36,712 nucleotides of DNA from a virus. The stretch spans positions 1 to 36,712 of the IMG/VR virus record IMGVR_UViG_3300033165_000009. The stretch is one strand, 5' to 3'. Each line of letters begins with the position of its first letter. Positions within the stretch are counted from its first letter, which is position 1. The translations under genes were made by a program, and so were the position numbers. Below are positions 1-36,712 of the stretch, one piece after another. The notes under the pieces are model-generated. The model saw only the letters and a program-made list of their open reading frames with translations, was not told the DNA's origin and made no database searches.

Positions 1-2
1 GC

Positions 3-245
3 TTATTATTAAACCCTAAAGGAACGTATGAAGGGGAAATAACCTGTAGCCACTGTGATGCCGATTATGATGGTTGCACTGGTTATGATAAGCATGGGGA
101 TGGTGCACGGGCACGATTGGAAAGGTATGTTCCAGAACCTATCGACAACCTAACAGCAACCAATACGACTACCAATACGACAACCCCACCACTTACAGGG
201 TGGGATTTAGCACACCACACATACCAAAACAACCAGATAATTTAA
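3..245 (+). CDS. 5'-truncated ORF, C-terminal part of a Cys-rich protein (NPKGTYEGEITCSHCDADYDGCTG) with a Thr-rich tail
   Basis: Frame 3 is open from base 3 to TAA 243-245 (80 aa), below/omitted from the ORF track because it has no start; CxxC...C motif of a kind I recall from Methanobacteriales proteins. Confidence 0.55.
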   Translation, partial: LLLNPKGTYEGEITCSHCDADYDGCTGYDKHGDGARARLERYVPEPIDNLTATNTTTNTTTPPLTGWDLAHHTYQNNQII

Positions 246-261
246 AGTTCACTGGTGTATT

Positions 262-600
262 TAGGGTAACTTAACCCTACTAGTTACCCATAATATACAT
301 AGTTACTCAACTTTTAGAGTGATATATTACCGGGGCAAGCGGTGTTAGAGTTTCAATCCCTACCAACTATAATTTATTCCATTTTTTCACGGCGATAGGT
401 AGCCCCGGGGCCTACGGTGGGCAATTCACCCCTCCCCTTTTAAAACCCCCTACCCGCCAATGTTAAAAAAAAGATGATTATAGCTTTTTTAGTATAACAT
501 TATAGCAAATTTACCATAATGGTATGGTAAATTTACCATACCATTCACTCTATTTTTAGAGTTAATATTTATAAAGACTCATTCTACTTTTTAGAGTAAC
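262..600. promoter_or_regulatory. AT-rich intergenic control region with repeated operator-like motifs and TATA-like boxes
   Basis: GGGTAACT(264-271)/AGTTACCC(282-289) inverted repeat; ACTC-N8-GAGT at 305-320 and 547-562; TTTTAGAGT at 312, 554 and 589; TTTATAAA at 568-575. Confidence 0.55.
518..545. repeat. Perfect 28-bp palindrome
   Basis: AATGGTATGGTAAA|TTTACCATACCATT; overlaps a direct repeat AAATTTACCATA (507-518, 529-540). Confidence 0.95.
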
Positions 601-618
601 AAAAAAGGATTGATACTT

Positions 619-711
619 ATGGACAGGGTTGACACTGCAATCACTGAACTGGCAATCCTAATATTAATACTATTCATTGTAATGTTATGTTACACAAGTG
701 GAATACACTAA
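619..711 (+). CDS. 30-aa single-TM microprotein
   Basis: MDRVDTAITELAILILILFIVMLCYTSGIH; AAGGA RBS-like sequence upstream, downstream of the TATA-like box at 568. Confidence 0.4.
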   Translation: MDRVDTAITELAILILILFIVMLCYTSGIH

Positions 712-778
712 AAAGAAAGATGGGAAGTTATACACACTTACCTAGGAATTTACCTAATATAAAGGAGATGATTAAAAA

Positions 779-961
779 ATGGACAATGGAAAAATAAGCA
801 CATACATAATAAGTGGAGCAATGGTAATATTCAGTGCAATACTAGCACAACCAGACCTAATACAACCACTACTAGGCGACTACTACACCCGATTCCTAGC
901 AATAGTACCACTACTCATAGTCATATACAACGCCTACTACCCCCGACCCACACAAGAATAA
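779..961 (+). CDS. Small two-TM membrane protein, holin-like
   Basis: 60 aa, two hydrophobic segments, AAGGAGATGAT RBS. Confidence 0.55.
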   Translation: MDNGKISTYIISGAMVIFSAILAQPDLIQPLLGDYYTRFLAIVPLLIVIYNAYYPRPTQE

Positions 962-1019
962 TCAGGATAAAATAAACATAAAAACAGGGATAGGATACAC
1001 CCCTACCCCATGATCCAAT

Positions 1020-1409
1020 ATGAACCCCAAACCAAGTAATATACTTTCCGACAGACTACCCGGAAGTAACACCACACAACAAAACCCCACAAACAACACC
1101 CCCTGCCCATTACACCCAAACATAACCGAAGACCTAATCCTAATCAAATACGAACTAGGAATCAAAGAAAAACAAAACGGAGAACGAGACAAACAAATAC
1201 AACACGCATGGAAACGAATAAACACCGTGGGAAACAAAGCAGAAGAAGAAGACACAACAATCAAAACACAATTCCAAGTCATGAAAGTAGAAATCGAGTT
1301 CATGAGGAAGTTACAGTGGGCTATCTTAGTCTGCCTATTAGGACTCTTCGGAACAATAGTATTCTTTTTTATCGAGTTCAACTGGAAAACCTTTATTTTA
1401 GGAATGTGA
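1020..1409 (+). CDS. Coiled-coil protein with C-terminal TM helix (XhlA/holin-accessory-like)
   Basis: 129 aa; charged helical middle and WAILVCLLGLFGTIVFFFI TM segment. Confidence 0.5.
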   Translation: MNPKPSNILSDRLPGSNTTQQNPTNNTPCPLHPNITEDLILIKYELGIKEKQNGERDKQIQHAWKRINTVGNKAEEEDTTIKTQFQVMKVEIEFMRKLQWAILVCLLGLFGTIVFFFIEFNWKTFILGM

Positions 1410-1573
1410 GTTGTATGGGTGCGTACCAAATCCGGGAAGGAAAACCCCAAACAGGGTACTACACTGATGAAGTGATTACAAAAGAAGAATACCAAACCAT
1501 GGATGACTACCAACTAATGAAAAAACACAAACGCAGGATGAGAACATGGCAGGCGGAAGACCAAGCAAACTAA
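1406..1573 (+). CDS. Hypothetical protein (55 aa)
   Basis: 3' part of track ORF 1208-1573; GTG at 1406 overlaps the upstream TGA (coupled), alternative ATG at 1415. Confidence 0.5.
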   Translation: MSCMGAYQIREGKPQTGYYTDEVITKEEYQTMDDYQLMKKHKRRMRTWQAEDQAN

Positions 1574-1577
1574 CAGA

Positions 1578-1624
1578 CCTGACATTCCCTGACAATCCTG
1601 ACAATAACCTGACATCCCACGACA
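1578..1624 (+). repeat. Five helically phased CCTGACA-type repeats upstream of TerS (candidate pac/TerS binding site)
   Basis: CCTGACA at 1578, 1588, 1597, 1608 and CACGACA at 1618 (spacing 10, 9, 11, 10). Confidence 0.85.
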
Positions 1625-1642
1625 TTCGAAAAAGTGATTAAA

Positions 1643-2179
1643 ATGGCCAGACCTAGCGCTGTAGAAGTATCCCCTTACCGGGAAGAAATCGAGGAAATGA
1701 TTAAAGAAGGTAAGAAAGATACAGACATATCCAAGTGGACTAAGCAAAAGGGGGCCTATATATCCAGACAGGCAATTAATGGTTACAGAAATAATAAGTT
1801 CAACATTACTGAGAAGGCCCGCCGAAAATATCAGGATAAAAAAAGTAAAGAACGATTGGAAAATGCAGCTGATGAGCAAGTTAGCGACATTGAAAAAATT
1901 GACAAAGATTGTAATGTGATTGACACTTGGCTGGCAGAAATAGATCCAAGTATCATGGAAGACATGGATGAAAAAGAAATAGCCAAATTATTCAACCAAT
2001 TATTGAAGACCAAGGACCAGAAAATTAAAACCAAATATCAAATTCTGGGCGTTATTAAGGATGGTTCAGATGTCAGTGTTTATGTGAATAACCAGATTAA
2101 ACCACCAAAAGACCCCAGTTTACGTTCAAAAGCTAGAGATTTAATTAGTCAGATTCGCAACACAGAAAAACCAGAATAA
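1643..2179 (+). CDS. terS: Terminase small subunit (N-terminal HTH, coiled coil)
   Basis: HTH-like N-terminus (EEMIKEGKKDTDISKWTKQKGAYISRQAINGY), immediately upstream of TerL; ATG 1643 after AGTGAT RBS (track start GTG 1634). Confidence 0.7.
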   Translation: MARPSAVEVSPYREEIEEMIKEGKKDTDISKWTKQKGAYISRQAINGYRNNKFNITEKARRKYQDKKSKERLENAADEQVSDIEKIDKDCNVIDTWLAEIDPSIMEDMDEKEIAKLFNQLLKTKDQKIKTKYQILGVIKDGSDVSVYVNNQIKPPKDPSLRSKARDLISQIRNTEKPE

Positions 2180-2180
2180 G

Positions 2181-3692
2181 GTGAGTGTTGTGGAAGAATT
2201 ATTATACGATCCACTACAGCAGGCTAGGATGAGTCCAGCCTGCCTGGCCATGACGGCTAGTAATGATCGTTGGAAGTTATATGAACACCTGAAATTATTG
2301 GATGATCTTTTATTATTCATGAATAACCGGCAGATTCACCGGTCAATGACTTGGATGCCTCCTCAGCATGGTAAAAGTTTATTATTATCTCAATACTTCC
2401 GTGTCTGGTATCTAGGAGAAAACCCGGATGATCGTTTTATTGGTTGTAGTTATGGTTCTGATTATGCTGCCAGATGGAATAAAAAAGCACGTGACGTTTT
2501 TCAAAGATGGGCTCACCGAGTGTGGGGCTTACATTTGCAACATGATAGTAAGTCAAGGGATCATTGGGATATCTTAGACCATGAAGGAGGGTCACATAGT
2601 GCAGGTGCAGATGCATCTGTGACTGGTGAGCGTGGGGATATTATTGGAATTGATGACCCCCATAAAAGCCGTAAAGAAGCTAAAAGTCCAGTTATTCAAT
2701 TGAATGTTTATGAATGGTACACTGATGTTGTTGACACCAGGCTGTCAAAAAAAGGCCTCATAAACATCACTCAGACCCGGTGGGATCTTCGAGATTTATC
2801 AGGTAGGATCCTACACGATAAGGATGGGAATATTAACGAACCCCATGTTTACATGGACCAAGAACTTCTAGAATTTTTACATAACGGAGGCGTTATTGAT
2901 AAGGATACCTGGGTGATCCTACGTTTACCTGGTATTGCTGAAGAGAATGACATACTTGGCCGCAAACCTGGCGAAGCACTATGTCCAGACCTACATCCAA
3001 TAGGAGATTTACTTGCAAAAAAGAAAAGAATGCGTGGCCGGTTCGATGCCCAGTACCAGGGAACACCAATACCAGATGTTGGAGAGATGTTCGATGCGGC
3101 TTGGTTCAAGATTATTCCCAAAACCAGTCCATTGTTAAGTCATCTGATGACAACCAAGAGGGGATGGGATTTAGCAGGCACCAGACAGAAACAGGGGCAG
3201 GGTGAAGATCAAGGTCCGGCCAGAACAGCTGGGGTCATGGGCAGCAGGACACATAGTAATGATTTTGTTATACATAGCTGTGAAACCTTACGAGAAACTC
3301 CTGGAGCAGTTAGGACAGCTATTAAGGCCCGGGCATTAAAAGACAATAAAAAAAGAAATGTTCCCACACTTGTAGTACACGACCCCGGCCAGGCCGCAAT
3401 TGACCAGATGGAAAGATATGCAGAGGCATTCAAAGGAACAGGGTGTAGTTTCAAACCATTTGTAGAATCTTATTTTGGAAGTAAAGAAGACCGAGCGGAC
3501 AATGTAGCTGACCATGCAGCATTATTTAACATTTACCTAGTTGAGGGAGATTGGAATTATGATTTCATTAAAGAACATACAGATTTCCCTAATGGAAGAT
3601 TCAAAGACCGTGTGGATGCTACTAGCGTAGTATTTGCCAGTCTATTCAAAGTACAACCCGATATAGAAGAGGAAGAAGCTTACGTTTACTAA
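2181..3692 (+). CDS. terL: Terminase large subunit
   Basis: Walker A-like MPPQHGKS, Walker B IIGIDDP, coupling TQTRW, RNase H-like GWDLA and C-terminal DRVDA; start may be GTG 2190. Confidence 0.95.
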   Translation: MSVVEELLYDPLQQARMSPACLAMTASNDRWKLYEHLKLLDDLLLFMNNRQIHRSMTWMPPQHGKSLLLSQYFRVWYLGENPDDRFIGCSYGSDYAARWNKKARDVFQRWAHRVWGLHLQHDSKSRDHWDILDHEGGSHSAGADASVTGERGDIIGIDDPHKSRKEAKSPVIQLNVYEWYTDVVDTRLSKKGLINITQTRWDLRDLSGRILHDKDGNINEPHVYMDQELLEFLHNGGVIDKDTWVILRLPGIAEENDILGRKPGEALCPDLHPIGDLLAKKKRMRGRFDAQYQGTPIPDVGEMFDAAWFKIIPKTSPLLSHLMTTKRGWDLAGTRQKQGQGEDQGPARTAGVMGSRTHSNDFVIHSCETLRETPGAVRTAIKARALKDNKKRNVPTLVVHDPGQAAIDQMERYAEAFKGTGCSFKPFVESYFGSKEDRADNVADHAALFNIYLVEGDWNYDFIKEHTDFPNGRFKDRVDATSVVFASLFKVQPDIEEEEAYVY

Positions 3693-3711
3693 AAAAATAG
3701 TGGTGGAACTT

Positions 3712-4965
3712 ATGGGATTATTAGACAGAATCAACTACAAAAACTTTCTTTTAAAGAATGCAGAACCCAACGCAATTGAAGAAACCGGGATAGATACTGA
3801 CGACACCATTACCACTGACAAAGATTCTGTTGATCTAATCACAACCGTACCATTCAAAGTTAAACGAACAATTAAAAACTGCCGTTTCGCTGCAAACGAC
3901 CCAATAGTGAAGGGTATAATCAACGACACTATCACCAAGACAATATCCAACTTCATAATTGAAGGAGATAACCAGGACGCAGCAGATTATATTACTGATC
4001 GTTGTAAAAGCACGGACTGGGACATTAACCAAGTCATGCGTGACCTATTATGGGGGGGCCAAGTTGATGGGGAAGTATTCATGAATAAGATTATCATTGA
4101 AAACAAAACCCACCTCAGAATGTTGGCATTTGACGCTGAAAACTATCGAATCAAAAAGATTTACGATGAATACGGTAGGGTCACAGGTTTCAAACAACTC
4201 ACACAAAGAAACAAAGACACGAATAAAGGATGGCTGGCTAAAAAATTCGAGGAACTGGAGGAGAAACTGGAAGAATGGACAGTACCCTTCCAGCCAGGAG
4301 AAATCATCAATGCCAAGTATATGGAGTTAAAAGGTAAGGGCAGATCCATAGTGATGGACATCCTGGACCCAGTATACTACCGGAGAGTACTATCAGATCT
4401 GATGCCTAAAACTGTTTTCAAAAATTCCAATATTCTAATCGTGACCATGGGGAACAAAGATGCTCCTGGTAAACGTTTAACTAAACAGTCCCGGGAGGCA
4501 GTAGTAGAGGCCACCACGGATTATCATAAGAAGGGAGTTGTAGTTCTCCCTTTCGGGCTTGAAGCTGAAATGGTTGGCACAAGTAACCTACCAGATATTC
4601 CCTCATATAAGCAGGATTTTAAGAATGAAATCTTCGATGGACTTTCAACACCACATGCCCTTTTTGACACGGAGGGAAGTAACCGGGCCACAGCAGAGGT
4701 GTTGATGGACAGTGAAACCAGTGGAAGAGTTGTATTCCTAGAGTATAATCGGGAATGGTTGAAGAAATATATTGAAAATGAACTATTCGCCCCCGAACTA
4801 GAACTGGCAGGTAAGAAGGGAAAGGTTTGGATTAACTTCCACCCAGAAAAGAAGGATGAGAAAACAGCATACATGGATTCTGATGAAAACAGAGCCAAAC
4901 CCAAATCCAACAAAGAAGATGAAGATGAAGAAGAAGATGTGGAGGTTGATGCTGATGGTGACTGA
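3712..4965 (+). CDS. Portal protein
   Basis: About 417 aa directly after TerL, helical portal-like content, acidic C-terminal tail. Confidence 0.8.
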   Translation: MGLLDRINYKNFLLKNAEPNAIEETGIDTDDTITTDKDSVDLITTVPFKVKRTIKNCRFAANDPIVKGIINDTITKTISNFIIEGDNQDAADYITDRCKSTDWDINQVMRDLLWGGQVDGEVFMNKIIIENKTHLRMLAFDAENYRIKKIYDEYGRVTGFKQLTQRNKDTNKGWLAKKFEELEEKLEEWTVPFQPGEIINAKYMELKGKGRSIVMDILDPVYYRRVLSDLMPKTVFKNSNILIVTMGNKDAPGKRLTKQSREAVVEATTDYHKKGVVVLPFGLEAEMVGTSNLPDIPSYKQDFKNEIFDGLSTPHALFDTEGSNRATAEVLMDSETSGRVVFLEYNREWLKKYIENELFAPELELAGKKGKVWINFHPEKKDEKTAYMDSDENRAKPKSNKEDEDEEEDVEVDADGD

Positions 4966-5731
4966 AATACCTTCAATCTCTGAAATCTTTGGAAGAAGTG
5001 ATGATTCTTTTGAAATAGATAACATCCCAGTAGATGAAGGGATGACTACGGATGAGGAATTAATGTATGTTGCAATATTCGTCATCCTTACCTCACTTTA
5101 CACGGGCTTTGAGCATAAAAGTGTTGACTACGTGCTGAACAAATTCTCTAAAGCAGCAACAAATGCAGGGATTAAAATTGACAAAACCAGTAAAGCCGAA
5201 CTGGTCAAAATAGTTGAAACCCATAGGGTTGAAATTCTAAAGGAATACAAGATACATGAAAAAATTATTCCCCAAGTGAAACTTGATTACAACCTCCAAG
5301 GCACATACTCCACCCTCTCATCCAGTGTCAAAGCCATGATAAACCAGTTAAAAGACGATGTGAAAACCAAGGCGTTGGCTGCTAAGGAAAGGATGAGTGA
5401 AGCGAAGGATTTCAATCTCAAATCTAACTTTGTCAGAGCTGCTAAGAGAACGCGGAATTTTGTCAAATTCAATGCTCAATTCGCTAAACAGAAAGTTACA
5501 AGGGCAGCTCAGAAGATGAGGTATGGGTCTAGGATGTTGTATTATTGGGTTGTGGCATTTCAAAATACTTGTAAATGGTGTTTTGCACTTGCCCGGTTAC
5601 CTCCGAAGCCCATAGATGAATGGCCTTATGACCATCCCAATGGTCATTGTGTTTTAGTTCCCGTATCTAATGATTCCAGTGAGGAATATTCGCGTTACCT
5701 GGAAATGTCTAACAATATTACAATAATATAA
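4958..5731 (+). CDS. Head morphogenesis protein (SPP1 gp7/Mu gpF-like)
   Basis: Follows portal; C-terminal CKWC...PYDHPNGHCVL variant of the CxxC...HPNCRC motif; ATG 4958 overlaps portal stop. Confidence 0.75.
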   Translation: MTEIPSISEIFGRSDDSFEIDNIPVDEGMTTDEELMYVAIFVILTSLYTGFEHKSVDYVLNKFSKAATNAGIKIDKTSKAELVKIVETHRVEILKEYKIHEKIIPQVKLDYNLQGTYSTLSSSVKAMINQLKDDVKTKALAAKERMSEAKDFNLKSNFVRAAKRTRNFVKFNAQFAKQKVTRAAQKMRYGSRMLYYWVVAFQNTCKWCFALARLPPKPIDEWPYDHPNGHCVLVPVSNDSSEEYSRYLEMSNNITII

Positions 5732-5770
5732 CCTATTTCCTATTTTTTTCATTTAATTTAATATTCATTT
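5732..5770 (+). terminator. Oligo-T archaeal terminator-like tract
   Basis: CCTATTTCCTATTTTTTTCATTT directly after the stop codon. Confidence 0.45.
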
Positions 5771-5789
5771 TACATGGAGGTATGGTACT

Positions 5790-6635
5790 ATTTTAATACC
5801 CATATTTGAACCAGGCCTAGGTGATTATAGAGACCATGGCCTGGACAAACCCGTTAAATTCACAGAGGAATTTTTAAAAGAAATAGCAGCCACAACTGGC
5901 AGCTTAAACGTGACTGACGAGCATACTACAAAAGTCATAGGCATGGTAGATACCTTCGTCTACAGAGATGGCAGCCTACAAGTCAAGCCACCAGAGGGCC
6001 TTGACCTGAAAGGTAAAGGAATCAGCCCAGTCTTTGATGAAATGAACCTGGCAGAATATGATGAATACTACCTACCAATAACTGGTTACCTCAAGGAAGT
6101 AGGTTTAACAGCCACCCCCAGGAGCCATATTCTGTATAATAGTATTAAAAAGCCTGAGGAGGATGATAATTTGGGTGATAAAAGCGAAGTTTTGGAAAGA
6201 GCATTAGAAAAACAGCAGGAACAGCAGGAAGAAATCGGTATTCTTAAATCCAAGCTTAAAAGTGCTAATAAAACTGTTGAGGAAAAACAAAAACTTGAAA
6301 AGGACTTAAAAGATTTAGAAAAAGAAAAAAAGGACAATGAAAAGAAAATTAAAGATTTAGAAGATAAAGCCAAGAAATATGATGAATTAGAAGGTAAAAA
6401 GAAGGAAAAACTCATCAAAGAATTAGCAGGTGATGATGAAGAATTGAAAAAAGAACTCGAAGACATGCCCCTTGAAAAGCTCCAATTCTTCAAGGAACAT
6501 AAAATCATCACTCAAAAACCAAAAGGAGTACCCACTGGTGGGGCTCCGGGATTGGATGATGATGGAACACAAACCCCTGGTGATGATAAACCCGGAGATT
6601 TTGCAGAGATAAGGAAGAAAAAGAAAAGATGGTAA
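5790..6635 (+). CDS. Capsid scaffold / protease-scaffold protein (probable ATT start)
   Basis: Frame is open from 5757; GGAGGT RBS at 5776 then ATT 5790; N-terminal ILIPIFEPG...PVKFTEEFLKEIA extension looks coding; C-terminal highly charged coiled coil; sits before cement and MCP genes. Confidence 0.75.
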   Translation: MLIPIFEPGLGDYRDHGLDKPVKFTEEFLKEIAATTGSLNVTDEHTTKVIGMVDTFVYRDGSLQVKPPEGLDLKGKGISPVFDEMNLAEYDEYYLPITGYLKEVGLTATPRSHILYNSIKKPEEDDNLGDKSEVLERALEKQQEQQEEIGILKSKLKSANKTVEEKQKLEKDLKDLEKEKKDNEKKIKDLEDKAKKYDELEGKKKEKLIKELAGDDEELKKELEDMPLEKLQFFKEHKIITQKPKGVPTGGAPGLDDDGTQTPGDDKPGDFAEIRKKKKRW

Positions 6636-6656
6636 ACTAAATTGGAGGTAGATTTT

Positions 6657-7181
6657 ATGACTAAAGTTGGAACATTTTTTGAAGAAAAGGACGTTAAAAC
6701 CTACGAGGTTGAAGAAGGAACTGCCACCTACCGTGAAGGTGTGGACCCGAACAATGGCCTACCTAACGAACAGCTAACTTTCGCAGCACAAGTGACTGAG
6801 GAAAGTTTCCTGGTCCGTGGGACTGGTGAAAGAAGCATGAAGAAAGTTGCAAATGGAGAGGTTGCAACCCACATCAACCCTTACAACCCAGAGGTTCAAG
6901 GAACACTACCTAAAGAAACCGCCACCCAGGGTAATTATCCTAACAGATACGTTGGTGCGGCCAGACTGCCTAATGATGAAATTCAACTACCCCTTGAAGA
7001 TACTAATGAAGAAATCAGTGTAGGGGATAAGCTCAACATCAACCCAGCAACTGGTAAACTAGGTAAAACAGCCGAAACCAGTAACGTTGTTTACAGTTAC
7101 GATGCAATCCCAGCAAACACCGGAGGCTACATTACTGTTGACTGCCGTGGGCTCATTGGCTGCGTAATTAGAGGACAATAA
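6657..7181 (+). CDS. Head decoration/cement-like protein
   Basis: 174 aa, beta-rich, between scaffold and MCP; GGAGGT RBS. Confidence 0.55.
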   Translation: MTKVGTFFEEKDVKTYEVEEGTATYREGVDPNNGLPNEQLTFAAQVTEESFLVRGTGERSMKKVANGEVATHINPYNPEVQGTLPKETATQGNYPNRYVGAARLPNDEIQLPLEDTNEEISVGDKLNINPATGKLGKTAETSNVVYSYDAIPANTGGYITVDCRGLIGCVIRGQ

Positions 7182-7208
7182 TTTAATTTATTTTTGGAGG
7201 TAATAAAA

Positions 7209-8150
7209 ATGGCAAGTTTAAAAGAAATATACGCTGACTTTGAGAACGGAACCTACCTAGCAGAGCTTAAACTTTCAATGGTTGAAGGTTACAGATTCGC
7301 CGGTAACTTCCCACTCATGAAAGTGGACAATGAACAGGTTACAGTTGTTGAAAGCACACCAATTGACAAGTTCCTAACCCAGACTGGGAAGTCAAAGAAA
7401 CTGGCTAAAGGCGCAAGTGCACGCAAAATCCGTGGAGAAGTCATAACTCCAAGTGGATTCAAACTTGTGCATAATGAAATAGAATATAATATCCTTAACA
7501 GTGACATGGAACACCCTAACTTCAACCTCATGGATGAAATCAGTGCAATGGGATATGTCTTTGCTAATGATGTGGACGAAACCGTTTACAACACTGCCAA
7601 GGACAACGCCACTGTTGTAACTGATGATAAGATTATAGGGGAATGGGGTGAAAACGCCACTGAATTTAAATCCGTGCTCCGTGACTTGATGAGATTCCAG
7701 GCCAGTATCAGACCAAAACCATACAACATAAACATGGTTGCTTATGGAACCGAGGCAGACGTGGAATTAAAAGCCAGAGCAGCACAATCCGTTAGTGATT
7801 ACGTCCTCCCTCAGAACGGCTTTAAAATTAAAGATGCCCTGGACTTAGCCAATGCTAAGAACTTCTGGGGTGGAAGGAACTTTGATGATGGGGAGGCAAT
7901 AGGGTTTGACAGGGACATGCCTGCATTGGATGTGATCATGATGAAATACAACAACCCTAAAATCAAGTCCATGCCTACCATTGAAGGAATGGAATCCTTA
8001 CTCCCACCCGTGTCAATGTTAATGTTTGACAATGCTGATGAAGAGCACAGGCCAAGGACAACTATTAAAGTGGCTTGTACTGCTGGAGCTTACCCAAGGG
8101 CTCAGGGTGAAAGGATGATCCGTATTGCTGACCTGGTTACAGCAGGATGA
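7209..8150 (+). CDS. Major capsid protein (HK97 fold)
   Basis: 313 aa, strong GGAGGT RBS, canonical position, helix pattern (MDEISAMGYVFANDVDETVY) typical of HK97-type MCP. Confidence 0.8.
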   Translation: MASLKEIYADFENGTYLAELKLSMVEGYRFAGNFPLMKVDNEQVTVVESTPIDKFLTQTGKSKKLAKGASARKIRGEVITPSGFKLVHNEIEYNILNSDMEHPNFNLMDEISAMGYVFANDVDETVYNTAKDNATVVTDDKIIGEWGENATEFKSVLRDLMRFQASIRPKPYNINMVAYGTEADVELKARAAQSVSDYVLPQNGFKIKDALDLANAKNFWGGRNFDDGEAIGFDRDMPALDVIMMKYNNPKIKSMPTIEGMESLLPPVSMLMFDNADEEHRPRTTIKVACTAGAYPRAQGERMIRIADLVTAG

Positions 8151-8185
8151 TCCCATCCCTTTTCCTATTTTAAGGAGGGGATGAT

Positions 8186-9043
8186 ATGGATTATTTAAAC
8201 GTTTTAGATCATCTAAAAGCCTATTCTGTTGACAGGATTATTCTATCTGATTTTTCAAAGGACTGGGCAACCAATGGCACCGTAGCAGTTGAATTAACAG
8301 AAACACATGCAACCGTGCACACTGATTCTCTTGAAGTTTCTGGCATGATGGAAGGCGCCTATATTTACACGACCCGTGACTTTGAAGAAACAGAGGAGAG
8401 GAAAGCTTTCAGGTTAGATGACCGGGAAAATATACTACTCCACATATATTCAGACAGTGATATAACGGAGAAATCTTTGGAACTTATTTTATCTGACAGC
8501 ACCAATCTCACAACTGCAATAGTAACTATGGAACTCCCAGAATTAGAGGAGGGATTGGTTAATATTGTTGAACTACCCATCGCCAAAGAAGACATAGTGA
8601 AACTATCCAACATCACAAGCGTTGGAATCAAAGCCCTGAAAACCATCACGGCAACGATCAACCTAGCCCTAATCAACGCAACCAGCTCCAAATACATTGC
8701 AACCGTTGAAGACTTAGAACAAAAAATCAAAGAAGGAATCACCTATGTCTTATCAAAACTGGGCCCAGAATACACGACAGTACCAGATGACGATGAACTG
8801 GAAGGAGCAGTGTACCTGGCAGCTGCAAGTTACGCTTGGATGAAACAGAAAGAAAACGAACAATACCAGTTCGACTATGGGAACACAACCACAACGAAAA
8901 ACTATGGAGTGAGCTTACGAACCCGGGCAAAAATGATAGTTGACTCATTCCTAGCCGGAGGGGATGCTGAAAGCAGTGCCAATTCCGAATCAACAGAAAC
9001 GTATATTAACACAAGCTTGATAGGTTACAGCTTATTGAAGTGA
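8186..9043 (+). CDS. Head-tail adaptor (gp6/gp15-like C-terminus) with an extra N-terminal beta-sandwich domain
   Basis: C-terminal ATVEDL...EGITYVLSKLG...LEGAVYLAAASYAW helical adaptor pattern; about 170-aa N-terminal beta-rich extension. Confidence 0.6.
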   Translation: MDYLNVLDHLKAYSVDRIILSDFSKDWATNGTVAVELTETHATVHTDSLEVSGMMEGAYIYTTRDFEETEERKAFRLDDRENILLHIYSDSDITEKSLELILSDSTNLTTAIVTMELPELEEGLVNIVELPIAKEDIVKLSNITSVGIKALKTITATINLALINATSSKYIATVEDLEQKIKEGITYVLSKLGPEYTTVPDDDELEGAVYLAAASYAWMKQKENEQYQFDYGNTTTTKNYGVSLRTRAKMIVDSFLAGGDAESSANSESTETYINTSLIGYSLLK

Positions 9044-9049
9044 TCACTC

Positions 9050-9517
9050 ATGAAACAAATTGGAATCATAGACCTGGGCATCAAGGACATAATCTCACTC
9101 CTCGAACGTGACCCCATTCTTAAAACATTACCCACCTACCCATCACTCTGGGAGGTTGATGCCAACACCAGAAAACCATGCCAAAGTGTGGATCTGGATG
9201 TGGAAAAAGGCGAAGATACGGGATCCACCGGGGGATGTGTTGATGAATACCAGTGCTCAGGAGTAGTGATCCAGTACCTTGAACCCGACCACGCCAAGGA
9301 CCAGATCATGCCAGATTTGAATGAGTACCGGGAGAGAACAAGGAACATTTTCCGGGAATCAGTTCAACATGACTGGTTTGAAACTCTTGAAAGCGTTGAA
9401 TACAACCAATCCAAACCCATGCCCTGGGTGGTTCAAGGTAGGGAAGGGCCAAAGGTACTGGCCCATAGGATGATCACAGATTTCACAGCTACTTATGCTG
9501 TGAAGGAGGAAGTATGA
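9050..9517 (+). CDS. Putative tail terminator / completion protein
   Basis: 155 aa, position between adaptor and major tail gene, alternating alpha/beta pattern. Confidence 0.5.
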   Translation: MKQIGIIDLGIKDIISLLERDPILKTLPTYPSLWEVDANTRKPCQSVDLDVEKGEDTGSTGGCVDEYQCSGVVIQYLEPDHAKDQIMPDLNEYRERTRNIFRESVQHDWFETLESVEYNQSKPMPWVVQGREGPKVLAHRMITDFTATYAVKEEV

Positions 9518-9735
9518 AATTTAAATTTAATGGTAGAGATGGGATGAGGGACTTCAACCTAGTCATTGATGGGATTTTACCCATGGAAGAAACCCTCAAA
9601 AAGGGTCAGGAGATTGAAATACCAGATGATCATAAACTCGTCCCAAGACTAAGAGAAAATGGATTATGGGAAGAATTACCCGAACCCACAGAATCAACTA
9701 AGAAACCTAAATCTAAAACAAAAAGAGGTGAATGA
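9514..9735 (+). CDS. Small hypothetical virion-module protein
   Basis: 73 aa, ATGA overlaps on both sides. Confidence 0.6.
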   Translation: MKFKFNGRDGMRDFNLVIDGILPMEETLKKGQEIEIPDDHKLVPRLRENGLWEELPEPTESTKKPKSKTKRGE

Positions 9736-10859
9736 GTATGGGCGCACCACCAAACAGCCTTCACTACATGGGGTATGGTTTAAACCCTTATGAGGACGAC
9801 GTTCAAGTCCTTGGTAAAGTTTTACCAGTCATTTTTCCTAAAATGAAAACCTTCGAACCGGATAGTAAGATGGACCCAGAGGAGGATGAAGGACACACTG
9901 GGCAAGACACCATATTGTTAGGGGAAGACCGGAAAGAGGCCAGTTCCGCCCCCACAGTGGAGGATAAACTCAGATTAGGGGAAGGAATAGAGGATATACT
10001 ATTCCAACTTTTAGGGGCCAAAGATGAGGTTGTTCCGGCAGTTACGGGGGCGGCAGCTTCATATAAACATAAGTTTTACCGGGATGCATCAAACCCCCCA
10101 GTAGATTTACCCGTGGCTACGATAATAGAGGGGTTCAATTGGGGTGAAGCGAAACCAGAAGCATATATTAACCAGATGGTTGATTCTGTGGAGTTAGTAC
10201 TCAATGCTAACCAATCACCAACCTATAAGGCTAAGTTCATGGGGGACTTCCCCAAGTACAACCAATCTGAACCAACACTCGTATTCCCTGAAACTGAAAC
10301 CAGGTTCAAAGCTTACCAGACCTCAATTTATATAGGTCCAGTGGGCACGGCTGATGCAACACTCAAAACAGACACCTATAAGGTTGACTGTTATAATGAG
10401 GCTAGTTTGAACCTTAAAAACAACCTAGAACTCACTACCTGTGGAGGGACCACATTCGGAAGCCCAACCAAGAATAGGAAACCATTCTCAGGTGACACCA
10501 CCATCAAAATGGAGTACAATGAAAAGAACATGAACTTAGAAGCAGAATGGGCCACAGGAGCATCAGATGGGGTAGATCCAACTCCTGAGCCATTGTTCAA
10601 AAAGGTGATATTTAAAACAACTGGTAAGCTCATTGAATCAGTTGTAAACCCGGCCGCAACCGTCTATGCAGATATGGAAATAGTAATTCCAAAACTCTTA
10701 ATAGATAATGTAACCAGCCCTAGGAGTGGTAAAGACTATAAAAATATCACATTAACTGGGAAAATAGTTTCGAACGCATCCAGCCTGGTGAATCCTGTCG
10801 AAATAACCATGGTTACGCCGTTGGATGAATTGAATTATGGAACAATACCAACACCATAA
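9732..10859 (+). CDS. Major tail tube protein
   Basis: 375 aa, beta-rich, position upstream of chaperone and tape measure genes. Confidence 0.75.
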   Translation: MSMGAPPNSLHYMGYGLNPYEDDVQVLGKVLPVIFPKMKTFEPDSKMDPEEDEGHTGQDTILLGEDRKEASSAPTVEDKLRLGEGIEDILFQLLGAKDEVVPAVTGAAASYKHKFYRDASNPPVDLPVATIIEGFNWGEAKPEAYINQMVDSVELVLNANQSPTYKAKFMGDFPKYNQSEPTLVFPETETRFKAYQTSIYIGPVGTADATLKTDTYKVDCYNEASLNLKNNLELTTCGGTTFGSPTKNRKPFSGDTTIKMEYNEKNMNLEAEWATGASDGVDPTPEPLFKKVIFKTTGKLIESVVNPAATVYADMEIVIPKLLIDNVTSPRSGKDYKNITLTGKIVSNASSLVNPVEITMVTPLDELNYGTIPTP

Positions 10860-10878
10860 AAAAATGGAGGAATGATTT

Positions 10879-11551
10879 ATGAATCCAAGAGTATTTAAGG
10901 ACAAGATGGAAGAATTGATTGAAGCCTTTTAAGGAGAACAGCCTCGCTGTGGGCGTTCTATCCTTCACAGAGGCAATAGTCACTAACATAACCGCAACCA
11001 CTGGCAGTGATTTAACCATTGCAGGGGCAACCGGGAAGGATATTAAATTCACCCTAACAGATGCCAATGGGGCTAGGAAAGTAATTGTTTACGACAGTGG
11101 AGCAGTTGCAGTCTTAGATATTGACAGTAATGGTAAAGTTAAAGCTGCCGGAGGATTTGAGGGGGACCTTACTGGAGATGTTGCTGCCACCAGTGCATCG
11201 GACCTGACCATTGCCAATGCAGCTGCGGATAAGGACATAATTCTTAGTTTAGGTGATGCTGCTGCTGCTACTAAGATTTCAATAATTGACAGTGGTGAAG
11301 ATGAAGTGGCCAGTATCAACAGTAACGGTGAAATAGACGGTTCTGCAATGATAGCTCCACTCAAGTATGCTGCTGTTGAAACCAGTGGAGCCCCCACCAA
11401 TGCTGAATGTGTGTCTGCCTTCGGGGCGGCTGCAACAGTAGGGTCAGGATTTGTGGGAGTTCTTCAAGATAGTGGTGCTGAAGGAGTGTCCTATCTCTGT
11501 GTTTCCAACGGAACTAATTACGATGTGTTCACAGGGGCAGCTGCTGCATAA
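10879..11551 (+). CDS. Ala/Gly-rich fibre-like structural protein; reading requires a +1 shift at GCC TTT TAA (10924-10932)
   Basis: GGAGG RBS and ATG 10879 give MNPRVFKDKMEELIEAF*; the +1 frame continues KENSLAVG... to TAA 11551; two about 50-aa internal repeats (SDLTIA...KDI...DSG...I.SNG). Confidence 0.6.
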
Positions 11552-11612
11552 TTGTAGGGGCTAATAGTTCCCTACCAAAATATTTTATAATAAAACAATA
11601 AGGAGTATTACC

Positions 11613-12173
11613 ATGGCCAAAATGAGTAAAACTGAAATAGAGTTCTGTGGGAAAAAAAGACGGTTTAGGAGATGCTCTAACCGGGTTTTAAGAGATTCAA
11701 ACAAAGATGTTGAAGCTTTACAAAGAGAAGCAACAGAAAAACGAGACGAACTCGTTAAAAAAATAAGCGAAGCCCAGGAAAAACGCCAAGACGCTGTTCA
11801 ACTCTTAGGATTAGCATATAAAGATGACACCATACTTGAAAAGAACCAAAAAAAAGCCGATAAGCTAATCAAAGAAGCTAAAAAAATAGAATCAGAAGTT
11901 GAAGAACTATCCAACAAGATAGGGGAAGAATTAGCCACCTTTGATGAAAGGATGGCAGAGGCGTATGACAAGGTATGCGTTGCACTGCTTGAAATAGAAC
12001 CTGGGGAATTTCTTGAAAACTATGATAGCATTGACCTCATAATTGCAAAAAACCTAGGACTATTCTATGACCTTTACATGTCTGGCACTCCACAGGCTAA
12101 GATAGATGTGCGTTTAAGACAACTCATTGACGTGGAACATGATAACCAGATAGGCCAGTTTCGCCAGGAATAA
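11613..12173 (+). CDS. Tail assembly chaperone (gpG-like)
   Basis: 186 aa helical/coiled-coil protein between tail tube and tape measure genes; AAGGAG RBS. Confidence 0.7.
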   Translation: MAKMSKTEIEFCGKKRRFRRCSNRVLRDSNKDVEALQREATEKRDELVKKISEAQEKRQDAVQLLGLAYKDDTILEKNQKKADKLIKEAKKIESEVEELSNKIGEELATFDERMAEAYDKVCVALLEIEPGEFLENYDSIDLIIAKNLGLFYDLYMSGTPQAKIDVRLRQLIDVEHDNQIGQFRQE

Positions 12174-12492
12174 TAATCCAGAGAATGGTAATGAAGATTC
12201 TAATAGTAGAGTTCTCATCAGCGAAGTTCTGGAAAAAGTTCTTCTTCAACACTATTTCCTCCTGAAAATGCGTAAAGCCATTACCGAAACTGTTAAGGAA
12301 TTCTGGGACGATTTAGATACACATACTACGTACCAGTTCCTGGAATGGGTGTATGAAGTGATTGAGATTGAAGAAGACATGAGAAACAACCCTGACAAAT
12401 ATAAGAAAGGGACGAGTTCAATGGTTGAGGAGGATCCTGAAACTTTAGACCTTTACTATCAAATGAGAGGTAGGAGTCAAGAGAATGAGTAG
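12160..12492 (+). CDS. Tail assembly chaperone frameshift extension (gpT-like), +1 frame
   Basis: Frame of track ORF 12268-12492 is open from 12154, overlapping the end of the chaperone ORF; no RBS before ATG 12268; candidate slip site CAG TTT CGC at 12156-12164. Confidence 0.6.
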   Translation, partial: FARNNNPENGNEDSNSRVLISEVLEKVLLQHYFLLKMRKAITETVKEFWDDLDTHTTYQFLEWVYEVIEIEEDMRNNPDKYKKGTSSMVEEDPETLDLYYQMRGRSQENE

Positions 12493-12862
12493 TTACGTGT
12501 TGCTTGATGCTTCCGATATGGAAGAAAAGATGACAGAAATAGATCGTTTGATTGTCATTCATGATTCTATTGCAGCTGACCATATTTCGGAAGAAATTGA
12601 ACGTAAAACTTTTCCTTATGTTCCTTTAAAGTTTGGTTATCTTCAGGATGGGTTTCATAGAAAACAAGTGAGTCAATCCCATAATTTACAAATGGATATA
12701 TGGTATTCTGCTATTGGGAATAATTACTATGATTATGCTGCCATCCAACACGATGTCCAATTTGACCACCCAATCAAAGGAAGAGACCATTATATGGAGT
12801 TTGGTATTAGAGATACAGATATAGAAGGTTTATATGCTTACCATGTTTCACACGTCCTCTAA
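12485..12862 (+). CDS. HK97 gp10/Mu gpG-like neck or minor virion protein
   Basis: YVPLKFGYLQ (VPxDTGxL-like) and YAAIQH motifs, 125 aa. Confidence 0.6.
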   Translation: MSSYVLLDASDMEEKMTEIDRLIVIHDSIAADHISEEIERKTFPYVPLKFGYLQDGFHRKQVSQSHNLQMDIWYSAIGNNYYDYAAIQHDVQFDHPIKGRDHYMEFGIRDTDIEGLYAYHVSHVL

Positions 12863-12865
12863 TCT

Positions 12866-13033
12866 TTATTTTTCCCTAGCCTGTTCTAATTCAAACTTAC
12901 GGATTTCTTCCTTCTCCTGCTTTTTCACATACTGATTATATCCATAAATCCCTGGAATCATTCTTTGAGACCATGGCATGAAATCTTTGATGGTTGAATG
13001 GTACACGAATATTTTGAACCCTTCTTGTTCCAT
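12866..13033 (-). CDS. 55-aa antisense orphan (moron-like) inside the tail operon
   Basis: MEQEGFKIFVYHSTIKDFMPWSQRMIPGIYGYNQYVKKQEKEEIRKFELEQAREK; GGGGT RBS and minus-strand TTTATAAG box near 13076-13083. Confidence 0.55.
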   Translation of the reverse strand: MEQEGFKIFVYHSTIKDFMPWSQRMIPGIYGYNQYVKKQEKEEIRKFELEQAREK

Positions 13034-13129
13034 AAAATTACCCCACTATTTTGATTAATATTTTCACATTCTTTCTTATGTAATTTTCGCATTTCTCTTA
13101 TAAAAATTAATAAAAGCGAGGTCCCACCC

Positions 13130-16100
13130 ATGGCAGCAAACGGCGGAGTAGTCAAAGCCAAACTCATATTAGACTCATCAGAGTTTTCTTCCGAATGGAA
13201 GAAAAGAATAGGTGAATTAAATGCCCGTATAAAAGGGCCTGACTTCTCAGGAATAAAAAAAGAGTTAGATGACACTGCCCAGGGTGCTAAGAAAACCAAG
13301 GAAAATGTTGACCAAATTAACAATTCCAAGTTTGACAAGGCTACTAGTAATTTAGACGAACTCATCCGGAAAGTGAAAGGTCTCCAGTCAAGTGCAAAAC
13401 CTTTGGACATTGTAGTCAAACCTTCAAATCTTGATGAAACTATTCGCAAAATAAGGGAACTTGGCAATCAAAGTAAAAAGAGTGAAGAACAAGTTAAACA
13501 GATTAACAACTCCCGTTTTGATAAATTAGTCAGCACCTTGGATGGTGCTATTAATAAGATGAGGAGCACTGCAAGTTCCGGTATTACTAATGTTAAAAAT
13601 TCGATCAATTCTGGTTTACACTCCATCACCTTCACCTCCTTGCAAAATAAATTCTCAGCAACCATTAAATCAATGAAGAACACCGCTTCAGCAGGGGTTA
13701 GATCAATATCCAATGAATTTAGCAGTATGCAGGCAGGGTTAACTGACATTTTCACCACCGTAGCTGGAGGAGCTGGGTTAAGCACCCTATTTTCATATGG
13801 TCAAGGGATTGCCACTACCCAAGCAATGCTTGGGAATACTAAATCCCCAGAGGAAGCCAAGGACATCACTGATCAGTATTTGAAATATACTCAGGCAAGT
13901 TCAACCCCTGACAGGGATATTCAAAACCTGATGGTATATACAATGCAGGGCGCACCTAAAGGGCAAACCTTTAGGACGTTAGCAGCAATGGATGCGGCTG
14001 CTCATTCACCCAATCCGATTCAAAGGCAGGAATTGCTCAGGAACTTTGGACAATACCTGACTGGAGGGTACAGTGAAGCGTTGTTCCGTGGGGATTTAAC
14101 CCCTGAACAGGCTGAAATATTAAAATCAGCCCAAACACCCGAGGAACGTGTTGCGGCCATGGAAAAGGTGGCTAAAACTAAAGGGTCATCTGGGTTAAGC
14201 ACTACTTTTGAAGGGCCATTAGGGCCTTATAACAAGGCAATGGTGGTTACTGACACTCTTATTTTAGGACTGACTAAGAGTTTTGATAAATTTTTAAAAA
14301 CAGTTGAACCGTTATCGGATTGGTTCTTAGGATTAGATCAGGGAACTAAGGATTTAATTACCGATGGCGTGTTTTTATTAGGACTATTGGGAATGGCTGG
14401 AGGGGCAATTAGGATTTTCGTAGGAGTTATCAGGCCATTTGTAGGCATTTTTAAGAGCCTTGCGAGTGGGGCGGTGACGGTGGCTAAGAAACTTGGTGAG
14501 ATGATTCCCACGGATAAGATAGCAGAATCTTTAGGTAAGTTGAAAGATATTGCGGCTGACAAGTTATCCGGTTTCACTGGTAAGGTTTCGGAAGTGTTCA
14601 GTGGATTGAAAGATAAAATAAGCGGTCCTTTGCGTAGTTTTAAGGATGCGGTTGTTAGTAAGTTTGGGGAAATTAAAGATTGGATCCAAAGTAAATGGAA
14701 CCCAAAACCAACCAGCACAGGAACCACTGGGTTGGGAACTGTTGGAGGTTTGGCTTTAGGGGCCGGGGCAGTTTTAGCTTTATCTTATGCCACTGTTAAA
14801 ATAGCTCAAGCCTCCATCACAACAGAATCAATAACCAAAGGAAAGGAAACATTTGGGGAAAGCACTGCTACATTGATGGAGGAATTAAAAAATAAAGATT
14901 ATTTATCATTGTTTGGTCAGATTACTGGAGGATTATTCACTGGTGGGACTCCATTAGAAAAAGCTGCTGAAGTTGAAAAACAAAAAGCTTTAGAACAAAA
15001 GAAAAAACAAAACCTCCAAGATTGGGGGCCTTTCACTGGGATTGCAGAATTCTTTGGCCAGAATCCTTTAAAAAGCTCAGGTACTGTTCATGCTGCCGAT
15101 GGGAAGGGGGGGAAACCATCAATAATGGATGATATTCTCGGAGAGAAGGGATTACTCCGAGGAACACCATTAGCCGGGCTTAAATGGCCCAGTGCAAGCC
15201 AAATACTCAATAAATTAAAAGATGTATTACTTCCCAAGATTCCTAAATTCAACTGGAAACCTCCAAGTGTGAACCAAGTGTTGCAAGGGATCGGGGAGAA
15301 GATAAACCCGCTTAACTGGCATGTTCCTGGGGTTGGACAATTATTAGGTCAGACTTGGCAGAAGATTAAGGAGTTATTCTGGAATATACCCAGCATAGGT
15401 GACTTCCTGAATCAAACTTGGCAGAAAATCAAAGAATTATGGTGGCAAGTTCCTAGCATTGGAGATATTTTAAACATAATCACTAGTAAAATAACTGATT
15501 TTGTTTGGCCTATGGGACCAAGTAGGGCCATGGGTGTTGCCAGTAACATAGCAAACCGGGCAGGAACATTAATTTCCAATGCACAAGGACCAAGAGGACC
15601 AATCAATGATGCTATAATCAGTACAATGTCAGCCAAAAGCGGGGTGGGATCAGGATACATAAGCCAGGCATTAGCGCACCGGTTCAGTGGCTTAGCAGGA
15701 TTCACCCCCATAGCTAATGGGATAGCATCACACCTTGGATACACTTTCTACATGGGTGACCAGAAAAGCAACCAGGAAGTGTGGGATAGTGGTTCATGTA
15801 ACTGTTATGATGGGGCACAATTCCTCCAAAGTGAAGCTGGGCAACGTTTCGGTATAGGTGCGGGGATGCAGAACGGAGTATGGAATGGAACTTCAATCCC
15901 CCATACATGGAGTGTTATTGGAGGCCAACCCTTTGACATGGCCGCCATGCTACTAAGAGGGCAGTGGGCCCCACCTAATGGTCCTAAAGACATGACTGTT
16001 GCCCAATTTATGACAGACATCGGTCCGGGCCTGGAATATATGGCTTATGGGGGACACTTGAAGGACCCAATAGATGCTGTTTTTGATGGAGGGAACTGTT

Positions 16101-16435
16101 TTGACACAACTCTCGGTTTAATGGGCATGATTAATGGCCTTTTTGGTGTTCCCACCGAGATGGTTTGGGGAACTTATGATGGGATGAGTCATGTGTGGCT
16201 CCGTGCAAATGGAGTGGATTATGATCCCACAAGACGGGCTTTAGCAAACACTTATACTCCTCCTCCACAAGGACCGGGAAATACTGGAGGAGGTGTGCAT
16301 TTCCATGAGGGAGCAATACAAATCGGTGGCCCCTTTGTGGGTATGGATGAGTATAAAAAACAGATCAAAGACATTGCTAAAACCGCTTTTGATGAGGAAG
16401 CTAGAAGAGTGAAAACATACCAGTTTGGGAGATAA
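13130..16435 (+). CDS. Tape measure protein with C-terminal tandem Pei/transglutaminase-like domains
   Basis: 1101 aa; N-terminal AKLILDSSEFSSE motif, amphipathic repeats, W-P periodic repeats, then two NCxD...H.W...D modules. Confidence 0.9.
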   Translation: MAANGGVVKAKLILDSSEFSSEWKKRIGELNARIKGPDFSGIKKELDDTAQGAKKTKENVDQINNSKFDKATSNLDELIRKVKGLQSSAKPLDIVVKPSNLDETIRKIRELGNQSKKSEEQVKQINNSRFDKLVSTLDGAINKMRSTASSGITNVKNSINSGLHSITFTSLQNKFSATIKSMKNTASAGVRSISNEFSSMQAGLTDIFTTVAGGAGLSTLFSYGQGIATTQAMLGNTKSPEEAKDITDQYLKYTQASSTPDRDIQNLMVYTMQGAPKGQTFRTLAAMDAAAHSPNPIQRQELLRNFGQYLTGGYSEALFRGDLTPEQAEILKSAQTPEERVAAMEKVAKTKGSSGLSTTFEGPLGPYNKAMVVTDTLILGLTKSFDKFLKTVEPLSDWFLGLDQGTKDLITDGVFLLGLLGMAGGAIRIFVGVIRPFVGIFKSLASGAVTVAKKLGEMIPTDKIAESLGKLKDIAADKLSGFTGKVSEVFSGLKDKISGPLRSFKDAVVSKFGEIKDWIQSKWNPKPTSTGTTGLGTVGGLALGAGAVLALSYATVKIAQASITTESITKGKETFGESTATLMEELKNKDYLSLFGQITGGLFTGGTPLEKAAEVEKQKALEQKKKQNLQDWGPFTGIAEFFGQNPLKSSGTVHAADGKGGKPSIMDDILGEKGLLRGTPLAGLKWPSASQILNKLKDVLLPKIPKFNWKPPSVNQVLQGIGEKINPLNWHVPGVGQLLGQTWQKIKELFWNIPSIGDFLNQTWQKIKELWWQVPSIGDILNIITSKITDFVWPMGPSRAMGVASNIANRAGTLISNAQGPRGPINDAIISTMSAKSGVGSGYISQALAHRFSGLAGFTPIANGIASHLGYTFYMGDQKSNQEVWDSGSCNCYDGAQFLQSEAGQRFGIGAGMQNGVWNGTSIPHTWSVIGGQPFDMAAMLLRGQWAPPNGPKDMTVAQFMTDIGPGLEYMAYGGHLKDPIDAVFDGGNCFDTTLGLMGMINGLFGVPTEMVWGTYDGMSHVWLRANGVDYDPTRRALANTYTPPPQGPGNTGGGVHFHEGAIQIGGPFVGMDEYKKQIKDIAKTAFDEEARRVKTYQFGR
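15179..15512 (+). repeat. About 21-aa Trp/Pro periodic repeats in the tape measure protein
   Basis: W.(V/I)P(S/G)(V/I)G..L.Q.WQKIKEL units, e.g. QTWQKIKEL twice. Confidence 0.75.
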
Positions 16436-16440
16436 AACTA

Positions 16441-18807
16441 ATGACTGATATTGCAAAGATAGGTCCGATTGGTTTGGGCCAGGCTCATGAAATAGTGGAC
16501 CCGGAATCAGAGGAGGGTAAGTTTAATCTGAGTATTAAATGCACACCGGAGGAAGCCCAACAACTGGTTGGTTTATGCCAACCTGTTAGCCGGTCCTCCA
16601 CAACCAACCCCCGTATAGTCCATAGCAGGCATAATCGATGGGGTTTATTACCTTTACAATCTCCTGTCGATTCTAACCTTTCCATTAATAATTACACTGG
16701 TATATTGAAGGGTTGGGTTGTTTTATCAGACCCTATGCAGTATTTTGTGAATATGAGAAAGACTAAGGTTGTTATGAATGGTGAGATGATTAGTAATGAT
16801 TTAAATGAAATATTAACCGTGCACTATACCCGGGGTGGGGAGGATGGGACCGATATTGAACATAGTTATGAGGATTTAACCCCTGCATACATCATTAACG
16901 AGTCTGGGGCCGATTTTGACACTACAAATGACTGGTTCGCTGCAAGTAAGTATAGGATGGCAAATGGAGCTATTGCTAGTAGTGGGGGTCAAATAGTTTT
17001 CAGTGGAGGGGCAGACACTGATGGTGTTCCCGGTCAAGTGTGGACCAATCACAGGACTCAATTTGACCATGGATTCATCATGGAATTTACATTATATCCG
17101 GGGAATAAGCCAAGTGCTGGTAATAAGGATAAGGATATAAATGTATGGTTCAGCCCAAACCGGAGCAGTTCCACACCCCCGGTATGGAATGACAGTTACA
17201 TGGTGAGTTTAGGTGTAAGCACATCTAACCAATACTACCAGGTGCACACGATAGGGAGCCCTGGAGGGGGTTCATGGTGGAATCTTGTACCTATAACTGT
17301 GGATAACAGTCCAACAGCATTTAAATTCCGTTTAACCACTGATAGCAAGTATTATATGCGGGTTGAACTGAACCGGTATGTCAGTGGGTCATGGACTGGC
17401 TTCAGTACAATTTTTTACGGCCCGACCAACATGGGGGCTTGGAAAGACCTATACATGGGAGTATATTACCTGAACAGAGATAGTACAACTAATAGTATGA
17501 GTATTAGTGATGTTAAGGTTTACAATTACCTTGAAAGTGATAAACCCAATGTTGTAGTGTTACCTCCAGATGCCACCCCTAACCTGGCCCCTACTTTTTA
17601 CCGGGCCAGCGCAGAAGGTAATATTCAATGTTTTAAAAACCTAAGTGAATCTTTGAATTTCCAGATAGACCCGGCTAATTATTACAAGGGCAGTGTAAAA
17701 GGATGGAACAGTAATTATACGGATAGTGTGCCCCGGTTGGTTACACATAACGAAACAGATTTGAGTATTGGTAAATTCAATTTCACAAATGGAATAATCA
17801 AACTTGTCCCCACCAGTAATGGGGTGGAAATGTATTGTTGGGATGGAACAAGCTATATACTGGCTAATACTTTCACTTTTAGCCATTTAACCCGATTAAT
17901 CCGTCCATTTTATGTTTCAAAGGATGTATTCACCCTCCAATTAGACAGGACATTCTGGACTTTAAGGGCGGGTAAACCTTTTGTTTATGTGGAACACCCC
18001 AATGATGATATTGGTTTCACTAAGAATACTAGTTGTTACCATGATGGAGTGATCAGTAATGGGTTGGCTGCGGATGCGGATGTTTCAATGCTCACCCAAT
18101 TTTATTCACTACACTTCAACCCTCACAACCTTTTAACAACTAACATGTATAGTGTTGAAGAAGGATTAGACGGATTCAATGATGTGAGTAGCACACTAGA
18201 ACGAGTCAGTGGGGCCAGTTATGGAACATACCATTTGAAGTGTACAAGTAAAAACCTCCAAGCCACGGAGGGTGTTTACTTAGACGAGGTTTCATTACTA
18301 ACAGGAAACAACACGGGGCTTATATTTGGAGGAAGAGTGTATTTAAAAGGAACTGGAACATGGAAACTACTAATAACTGAAAGAAAATCAGATGATACTG
18401 CATTAAACACAACCAGTAGTGCTCCTTTTACCTTAACGTCAACCCCTTCTATACGTAATATATATCATACTGTCATCTCTTCGGAAGCAGAAAAACTAAA
18501 CTTGATGATATACACGGATGGACAACAAAGTGCAGAGTTCTATGGTGATATTTTCCAATTAGCTCCAAGTCCTGTGGCAAATCAAACAATATATCCTATA
18601 CCCCCTCTCACGGCAAACCGTTATGGTATGCTTATCATGAAAAAAGACCCCACCACGATTAAAAGTGACAGTATACCTGCCAGTGACATTACAGGAATAG
18701 GAGTCTACGACCAGATGCAACCTCCTATCAGTGATAACTATTACTTATCATTAGCTAGGGAGTTTTACCGCCCAACAAAACAGGGAATAGCATTACAAGG
18801 AGTATAA
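16441..18807 (+). CDS. Distal tail / tail protein with lectin- and CBM-like domains
   Basis: 788 aa, first gene after TMP, beta-sandwich (ConA/CBM-like) segments. Confidence 0.6.
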   Translation: MTDIAKIGPIGLGQAHEIVDPESEEGKFNLSIKCTPEEAQQLVGLCQPVSRSSTTNPRIVHSRHNRWGLLPLQSPVDSNLSINNYTGILKGWVVLSDPMQYFVNMRKTKVVMNGEMISNDLNEILTVHYTRGGEDGTDIEHSYEDLTPAYIINESGADFDTTNDWFAASKYRMANGAIASSGGQIVFSGGADTDGVPGQVWTNHRTQFDHGFIMEFTLYPGNKPSAGNKDKDINVWFSPNRSSSTPPVWNDSYMVSLGVSTSNQYYQVHTIGSPGGGSWWNLVPITVDNSPTAFKFRLTTDSKYYMRVELNRYVSGSWTGFSTIFYGPTNMGAWKDLYMGVYYLNRDSTTNSMSISDVKVYNYLESDKPNVVVLPPDATPNLAPTFYRASAEGNIQCFKNLSESLNFQIDPANYYKGSVKGWNSNYTDSVPRLVTHNETDLSIGKFNFTNGIIKLVPTSNGVEMYCWDGTSYILANTFTFSHLTRLIRPFYVSKDVFTLQLDRTFWTLRAGKPFVYVEHPNDDIGFTKNTSCYHDGVISNGLAADADVSMLTQFYSLHFNPHNLLTTNMYSVEEGLDGFNDVSSTLERVSGASYGTYHLKCTSKNLQATEGVYLDEVSLLTGNNTGLIFGGRVYLKGTGTWKLLITERKSDDTALNTTSSAPFTLTSTPSIRNIYHTVISSEAEKLNLMIYTDGQQSAEFYGDIFQLAPSPVANQTIYPIPPLTANRYGMLIMKKDPTTIKSDSIPASDITGIGVYDQMQPPISDNYYLSLAREFYRPTKQGIALQGV

Positions 18808-18811
18808 ATAA

Positions 18812-21088
18812 ATGATTAGTGCAGAGTTCCAACCCAAACTGATTAGCAGCCCCTCAGTGGTCCATACAGAGGACCCTTTTGTCAAGGTGGAAATATGGGC
18901 TAGGGACCACTCAAACATTTACAAATTCCCCTGTACCAGTTGGGATAAAAGCAATAGTCAGATTTATGAAAGAGAACATCTTGGAGCCACCCTTGTAGGG
19001 TTAGCAGGGCACAGGCCAAGTTTAACCAATGCAAACCTAACAACGAAACGGTACATAAAAAAGGAAGGATTACACTGGGTTCTAATCCGGGCTAGTCGGC
19101 AGCCTGTTAATGGGAACAAGTTTGTAAAACTTTATATTGACAACAAACTGGTTGGACAGATAAACACCCTCACAGGGTACAGTGAACATTACCGTTACCT
19201 TGATTTTGGTTATCTTGAGTTAAATGAGGGTTGGCATGATTTCAAGATAGAATTGGATGGATTAGATGCCTGGGTAGATTACCTCCAAATGTACAGGCTT
19301 GAATATTACAGTAGCGACCACAGACAAAGCAAATATCGGCTTGATTGGAGCGAAATAGAGTTCACCGAGAACAGCATGGGGGAGTTAAACAGTGCAGACA
19401 TAACCCTACCACTCAGGGAGGAATGGAACGACCCTAACCTTAACATTTTCAGCCGGAAAGTCTTTGATTTCATGGATATACTCAACATCTCAGTTGGCAG
19501 TGATTGGAAGGATACAAGGGTTAAGTTTGGAGGGTATGTTCTTGGAATTGATGAAAACGATGATAACACCCAAATAACTATCCATGGGGTGGATAGGGTA
19601 GTTGATTTCTACCGGAAACCAGTCTATACAAACTACTATATTGGAATTGCACCCAGTGGAGATGATACCTATACATTCCCCGTGGTCCAATTCGGATCTG
19701 CCCTGGAAAGTATCAGGCATTGCAGTGAAACCTGTGAATATGGTCCCTTAAATTATGGGATACTGTACCCTTACACACTTAATTTAGATTTCACCAACCC
19801 GGATGATTGTAATGGTGTAATTGCGAATAATGGGTTTAACAAGGCATACAGTCCAAGTAAAGGCCTCCGTATAGGTTATGACCCATTGAGTTACGATGGC
19901 TGTGGAGTGGTCTCAAACGGCAATTACTATATGACATTATGGGATAACCCAGACAGACCCTTTGATGCAGCCAAGGATGACATTTTATGCCTGAAATATA
20001 TTACAAGTGGAGAAAGCTGTGGGAATGATACAAGGGTACAATTCAATATTGAAGTGACAATGCACAAGGCAGGGGAAACAATTGCAAATGCAAAAACCTA
20101 TACAATCCTTTTCACAGGCAAACCCGGGGCAAGTAACCTGATTGGACAATTAAAACCCACCCTAAATGGGATAGAACAGTTAGGGAAATTTGAATTGAAA
20201 AAAGCATTTGACCGTTACGCCCCATCCAGTGAATACCATGTGTCTAAAATAGTTGTAAGGGACCCAAATGTTACAACAAACCAGATCAGTTTCCGGAAAA
20301 ACAGTATAATTCATTTACTAGGATTAACAGCCTATCCATCAACACTAAATAAGAAAATGAAGGTGGAACAGGAAACCAGTTACCCTTATGAGGTCATAAA
20401 TGAAATACTTGAGAAATTAGAGTATGTGGCCTGGGTGGATTACGGCCGCACAAGAGCAACCGATATATTCATGATGTCCCCAGAAATGAACCTGCAAAGC
20501 CCAGTACAGGCTGTTGAGGGTGTGAATGTTTTAGGAGTAACAGATAAAAGTTATGCTCCTTATGAAACCATCCGTAACCGCCATTTAATGCATTATCATT
20601 ACAAAGAAGGAGATGAAGACCGGACAGGTATTAGCAAGTATGAAAACCTTGATAGTATTGCCCGTTATGGTCCCGGAGCATGGGAAGATTATGAGGATGC
20701 TACTGAGATAAACAATCAGACAGATGCAGATATTGAAACAAAAAGACACGTAGAACAGAACAGTTACCCCTTGGCAAGTTTCACCATCATATTGAAAGGA
20801 ACCTCTCTTTTAAACCCCGCACAGTACATGGTAAGTAAGTTAGCGGGGCATTCCCTTTCAGGGAATTATAGCACCAAGACAGTTACCCATTCCATAACCC
20901 GGGAAGAGGGATATATTAGCAGGGTGAGTGTGAACCGGCCCGGAAGCTACTATAATCAAGTTATGGGTAAACTGGAGAAAAATTTGAAAACATACCTAGG
21001 AATCAACAGTAGAATGATGTACAACCGTGCAACATTAAACAACATGGGATTTATCAGTGTAGGGGCATTTGGAAGGAGATCGTGTTAA
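18812..21088 (+). CDS. Tail hub/Tal-like protein with carbohydrate-binding-like inserts
   Basis: 758 aa; FGGYV hub motif, CBM6-like LELNEGWHDFKIEL segment, C-terminal hub pattern. Confidence 0.6.
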   Translation: MISAEFQPKLISSPSVVHTEDPFVKVEIWARDHSNIYKFPCTSWDKSNSQIYEREHLGATLVGLAGHRPSLTNANLTTKRYIKKEGLHWVLIRASRQPVNGNKFVKLYIDNKLVGQINTLTGYSEHYRYLDFGYLELNEGWHDFKIELDGLDAWVDYLQMYRLEYYSSDHRQSKYRLDWSEIEFTENSMGELNSADITLPLREEWNDPNLNIFSRKVFDFMDILNISVGSDWKDTRVKFGGYVLGIDENDDNTQITIHGVDRVVDFYRKPVYTNYYIGIAPSGDDTYTFPVVQFGSALESIRHCSETCEYGPLNYGILYPYTLNLDFTNPDDCNGVIANNGFNKAYSPSKGLRIGYDPLSYDGCGVVSNGNYYMTLWDNPDRPFDAAKDDILCLKYITSGESCGNDTRVQFNIEVTMHKAGETIANAKTYTILFTGKPGASNLIGQLKPTLNGIEQLGKFELKKAFDRYAPSSEYHVSKIVVRDPNVTTNQISFRKNSIIHLLGLTAYPSTLNKKMKVEQETSYPYEVINEILEKLEYVAWVDYGRTRATDIFMMSPEMNLQSPVQAVEGVNVLGVTDKSYAPYETIRNRHLMHYHYKEGDEDRTGISKYENLDSIARYGPGAWEDYEDATEINNQTDADIETKRHVEQNSYPLASFTIILKGTSLLNPAQYMVSKLAGHSLSGNYSTKTVTHSITREEGYISRVSVNRPGSYYNQVMGKLEKNLKTYLGINSRMMYNRATLNNMGFISVGAFGRRSC

Positions 21089-21089
21089 A

Positions 21090-22766
21090 ATGGTAGCTAA
21101 TCGGATAATAATACCAGGTTCACATTTAATCCAACAAGGATTAACTCATGACAAATTTATATACAATGACCAAATGGGGGCAGTGTACCATCCAGACCCT
21201 GAAAACCAGGAGATGCAAGATGGATTCTTCAAATACACCTTTGCCCCACCACTCCTTTCAAATTTTGCGTGGAATAATGTCAAATTGAAATGGACGAGAA
21301 GTTACAATACCACACCTCCAACAGATTTTTATGCAACCATTACACTTGAAGGAATCCTCACAAATGGTACAAGTGAACTAATAAATGAAAGTCTTGTAAC
21401 AAGTTTGCCAAGTTCCCCCTTAACTGAGGATATATCATTTGACCTTATGAATGCCAGGGGAATTGCAACACTAATTAAAACAGATGTAACAGCCCCAGCT
21501 GGAAAGGTAGGGATAAGACTACCCAAACCTTGGATGAATTATGAAAGTATAATACTGAAACCTGTCTGGTTAAACGGATGGACAAAAAGAAAAGGACAAA
21601 ACATCATTAAGGGAAGTGAGGAATATAGTATTACAAGTTTTCCAGTGAAACTGACTGTCAATTATGTTTCTGGGATGAAAACTGATTTCAGTGATGTTAG
21701 ATTCACTGGCCCTGATGGCCGAACACCTATTTGCAGTTATAGGCATAGTTACACCTCGGGGACCACTGCTGATTTTTGGATTAACTATCCCTATCCGTAT
21801 GCTACAACTGGAATTTTCATGTACTATGGAAACGCTTCTGCAACCCTACATAGCAATATAGACAGTGTATTTAGTTTTGCAGATGATTTTGATGATAACA
21901 TTATCAACCCCGATAAATGGCAGATTGTTAGTGGCGGTGGAGGCAGCATAACTGAAACAGGGGGAATACTGCGAGTTAACAGTGATGGGACTAACAGGAT
22001 TTATTTAAGGACAAAAAACCAATACACAGCACCATATATTTTTGAGTTCAAAGCAAGGAAACAACAAAACATTGAATTCGTATTCAGTTGGAATGGAACA
22101 TTATCGGGGGCAGGAGACCCCCCAAACACTGGATATTTCTTCCAATACACTGGATGGTCAAGCCCTGCAAGATTTGTTCTCACAAAATATGTGAACGGAA
22201 CACCAATCACCCTTTCCATGTACGATTTCACACTTGACAGTAACTGGCATGACTATAAAATTCAGATAAGAAAATCAGGGCTGACAAATATAATTCAAAT
22301 CTTCTATGATGGAACACAAATATTGTACAGTATAGATGCAGATGGCCCCCTCAATACCGGTTATTTCGGATTAACCGCAAGGGAAACACCGGCTGCTATT
22401 AATGCAGATTATGATTTTGTCAGATATTATCCGTACATGGCAACATATCCCACCCCCGGATTTTTAGCAGGAGAAGAATCATTTAGTAGTACGGGGGTAA
22501 GTCCGGACACTCCTGGAGAGAATGATACAACAATTTTATACAGTAATGGTGATGGATTCAAACGGCCCCGATACCTCACAGTAACTGAACAAAAGAAAAC
22601 AGCATATGACACAACCCCTCAAGGGATGTTAACCAGGAATACTTTCAACCTTGGATATGAAGGTATTGACATGTACATGGCTTTAAGGCTTGGAATCAAA
22701 ATACATGGGGATAAAAATACAAATATCGTATTCAACAATCTAGAATATGTGTATGAGGTGATATAA
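21090..22766 (+). CDS. Receptor-binding tail protein with DUF2341-like and ConA/LamG-like domains
   Basis: DFSDVRFT...ADFWI...MYYGN...VFSFADDFD signature; ATG 21090 after GGAGAT. Confidence 0.7.
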   Translation: MVANRIIIPGSHLIQQGLTHDKFIYNDQMGAVYHPDPENQEMQDGFFKYTFAPPLLSNFAWNNVKLKWTRSYNTTPPTDFYATITLEGILTNGTSELINESLVTSLPSSPLTEDISFDLMNARGIATLIKTDVTAPAGKVGIRLPKPWMNYESIILKPVWLNGWTKRKGQNIIKGSEEYSITSFPVKLTVNYVSGMKTDFSDVRFTGPDGRTPICSYRHSYTSGTTADFWINYPYPYATTGIFMYYGNASATLHSNIDSVFSFADDFDDNIINPDKWQIVSGGGGSITETGGILRVNSDGTNRIYLRTKNQYTAPYIFEFKARKQQNIEFVFSWNGTLSGAGDPPNTGYFFQYTGWSSPARFVLTKYVNGTPITLSMYDFTLDSNWHDYKIQIRKSGLTNIIQIFYDGTQILYSIDADGPLNTGYFGLTARETPAAINADYDFVRYYPYMATYPTPGFLAGEESFSSTGVSPDTPGENDTTILYSNGDGFKRPRYLTVTEQKKTAYDTTPQGMLTRNTFNLGYEGIDMYMALRLGIKIHGDKNTNIVFNNLEYVYEVI

Positions 22767-22767
22767 A

Positions 22768-23556
22768 ATGGGATCGGAAGGGGTGCATAGGAATATTTTC
22801 AATGTAATAGATTCAACAGTATACAGTGGGGATGATTCCACACCTATATCAAACCCTGATGCACGGGGTGGTGAAGAATCCGGGGTATATGGTCCTAATC
22901 AGAAAATAATGGATACAGGGTGGTCTGATTTCAATGCGTGGAATGGTGCTCACGTATTAACCTGCCGTTGGTTCAGTAACCTAACTAATGAAAAGCCTGG
23001 GCTTTTGATTGAGTATTGGAAAAAAGATGCAGATGGCAATCAAAGTTTGACATCACGCACTATCCGTTGGGTAGATTCAGTTTCACCCAAAGCCGGGAAT
23101 GGGGCGGGTTTTCTGAATTTCAGTGAAAACAATCAATACAGGATTCTAGTTAAATCACATCCCACACTGGCAGAAACAGATTGGGTGGCAATGGATTACC
23201 TTAAAATCAACCCGATTGACAATTGGACTGTCAAATCTTCTGCAATTTTCCCTTCTGGTAATTTCATAGCCGCACCAAGGGTATATGGGAAATATTATGT
23301 GGTAACAAATGATGGTAGCAGTCCGGCAGGGTCCTTAACAGTATCCTTACCCTTTAATGAAGAATCGGTACACACAATCCCAAACTGTAATGTTTATGGC
23401 TCATTACTAGATGATTATTATGCCAATATTGGAGACATATCAGAGGATAGGGGAAGTTTTTCAATCAGAGTAATGAGGCGGGACGGGGCTGTTTGGAGTG
23501 GTGGTGTAAGTGTGCTTTGTTTAATGCTTTACTTCCCGCCAATCACTGAAATTTAG
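22768..23556 (+). CDS. Tail fibre / receptor-binding protein with C-terminal H-type-lectin-like domain
   Basis: 262 aa, C-terminal TVSLPF...GSFSIRV pattern, last gene of tail module. Confidence 0.5.
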   Translation: MGSEGVHRNIFNVIDSTVYSGDDSTPISNPDARGGEESGVYGPNQKIMDTGWSDFNAWNGAHVLTCRWFSNLTNEKPGLLIEYWKKDADGNQSLTSRTIRWVDSVSPKAGNGAGFLNFSENNQYRILVKSHPTLAETDWVAMDYLKINPIDNWTVKSSAIFPSGNFIAAPRVYGKYYVVTNDGSSPAGSLTVSLPFNEESVHTIPNCNVYGSLLDDYYANIGDISEDRGSFSIRVMRRDGAVWSGGVSVLCLMLYFPPITEI

Positions 23557-23574
23557 AAATTAAATGGTGGTAAA

Positions 23575-23796
23575 ATGGTGAGTGTTGATGTTAAGAAACA
23601 AGACTTTGAACTAATCCTCAAAGATGAAACAAAATTAAAAAAAATAGTTAAAGACCCTGAATTAGTGATTGGTTTCTTAAAGGACAATGGAGAACAGGAG
23701 TTGAAGGTAACTATTGATAATAAAGAAATATACATTGTTCAACCTTCACCTGATATTGAAAAACTAATGAATATAAATGGTACAGGTATGGGTTGA
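23575..23796 (+). CDS. Hypothetical protein
   Basis: 73 aa ORF with GGTGGT RBS. Confidence 0.55.
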   Translation: MVSVDVKKQDFELILKDETKLKKIVKDPELVIGFLKDNGEQELKVTIDNKEIYIVQPSPDIEKLMNINGTGMG

Positions 23797-23797
23797 A

Positions 23798-23986
23798 TTA
23801 AGAGGTTATATTTGATTTATGTTTTTTTTCTAATTCAACTTTCAAACCATAACTGAACAGGATTACCCCGGTAATTGAAAGGATTATCCCAATATACTTA
23901 TCTAAATTCATCAGTGAGGGGAGTAATAATGTAGCCCCTAACAATCTAAAGAATAATGCTTTTTCCCTTTCATTTCCATTTGACAT
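23798..23986 (-). CDS. Small two-TM membrane protein, antisense to the late operon
   Basis: 62 aa, two hydrophobic segments, minus-strand GGGGTGAT RBS and TATA-like box near 24000. Confidence 0.6.
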   Translation of the reverse strand: MSNGNEREKALFFRLLGATLLLPSLMNLDKYIGIILSITGVILFSYGLKVELEKKHKSNITS

Positions 23987-24108
23987 AAACTATCACCCCT
24001 ATATAATTACATTAGCTGTCTTTATTTTTAAATTTTTTCATTTTCACACATATTATATTCGTGTGATCTCGAGATCTGAAACACACCACTATAAGGAGGA
24101 ATGGTAAT

Positions 24109-24981
24109 ATAACAACTAAAACAATAACCGAAGTGGCAAAGGCAAGTGTAGATGTCCGGAACTTCATACAAGGAAACAAATACCTACCAGAATTAATCAC
24201 AATTGGTGGCGTGCAGGTGAACCGGGCTTCGTTTCTCAGGATGGTATGTGCGAGTGTTGTTGAACTAACTAAGCCCAAACCACTTGATATACTCACTGAT
24301 AGTTACCCCAACCCCCTACAAATAAACGGTAATATCCAGGATGGGGCACAACTACAAAAACAGGACTACGTCCAATTAGCCAAGGAGATTAACAACTTCA
24401 TAAAGGGTAATGGTTATGCTCCAACACTTTACACCACTAAATATGGACAACTATCATTCTATGATGTTATATACACTTTTAGCCGTGTATTAGCATGGTA
24501 CCATGAAAACAAAGCACTACCGAACTATGTAACACTCTACAACCTATTCCAAACCAATAAAACACCATTTCACCAAGCCGTGGAAAAAGCCGTAGGCACC
24601 TATAACACCTTCACCGAGTATTATAACCGAATCAAAGCAAAAACATGGCAGGGATACTATAACGATATATATAACCAACAACAAGAGATTCAACGCTTAG
24701 CAAACAACCAACCCCTCAACTGCACCGACCACAGCCAGTTAGGGAAAGCAGTGGCCGAAGACATGGACTACGAAGCCCTTTATTGCCGTGTAACCTGCAA
24801 ATCTGGAGGGCATATCATTTTAAAAGTCCGTGGTAAAGAATTGGGGAGTAACTGGGTTAATGTGGATTTAGCAGCGGCTGCAAGTAGTGATTACAGTATT
24901 GGGAGTTACTGGTGCAGTAGTTATGCTAAGCCGGTGGTTATCGACGAGGCGTGGATAAATTCAGACGACGGCAGGACGTGA
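24109..24981 (+). CDS. peiW: Pseudomurein endoisopeptidase (endolysin), PeiW/PeiP family C71; probable ATA start
   Basis: N-terminal pseudomurein-binding repeats (A..V.NFI..N..LP; AKEINNFIKGNGYAP; RVLAWYHENKALPNYV); catalytic YYND...NCTD...GH...VD triad pattern; GGAGGA RBS 8 nt before ATA 24109 (track start GTG 24133). Confidence 0.9.
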   Translation: MTTKTITEVAKASVDVRNFIQGNKYLPELITIGGVQVNRASFLRMVCASVVELTKPKPLDILTDSYPNPLQINGNIQDGAQLQKQDYVQLAKEINNFIKGNGYAPTLYTTKYGQLSFYDVIYTFSRVLAWYHENKALPNYVTLYNLFQTNKTPFHQAVEKAVGTYNTFTEYYNRIKAKTWQGYYNDIYNQQQEIQRLANNQPLNCTDHSQLGKAVAEDMDYEALYCRVTCKSGGHIILKVRGKELGSNWVNVDLAAAASSDYSIGSYWCSSYAKPVVIDEAWINSDDGRT

Positions 24982-25077
24982 ATAAAACATTAAAACAAAA
25001 TAAGCAAAGTATTATTTGGGAGAGAATGTGCCTTTTGGGCTATTTCTCTCCCCTATTTTTTTTCTTCAATCACCGCG
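24982..25077. terminator. Convergent termination zone
   Basis: Between convergent genes; T-rich tracts on the + strand (25041-25067) and A-rich tracts at 24982-25010. Confidence 0.4.
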
Positions 25078-25260
25078 TCAGCCAGTGTCACCCCCACTTT
25101 TTAATCCACACTTTTTACATTCCATGTTTGGAATCACGTTCTTGTGGAAATTAACATCATCATAGCCTGCTATTTCGTCAGTTATATATCCACAGTGCTC
25201 ACATTCATAAACCGCCCAAAAATCATTATTCATTCTTTTTTTAATTTCTTTTATTCTCAT
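25078..25260 (-). CDS. Zn-finger microprotein
   Basis: CEHC...CKKC, 60 aa, GGAGGAG RBS. Confidence 0.7.
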   Translation of the reverse strand: MRIKEIKKRMNNDFWAVYECEHCGYITDEIAGYDDVNFHKNVIPNMECKKCGLKSGGDTG

Positions 25261-25262
25261 TT

Positions 25263-25439
25263 TTATTCTCCTCCACTTTCCGTTTCTAATCGTCTTTTAA
25301 GGGTTTCGTTTTCATCTATAATCTGATTAATTATTGAATCGAATGTATCTCCATACTTCATGATTTGTTTAAGGCGTTTGTGGGTGCTCCTCCGAACACC
25401 CACCTTCACATCAGCCCAATCCTTTTCACCAGTTTTCAA
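25263..25439 (-). CDS. Ribbon-helix-helix DNA-binding protein (58 aa)
   Basis: TTG start after GGAGG; MKTGEKDWADVKVGVRRSTHKRLKQIMKYGDTFDSIINQIIDE RHH pattern; not in ORF track. Confidence 0.7.
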   Translation of the reverse strand: MKTGEKDWADVKVGVRRSTHKRLKQIMKYGDTFDSIINQIIDENETLKRRLETESGGE

Positions 25440-25689
25440 CTATTTCCTCCCCTTCAAAGTATTCTTTTTTCATATTTCCCACATAGCCCATGAGTTTATC
25501 CTTGTTTTCAGCAGATAGAATATAGCTTCCCTCAATGGTTTCACTGTCAGCATCTTCCACATTGATTTCAAGATATACTGATTCGGGATCTCCTTCAGGA
25601 ACATCACGTTCCCCATAGTTTTCAAAATATATCACTTTATTTTTGATTGTTTGTATTCTTTCCAGGAAATTCCATAGTTTCATATCCAT
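25426..25689 (-). CDS. Acidic hypothetical protein
   Basis: ATG 25689 after GGGGGA RBS; 87 aa. Confidence 0.65.
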   Translation of the reverse strand: MDMKLWNFLERIQTIKNKVIYFENYGERDVPEGDPESVYLEINVEDADSETIEGSYILSAENKDKLMGYVGNMKKEYFEGEEIVENW

Positions 25690-25702
25690 TTCAATTCCCC
25701 CT

Positions 25703-25918
25703 TTAAATCTCTTCAATTTCAATTCTGGATTTAGGCAACCACGCTGTGTTCCCGTTAGGGTCTTTGACTTTCACAGCTTTTTCAGTTTCATCAACAAGGT
25801 TTAGGATGTCAGTGCTTTGGACATCTTTTCCATCAAGTACTCCATAGTCTACTGCGATTTGTACTGGGTTTTTAAAGCCGTGTTCTTCTGCCATTTTTTT
25901 GTATATTTCATTTACCAT
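25703..25918 (-). CDS. Hypothetical phage protein with ETEKA...WLPKS motif
   Basis: 71 aa, first gene of leftward operon, GGTGA RBS. Confidence 0.7.
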   Translation of the reverse strand: MVNEIYKKMAEEHGFKNPVQIAVDYGVLDGKDVQSTDILNLVDETEKAVKVKDPNGNTAWLPKSRIEIEEI

Positions 25919-26131
25919 TTTTTCACCAACTTTTTTTATATTTCTAAACTTTCTCTACTATTACATTGTAGTTACTCACTTATATACTTTGTGGTTTTGG
26001 GTTGAACTGTTCGGAAATTCCGTACAGTTGAACTTCGGTAAGCATTAGTTTAACGAAGTAGGTTTTATAAAAGGCACCATAGGGAAAAACATATAAAGAA
26101 TGAAGGGCTTATATATAAATGGTGATATGAA
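25919..26131. promoter_or_regulatory. Divergent promoter region with palindromic operator candidates
   Basis: Leftward TATA (TTATATAC 25980-25987 on +), rightward TTTTATAAAA (26064) and TTATATATAA (26109); AACTGT-T-CGGAA-A-TTCCG-T-ACAGTT palindrome 26005-26029; ACTTCG/CGAAGT 26032-26059. Confidence 0.7.
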
Positions 26132-26350
26132 ATGACTAAAATAGTTGAAGGACAACAAAAATTATATAATGAAAGTTTTAGCAGTTGGTGTGAAAGGCAT
26201 GATTATAAAGCTACAAAAATTGATTTAATTTGTAGTGGCTCCCGCTGTATAGAATGGTATCGTCTAAGGGCTCCAGGAGGAATCTCTTTTGATGTGAATT
26301 TAGTAACTAATAATAATGAAGGGCAAATAATCAAACGGAGAGATTATTAA
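26132..26350 (+). CDS. Hypothetical protein
   Basis: 72 aa, GGTGAT RBS, first gene of rightward operon. Confidence 0.65.
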   Translation: MTKIVEGQQKLYNESFSSWCERHDYKATKIDLICSGSRCIEWYRLRAPGGISFDVNLVTNNNEGQIIKRRDY

Positions 26351-26484
26351 TGAACTTTCCTATTACTTTCACAACCCGTATGCGTAAAAAAGGCGACATA
26401 ACCATCCCCGCTGAGGTTATTAAAGAGTTTGAATTAGAACCGGGCGTTGTGTTGGAAGTTAGTATTTTACAAAAAGGAGATTGA
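26350..26484 (+). CDS. AbrB/SpoVT/MazE-like DNA-binding protein (44 aa)
   Basis: MNFPITFTTRMRKKGDITIPAEVIKEFELEPGVVLEVSIL matches GxITIPxE...LxPG swapped-hairpin pattern; not in ORF track. Confidence 0.75.
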   Translation: MNFPITFTTRMRKKGDITIPAEVIKEFELEPGVVLEVSILQKGD

Positions 26485-26511
26485 ACCTGTTAAAGATTAG
26501 GGGGAAATAAC

Positions 26512-26712
26512 ATGGGTGAAACTGGGAAACTCTTAAAATCCCAAAAAATACATGAAACATATGGGGATTGTGATTTATGCAATGGGCACACCAACTTAAC
26601 AAAAACCGAGATTTATTTTATAACAAAATATAGGAATAGAGGACATGGTTTATTATGGTTGTGTAAGGATTGCCGAGAAGGATTAAAACTAAAATTAGAA
26701 GTGGGGGAATAA
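26512..26712 (+). CDS. Zn-finger microprotein
   Basis: CDLC...WLCKDC. Confidence 0.65.
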   Translation: MGETGKLLKSQKIHETYGDCDLCNGHTNLTKTEIYFITKYRNRGHGLLWLCKDCREGLKLKLEVGE

Positions 26713-26715
26713 ACA

Positions 26716-26961
26716 ATGGTAGGGATACAATATCAATTCGGGAAAGATGAAACAATAAAACTCTTAAACAACATCATATCTGCAATACAATACGACCAAA
26801 TCAAATTAATGGATATTGAACTCCAAAGCATGGGGATTATGAGTGTTGAATTTCATTGTTATAATTGTGGGTATGTTGGAGTACATACTTTCACACATGA
26901 TGATGATATTTCTGAGTTCTGTCCAATGTGTAAAAAGGTTATGAATATTAGTAAGATTTGA
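26716..26961 (+). CDS. Zn-ribbon protein
   Basis: CYNC...CPMC. Confidence 0.65.
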   Translation: MVGIQYQFGKDETIKLLNNIISAIQYDQIKLMDIELQSMGIMSVEFHCYNCGYVGVHTFTHDDDISEFCPMCKKVMNISKI

Positions 26962-26991
26962 GTGATGTGGGGATTTGGGAGGAAAAAGAAT

Positions 26992-27210
26992 ATGCCACCA
27001 ATATACAAAGTTAAAAAAACACATGAAATTAAAAAAGATAAAGAATCAATGCAGAAGTTCATAAGTAAGGAATGTGCAATGTTAGTGCCACTTGAAGAAA
27101 TAGAATTAACGTTTGAATGGGTCCAGGATGAATTATTTGGATGGGAAATTGCCATTGATGTTAGGGAAGATGCAATAATCGTTCATGAATTGGAATGTAT
27201 ATTTGCATAA
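26992..27210 (+). CDS. Hypothetical protein
   Basis: ATG 26992 after GGAGG; 72 aa. Confidence 0.6.
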   Translation: MPPIYKVKKTHEIKKDKESMQKFISKECAMLVPLEEIELTFEWVQDELFGWEIAIDVREDAIIVHELECIFA

Positions 27211-27306
27211 CTATTTTTTAACCATACCTAAAACTGAAAGGGTAAGAAACACCCACACCCTTCTTATCTAGAAAGACCAATATACTATTTTTTAGGCATA
27301 CCTAAA
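27211..27306 (+). repeat. Two 22-bp direct repeats (20/22 identical) 52 bp apart
   Basis: CTATTTTTTA-AC-CATACCTAAA (27211-27232) and CTATTTTTTA-GG-CATACCTAAA (27285-27306). Confidence 0.85.
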
Positions 27307-27470
27307 CAACATGGACGGTGTAAACGCCAAACCCATCAAGATGATGGTCGGGCCAAAAACACCAACCATTCCCCCACATACTAACCTTTTTTTACCACAG
27401 CCATCACATAGATTACATGTGAACCCTGAAAAACAAACCATCCACGATGACTTGAAACTGCAAAGATATA

Positions 27471-27504
27471 TTCTAATAGAACCCTATTAGAAAATTATAT
27501 ATAC
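27471..27504 (+). promoter_or_regulatory. Archaeal promoter (BRE/TATA) with abutting palindromic operator
   Basis: TTCTAATAG-AACC-CTATTAGAA (27471-27492) overlapping AAAATTATATATAC (27491-27504). Confidence 0.7.
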
Positions 27505-27524
27505 TAATAGATACTAAGTATAGA

Positions 27525-27650
27525 TTGGCAGAGGTGAAACTTATTTCAATCTGCAAAGCCGGGGAACTACTTTTTTTCCAACCCCCGGCACTCCTACAGC
27601 CAACTAAGGCAGTGGGGGGCTGTAAAAAAACATTGTAGGAGTGGAAAAAC
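27525..27650 (+). ncRNA. Structured 5' leader (three stem-loops, third occludes the RBS)
   Basis: GCAGA/TCTGC, GCCGGGG/CCCCGGC, CACTCCTACA/TGTAGGAGTG and inner TACAGCC/GGCTGTA pairings. Confidence 0.55.
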
Positions 27651-27761
27651 ATGCAAACTAAAAATATAAGTGTTGAAGACATGGACTGGGATGACATCGA
27701 ACCGATCATAATAGATTACAGTGCTTTTGGGAAACCCACTGCTCATGAAGAAGGGATCTAA
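27651..27761 (+). CDS. Acidic 36-aa microprotein
   Basis: MQTKNISVEDMDWDDIEPIIIDYSAFGKPTAHEEGI; GGAGTGG RBS; stop abuts next ATG. Confidence 0.6.
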   Translation: MQTKNISVEDMDWDDIEPIIIDYSAFGKPTAHEEGI

Positions 27762-27923
27762 ATGGGAGTTTGGAATCATTTACGAAGGGAAGCTGAACGG
27801 CAGAAACGCCAGGAAAGGGCTTGTCAAAAGGTAGAGAAATTAGGGGAACTGATAATGCAGGAAGCCCGTGAAATCGGGGACCTGCACCGACAACAAAAAA
27901 CAATAGCAGCAGAGGTGGAATGA
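27762..27923 (+). CDS. 53-aa coiled-coil microprotein
   Basis: MGVWNHLRREAERQKRQERACQ...; TAAATG and TGAATG junctions. Confidence 0.6.
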   Translation: MGVWNHLRREAERQKRQERACQKVEKLGELIMQEAREIGDLHRQQKTIAAEVE

Positions 27924-28124
27924 ATGAACATTGATAGTATGGATTATTTGGAAAACCATCACATGACAACCGAAGAATTAATCCATGACCTTTTTAAACG
28001 GATTAAAAAATTAGAAAGAAGGATTGAAACCTTAGAAAATAATCAAATCTCAGAATCTGATTTAGAATGCTATGCCGAGGGTTTAGGAATGTTAGAAGAG
28101 GCAGGGGGGGATTATTATGACTAA
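27924..28124 (+). CDS. Acidic coiled-coil microprotein
   Basis: 66 aa, GAGGTGG RBS. Confidence 0.65.
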   Translation: MNIDSMDYLENHHMTTEELIHDLFKRIKKLERRIETLENNQISESDLECYAEGLGMLEEAGGDYYD

Positions 28125-28278
28125 AAGAGACCTTTTCAAACAAAAACCACGCACCCCATGGTACATCCTTATACCTCCGTGGGTTTGGGTGACCTGTTTT
28201 GTTGGGGTAGTATTCCTTGGTTTATGTTTGTTTTGTCAATCAGATGTTAGGGCGTTGCATGAAATAGGGGTGATTTAA
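28117..28278 (+). CDS. 53-aa single-TM protein
   Basis: MTKRDLFKQKPRTPWYILIPPWVWVTCFVGVVFLGLCLFCQ...; overlaps upstream stop, abuts next ATG. Confidence 0.55.
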   Translation: MTKRDLFKQKPRTPWYILIPPWVWVTCFVGVVFLGLCLFCQSDVRALHEIGVI

Positions 28279-28416
28279 ATGAGAATAATAAAAATAAAAC
28301 TTGGAGAGGATTTGAAACAAGCAATAAAAGCATACATGGCGACCTTACCAGTGGATGACCCTGATTATAAGGCACACTGCGTAATGGATATAATTGCTTC
28401 CAATGAGGTGGAATGA
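28279..28416 (+). CDS. 45-aa hypothetical protein
   Basis: GGGGTGAT RBS, coupled on both sides. Confidence 0.6.
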   Translation: MRIIKIKLGEDLKQAIKAYMATLPVDDPDYKAHCVMDIIASNEVE

Positions 28417-28622
28417 TGGTTCTCAGTTGGGAGCGTGAGATAAGCCTCCAGGAAAGACAACACGAATGCAGGTGTAATGAGGTACGATGGCAACATGGAC
28501 TCAACCCAGTCACCGGAACCGAAGACTGCCAGAGTGAACCATGCCACCAATCATGTCCGTGGAGGAAAAACAACACCGCCACCACTAAGGAGATGGAACT
28601 AGCAGGGGGCATATCAGAATGA
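28413..28622 (+). CDS. Cys/His-rich microprotein
   Basis: HECRC...H...C...CH..CPW; GAGGTGG RBS. Confidence 0.55.
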   Translation: MMVLSWEREISLQERQHECRCNEVRWQHGLNPVTGTEDCQSEPCHQSCPWRKNNTATTKEMELAGGISE

Positions 28623-28879
28623 GTAACGCAATGAACGGGTTAATCAAACACTACCACGACTTATTCCATGCTAAGACTGGGATAACACTACCAGGCACTG
28701 CCATACTGTGCATCATGGAAGACGGGTGCCTTGGATTAACCTTCAAAACCATAGAAGACAAACTCTCATTCCAAGGAGCGTTAGAGTTACGGTCTATGAT
28801 GGGCTTTGTAGATGAAGACTTGAATGTAACCCGTAACCCTGGAAACCAACCATGTACTGGAGTACACTGGGGGCAATGA
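28619..28879 (+). CDS. Hypothetical protein
   Basis: 86 aa, ATGA overlaps. Confidence 0.6.
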   Translation: MSNAMNGLIKHYHDLFHAKTGITLPGTAILCIMEDGCLGLTFKTIEDKLSFQGALELRSMMGFVDEDLNVTRNPGNQPCTGVHWGQ

Positions 28880-29256
28880 GTATGGCTAAGCGTTGGACAA
28901 CCACAGAAGATGAACAACTCATCAAACTATACCCCGACCACACCTATGAAGAACTGGGCACCATCCTAAACCGAACAAGGAGCAGCATAGCCAAAAGGGT
29001 GACCGTCCTTGAATTAGCAACTAAAAAGAACTCATGGTCATCCGAAGATGTGAACCGGCTTAAAGAACTCCACGGGCAGGGTTTGACTCAGAAAGAAATA
29101 GCTGACGAGTTAGGGCATAATGTTCGTGGTGTTGCCTATCAATTACGAAAACAGGGATTGAGTAAAGTCACAGGGCACCGATATATCTTACAAAAAGCCA
29201 GTTTAGATAATGCTCATCATTTAACCAGAAATAAGCGAGTGGAGGGGGTTATTTGA
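28876..29256 (+). CDS. Tandem Myb/homeodomain-like HTH DNA-binding protein
   Basis: Two W(T/S)..E...L repeats each followed by HTH (TYEELGTILNRTRSSI; TQKEIADELGHNVRGV). Confidence 0.75.
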   Translation: MSMAKRWTTTEDEQLIKLYPDHTYEELGTILNRTRSSIAKRVTVLELATKKNSWSSEDVNRLKELHGQGLTQKEIADELGHNVRGVAYQLRKQGLSKVTGHRYILQKASLDNAHHLTRNKRVEGVI

Positions 29257-29432
29257 TGAAGAAACAACAATTAAACCCTCCAGAAATCAATAACAGCAAA
29301 ACCCAGAATAAAAGTCTAAAAAGGAGAGGTGTGCCGGGTGCGGTCTGTGACCACATCCGATTATGCCACCTTTTTAAGGAAGGCGACGAGGAATCAGAAC
29401 TTAGACGGTATGCAGTTAGGGGTTCAAGGTAA
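29256..29432 (+). CDS. Possible 58-aa hypothetical protein
   Basis: TGATG overlap with upstream gene and GGAGGGGGT RBS; no recognisable motif. Confidence 0.35.
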   Translation: MKKQQLNPPEINNSKTQNKSLKRRGVPGAVCDHIRLCHLFKEGDEESELRRYAVRGSR

Positions 29433-29493
29433 GACCAGTGAACTAAAAGCCTCCTCTGGAGAGAGTGGTTAAAAATATGATAATAAGGTTCAT

Positions 29494-29536
29494 TGGGGCT
29501 GTGAAGGTGTGGTTCGACTCCACACACCCCATTCCA
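29494..29536 (+). other. tRNA-like minihelix (T-arm plus acceptor-like stem, ending in CCA)
   Basis: TGTGG-TTCGACT-CCACA canonical T arm; TGGGG(C)TG pairs with CACCCCA; no convincing D or anticodon arm. Confidence 0.45.
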
Positions 29537-29565
29537 TTAAAAAAATAATTGGAGAGGTGATTGAA

Positions 29566-29736
29566 ATGTTAAAAAAACGGTACACCTGTTTCAACTGTGG
29601 TAAACGATTCCACCAGTCCACAACTAACGGATTAGTGGATGCACGTGAACAGGTTGAATGCCCAGAGTGCAGTGCATTGGTGGATTTAGCATCAGTTGAA
29701 GAGGTAGGGTTACCCAGACGGGTATGTACGGGGTGA
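29566..29736 (+). CDS. Zn-ribbon microprotein
   Basis: CFNC...CPEC; GAGGTGAT RBS. Confidence 0.7.
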   Translation: MLKKRYTCFNCGKRFHQSTTNGLVDAREQVECPECSALVDLASVEEVGLPRRVCTG

Positions 29737-29741
29737 AAAGC

Positions 29742-29882
29742 ATGTCTTATGAAGTATGTCAAATATGTGGGAAACCGGTCAGTGAAGACCAATATCCATA
29801 CTGTGAAAAATGCGAATTAGACCTCGTGGACCACATGATACGGGAATATAACGTTTTTAACCCCATAGTTTGCGGTTTTTAA
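29742..29882 (+). CDS. 46-aa Zn-finger microprotein
   Basis: MSYEVCQICGKPVSEDQYPYCEKC; GGGGTGA RBS. Confidence 0.65.
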   Translation: MSYEVCQICGKPVSEDQYPYCEKCELDLVDHMIREYNVFNPIVCGF

Positions 29883-29925
29883 CCAGATGAATAAGAATAG
29901 AGAGCTAAAAAGAGAAGGTGAAAAA

Positions 29926-30426
29926 ATGGCAGAACAAGCATTAGACGGCTACAAAAGCCAAAACGAAGCCCAAGAAGACAACAAATTTGAAGAAGTGAAC
30001 TTTGAAGAAATCAGGGACAAACTCGAACAAGATTTTAAGGACAGCGGAAGTAGTAAACCAATCCTCGAAACCAACACCAACGCAGTAGTGGATGAAGTGG
30101 TGCTGAAAAGAGCATTCAACCCCAAACAGGATAGTCAAGGTAAAGAGTTCTACGACACCATCCTAACAATTAAAACGATACTTAGTGATGGTAGGGAATC
30201 CTATGACAACTATGGGGGACTCCGTGAGTATGGTGATGGTTACTGGAATAGTAAAAAAAGTGCATTCGGAAAGTTACAGGCTTTGATGGTTGAAGAGTTT
30301 GGTATTAAAAACCGTCAAGAAATGATTAGAAAACTATCCAATGCCAAGGTTAAAATCAGAACTGAGAAAACCACGTTCAATGGGAACGAATACCAGAAAA
30401 ACATAATCAAAAGCTTTAGAGAATAA
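29926..30426 (+). CDS. Putative single-stranded DNA-binding (OB-fold-like) protein
   Basis: 166 aa, acidic N-terminus, beta-rich C-terminus ending FNGNEYQKNIIKSF, located just upstream of primase-helicase. Confidence 0.45.
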   Translation: MAEQALDGYKSQNEAQEDNKFEEVNFEEIRDKLEQDFKDSGSSKPILETNTNAVVDEVVLKRAFNPKQDSQGKEFYDTILTIKTILSDGRESYDNYGGLREYGDGYWNSKKSAFGKLQALMVEEFGIKNRQEMIRKLSNAKVKIRTEKTTFNGNEYQKNIIKSFRE

Positions 30427-30470
30427 AAGGGAGTGAGTGTAATGGATTTTAGCAGGTGCACTACCTCACA

Positions 30471-30492
30471 CCCCCTTTTCTTTTTTTATTTT
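30471..30492 (+). terminator. Pyrimidine/oligo-T terminator
   Basis: CCCCCTTTTCTTTTTTTATTTT. Confidence 0.55.
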
Positions 30493-30535
30493 CATCAAGT
30501 TATTAATTTAATGGGATAGGGGGGGATGATATAAT

Positions 30536-30673
30536 ATGAACTGGATAAAAAGGCTTAAAAATGACTTAAACAGATTCTTATTAACTAAAATGGATAACAA
30601 TGAGGTGGACGTTGAAGAACGTGAAATTATAATCCAAGCAGGGGATATAATAGAAAAATACAGGAGGAAATAA
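30536..30673 (+). CDS. 45-aa hypothetical protein
   Basis: GGGGGATGAT RBS; its 3' end carries the AGGAGG RBS of the primase gene. Confidence 0.55.
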   Translation: MNWIKRLKNDLNRFLLTKMDNNEVDVEEREIIIQAGDIIEKYRRK

Positions 30674-30675
30674 AC

Positions 30676-33321
30676 TTGAAAACTCAAACAGAAAAAACTC
30701 AAACAGAAAAACAAGCCTCCATTAAATTAATCCCCAAACAATTTTACAACTGCAATATCATCCCCCTAAAACCATTATCAAAAAAATACAATTTCAAATT
30801 AACCAATCCCTCTCCAAATAAACCAGAGGACTACAAATGGAAAAAATATCAAAGTGTTATGTATCCTCGTGGGTTGTTAAAAGGATATAAGGGAAACCTT
30901 GGAGTTATATTAGGAGATAGTTTAGGAGAAGGATTGTATTTAACTCAAGTGGATCTGGATGACCCTTCATTTTTACAATACTTTGAAGATGTTGAAACAT
31001 TGATTATCCAGTCTGGAAGAGGATTTCATGTTTACATATATTCAGAAAAACCGGTTGGTACTAAAAAAGATTATCCTATTGATAAAATAGAGATAAGGGG
31101 GCATGAAGGAAGTTACACTGTAATTCCCCCAAGCATACATCCTGAAACCAAAGAACCATACACTGTTTACCAGGATAAACCCATCCTAACTGTTGAAGAT
31201 GGGGTAATGTGGGTTAAACACCAACTGAAACCATTAAAATCTGATTTTAAGAAAGACAAGACATATAAATCCAACAGAAAATCTAATAATGTTAATTCAG
31301 ACCGTGAATTATCTGAATCCGATATTGACCACATTATAACTCTTTTAAAACCATTCTATCGGGAATCATACAGGAATGATATAATTTATTCATTGTCAGG
31401 GTTTATGAAAAAAGAGGGGATCAAAGAATCATCAGCACAATTATTAATAGAACGATTAAGCCATGATGATGAAGACGGGATGTCTGCAAGAATCCAAGTC
31501 CTCCACCGCACATACAACAACACCCTCCCAGACACTGAGTTAAAAGGGGCAAGTGGCCTATATGAAACCATTGAAAAACAAGCAGATCAAGATATGTTCA
31601 AAACCATACAACGAGAAATCAATGACATCATAGAAAAACCAATCCACTATGGAATGCTAACAGCCAGAATCGGAACAAACGAACTATTCGTAGCAAACCA
31701 AGACAAAAAAAGCATAATCCACGTAAAAGAAAAATACACTGGGGATAAGGTAATAGCAACAGAGAAAACGGTGATAGAAGCTTACCCCTCCGAAGTGATA
31801 ATCTTTGACAGCCCATTAGAAGACGAACCCCGTAAATTTGAGATACTATGGCAAACCCATAACAGCCCACGACCAATCAAAACAGGCCCCGACTTATTAG
31901 ATGACATTAAAAACGATTTAATCGAATCAGGGCATGTAATCAACAACCGTATGGTAAATGACTGTTTACCTGCTATTATGAATAAAATGATCCGGGAACA
32001 ATATGCTGAGATAAAAACAGATATTGAAACTCCAGGATTCTTTTACACTCCAGAAACCAACAAAATCATCACAGTGAAATATGAAACCTTCGAGCCCCCA
32101 AACGATGAACTTCAACAAGCACTTAAAGTATTAGATGACTTACGACACTCATTCGAGGGCCATGAAACAAAGATAGCTACTATTTTTAAATGGGGACTTA
32201 TCAGCCCATTCATTTACAGTATGAAACAACTAGGAACATGGGCTCCTTGGCTTTATTTGTATGGGAAGGCTAAAAGTGGGAAATCCACACTAGGCCAAAT
32301 GGTCCTATATTTATGGGATGAACCCACCCCTGACACTGACTTAACAGGGGGGATGTTTGACACCGTTGCAAGAGTAGGTAATAGAATCAGTCAATCCACA
32401 TTCCCAGTAGTAGTCAATGAACCTGCAGGAGCATTTAGCCGGGTAAGCGTAACTGAAATGATAAAAGGAGCAATAGAAAGACCAACAGGCCGGGGAAGAT
32501 ATGAAGGCCGAAGGTTCAGAAACATACCCGCTTATGCTCCAGTCATTTTCACCGCAAACCTATTTGTACCTGATGACGATGCACTGGTTAGAAGGTTTAT
32601 CATTCTCAATTTCACCCACAGTGAAATGAAAACTCAAAAAGAAGTAGATGCGTTTGAGGATGAATGGCAGACTAAAAACCATAAACGGTGCAAATTCAAC
32701 CTCTTAAAACCCATCAGCCAATTTGTGATTAAAGAGTTCATGGAAAACCCTGATTTGTTACAAATGGAATGGAAGGAACTTTGTGATACTCTGGTTACAA
32801 GGGTGTATTATGAGGCAGGGGTTCGTCCTGATAATTGGATCTATGGTTGGAGCCGGTCTGAGAGTATGGAGGATATGGATGAGGAACACCGTGAAGAGGT
32901 GCGAATATTCCTCTTGGAATGTATTAACAAGGCTTATGGTCGGGTGCAAGTAATTGATGAAGTGGATGGGAAGCCCAAAGACTTGGATAATTACACATCT
33001 AAACTCAAAGAAAGTAAGAATTTCAAAGAAAAGGTGTGGAGTGTGCTGAATGAACGATTAATACCTTGGATGATACCGATAGAATCAAAGAACAATCAAT
33101 ATGTCTGTTTAACAACCGGGTTTAAAAAAGAAGTACATAAGGAATTGAAGGTATGTCAACCGTTGAAAGGGATTGCTGAATTAATGGGGTGGAAATACCA
33201 GGCTGTTAGGTTTGATAAACCAACCAAGGTTATTAAGATACCTTTAAAAAATTTTATTAACTTTTTGTATCAAACCGAAACAGATGAACAAAAAGGGTTA
33301 GAGGATGAGGTTGTAACTTGA
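30676..33321 (+). CDS. Bifunctional primase-polymerase fused to a C-terminal helicase/ATPase (replication protein)
   Basis: Prim-pol motifs VDLDD, SGRGFHVY, IEIRG...YTVIPPSIHP; Walker A LYGKAKSGKST, Walker B VVVNE, motif FTAN, RRF arginine finger. Confidence 0.9.
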   Translation: MKTQTEKTQTEKQASIKLIPKQFYNCNIIPLKPLSKKYNFKLTNPSPNKPEDYKWKKYQSVMYPRGLLKGYKGNLGVILGDSLGEGLYLTQVDLDDPSFLQYFEDVETLIIQSGRGFHVYIYSEKPVGTKKDYPIDKIEIRGHEGSYTVIPPSIHPETKEPYTVYQDKPILTVEDGVMWVKHQLKPLKSDFKKDKTYKSNRKSNNVNSDRELSESDIDHIITLLKPFYRESYRNDIIYSLSGFMKKEGIKESSAQLLIERLSHDDEDGMSARIQVLHRTYNNTLPDTELKGASGLYETIEKQADQDMFKTIQREINDIIEKPIHYGMLTARIGTNELFVANQDKKSIIHVKEKYTGDKVIATEKTVIEAYPSEVIIFDSPLEDEPRKFEILWQTHNSPRPIKTGPDLLDDIKNDLIESGHVINNRMVNDCLPAIMNKMIREQYAEIKTDIETPGFFYTPETNKIITVKYETFEPPNDELQQALKVLDDLRHSFEGHETKIATIFKWGLISPFIYSMKQLGTWAPWLYLYGKAKSGKSTLGQMVLYLWDEPTPDTDLTGGMFDTVARVGNRISQSTFPVVVNEPAGAFSRVSVTEMIKGAIERPTGRGRYEGRRFRNIPAYAPVIFTANLFVPDDDALVRRFIILNFTHSEMKTQKEVDAFEDEWQTKNHKRCKFNLLKPISQFVIKEFMENPDLLQMEWKELCDTLVTRVYYEAGVRPDNWIYGWSRSESMEDMDEEHREEVRIFLLECINKAYGRVQVIDEVDGKPKDLDNYTSKLKESKNFKEKVWSVLNERLIPWMIPIESKNNQYVCLTTGFKKEVHKELKVCQPLKGIAELMGWKYQAVRFDKPTKVIKIPLKNFINFLYQTETDEQKGLEDEVVT

Positions 33322-33570
33322 GTTGTAACTTTTTGTAACCTGATCCGACAGGTTACAAACTAGGAGTTTTGAGGGTGTTAAAAAATGTTTAAGGAGTGGA
33401 TTATTGTGTTTGTGATTTGTAACTTGGGTGGGGAGAGAGGGGGGGGTATAAAAAAAAGAGAGTGTTATCCCCAGGTTACAAAGTTACAAAGTTACAAATT
33501 GGTTACGTTTTTAGCCAAGTTACAAAGTTACAAAGTTACAATATTAAAAATATTTGATTATTTAATAAAA
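33311..33570. repeat. Iteron cluster, putative replication origin
   Basis: TTGTAAC at 33311, 33323, 33333, 33417; GTTACAA at 33352, 33475, 33483, 33491, 33519, 33527, 33535; central G-run and A-run; AT-rich tract 33541-33570. Confidence 0.8.
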
Positions 33571-33586
33571 TAGGAGGGTGATGTGT

Positions 33587-33952
33587 ATGGATGGTGATGT
33601 TATGGATAGGTTGTGGAAGTGGGCTGGGAACACTCGGCGGGATCATAAGCGTAGGGGCTTCCGGGTACGGATACACCGGGCGGAGATATATGATATGGCT
33701 GTGGAGGCTATGAAGACGGGGTGTTACTTCTGCCAGTGCAAACTAGTCCCCACAAAGTCGGGGAATAGTCAATGTACTTTGCCTAATCAGGTTAGTTTGG
33801 ATGTGGTGAACCCTAAGCACCGTGTCCTGGAGCCGGGTAATTGTCGGGTTATCTGCTGCTCCTGCAATAATGGTCGTATGGCGATGTCGGAGGCTGATTA
33901 TGTGGCTAAGTGTTTACGGGTTGTTGAGAATATGGTAGGGGTGAAAAGATGA
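33587..33952 (+). CDS. HNH-like (His-Me finger) Zn-binding nuclease-family protein
   Basis: CYFC...SLDVVNP...GNCRVICCSCNNG; GGAGGGTGAT RBS. Confidence 0.6.
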   Translation: MDGDVMDRLWKWAGNTRRDHKRRGFRVRIHRAEIYDMAVEAMKTGCYFCQCKLVPTKSGNSQCTLPNQVSLDVVNPKHRVLEPGNCRVICCSCNNGRMAMSEADYVAKCLRVVENMVGVKR

Positions 33953-34218
33953 AAATGTGTAAGATACATGATGAATTAGAATGTATAAGTTGTGAATACT
34001 GTAAAAACAAGCCCAACGATATTGATTTAAAAGAATACCTTCTAAGGCTCATTGATAATGACATTGAGGAAATTAAGGGGCCAATATATTTATTCAGTCG
34101 ATTAACTCATTACACAAAAGAACAGGAAAAACAATGTTATAAGGCTATTTTTGAGCTTAAAATGGCTGAAAGACTTAAAGAAGATGTTATTGATTTATTT
34201 GAAAGGGTGAAACCATGA
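33949..34218 (+). CDS. Hypothetical protein with N-terminal Cys/His cluster
   Basis: CKIH...CISCEYC; ATGA overlaps. Confidence 0.65.
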   Translation: MKMCKIHDELECISCEYCKNKPNDIDLKEYLLRLIDNDIEEIKGPIYLFSRLTHYTKEQEKQCYKAIFELKMAERLKEDVIDLFERVKP

Positions 34219-34388
34219 TTGAACTAAACCAAAGCAAAGGTGTGATTGATTTCATCCTACAACGGGATGAAATAGTAAAGGTCAGGGGGAATACTTACCT
34301 ACATTGCAGTTTTGAGGATTTGATGAGTGTGGATGGGATAGGAGAACGCAAAGCAAACAGCATTAAAGAATACTACTTCGAGAGGTGA
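34215..34388 (+). CDS. 57-aa mini protein ending in a helix-hairpin-helix motif nearly identical to the XPF nuclease C-terminus
   Basis: MIELNQSKGVIDFILQRDEIVKVRGNTYLHCSFEDLMSVDGIGERKANSIKEYYFER; GGGTGA RBS; not in ORF track. Confidence 0.65.
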   Translation: MIELNQSKGVIDFILQRDEIVKVRGNTYLHCSFEDLMSVDGIGERKANSIKEYYFER

Positions 34389-34389
34389 T
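34312..34389 (+). repeat. 78-bp direct repeat, copy 1
   Basis: 72/78 identical to 36395-36472; first 46 bp identical. Confidence 0.95.
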
Positions 34390-34393
34390 ACGG

Positions 34394-34624
34394 ATGCAAG
34401 ATTGTGATCAGTTTGAGATGTTTTACCAAGATGTTGCTAAAAGTTATTCAAGGTACAACACTGTTTTAATCAGATCTGATTTTTATAAAACCGTTGAAAC
34501 GGGGATGAGGGGGATTGAAAAATATTGGGACGGTAAAGAAGTATTTGGGCTTGAAGTATTAGAAGTAGATCAATTCAAATTCCCAGACTACATGTTTATT
34601 AATTTAAAAGAGGGGATTAAATGA
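34394..34624 (+). CDS. Hypothetical protein
   Basis: ATG after GAGGTGAT RBS supplied by the repeat end. Confidence 0.6.
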   Translation: MQDCDQFEMFYQDVAKSYSRYNTVLIRSDFYKTVETGMRGIEKYWDGKEVFGLEVLEVDQFKFPDYMFINLKEGIK

Positions 34625-34776
34625 ATAACTGCCCTATCTGCCAAACACCCGTACACGTACTCCCCAGCGCTGATAATCGGGGATTCAAATATGACCATAA
34701 AACTAAGGAAATATATCATTTGTCGTGTTGGACACTACAACAAACCACGACTGAGGGGGTGAAAGCCGATGTATGA
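34621..34776 (+). CDS. 51-aa Zn-finger microprotein (CxxC...HxxC)
   Basis: MNNCPICQ...YHLSCW; ATGA overlap. Confidence 0.6.
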   Translation: MNNCPICQTPVHVLPSADNRGFKYDHKTKEIYHLSCWTLQQTTTEGVKADV

Positions 34777-34927
34777 TCATTGCTCATATTGTGGGCAATA
34801 CCAGGAACTCATAACCGATGATCCAATAACAGTGGCTGATGATGATTGTTTTGAGATGATTGTAGTGGGCTTATGCGTACGATGTAAAAAGCTATTCCAA
34901 AGAACAATATTCAAGGTGGAAATATGA
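34769..34927 (+). CDS. 52-aa Zn-finger microprotein
   Basis: CSYC...CVRC; GGGGGTGA RBS. Confidence 0.6.
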   Translation: MYDHCSYCGQYQELITDDPITVADDDCFEMIVVGLCVRCKKLFQRTIFKVEI

Positions 34928-34939
34928 GGGGAAAAGTAT

Positions 34940-35060
34940 GTATATAAGTTCACACAATATATTAACTAGGGAGGAGTGTTCTTTGACTCCGCTCTTCCCT
35001 AACTCCAATCATGGGGTGCAATCAGAGTCAAAGGGAGTTAAATTTAAGGAGTCAGGTAGT
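34940..35060 (+). promoter_or_regulatory. Promoter and structured leader of the homing endonuclease gene
   Basis: GTATATAAG box at 34940; pairings 34967-34977/34991-35001, 34981-34989/35025-35033, 35000-35006/35034-35040, 34984-34990/35048-35054 (RBS). Confidence 0.5.
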
Positions 35061-35837
35061 ATGGTATATGGATATATCTACAAAATAGTGAACACCCTAA
35101 ATGGTAAAGTGTATATTGGTCAAACAACCCAAGACCCATATAAACGCAAATCAAACCATTTATGTGAATTAAAAAATAATAAGCATAACAATTCACACTT
35201 GCAAAATGCTTTTAATAAGTATGGCAAATCTAATTTTAAATTCACTGTTCTAAAATACGCTACTTCTAAAAGGGTTCTTGATAAATTAGAAGAGGATTAT
35301 ATTAATTCCTATGATTGTTTGAATGATAAAAATGGATATAACATTCGAAGAGGGGGAGCTAATGGGAAACATTCAGAAGAAACATGTAAGAAAATTAGCA
35401 AAGCCCGAAAAGGTAAAAAGGCATCCCTAAAAGCTCGTAAGAACATGAGCAAGGCCCATTCTGGTAAAAATAACCATATGTATGGGAAAAGGGGACCACT
35501 GGCTCCAATTTATGGCAAAAAATTAAGTGAAGCCGCTCGTAATAAAATTAGCAAAGCCAAAAAAGGTAAAAAACGTCCCAATCTTTCTGGTGAAAAACAT
35601 CCGTATTATGGTAAAAAACGTCCCATCGACATCATCAAAAAGATGAGTATAACTCGACGAGGAGAGGGGTTATTTGGTTTTACTGGTGCTCACTTTAGGA
35701 AGGATCTTAATCCCGAAAACATACCATGGCGATCTCATATTCACTATAATGGCCGTAATAAACATTTGGGGTATTTCAATGATCCATTAAGTGCTGAGAT
35801 AGTTCATGATTTAGTTATGGGGGCATTATATGAGTAA
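35061..35837 (+). CDS. Free-standing GIY-YIG homing endonuclease with NUMOD3 repeats and C-terminal AP2-like domain
   Basis: GYIYKIVN...VYIGQT; HSEETCKKISKARKG and LSEAARNKISKAKKG; FTGAHF...WRSHIHYNGRNKHLGYF; ATG 35061 after AAGGAG. Confidence 0.85.
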   Translation: MVYGYIYKIVNTLNGKVYIGQTTQDPYKRKSNHLCELKNNKHNNSHLQNAFNKYGKSNFKFTVLKYATSKRVLDKLEEDYINSYDCLNDKNGYNIRRGGANGKHSEETCKKISKARKGKKASLKARKNMSKAHSGKNNHMYGKRGPLAPIYGKKLSEAARNKISKAKKGKKRPNLSGEKHPYYGKKRPIDIIKKMSITRRGEGLFGFTGAHFRKDLNPENIPWRSHIHYNGRNKHLGYFNDPLSAEIVHDLVMGALYE

Positions 35838-36471
35838 TGTGTTCTTAGATTCTAGAGAACCCTCTCATATTAAAGAATTATTTCTTAAAACTTTTTCAAC
35901 AGGGGAGGTTACAATGTTGCCTGTTGGAGATTTGGTTTACCCCACTAACAGCGTTTGCTGTGAAAGGAAAACAGTAGAAGATTTTATATCTTCCGTTATG
36001 GGGAGATTATGGGTTCAGTTGCAGAATATGATTGAAAATTACCAACACCCTTACTTAATTATTGTTGGACGTTTTGATGAAGAAGAGGTTATGAAACACA
36101 CTTCTTTCACTCGGAAACAGTTTTTAGGGGCATGTGCGAGTATATCGGCACGGTATAAAATCCCAGTGTTTAATGTTGATTCTAATAGGGATTTTTTCAC
36201 CTTGTCAAAGGCATTGATGGAGAAAAGTGATGGTTCACTTAAACATTTAGATAAGGTTAGGAGGTTGGCTGTTAGTGATGGGGATGTTTTAGAGGCTATG
36301 GTTAGTTGTATTCCTGGGATTGGGTTGGAGTATTCTAAGAGGATTATAGATGTTTTGGGGGTTGATAGTATTATAGAGTTATGTAAAACCACGGTTGAGG
36401 ATTTGATGAGTGTGGATGGGATAGGAGAACGCAAAGCAAATAACATTAAGGAATATTATTTTGAGAGGTGA
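35830..36471 (+). CDS. ERCC4/XPF-family nuclease with C-terminal tandem HhH
   Basis: DSRE, GDL...ERKTVEDFISS nuclease motif; IPGIG and VDGIG HhH motifs. Confidence 0.9.
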   Translation: MSNVFLDSREPSHIKELFLKTFSTGEVTMLPVGDLVYPTNSVCCERKTVEDFISSVMGRLWVQLQNMIENYQHPYLIIVGRFDEEEVMKHTSFTRKQFLGACASISARYKIPVFNVDSNRDFFTLSKALMEKSDGSLKHLDKVRRLAVSDGDVLEAMVSCIPGIGLEYSKRIIDVLGVDSIIELCKTTVEDLMSVDGIGERKANNIKEYYFER

Positions 36472-36472
36472 T
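36395..36472 (+). repeat. 78-bp direct repeat, copy 2 (3' end of XPF gene)
   Basis: 72/78 identical to 34312-34389. Confidence 0.95.
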
Positions 36473-36476
36473 TAGA

Positions 36477-36712
36477 ATGGATGATAAAATATGCGAATGG
36501 TTTAAAAAAGAAGTGGCAAGACAAAAAGAAGAGGCATATATCCAAGGTAGAAATGATGGTTTTGATATTGCCATTGAAATATATGGGCTTGATAAAAATA
36601 ATAATTATAAAGAGAAATGGGATAAGCTTAGGGATCACTTAATATTTAATCGTGATGCTCCATTCCAGTTGTTTAAGGGTTATTATCAATCATTGCTTGA
36701 TTTTATGGATAT
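36477..36712 (+). CDS. 3'-truncated hypothetical protein
   Basis: MDDKICEWFKKEVARQKEEAYIQGRNDGF... open to the window end; GAGGTGAT RBS. Confidence 0.6.
   Translation, partial: MDDKICEWFKKEVARQKEEAYIQGRNDGFDIAIEIYGLDKNNNYKEKWDKLRDHLIFNRDAPFQLFKGYYQSLLDFMD

Follow-up and report, generated by a model that had tools for sequence, protein, structure and literature searches.

How is a conserved reading frame translated that overlaps the end of a tail gene and possesses neither a start codon of its own near its beginning nor a ribosome binding site? [quoted passage not shown] The answer considered most probable (roughly 0.8), as judged from reading the sequence and its relatives, is a +1 slip at UUU_C that would yield a 292-aa GT product besides the 186-aa G protein. 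The features concerned are compiled in Table 1.

Table 1. Coordinates of the G/T locus and its boundary genes in the window.
Feature	Position	Strand	Evidence or remark
Tail tube protein gene, upstream boundary of the chaperone slot	9732..10859	+	Pfam Phage_tube_2 PF18906
Shine-Dalgarno sequence AGGAG of G	11601..11605	+	spacer of 7 nt to the G start
G-type tail assembly chaperone ORF, standard-decoding product, 186 aa	11613..12173	+	127 homologues
0/+1 frame overlap, 20 nt, GCCAGTTTCGCCAGGAATAA; sole stretch where a shift can link G to T	12154..12173	+	bounded by TAG 12151 (+1 frame) on the upstream side and by TAA 12171 (0 frame)
Proposed +1 shift site UUU_CGC	12159..12164	+	invariant Phe183; TTT_C in 19/19 loci; no second in-frame TTT_CGN in the window
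Asn/Glu/Asp-rich linker of the +1-frame extension, poorly conserved, ARNNNPENGNEDSNSR	12163..12210	+	alignments
Conserved T domain, +1 frame, VLISEVLEKVLLQHYFLL...FW..DT.T...EDPETLDLY, stop TAG 12490-12492	12211..12492	+	alignments, position-3 substitutions
Conserved 125-aa gene between T and tape measure	12485..12862	+	GAGGT/GGAG upstream; start overlaps the T stop
Tape measure protein gene, 1101 aa, downstream boundary	13130..16435	+	PHROG 1272 and 4070

The G frame closes with ATA GGC CAG TTT CGC CAG GAA TAA. The +1 frame is open directly behind its upstream TAG, from 12154 to the TAG at 12490-12492, and reads ASFARNNNPENGNEDSNSRVLISEVLEKVLLQHYFLLKMRKAITE...; among its potential start codons (ATG, GTG or TTG), the earliest is the ATG at 12268. 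In the -1 frame relative to G, a stop is encountered at 12263, and T is not encoded there. Within the last 40 codons of G (12054-12173), neither an XXXYYYZ heptamer nor any run of at least four identical bases was present; with the heptamer missing and T absent from the -1 frame, canonical -1 tandem slippage at X_XXY_YYZ was rejected for the window. What the G end does contain is an in-frame UUU followed by a CGN codon at a place where the +1 frame is open (TTT CGC); the predicted products are 186 aa (G) and 292 aa (GT), the latter with the junction ...IGQF-ARNNNPENG. On re-reading, the G end, the open +1 frame, the position of the ATG, the missing heptamer and the -1 stop all proved to be correctly described in the first-pass annotation, and its product sizes of 186 aa and about 292 aa agreed with those computed here.

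The position of the pair is that of the lambda-type tail assembly chaperones. The assignment of the upstream boundary gene to Phage_tube_2 lay at the edge of the family threshold (E 4.6e-6, 26.9 bits; cut-off 27 bits); a homologue of 367-375 aa was found 5' of G in the loci L001, L002, L003, L004, L056 and L057, and the tape measure homologues of the relatives comprise 1036-1101 aa. The order tube gene, G/T pair, tape measure gene is kept in L001-L004, L056 and L057. Two additional conserved genes share the slot, one at 10919-11551 and the other directly behind T; the latter has homologous ORFs of 126-139 aa in L004, L002, L003, L056 and L057, and its product was without Pfam or PHROG match. 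Beyond position, the overlapping second ORF without start or RBS of its own fits the G/GT class; the designation of G and T as parts of a lambda-type chaperone rests on synteny and architecture. Searches of G and T against Pfam and PHROG families revealed nothing above noise (weak single matches, by one of 53 members: Phage_TAC_19, E 0.003; phrog_3792, E 0.005), and a PDB profile search returned coiled coils only. The AlphaFold model of G (pLDDT 86) consists of an N-terminal beta-hairpin, a long helical hairpin and a C-terminal helical bundle; when this model was compared with PDB and BFVD by Foldseek, no entry matched at E <= 0.001 and only coiled-coil look-alikes came up.

An archaeal host had been presumed from the outset. 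Indeed, a pseudomurein endoisopeptidase domain (PF12386, E 3.6e-14) is encoded at 24574-24918, and a Methanobacteriales MAG carries an annotated T homologue, findings which together point to a pseudomurein-walled methanogen as host. With no sheath gene in evidence, a siphovirus is more probable than a myovirus. The window contains no tRNA genes. A blastn search with positions 10900-13200 against the GenBank phage collection gave zero matches, and profile scans of genome contigs with the G alignment and with protein P0015 yielded nothing, despite the T homologue annotated in the MAG. Likewise, 51 viral-contig DNA stretches matching FWxMDTY were discarded, as HMM comparison detected no true T homologue among them.

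The comparison of loci was based on the window and 18 further loci from IMG/VR or JGI contigs that were found with G, T and their alignments. In 13 of these 19 loci (window included), the HMM search located T in the +1 frame relative to G; the window and the 12 further +1 loci represent 8 distinct lineages with G identities down to about 30%. Their frame overlaps measure 20-50 nt, and merely 20-23 nt in the window, L003, L056, L057 and L061. The sole feature common to all of these overlaps is an in-frame TTT followed by C: TTT_CGC in the window/L001, L004 and L003, TTT_CGA in L002 and L061, TTT_CAA in L056 and the L065 group, and TTT_CAG in L057. Taken over all 19 loci, the TTT_C pivot lies within the short overlap without exception, and CGN is the next codon in 12 of them.

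The same pivot emerged at the protein level. An alignment of 53 G sequences contains 10 invariant columns, among them Phe183; in 120 out of 121 homologues of G, the last six residues include a Phe, with R as the next residue in 90 cases, Q in 25 and S in 5. In all ten T-frame sequences that reach the junction, a Phe occupies the same alignment column, heading the unconserved acidic linker. TTTC is therefore kept as Phe in both frames, which is exactly what a P-site slip from UUU to UUC predicts. Since TTT_C occurs inside the overlap of every locus and the window possesses only this single TTT_CGN, the pattern of pivot and frame exceeds chance. The homologues themselves fall into two discrete size classes: all 127 G homologues measure 175-212 aa (search range 96-331 aa), and all 12 T representatives 76-120 aa (1.8 billion proteins searched, no length limit); no fused G-T form was detected among about 140 G or T homologues. 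None of the findings that would speak against a shift (a single fused ORF, a second gene led by its own RBS, an indel) was encountered in the homologues. Synteny, the +1 relation, the TTT_C motif, a coding-type substitution pattern and the missing fused forms thus lend support to the first-pass proposal of a G/GT pair that would be generated by +1 slippage at UUU_CGC.

Would T rather be a separate small protein, started at ATG 12268 (74 aa), at a non-canonical codon or by re-initiation after the G stop? Gene callers do annotate the T homologues as ORFs of their own (76-120 aa), no fused protein is on record, and a T-frame ATG, GTG or TTG is present within the overlap of L004, L002, L056, L057 and the L065 group. 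The positions of these codons, however, differ between the relatives and are not accompanied by a well-spaced Shine-Dalgarno sequence, in contrast to the TTT_C pivot that is conserved in both frames. In the window, the 21 nt preceding ATG 12268 (caacactatttcctcctgaaa) are devoid of a Shine-Dalgarno match. A match of at least 5 nt is, by contrast, the rule for ATG-started genes listed from 8186 to 23796 and was seen in most of them, G and most of the neighbouring structural genes among them. Moreover, ATG 12268 sits within the first conserved helix of the T domain (SEVLE..LLQHYFLL), so that a start at this codon would leave 36 codons untranslated that evolve as coding sequence. No T-frame ATG, GTG or TTG precedes this helix in the window, L001 and L003, and the same applies to five of the six loci with a -1 arrangement described below. 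The substitution pattern bears directly on this point: upstream of ATG 12268, the differences at positions 1/2/3 of the +1-frame codons amount to 13/7/21 between the window and L004 and to 7/8/19 between L056 and L057, and downstream the pattern is alike (23/9/38 and 28/19/53, respectively). Because position-3 substitutions dominate the +1-frame codons, the stretch upstream of the ATG is considered to be translated, and T as a whole to be under purifying selection. An independent start of T is in consequence improbable, although T might also be initiated independently in L004, L002 and L056, where an ATG, GTG or TTG lies inside the overlap.

Just as improbable is that G and T are joined by a recoding event of another kind inside the 20-nt overlap, i.e. 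a -2 shift, Ty3-like out-of-frame binding in the A site, a short hop or transcriptional slippage. Shifts of +1 and -2 arrive in the same frame and are indistinguishable by sequence, and no stimulatory element was found that would fix the mechanism: RNAalifold revealed no conserved RNA structure 3' of the site (single-sequence folds placed hairpins at varying positions, with z-scores of -0.7 to -3.3), and the aligned loci contain no conserved SD-like element 5' of it. Nevertheless, -2 re-pairing is impossible for every codon of the overlap, and polymerase slippage would be without a homopolymer of at least four bases. Reading of the overlap shows that TTT_C alone permits +1 re-pairing, this being perfect for tRNA-Phe, and TTT_C is at the same time the only element shared between the overlaps; a subclade with T in the -1 frame contains the same Phe codon in a four-U run, as P-site slippage predicts. 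A shifty stop of the RF2/prfB type was also rejected: three sense codons (CGC CAG GAA) part TTT from TAA in the window, and TTT adjoins the stop in none of the 13 +1 loci. That the frame break is merely an assembly indel in a fused gene or the trace of an unexpressed, decaying T might be suspected from the metagenomic origin and the completeness rating of the record, but is very hard to reconcile with the same break and frame relation in independent assemblies from different samples, the common end point of the G homologues (n=127) and the purifying selection on T.

The +1 slip at UUU_C is itself inferred, as are its efficiency, the contribution of the A-site codon and the activity of G and T as chaperones; the course would be as follows. 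Most ribosomes would terminate at the TAA of G and release the 186-aa protein. A minority would slip with peptidyl-tRNA-Phe (anticodon GAA) in the P site, wobble-paired to UUU (12159-12161), while CGC, the Arg codon least used by the virus, is awaiting its tRNA in the A site; tRNA-Phe would re-pair one base further 3' on the fully Watson-Crick UUC (12160-12162), and the codon read after the slip would be GCC (12163-12165). By analogy with lambda, the G part would then form a coat around the tape measure protein, the T domain would bring in the tail tube protein, and both parts would be absent from the virion.

The idea that a slow CGC step provokes the slip was only partly supported. In the window, CGC is indeed the rarest Arg codon with 1.6 per 1000 (15-18 of about 400 Arg codons), compared to 13 per 1000 for the +1-frame codon GCC; correspondingly, the A0 codon (CGC or CGA) of the five loci with a CGN site occurs only 0.7-2.7 times per 1000 codons, and the A1 codon exceeds it in frequency 7-50 times. 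In archaea, a single tRNA-Arg(GCG) is expected to decode CGC as well as CGU, and CGU is common in the window. In L056, L057 and L065, however, the codon behind TTT is CAA or CAG and not a rare one (14-19 per 1000 in L056 and L057). As three +1 lineages thus combine TTT with a common A-site codon, the slow-codon element is not general: it fits the window and fails for these relatives. By analogy with systems described below, the bare UUU_Y tetranucleotide may be sufficient for the low level of shifting that GT needs.

The remaining six loci of the comparison (L059, L060, L062, L063, L064, L066), all of rumen type, revealed a deviating arrangement. Here, G ends with GAT TCT TTT CGN, directly followed by the stop codon, and T is located in the -1 frame, reading ...RFFSLDSD...; this frame is open from a point 9-21 nt (three to seven codons) 5' of TTT, and the two frames overlap by 16-28 nt. 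As noted above, a start codon before the conserved helix is missing in five of the six. All six possess a run of four U (U_UUU) that allows -1 re-pairing of tRNA-Phe, versus one of the 13 +1 loci; the site U_UCU_UUU_CGN is nonetheless not a strict heptamer. A tree of the G proteins groups the -1 loci as one subclade within the diversity of the +1 lineages; therefore, the direction of the shift changed at least once. A single codon between Phe and the stop, which among the loci examined at the DNA level is confined to the -1 clade, was observed in 80 of 120 G tails; the -1 clade may thus be the best-sampled part of this chaperone family. In consequence, the first-pass contention that the pair is made by a +1 slip rather than by the usual -1 shift stands for the window virus and does not extend to its sister subclade, where -1 is used at the homologous U_UUU_CGN site. 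From the aligned sites, the conserved element would appear to be the P-site Phe codon UUU, mostly followed by CGN, with the flanking bases and the frame of T setting the direction.

A further step is to regard the UUU near the G end as a bidirectional P-site slip point, past which T moved at least once between the +1 (UUU_C) and -1 (U_UUU) frames within one chaperone family of Methanobacteriales viruses, with its expression kept. UUU_C would then also be inherently slippery for the archaeal ribosomes concerned, and a genome-wide avoidance of TTT before C-starting codons would find its explanation; we put this forward tentatively, at slightly less than even odds. A depletion is visible in the window, where the shift site is the only in-frame TTT_CGN among about 10,000 codons (3.5-4.1 expected), and in the genome-wide pair counts of five complete or partial virus records (window and G001 among them being close relatives). 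In these, the in-frame pair TTT_CGN was observed 12 times (5 of these at the chaperone sites) at an expectation of 22.2, and TTC_CGN 30 times at an expectation of 18.6; for the wider classes, the counts were 127 observed versus 204 expected for TTT_Cnn and 241 versus 170 for TTC_Cnn, and the ratio for the other NNT_Cnn pairs was 0.88. Such counts fit selection against UUU_C inside genes, though a general codon-pair bias may also account for them; the scarcity of TTT ahead of codons beginning with C hints at a cost of the motif at other places in these genomes. No earlier description was found of a -1/+1 switch on the same Phe codon or of an avoidance of TTT_C. If the bidirectional reading is true, the two clades would supply naturally paired +1 and -1 sites with which frameshifting in methanogens could for the first time be approached by experiment.

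Among the systems documented so far, the closest counterpart is that of the HF1-group haloviruses, in which two CDS lie between the tube and tape measure genes and a +1 shift is required (PMC7230728). As the position of this shift, Dyall-Smith et al. (2020, Genes 11:405, PMC7230728) predicted a conserved TTT-CGC close to where the first CDS terminates; the same authors tied the motif to PA-X and amalgaviruses and called for experiments (PMC7230728), and HSTV-2 had been listed as very likely +1 (Atkins et al. 2016, PMC5009743). In HF1, HF2, Serpecor1, Hardycor2 and HSTV-2, the second CDS is in the +1 frame and a conventional slippery heptamer is missing, as in the window; the TTT-CGC is situated a few codons before the stop, and in both cases the shift is only predicted. 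The hosts and virions differ: the HF1 group consists of haloarchaeal myoviruses, whereas the window derives from a virus of a pseudomurein-walled methanogen that is probably a siphovirus. TTT is used at 3.1 per 1000 in Halorubrum (PMC7230728) versus 18.6 per 1000 in the window, and the relatives of the window, set against the HF1 group, also exhibit TTT_CAR sites as well as one -1 subclade.

A proven +1 site of similar composition is the UCC_UUU_CGU of influenza PA-X (Jagger 2012, Firth 2012, reviewed in PMC5009743). In the UUU_CGN sites of PA-X and the amalgaviruses, as in the window, UUU is in the P site, a rare CGN codon comes next and tRNA-Phe would move to UUC; PA-X and the window further share the lack of an obvious RNA structure and a presumably low efficiency. 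In PA-X, by contrast, the shift takes place on eukaryotic ribosomes in an RNA virus, and its product is a host shut-off nuclease instead of an assembly chaperone. The E-site UCC adds to the efficiency in PA-X; the window has CAG at this position, and among its relatives UCU is found in L003 and the -1 clade, and UCA in L061 and L065.

With regard to function, gpG/gpGT of lambda is the reference for the conserved tail chaperone frameshift (Levin 1993; Xu, Hendrix, Duda 2004; cited in PMC5009743). Lambda and the window agree in where the genes lie, in one start that serves both a short product and another extended at its C-terminus, in a shift confined to the final codons of G and in a T without independent start; they differ in that lambda shifts by -1 on the heptamer G_GGA_AAG and the window would shift by +1 on UUU_C, and in that the window G with its long helical hairpin is larger (186 aa) than the lambda counterpart. 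In bacteria, UUU_Ynn is prone to +1 shifting and was named as the likely site of Yersinia YopN-TyeA (PMC5009743): a bare UUU plus pyrimidine, with no adjacent stop, suffices there for low-level +1 shifting, which fits the relatives with TTT_CAA and TTT_CAG. The bacterial behaviour would have to be transferred to archaeal ribosomes with their wyosine-modified archaeal tRNA-Phe in the case of the window.

For Archaea, the only proven case of programmed frameshifting is of the -1 type and concerns fucA1 of Saccharolobus (De Lise et al. 2021, PMC8211752); no +1 event is known to have been demonstrated. In the MSTV1 paper, a -1 shift in the capsid gene is the only one mentioned (PMC11375127), and no report of a +1 chaperone frameshift was found in the literature on methanogen viruses. 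The G/T junction offers a compact test site in this respect: the signal would span four to six nucleotides, operate without RNA structure and lie in a stretch of 20 nt; natural variants are numerous (UUU_CGC, CGA, CAA and CAG, in addition to the -1 sister clade). For genome annotation, the locus has a practical consequence as well: in every related record inspected, the T extension was either missed or annotated as an orphan ORF that has no start codon and whose length is arbitrary.

In the related loci of the rumen-type subclade of the chaperone family (L059, L060, L062, L063, L064 and L066), the T domain lies in the −1 frame (approximately 2050–2065 in each), and the site at all six reads GAT TCT TTT CGN followed by a stop; the junction would be expected to read DSF-SLDSD/SLNSE. 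At the related locus L002, the 47-nt overlap contains two candidate slip sites in tandem (4529–4540: CGG TTT CAA TTT CGA).

Codon-pair ratios (observed/expected) were taken over whole records, i.e. the window together with four virus records (G001–G004): before C-starting codons the ratio was 0.62 for TTT and 1.42 for TTC. Further depleted pairs were CTT_AGR (0.38) and TAT_AGR (0.46), the depletion of which may be a simple effect of TpA avoidance across codon junctions.

Additional features of the window
Feature	Position	Details
Region of the 17-codon ORF upstream of G	10879-10951	ATG 10879; SD upstream; end GCC TTT TAA; MNPRVFKDKMEELIEAF, stop
26-codon ATG ORF	12185-12265	−1 frame; MVMKILIVEFSSAKFWKKFFFNTISS, stop
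Conserved 125-aa gene	12485-12862	between T and tape measure gene
Peptidase_C71 domain (PeiW/PeiP-type pseudomurein endoisopeptidase)	24574-24918	E 3.6e-14

The N-terminus of the 17-codon ORF also begins homologues in the related loci L001 (3505–3936) and L004 (3468–3920), which are uninterrupted single ORFs of 143–150 aa whose C-terminal part differs. Beyond the TTT TAA end of the short ORF, the +1 frame continues for approximately 206 codons (KENSLAVG...). The arrangement is either a scar left by recombination or another tRNA-Phe +1 site, UUU_UAA with its run of four U.

The ATG of the 125-aa gene overlaps the T stop (AATGAGTAG), and homologues of 126–139 aa fill the same slot in L004, L002, L003, L056 and L057; Pfam and PHROG matches to this gene were absent. 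In phage lambda, no gene is known to intervene between T and H. The 26-codon ORF overlaps the linker and first helix of T; no sign of its conservation was seen and it is probably fortuitous. The Peptidase_C71 protein is the predicted lysis enzyme, and its domain marks a Methanobacteriales host.

Follow-up and report, generated by a model that had tools for sequence, protein, structure and literature searches.

The last codons of an XPF/ERCC4-type nuclease gene occur twice in the window, which is the whole stretch of 36,712 nucleotides of viral DNA analyzed here. One occurrence is the end of the nuclease gene itself, and the other is the end of an open reading frame (ORF) of 57 amino acids lying about 2 kb upstream. 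The question raised by this locus is whether the 57-aa ORF encodes a partner of the nuclease, whether the repeat marks the borders of a mobile cassette, or whether it is a remnant of recombination between viral genomes. The last explanation is favored, with a probability of roughly three in four: the comparisons given below suggest that the repeat was left behind when Drs3-like Methanobacterium viruses recombined in modules, an exchange that would have produced the 57-aa chimera, with a second XPF allele downstream.

Structure of the Repeat

The repeat search of the window gave a direct repeat of 91 nt with 88% identity and a spacing of 2083, consisting of the following two segments.

34312..34402, + strand: repeat copy 1, a remnant of the 3′ end of an XPF gene of the Drs3/L008 type, followed by the ribosome-binding site (RBS) and the next start codon
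36395..36485, + strand: repeat copy 2, the working XPF 3′ end with the RBS and the start of the 86-aa gene

The first 78 nt of the two copies (34312-34389 and 36395-36472) agree at 72 positions, and the initial 46 nt are identical; by our own estimate, the chance that an exact 46-mer is shared within 36.7 kb is about 1e-19. Five of the six differences are synonymous third-position changes (AAC/AAT, AAA/AAG, TAC/TAT twice, and TTC/TTT), and the sixth, AGC/AAC, exchanges Ser and Asn. The initial annotation of this DNA had reported the same 72/78 match with five synonymous changes and one Ser/Asn change, which is confirmed here, with the match now stretching to 91 nt. Its observation that the shared ending of the two copies is the RBS of the next gene is also correct: GAGAGGTGAT closes both copies, and both continue past the start codon that follows (MIRMQD and MIRMDD, respectively). 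A conserved RNA structure was considered as the reason for the nucleotide conservation and was rejected, since the folding z-scores ranged from +0.66 to +0.91 and Rfam gave no match.

Ancestry of the Upstream Copy

The virus is a relative of Methanobacterium virus Drs3, which is its closest isolate. It was compared with Drs3 and with two further relatives, L007 and L008, which are the sole two contigs obtained from a single metagenome scan. The scans of viral_contigs with the 124-aa protein, with P0036, and with the alignment of the small protein family described below gave no matches, and neither did the scans of genome_contigs with the XPF family and with this small family of 51-54 aa. Drs3, L007, and L008 are mosaics of one another, and in the comparison with these three, the differences from the window consist of many rearrangements and not of the 2083-bp block.

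Copy 1 is 95.5% identical to Drs3 9690-9778 and 97.2% identical across 72 nt of the Drs3 XPF 3′ end, and over 85 nt it has a single mismatch with the XPF 3′ end of L008. Wherever copies 1 and 2 show one of their five synonymous differences, copy 1 has the Drs3/L008 state. This indicates that the five synonymous differences were inherited, having arisen between working full-length XPF alleles, and they are thus uninformative on selection on the 57-aa ORF. The earlier claim that both copies are selected as protein does not survive this comparison, because the synonymous pattern on which it was based represents the differences between full-length XPF alleles.

The genes on both sides of copy 1, and the gene following copy 2, are as follows.

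33578..33952, + strand: 124-aa gene, the left synteny anchor, with weak endonuclease VII-like similarity (phrog_1035, E = 7.4e-5)
33949..34218, + strand: 89-aa orphan ORF, part of the 358-nt segment 33954-34311
34385..34624, + strand: 79-aa ORF, located where the relatives have an 86/89-aa gene, with only the first few codons in common
34621..34776, + strand: 51-aa zinc-finger gene (copy a), with homology to the C-terminal region of Drs3_00014 and to copy b (L005 2570-2737)
34769..34927, + strand: 52-aa zinc-finger gene; its L007 homologue comes after the first zinc-finger gene, as does an unannotated homologue in Drs3
36468..36712, + strand: 5′ part of the 86-aa gene, which runs off the end of the window; the virus carries on in contig L005

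On the left side, the L008 homologue of the 124-aa gene lies directly 5′ of the C5 methyltransferase and XPF genes. L008 1809-2204 aligns with window 33953-33557 at 89% identity (blastn), and the similarity stops at about 33953, past the RBS and ATG of the next gene. On the right side, the order in Drs3 and L007 is XPF, then the zinc-finger gene, and then the homologue of the 52-aa gene. Zinc-finger copy a is 85% identical to Drs3 9826-9969 and 91.7% identical to L005 2625-2732, and the 52-aa gene matches L007 1605-1766 (BLASTP, E = 2e-10) and Drs3 10975-11076 (tblastx). Judged from similarity and gene order, copy 1 occupies the place of the full XPF gene in the Drs3-like relatives.

The 358-nt segment (33954-34311) takes the position in which the relatives carry a C5 methyltransferase gene and an XPF body. 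The 89-aa ORF has no homologue but itself among 5.8 billion proteins, and no Pfam or PHROG match. For the 79-aa ORF, no known relatives and no Pfam or PHROG match were found, and the BLASTP comparison with the 86-aa protein gave E = 0.083. Contig L005 is 100% identical to window 34929-36712 (1784 nt) and extends 5.7 kb further, where it carries a 151-aa gene and a 108-aa gene, followed by zinc-finger copy b. In Drs3, the gene Drs3_00014 consists of the initial 19 codons of the 86-aa gene fused in frame to the zinc-finger gene, which indicates that this locus repeatedly yields chimeric small ORFs.

Origin of the 57-aa ORF

34215..34388, + strand: 57-aa chimeric ORF; a 51-54-aa protein family accounts for residues 1-37, and the XPF tail with the second HhH motif for residues 34-57

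The start of the 57-aa ORF overlaps the stop of the 89-aa ORF in ATGA, and the ORF has its own native RBS. An exhaustive phmmer search combined with a word-based search showed that six clusters of 51-54-aa proteins (P0036 and P0138-P0142) share residues 1-37, including F-E/K-D-L-M/C. Over these residues the 57-aa ORF is 69-77% identical to the family, including the invariant GVIDFIL and NTYLHC and also F-x-D-L; five of the members match it with E from 6e-9 to 4e-11, and the sixth is P0036. The family, to which no function is assigned, contains no member with an HhH motif, and all members end in the invariant tail IVGNYTPVNYEGVN. The 57-aa ORF belongs with the family in residues 1-37 and differs from it by the XPF HhH tail: SVDGIGERKANSIKEYYFER replaces the family tail, and the C-terminal hallmark of the family is thus absent. 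The joint falls on the EDLM codons, which are common to both parents.

The Pfam HHH profile matches residues 32-53 of the ORF (E = 3.7e-6), above the cut-off. This is a single HhH match, and the two consecutive HhH motifs of a five-helix (HhH)2 domain are not found. Homology of the N-terminus to the first HhH motif of XPF, with which MAFFT had aligned it, was rejected after a profile-profile test: hhalign gave a probability of 2.3%, with no detectable profile similarity, for the 51-54-aa family against the XPF family, including the XPF (HhH)2 region. The AlphaFold2 models were uninformative, with a pLDDT of 47 for the native small family and 44 for the chimera, and the ESM Atlas search gave no usable match.

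From these comparisons, the "mini-HhH protein" is best described as a recombination chimera, in which the last 24 XPF codons follow the 5′ part of a small, unrelated viral gene. By the same comparisons it is not a member of the XPF family, of which only the last 24 residues are present. The chimera has probably been tolerated as a by-product and is not likely to be an adapted protein.

The frame of the 57-aa ORF is intact, its native RBS and ATGA overlap are retained, the HhH motif is complete, and the ORF occurs on 18 contigs; these points leave room for some function of the protein.

XPF Nuclease and Homing-Endonuclease Unit

34932..35837, + strand: free-standing GIY-YIG/NUMOD3 homing-endonuclease gene (HEG) unit, with a leader of about 130 nt and the ORF, self-contained within 0.9 kb
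35830..36471, + strand: short XPF/ERCC4 nuclease of 213 aa with ERCC4 and C-terminal (HhH)2, a domain chimera
36313..36533, + strand: high-identity Drs3/L008-like segment, covering the (HhH)2 coding region and the start of the 86-aa gene

Pfam agrees with the gene identities assigned initially, namely ERCC4 and HhH at 35830-36471, GIY-YIG and NUMOD3 at 34938-35837, and one HhH in the 57-aa ORF. The 213-aa XPF matches ERCC4 (PF02732) with E = 5.4e-15 and 56 bits against a cut-off of 24, and its residues 161-208 match HHH_5 (PF14520) with E = 1.6e-8. The predicted catalytic signature GDXnERKX3D is present, with G33-D34 in the translation, and D34, E45, R46, K47, and D51 are invariant in a family alignment of 16 sequences that includes the window XPF.

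Along the XPF gene, the sliding nucleotide identity to the Drs3-type genes is 37-63% and then 88-98% from about alignment column 168. The segment 36313..36533 is 87.3% identical to Drs3 9606-9826 and 93.3% identical to L008, and past the start codon the context of copy 2 matches L008 exactly for about 42 nt. The jump in identity at the boundary between the nuclease and (HhH)2 domains indicates that the intact XPF is itself a chimera of a divergent nuclease domain (35830 to about 36312) and an L008-like (HhH)2.

The HEG product matches GIY-YIG (PF01541) with E = 1e-9, NUMOD3 (PF07460) with E = 2.4e-17 in four stretches, and phrog_314 with E = 6.4e-41, and its likely start is the ATG at 35061, downstream of AAGGAG. 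The unit is set exactly between the 52-aa stop codon and the XPF start codon. A second copy, homologous in both leader and ORF, is found in the same virus at L005 5943-6849, and no HEG lies upstream of XPF in Drs3, L007, or L008.

Proposed Course of Recombination

In the recombination scheme proposed here, copy 1 would be the surviving end of a Drs3/L008-type XPF gene at its ancestral position, comprising the last 75 coding nt, the stop codon, the RBS, and the next start. A foreign segment of 358 nt would have displaced the C5 methyltransferase gene together with the XPF body in the window lineage, bringing with it the 89-aa orphan and the 5′ two-thirds of a gene from the 51-54-aa family. Its left joint would lie at a gene boundary and its right joint in frame on the shared EDLM codons, where short-homology or illegitimate recombination may have occurred; the microhomology at this joint is read from the protein sequence only. 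The outcome would be the 57-aa ORF, which has the start signals of the small gene and the last HhH motif of XPF, and the retained XPF tail would also have preserved the RBS and the start of the downstream gene.

The nuclease function would have been kept through the second XPF allele, located 2 kb downstream and directly behind the HEG unit. The events may have taken place as a duplication followed by the replacement, or as a loss of XPF followed by its regain.

Alternative Explanations

It is possible, though unlikely, that the HEG itself drove the duplication. The GIY-YIG enzyme would then have introduced a double-strand break, repaired from a co-infecting relative with one legitimate and one ectopic end, and the HEG, XPF, and the downstream genes would have been placed behind the resident block from XPF to the zinc-finger genes, similar to SegB amplification in T-even phages. 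A precedent for tandem segmental amplification is given by the GIY-YIG homing endonuclease SegB of T6, which drives it with microhomology at the repeat joint (PMC13096335). In the window, the two blocks meet at the left border of the HEG unit (34928-34932), and the XPF nuclease domain beside the HEG is foreign and the far (HhH)2 resident-like, as in a co-conversion tract. However, the two blocks have diverged by about 8% and contain different internal genes, which argues against a recent tandem amplification, and the replacement that created the chimera is not explained by this model alone.

The initial annotation had regarded the repeats as recombination boundaries of a 2083-bp "HEG-nuclease cassette". 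In this reading, a circle carrying the 79-aa gene, the two zinc-finger genes, the HEG, and XPF would have entered a genome that lacked XPF but had the chimera already, through one crossover in the homologous XPF tail, and could be excised again via the direct repeats. The bracketing of the block by direct repeats with an identical run of 46 nt agrees with such a crossover, and so does the match of about 42 nt between L008 and the context of copy 2 after the start codon, as expected on the recipient side. On the other hand, none of the five ORFs of the block encodes an integrase or recombinase, and Pfam and PHROG show neither family in any ORF from 33578 to 36712. The block is not a unit in Drs3, L007, or L008: the zinc-finger genes of 51 and 52 aa are syntenic with the post-XPF genes of Drs3 and L007, the HEG is a separate unit of 0.9 kb, and the duplication runs past the repeat to the second zinc-finger gene beyond the window end. 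The number of contigs per gene is similar (10 to 22), with no hint of deletion variants, and the loss of the only XPF would probably be selected against. The repeats do mark recombination joints, which are those of a mosaic, but the cassette is no demonstrable unit, because the HEG is separate and the duplication is longer; integration of a circle is considered rather improbable.

XPF-family proteins dimerize via their (HhH)2 domains, and (HhH)2 is the stable dimerizing unit. A function was earlier proposed for the 57-aa protein, namely that of an adapted, catalytically empty HhH partner or decoy, which would bind the (HhH)2 of viral or host XPF/Hef, or DNA, and modulate the nuclease. The known dimerization through (HhH)2 is in keeping with this idea, as are the intact HhH motif (Pfam HHH, E = 3.7e-6), the native translation signals, the exact sequence on 18 contigs, and the XPF tail of a sister strain (P0032, N205S), which is identical in protein sequence to the tail of the 57-aa ORF. 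However, the protein has one HhH motif only, in contrast to the (HhH)2 of a stable dimer, and its N-terminal 37 residues come from an unrelated family (hhalign 2.3%). It is alone in its family in having an XPF-type tail and lacks the invariant native tail, and the tail, separated by 1 nt in 85 from a full-length XPF allele, has had too little time to reveal any selection of its own; the synonymous pattern is inherited. The partner or decoy is thus unsupported and is regarded as quite improbable. The same low probability is given to a variant in which the accidental fusion was co-opted, so that the chimera, with its exact copy of the final HhH motif of the viral XPF, would bind the XPF (HhH)2 or the DNA substrate and tune or poison the dimers of XPF or host Hef. 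If this were true, the chimera would be a recently arisen microprotein with which the virus regulates a structure-specific nuclease. In a related reading, the two tails may be exchanged by gene conversion, at which the strain polymorphism N205S, at the lone codon that distinguishes their proteins, hints.

An assembly chimera of two co-occurring strains is very improbable, even though the source is a metagenome and a second contig (sample 3300033176) begins at the equivalent of 34929, which may be an assembly-graph branch at the HEG edge: both copies lie within one contig and differ in sequence, L005 is 100% identical across 1784 nt, JGI and ENA assemblies contain the exact 57-aa, HEG, and XPF proteins on 10-19 contigs, and the clusters list long contigs of 38,055, 31,079, and 29,614 nt. 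The exact-protein records comprise 18 contigs for the 57-aa protein, 16 for the HEG, and 10 for XPF, with 8 more for a one-residue XPF variant; the 57-aa protein, the 299-aa form of the HEG, and the one-residue XPF variant each have 38,055 nt as the length of their longest contig. Such recurrence on many contigs makes a one-off assembly error unlikely.

Comparison with Known Systems

As far as the sequence goes, the locus is a case of ordinary phage-type mosaicism and viral gene shuffling, with no evidence for a purpose-built XPF partner. It provides an example, resolved to the breakpoints, that tailed viruses of methanogens shuffle genes as bacteriophages do, with module swaps at gene boundaries, a nuclease gene from two lineages, a HEG unit at the seam, and an in-frame joint that gave a new microprotein. 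For annotation, the label "XPF partner" is unsuitable for the 57-aa ORF. The locus also calls for caution in that synonymous-only differences between repeats may derive from functional parent genes and are no proof of selection on a fragment. A new biological question would arise only if the chimera proves active.

The nuclease of the window corresponds to the short archaeal-type XPF/ERCC4 nucleases such as Drs3_00013, with the same ERCC4 domain, GD...ERK...D signature, and C-terminal (HhH)2, and it is 52.8% identical to the Drs3 protein. It differs from the Drs3-type XPF in that its nuclease domain has no relative above about 52% identity, whereas the (HhH)2 DNA is 88-98% identical.

The Seg proteins of T4-like phages are free-standing GIY-YIG enzymes that perform intronless homing with co-conversion of the flanks. 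The HEG of the window resembles them in its GIY-YIG and NUMOD3 domains, intergenic insertion, presence or absence among relatives, divergent neighbor segment, and second paralogue. It differs in that it resides in an archaeal virus, where cleavage and homing are putative. The repeat described here lies 0.5 kb upstream of the HEG unit and at the far end of the neighboring gene, and thus does not flank the unit.

The closest likeness of the joints is to those of mosaic tailed phages, in which illegitimate or short-homology recombination, as described by Hendrix, takes place, and of which the lambdoid phages have conserved "linker" sequences at gene boundaries. As in those phages, the identity switches sharply from about 99% to none at a gene end or at the next RBS and start, short conserved joints are reused, modules are exchanged, and gene fragments or fused small ORFs are left behind. 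The present case differs in that the host is a methanogenic archaeon and that one of the joints is intragenic and by chance in frame, giving an HhH microprotein.

Direct Repeat and Gene Content of the Locus

The window is an entire IMG/VR virus record, 36,712 bp long and listed as linear. Its sole close isolate is Methanobacterium virus Drs3 (L004; Anaerodiviridae, host M. formicicum), with which its gene order is collinear, the record being permuted relative to that of Drs3. A second IMG/VR contig of the same virus (L005/L006; 7,645 bp) is 100% identical to positions 34929–36712 and extends 5.7 kb past the window end, so that the gene content 3' of the XPF gene can be read. The features of the locus are as follows.

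33475–33541: the 8-nt unit GTTACAAA, repeated in tandem about eight times in two clusters
34215–34388 (+): 57-aa ORF with one HhH motif
34312–34402: repeat copy 1
34932–35837: GIY-YIG/NUMOD3 homing-endonuclease (HEG) unit
35830–36471 (+): intact XPF gene, 213 aa, ERCC4 nuclease with (HhH)2
36395–36485: repeat copy 2

The repeat described in the initial annotation was confirmed, and the domains were confirmed by Pfam and PHROGs. Positions 34312–34389 and 36395–36472 match at 72 of 78 sites, with five synonymous differences and one Ser/Asn exchange; the similarity reaches 91 nt at 88%, including an identical run of 46 nt. Both copies are closed by an RBS and continue into the beginning of the gene that follows. 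The exact proteins of the locus were seen again on 10–19 contigs from several assemblies, which makes a single chimeric assembly an unlikely source of the repeat. RNA-level explanations for the conserved repeat DNA were rejected.

The GTTACAAA array lies in a 256-nt non-coding gap 3' of the gene for an 881-aa primase (Prim-Pol) and is a candidate for iterons or a replication origin.

Copy 1 as a Probable Relic of an XPF Gene

Copy 1 appears to be what is left of a Drs3-type XPF gene. It shares 95.5–97.2% identity with the 3' end of XPF in Drs3, differs by 1 base in 85 from the XPF end of the metagenomic relative L008, and carries the Drs3/L008 state at all five synonymous sites separating the window copies. 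This agreement indicates that the differences are allelic, between two full-length working XPF genes, and older than the 57-aa ORF. The synonymous pattern, which had been taken as a sign of protein-level selection on this ORF, was thus inherited from the XPF alleles and cannot reveal such selection.

The flanking genes indicate that copy 1 occupies the ancestral XPF position. In L008, a homologue of the window 124-aa gene is directly followed by the gene for a putative C5 DNA methyltransferase, with XPF next; in Drs3 and the metagenomic relative L007, the zinc-finger gene and the 52-aa gene homologue come after XPF, as they do after copy 1. From these two orders, the 358-nt segment at 33954–34311 stands in place of about 1.7 kb of methyltransferase gene and XPF body in the relatives. 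Its left joint lies just past the next gene's RBS and ATG, and its right joint is at 34312. The putative C5 DNA cytosine methyltransferases, Drs3_00012 (Drs3 7974–9107, 'hypothetical protein') and its L008 homologue (452–1546, reverse strand), were assigned by visual inspection of motifs in the translated sequences; no such gene was present in the stretch examined, 33578–36712.

The 57-aa ORF

In an exhaustive search with HMMER, 1.84 billion representatives yielded, besides HhH-repeat proteins, one small relative matching the N-terminus of the 57-aa protein, and a search at 90% clustering gave five more. The six proteins, of 51–54 aa, share residues 1–37 with the window protein at 69–77% identity, including F-E/K-D-L-M/C, and the tail with which all six close, IVGNYTPVNYEGVN, is strongly conserved; within this family, the window protein alone has the HhH tail. 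Profile-profile comparison of the family with the XPF family showed no similarity (probability 2.3%), and the seeming match between the N-terminus and HhH1 of XPF is therefore not homology.

These comparisons show the ORF to be a chimera, joined on the EDLM codons common to both parents. The tail is near-identical to an XPF allele and the N-terminus has diverged from its family by about 25%, which marks the tail as the recent acquisition. Since the start signals are native, the chimera is probably translated. No signs of adaptation were indicated: there is a single HhH motif, the conserved tail of the family is lost, and the new tail has no divergence of its own. The proposal that the protein is an HhH decoy or partner for XPF/Hef found no support. 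Structure prediction gave no usable model.

Mosaic Structure of the Intact XPF Gene

The intact XPF gene is itself a domain-level chimera, with a breakpoint at about 36313. Its nuclease domain is 37–63% identical in nucleotides to Drs3-type genes, and the identity rises to 88–98% where the (HhH)2 domain begins, carrying on into the next gene. Among 5.8 billion proteins, nothing was nearer than about 52% identity to this nuclease domain. The XPF genes of Drs3, L007 and L008 are mosaics of one another.

The XPF of a sister strain (P0032), known from 8 contigs of which one is 38,055 nt long, is distinguished from the window XPF solely by N205S (codon at 36442–36444), the codon of the single non-synonymous difference between the repeat copies. 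This could be a hint of exchange between the copies by gene conversion; since relatives also have R, A or K there, the position is variable and a chance match is plausible.

Homing-Endonuclease Units

The HEG is a discrete unit that exactly fills the gap from the 52-aa gene stop to the XPF start; Drs3, L007 and L008 have no HEG upstream of XPF. Its leader of about 130 nt is homologous to that of a second GIY-YIG/NUMOD3 unit (L005 5943–6849), and the two proteins are 47% identical. The second unit is inserted directly 3' of the stop of a metallophosphatase gene, and an HNH endonuclease gene is also found on this contig (3348–4163). The independent contig L006, which comes from another sample, begins at window 34929, 2 nt past the 52-aa gene stop and at the left HEG-unit edge. 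This start may be due to variants with and without the HEG, or to an assembly broken by the two HEG copies.

Extent of the Duplication

The three genes 3' of XPF (listed below, copy-2 locus) are followed by a second zinc-finger gene copy, 91.7% identical to the first. The block from XPF end to zinc-finger gene is therefore present twice with differing internal genes, and the duplication exceeds the repeat.

Table. Genes lying between the end of XPF and the zinc-finger gene.
Copy-1 locus of the window: 79-aa gene
Copy-2 locus of the window (read through L005): 86-aa (start 36468), 151-aa and 108-aa genes
L007: a single 89-aa gene, homologous to the 86-aa gene
Drs3: no gene; the zinc finger is fused to the first 19 codons of the 86-aa gene

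The Drs3 fusion is in-frame (Drs3_00014, L004 9770–9973); the 86/89-aa gene and the zinc-finger gene are separate in L007 and the window virus. By tblastx (41% over 34 aa), an unannotated small ORF at Drs3 10975–11076 is a homologue of the window 52-aa zinc-finger gene; in L007, the homologue of this gene is clear (E = 2e-10). The stretch between XPF and the zinc-finger gene is a hot region of recombination, repeatedly giving fused small ORFs. The first XPF may have been replaced after unequal recombination, or XPF may have been lost and then regained. The suggestion in the initial annotation that the repeats are recombination boundaries stands for mosaic joints only.

Comparison with Known Systems

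A foreign segment beside the HEG and a resident-like segment farther off form the pattern that would be expected from homing with co-conversion of the flanks, for which the T4 Seg enzymes serve as comparators (PMC2988022; PMC13096335). The locus is a new, well-resolved instance, in an archaeal virus, of the mosaicism known from phages.
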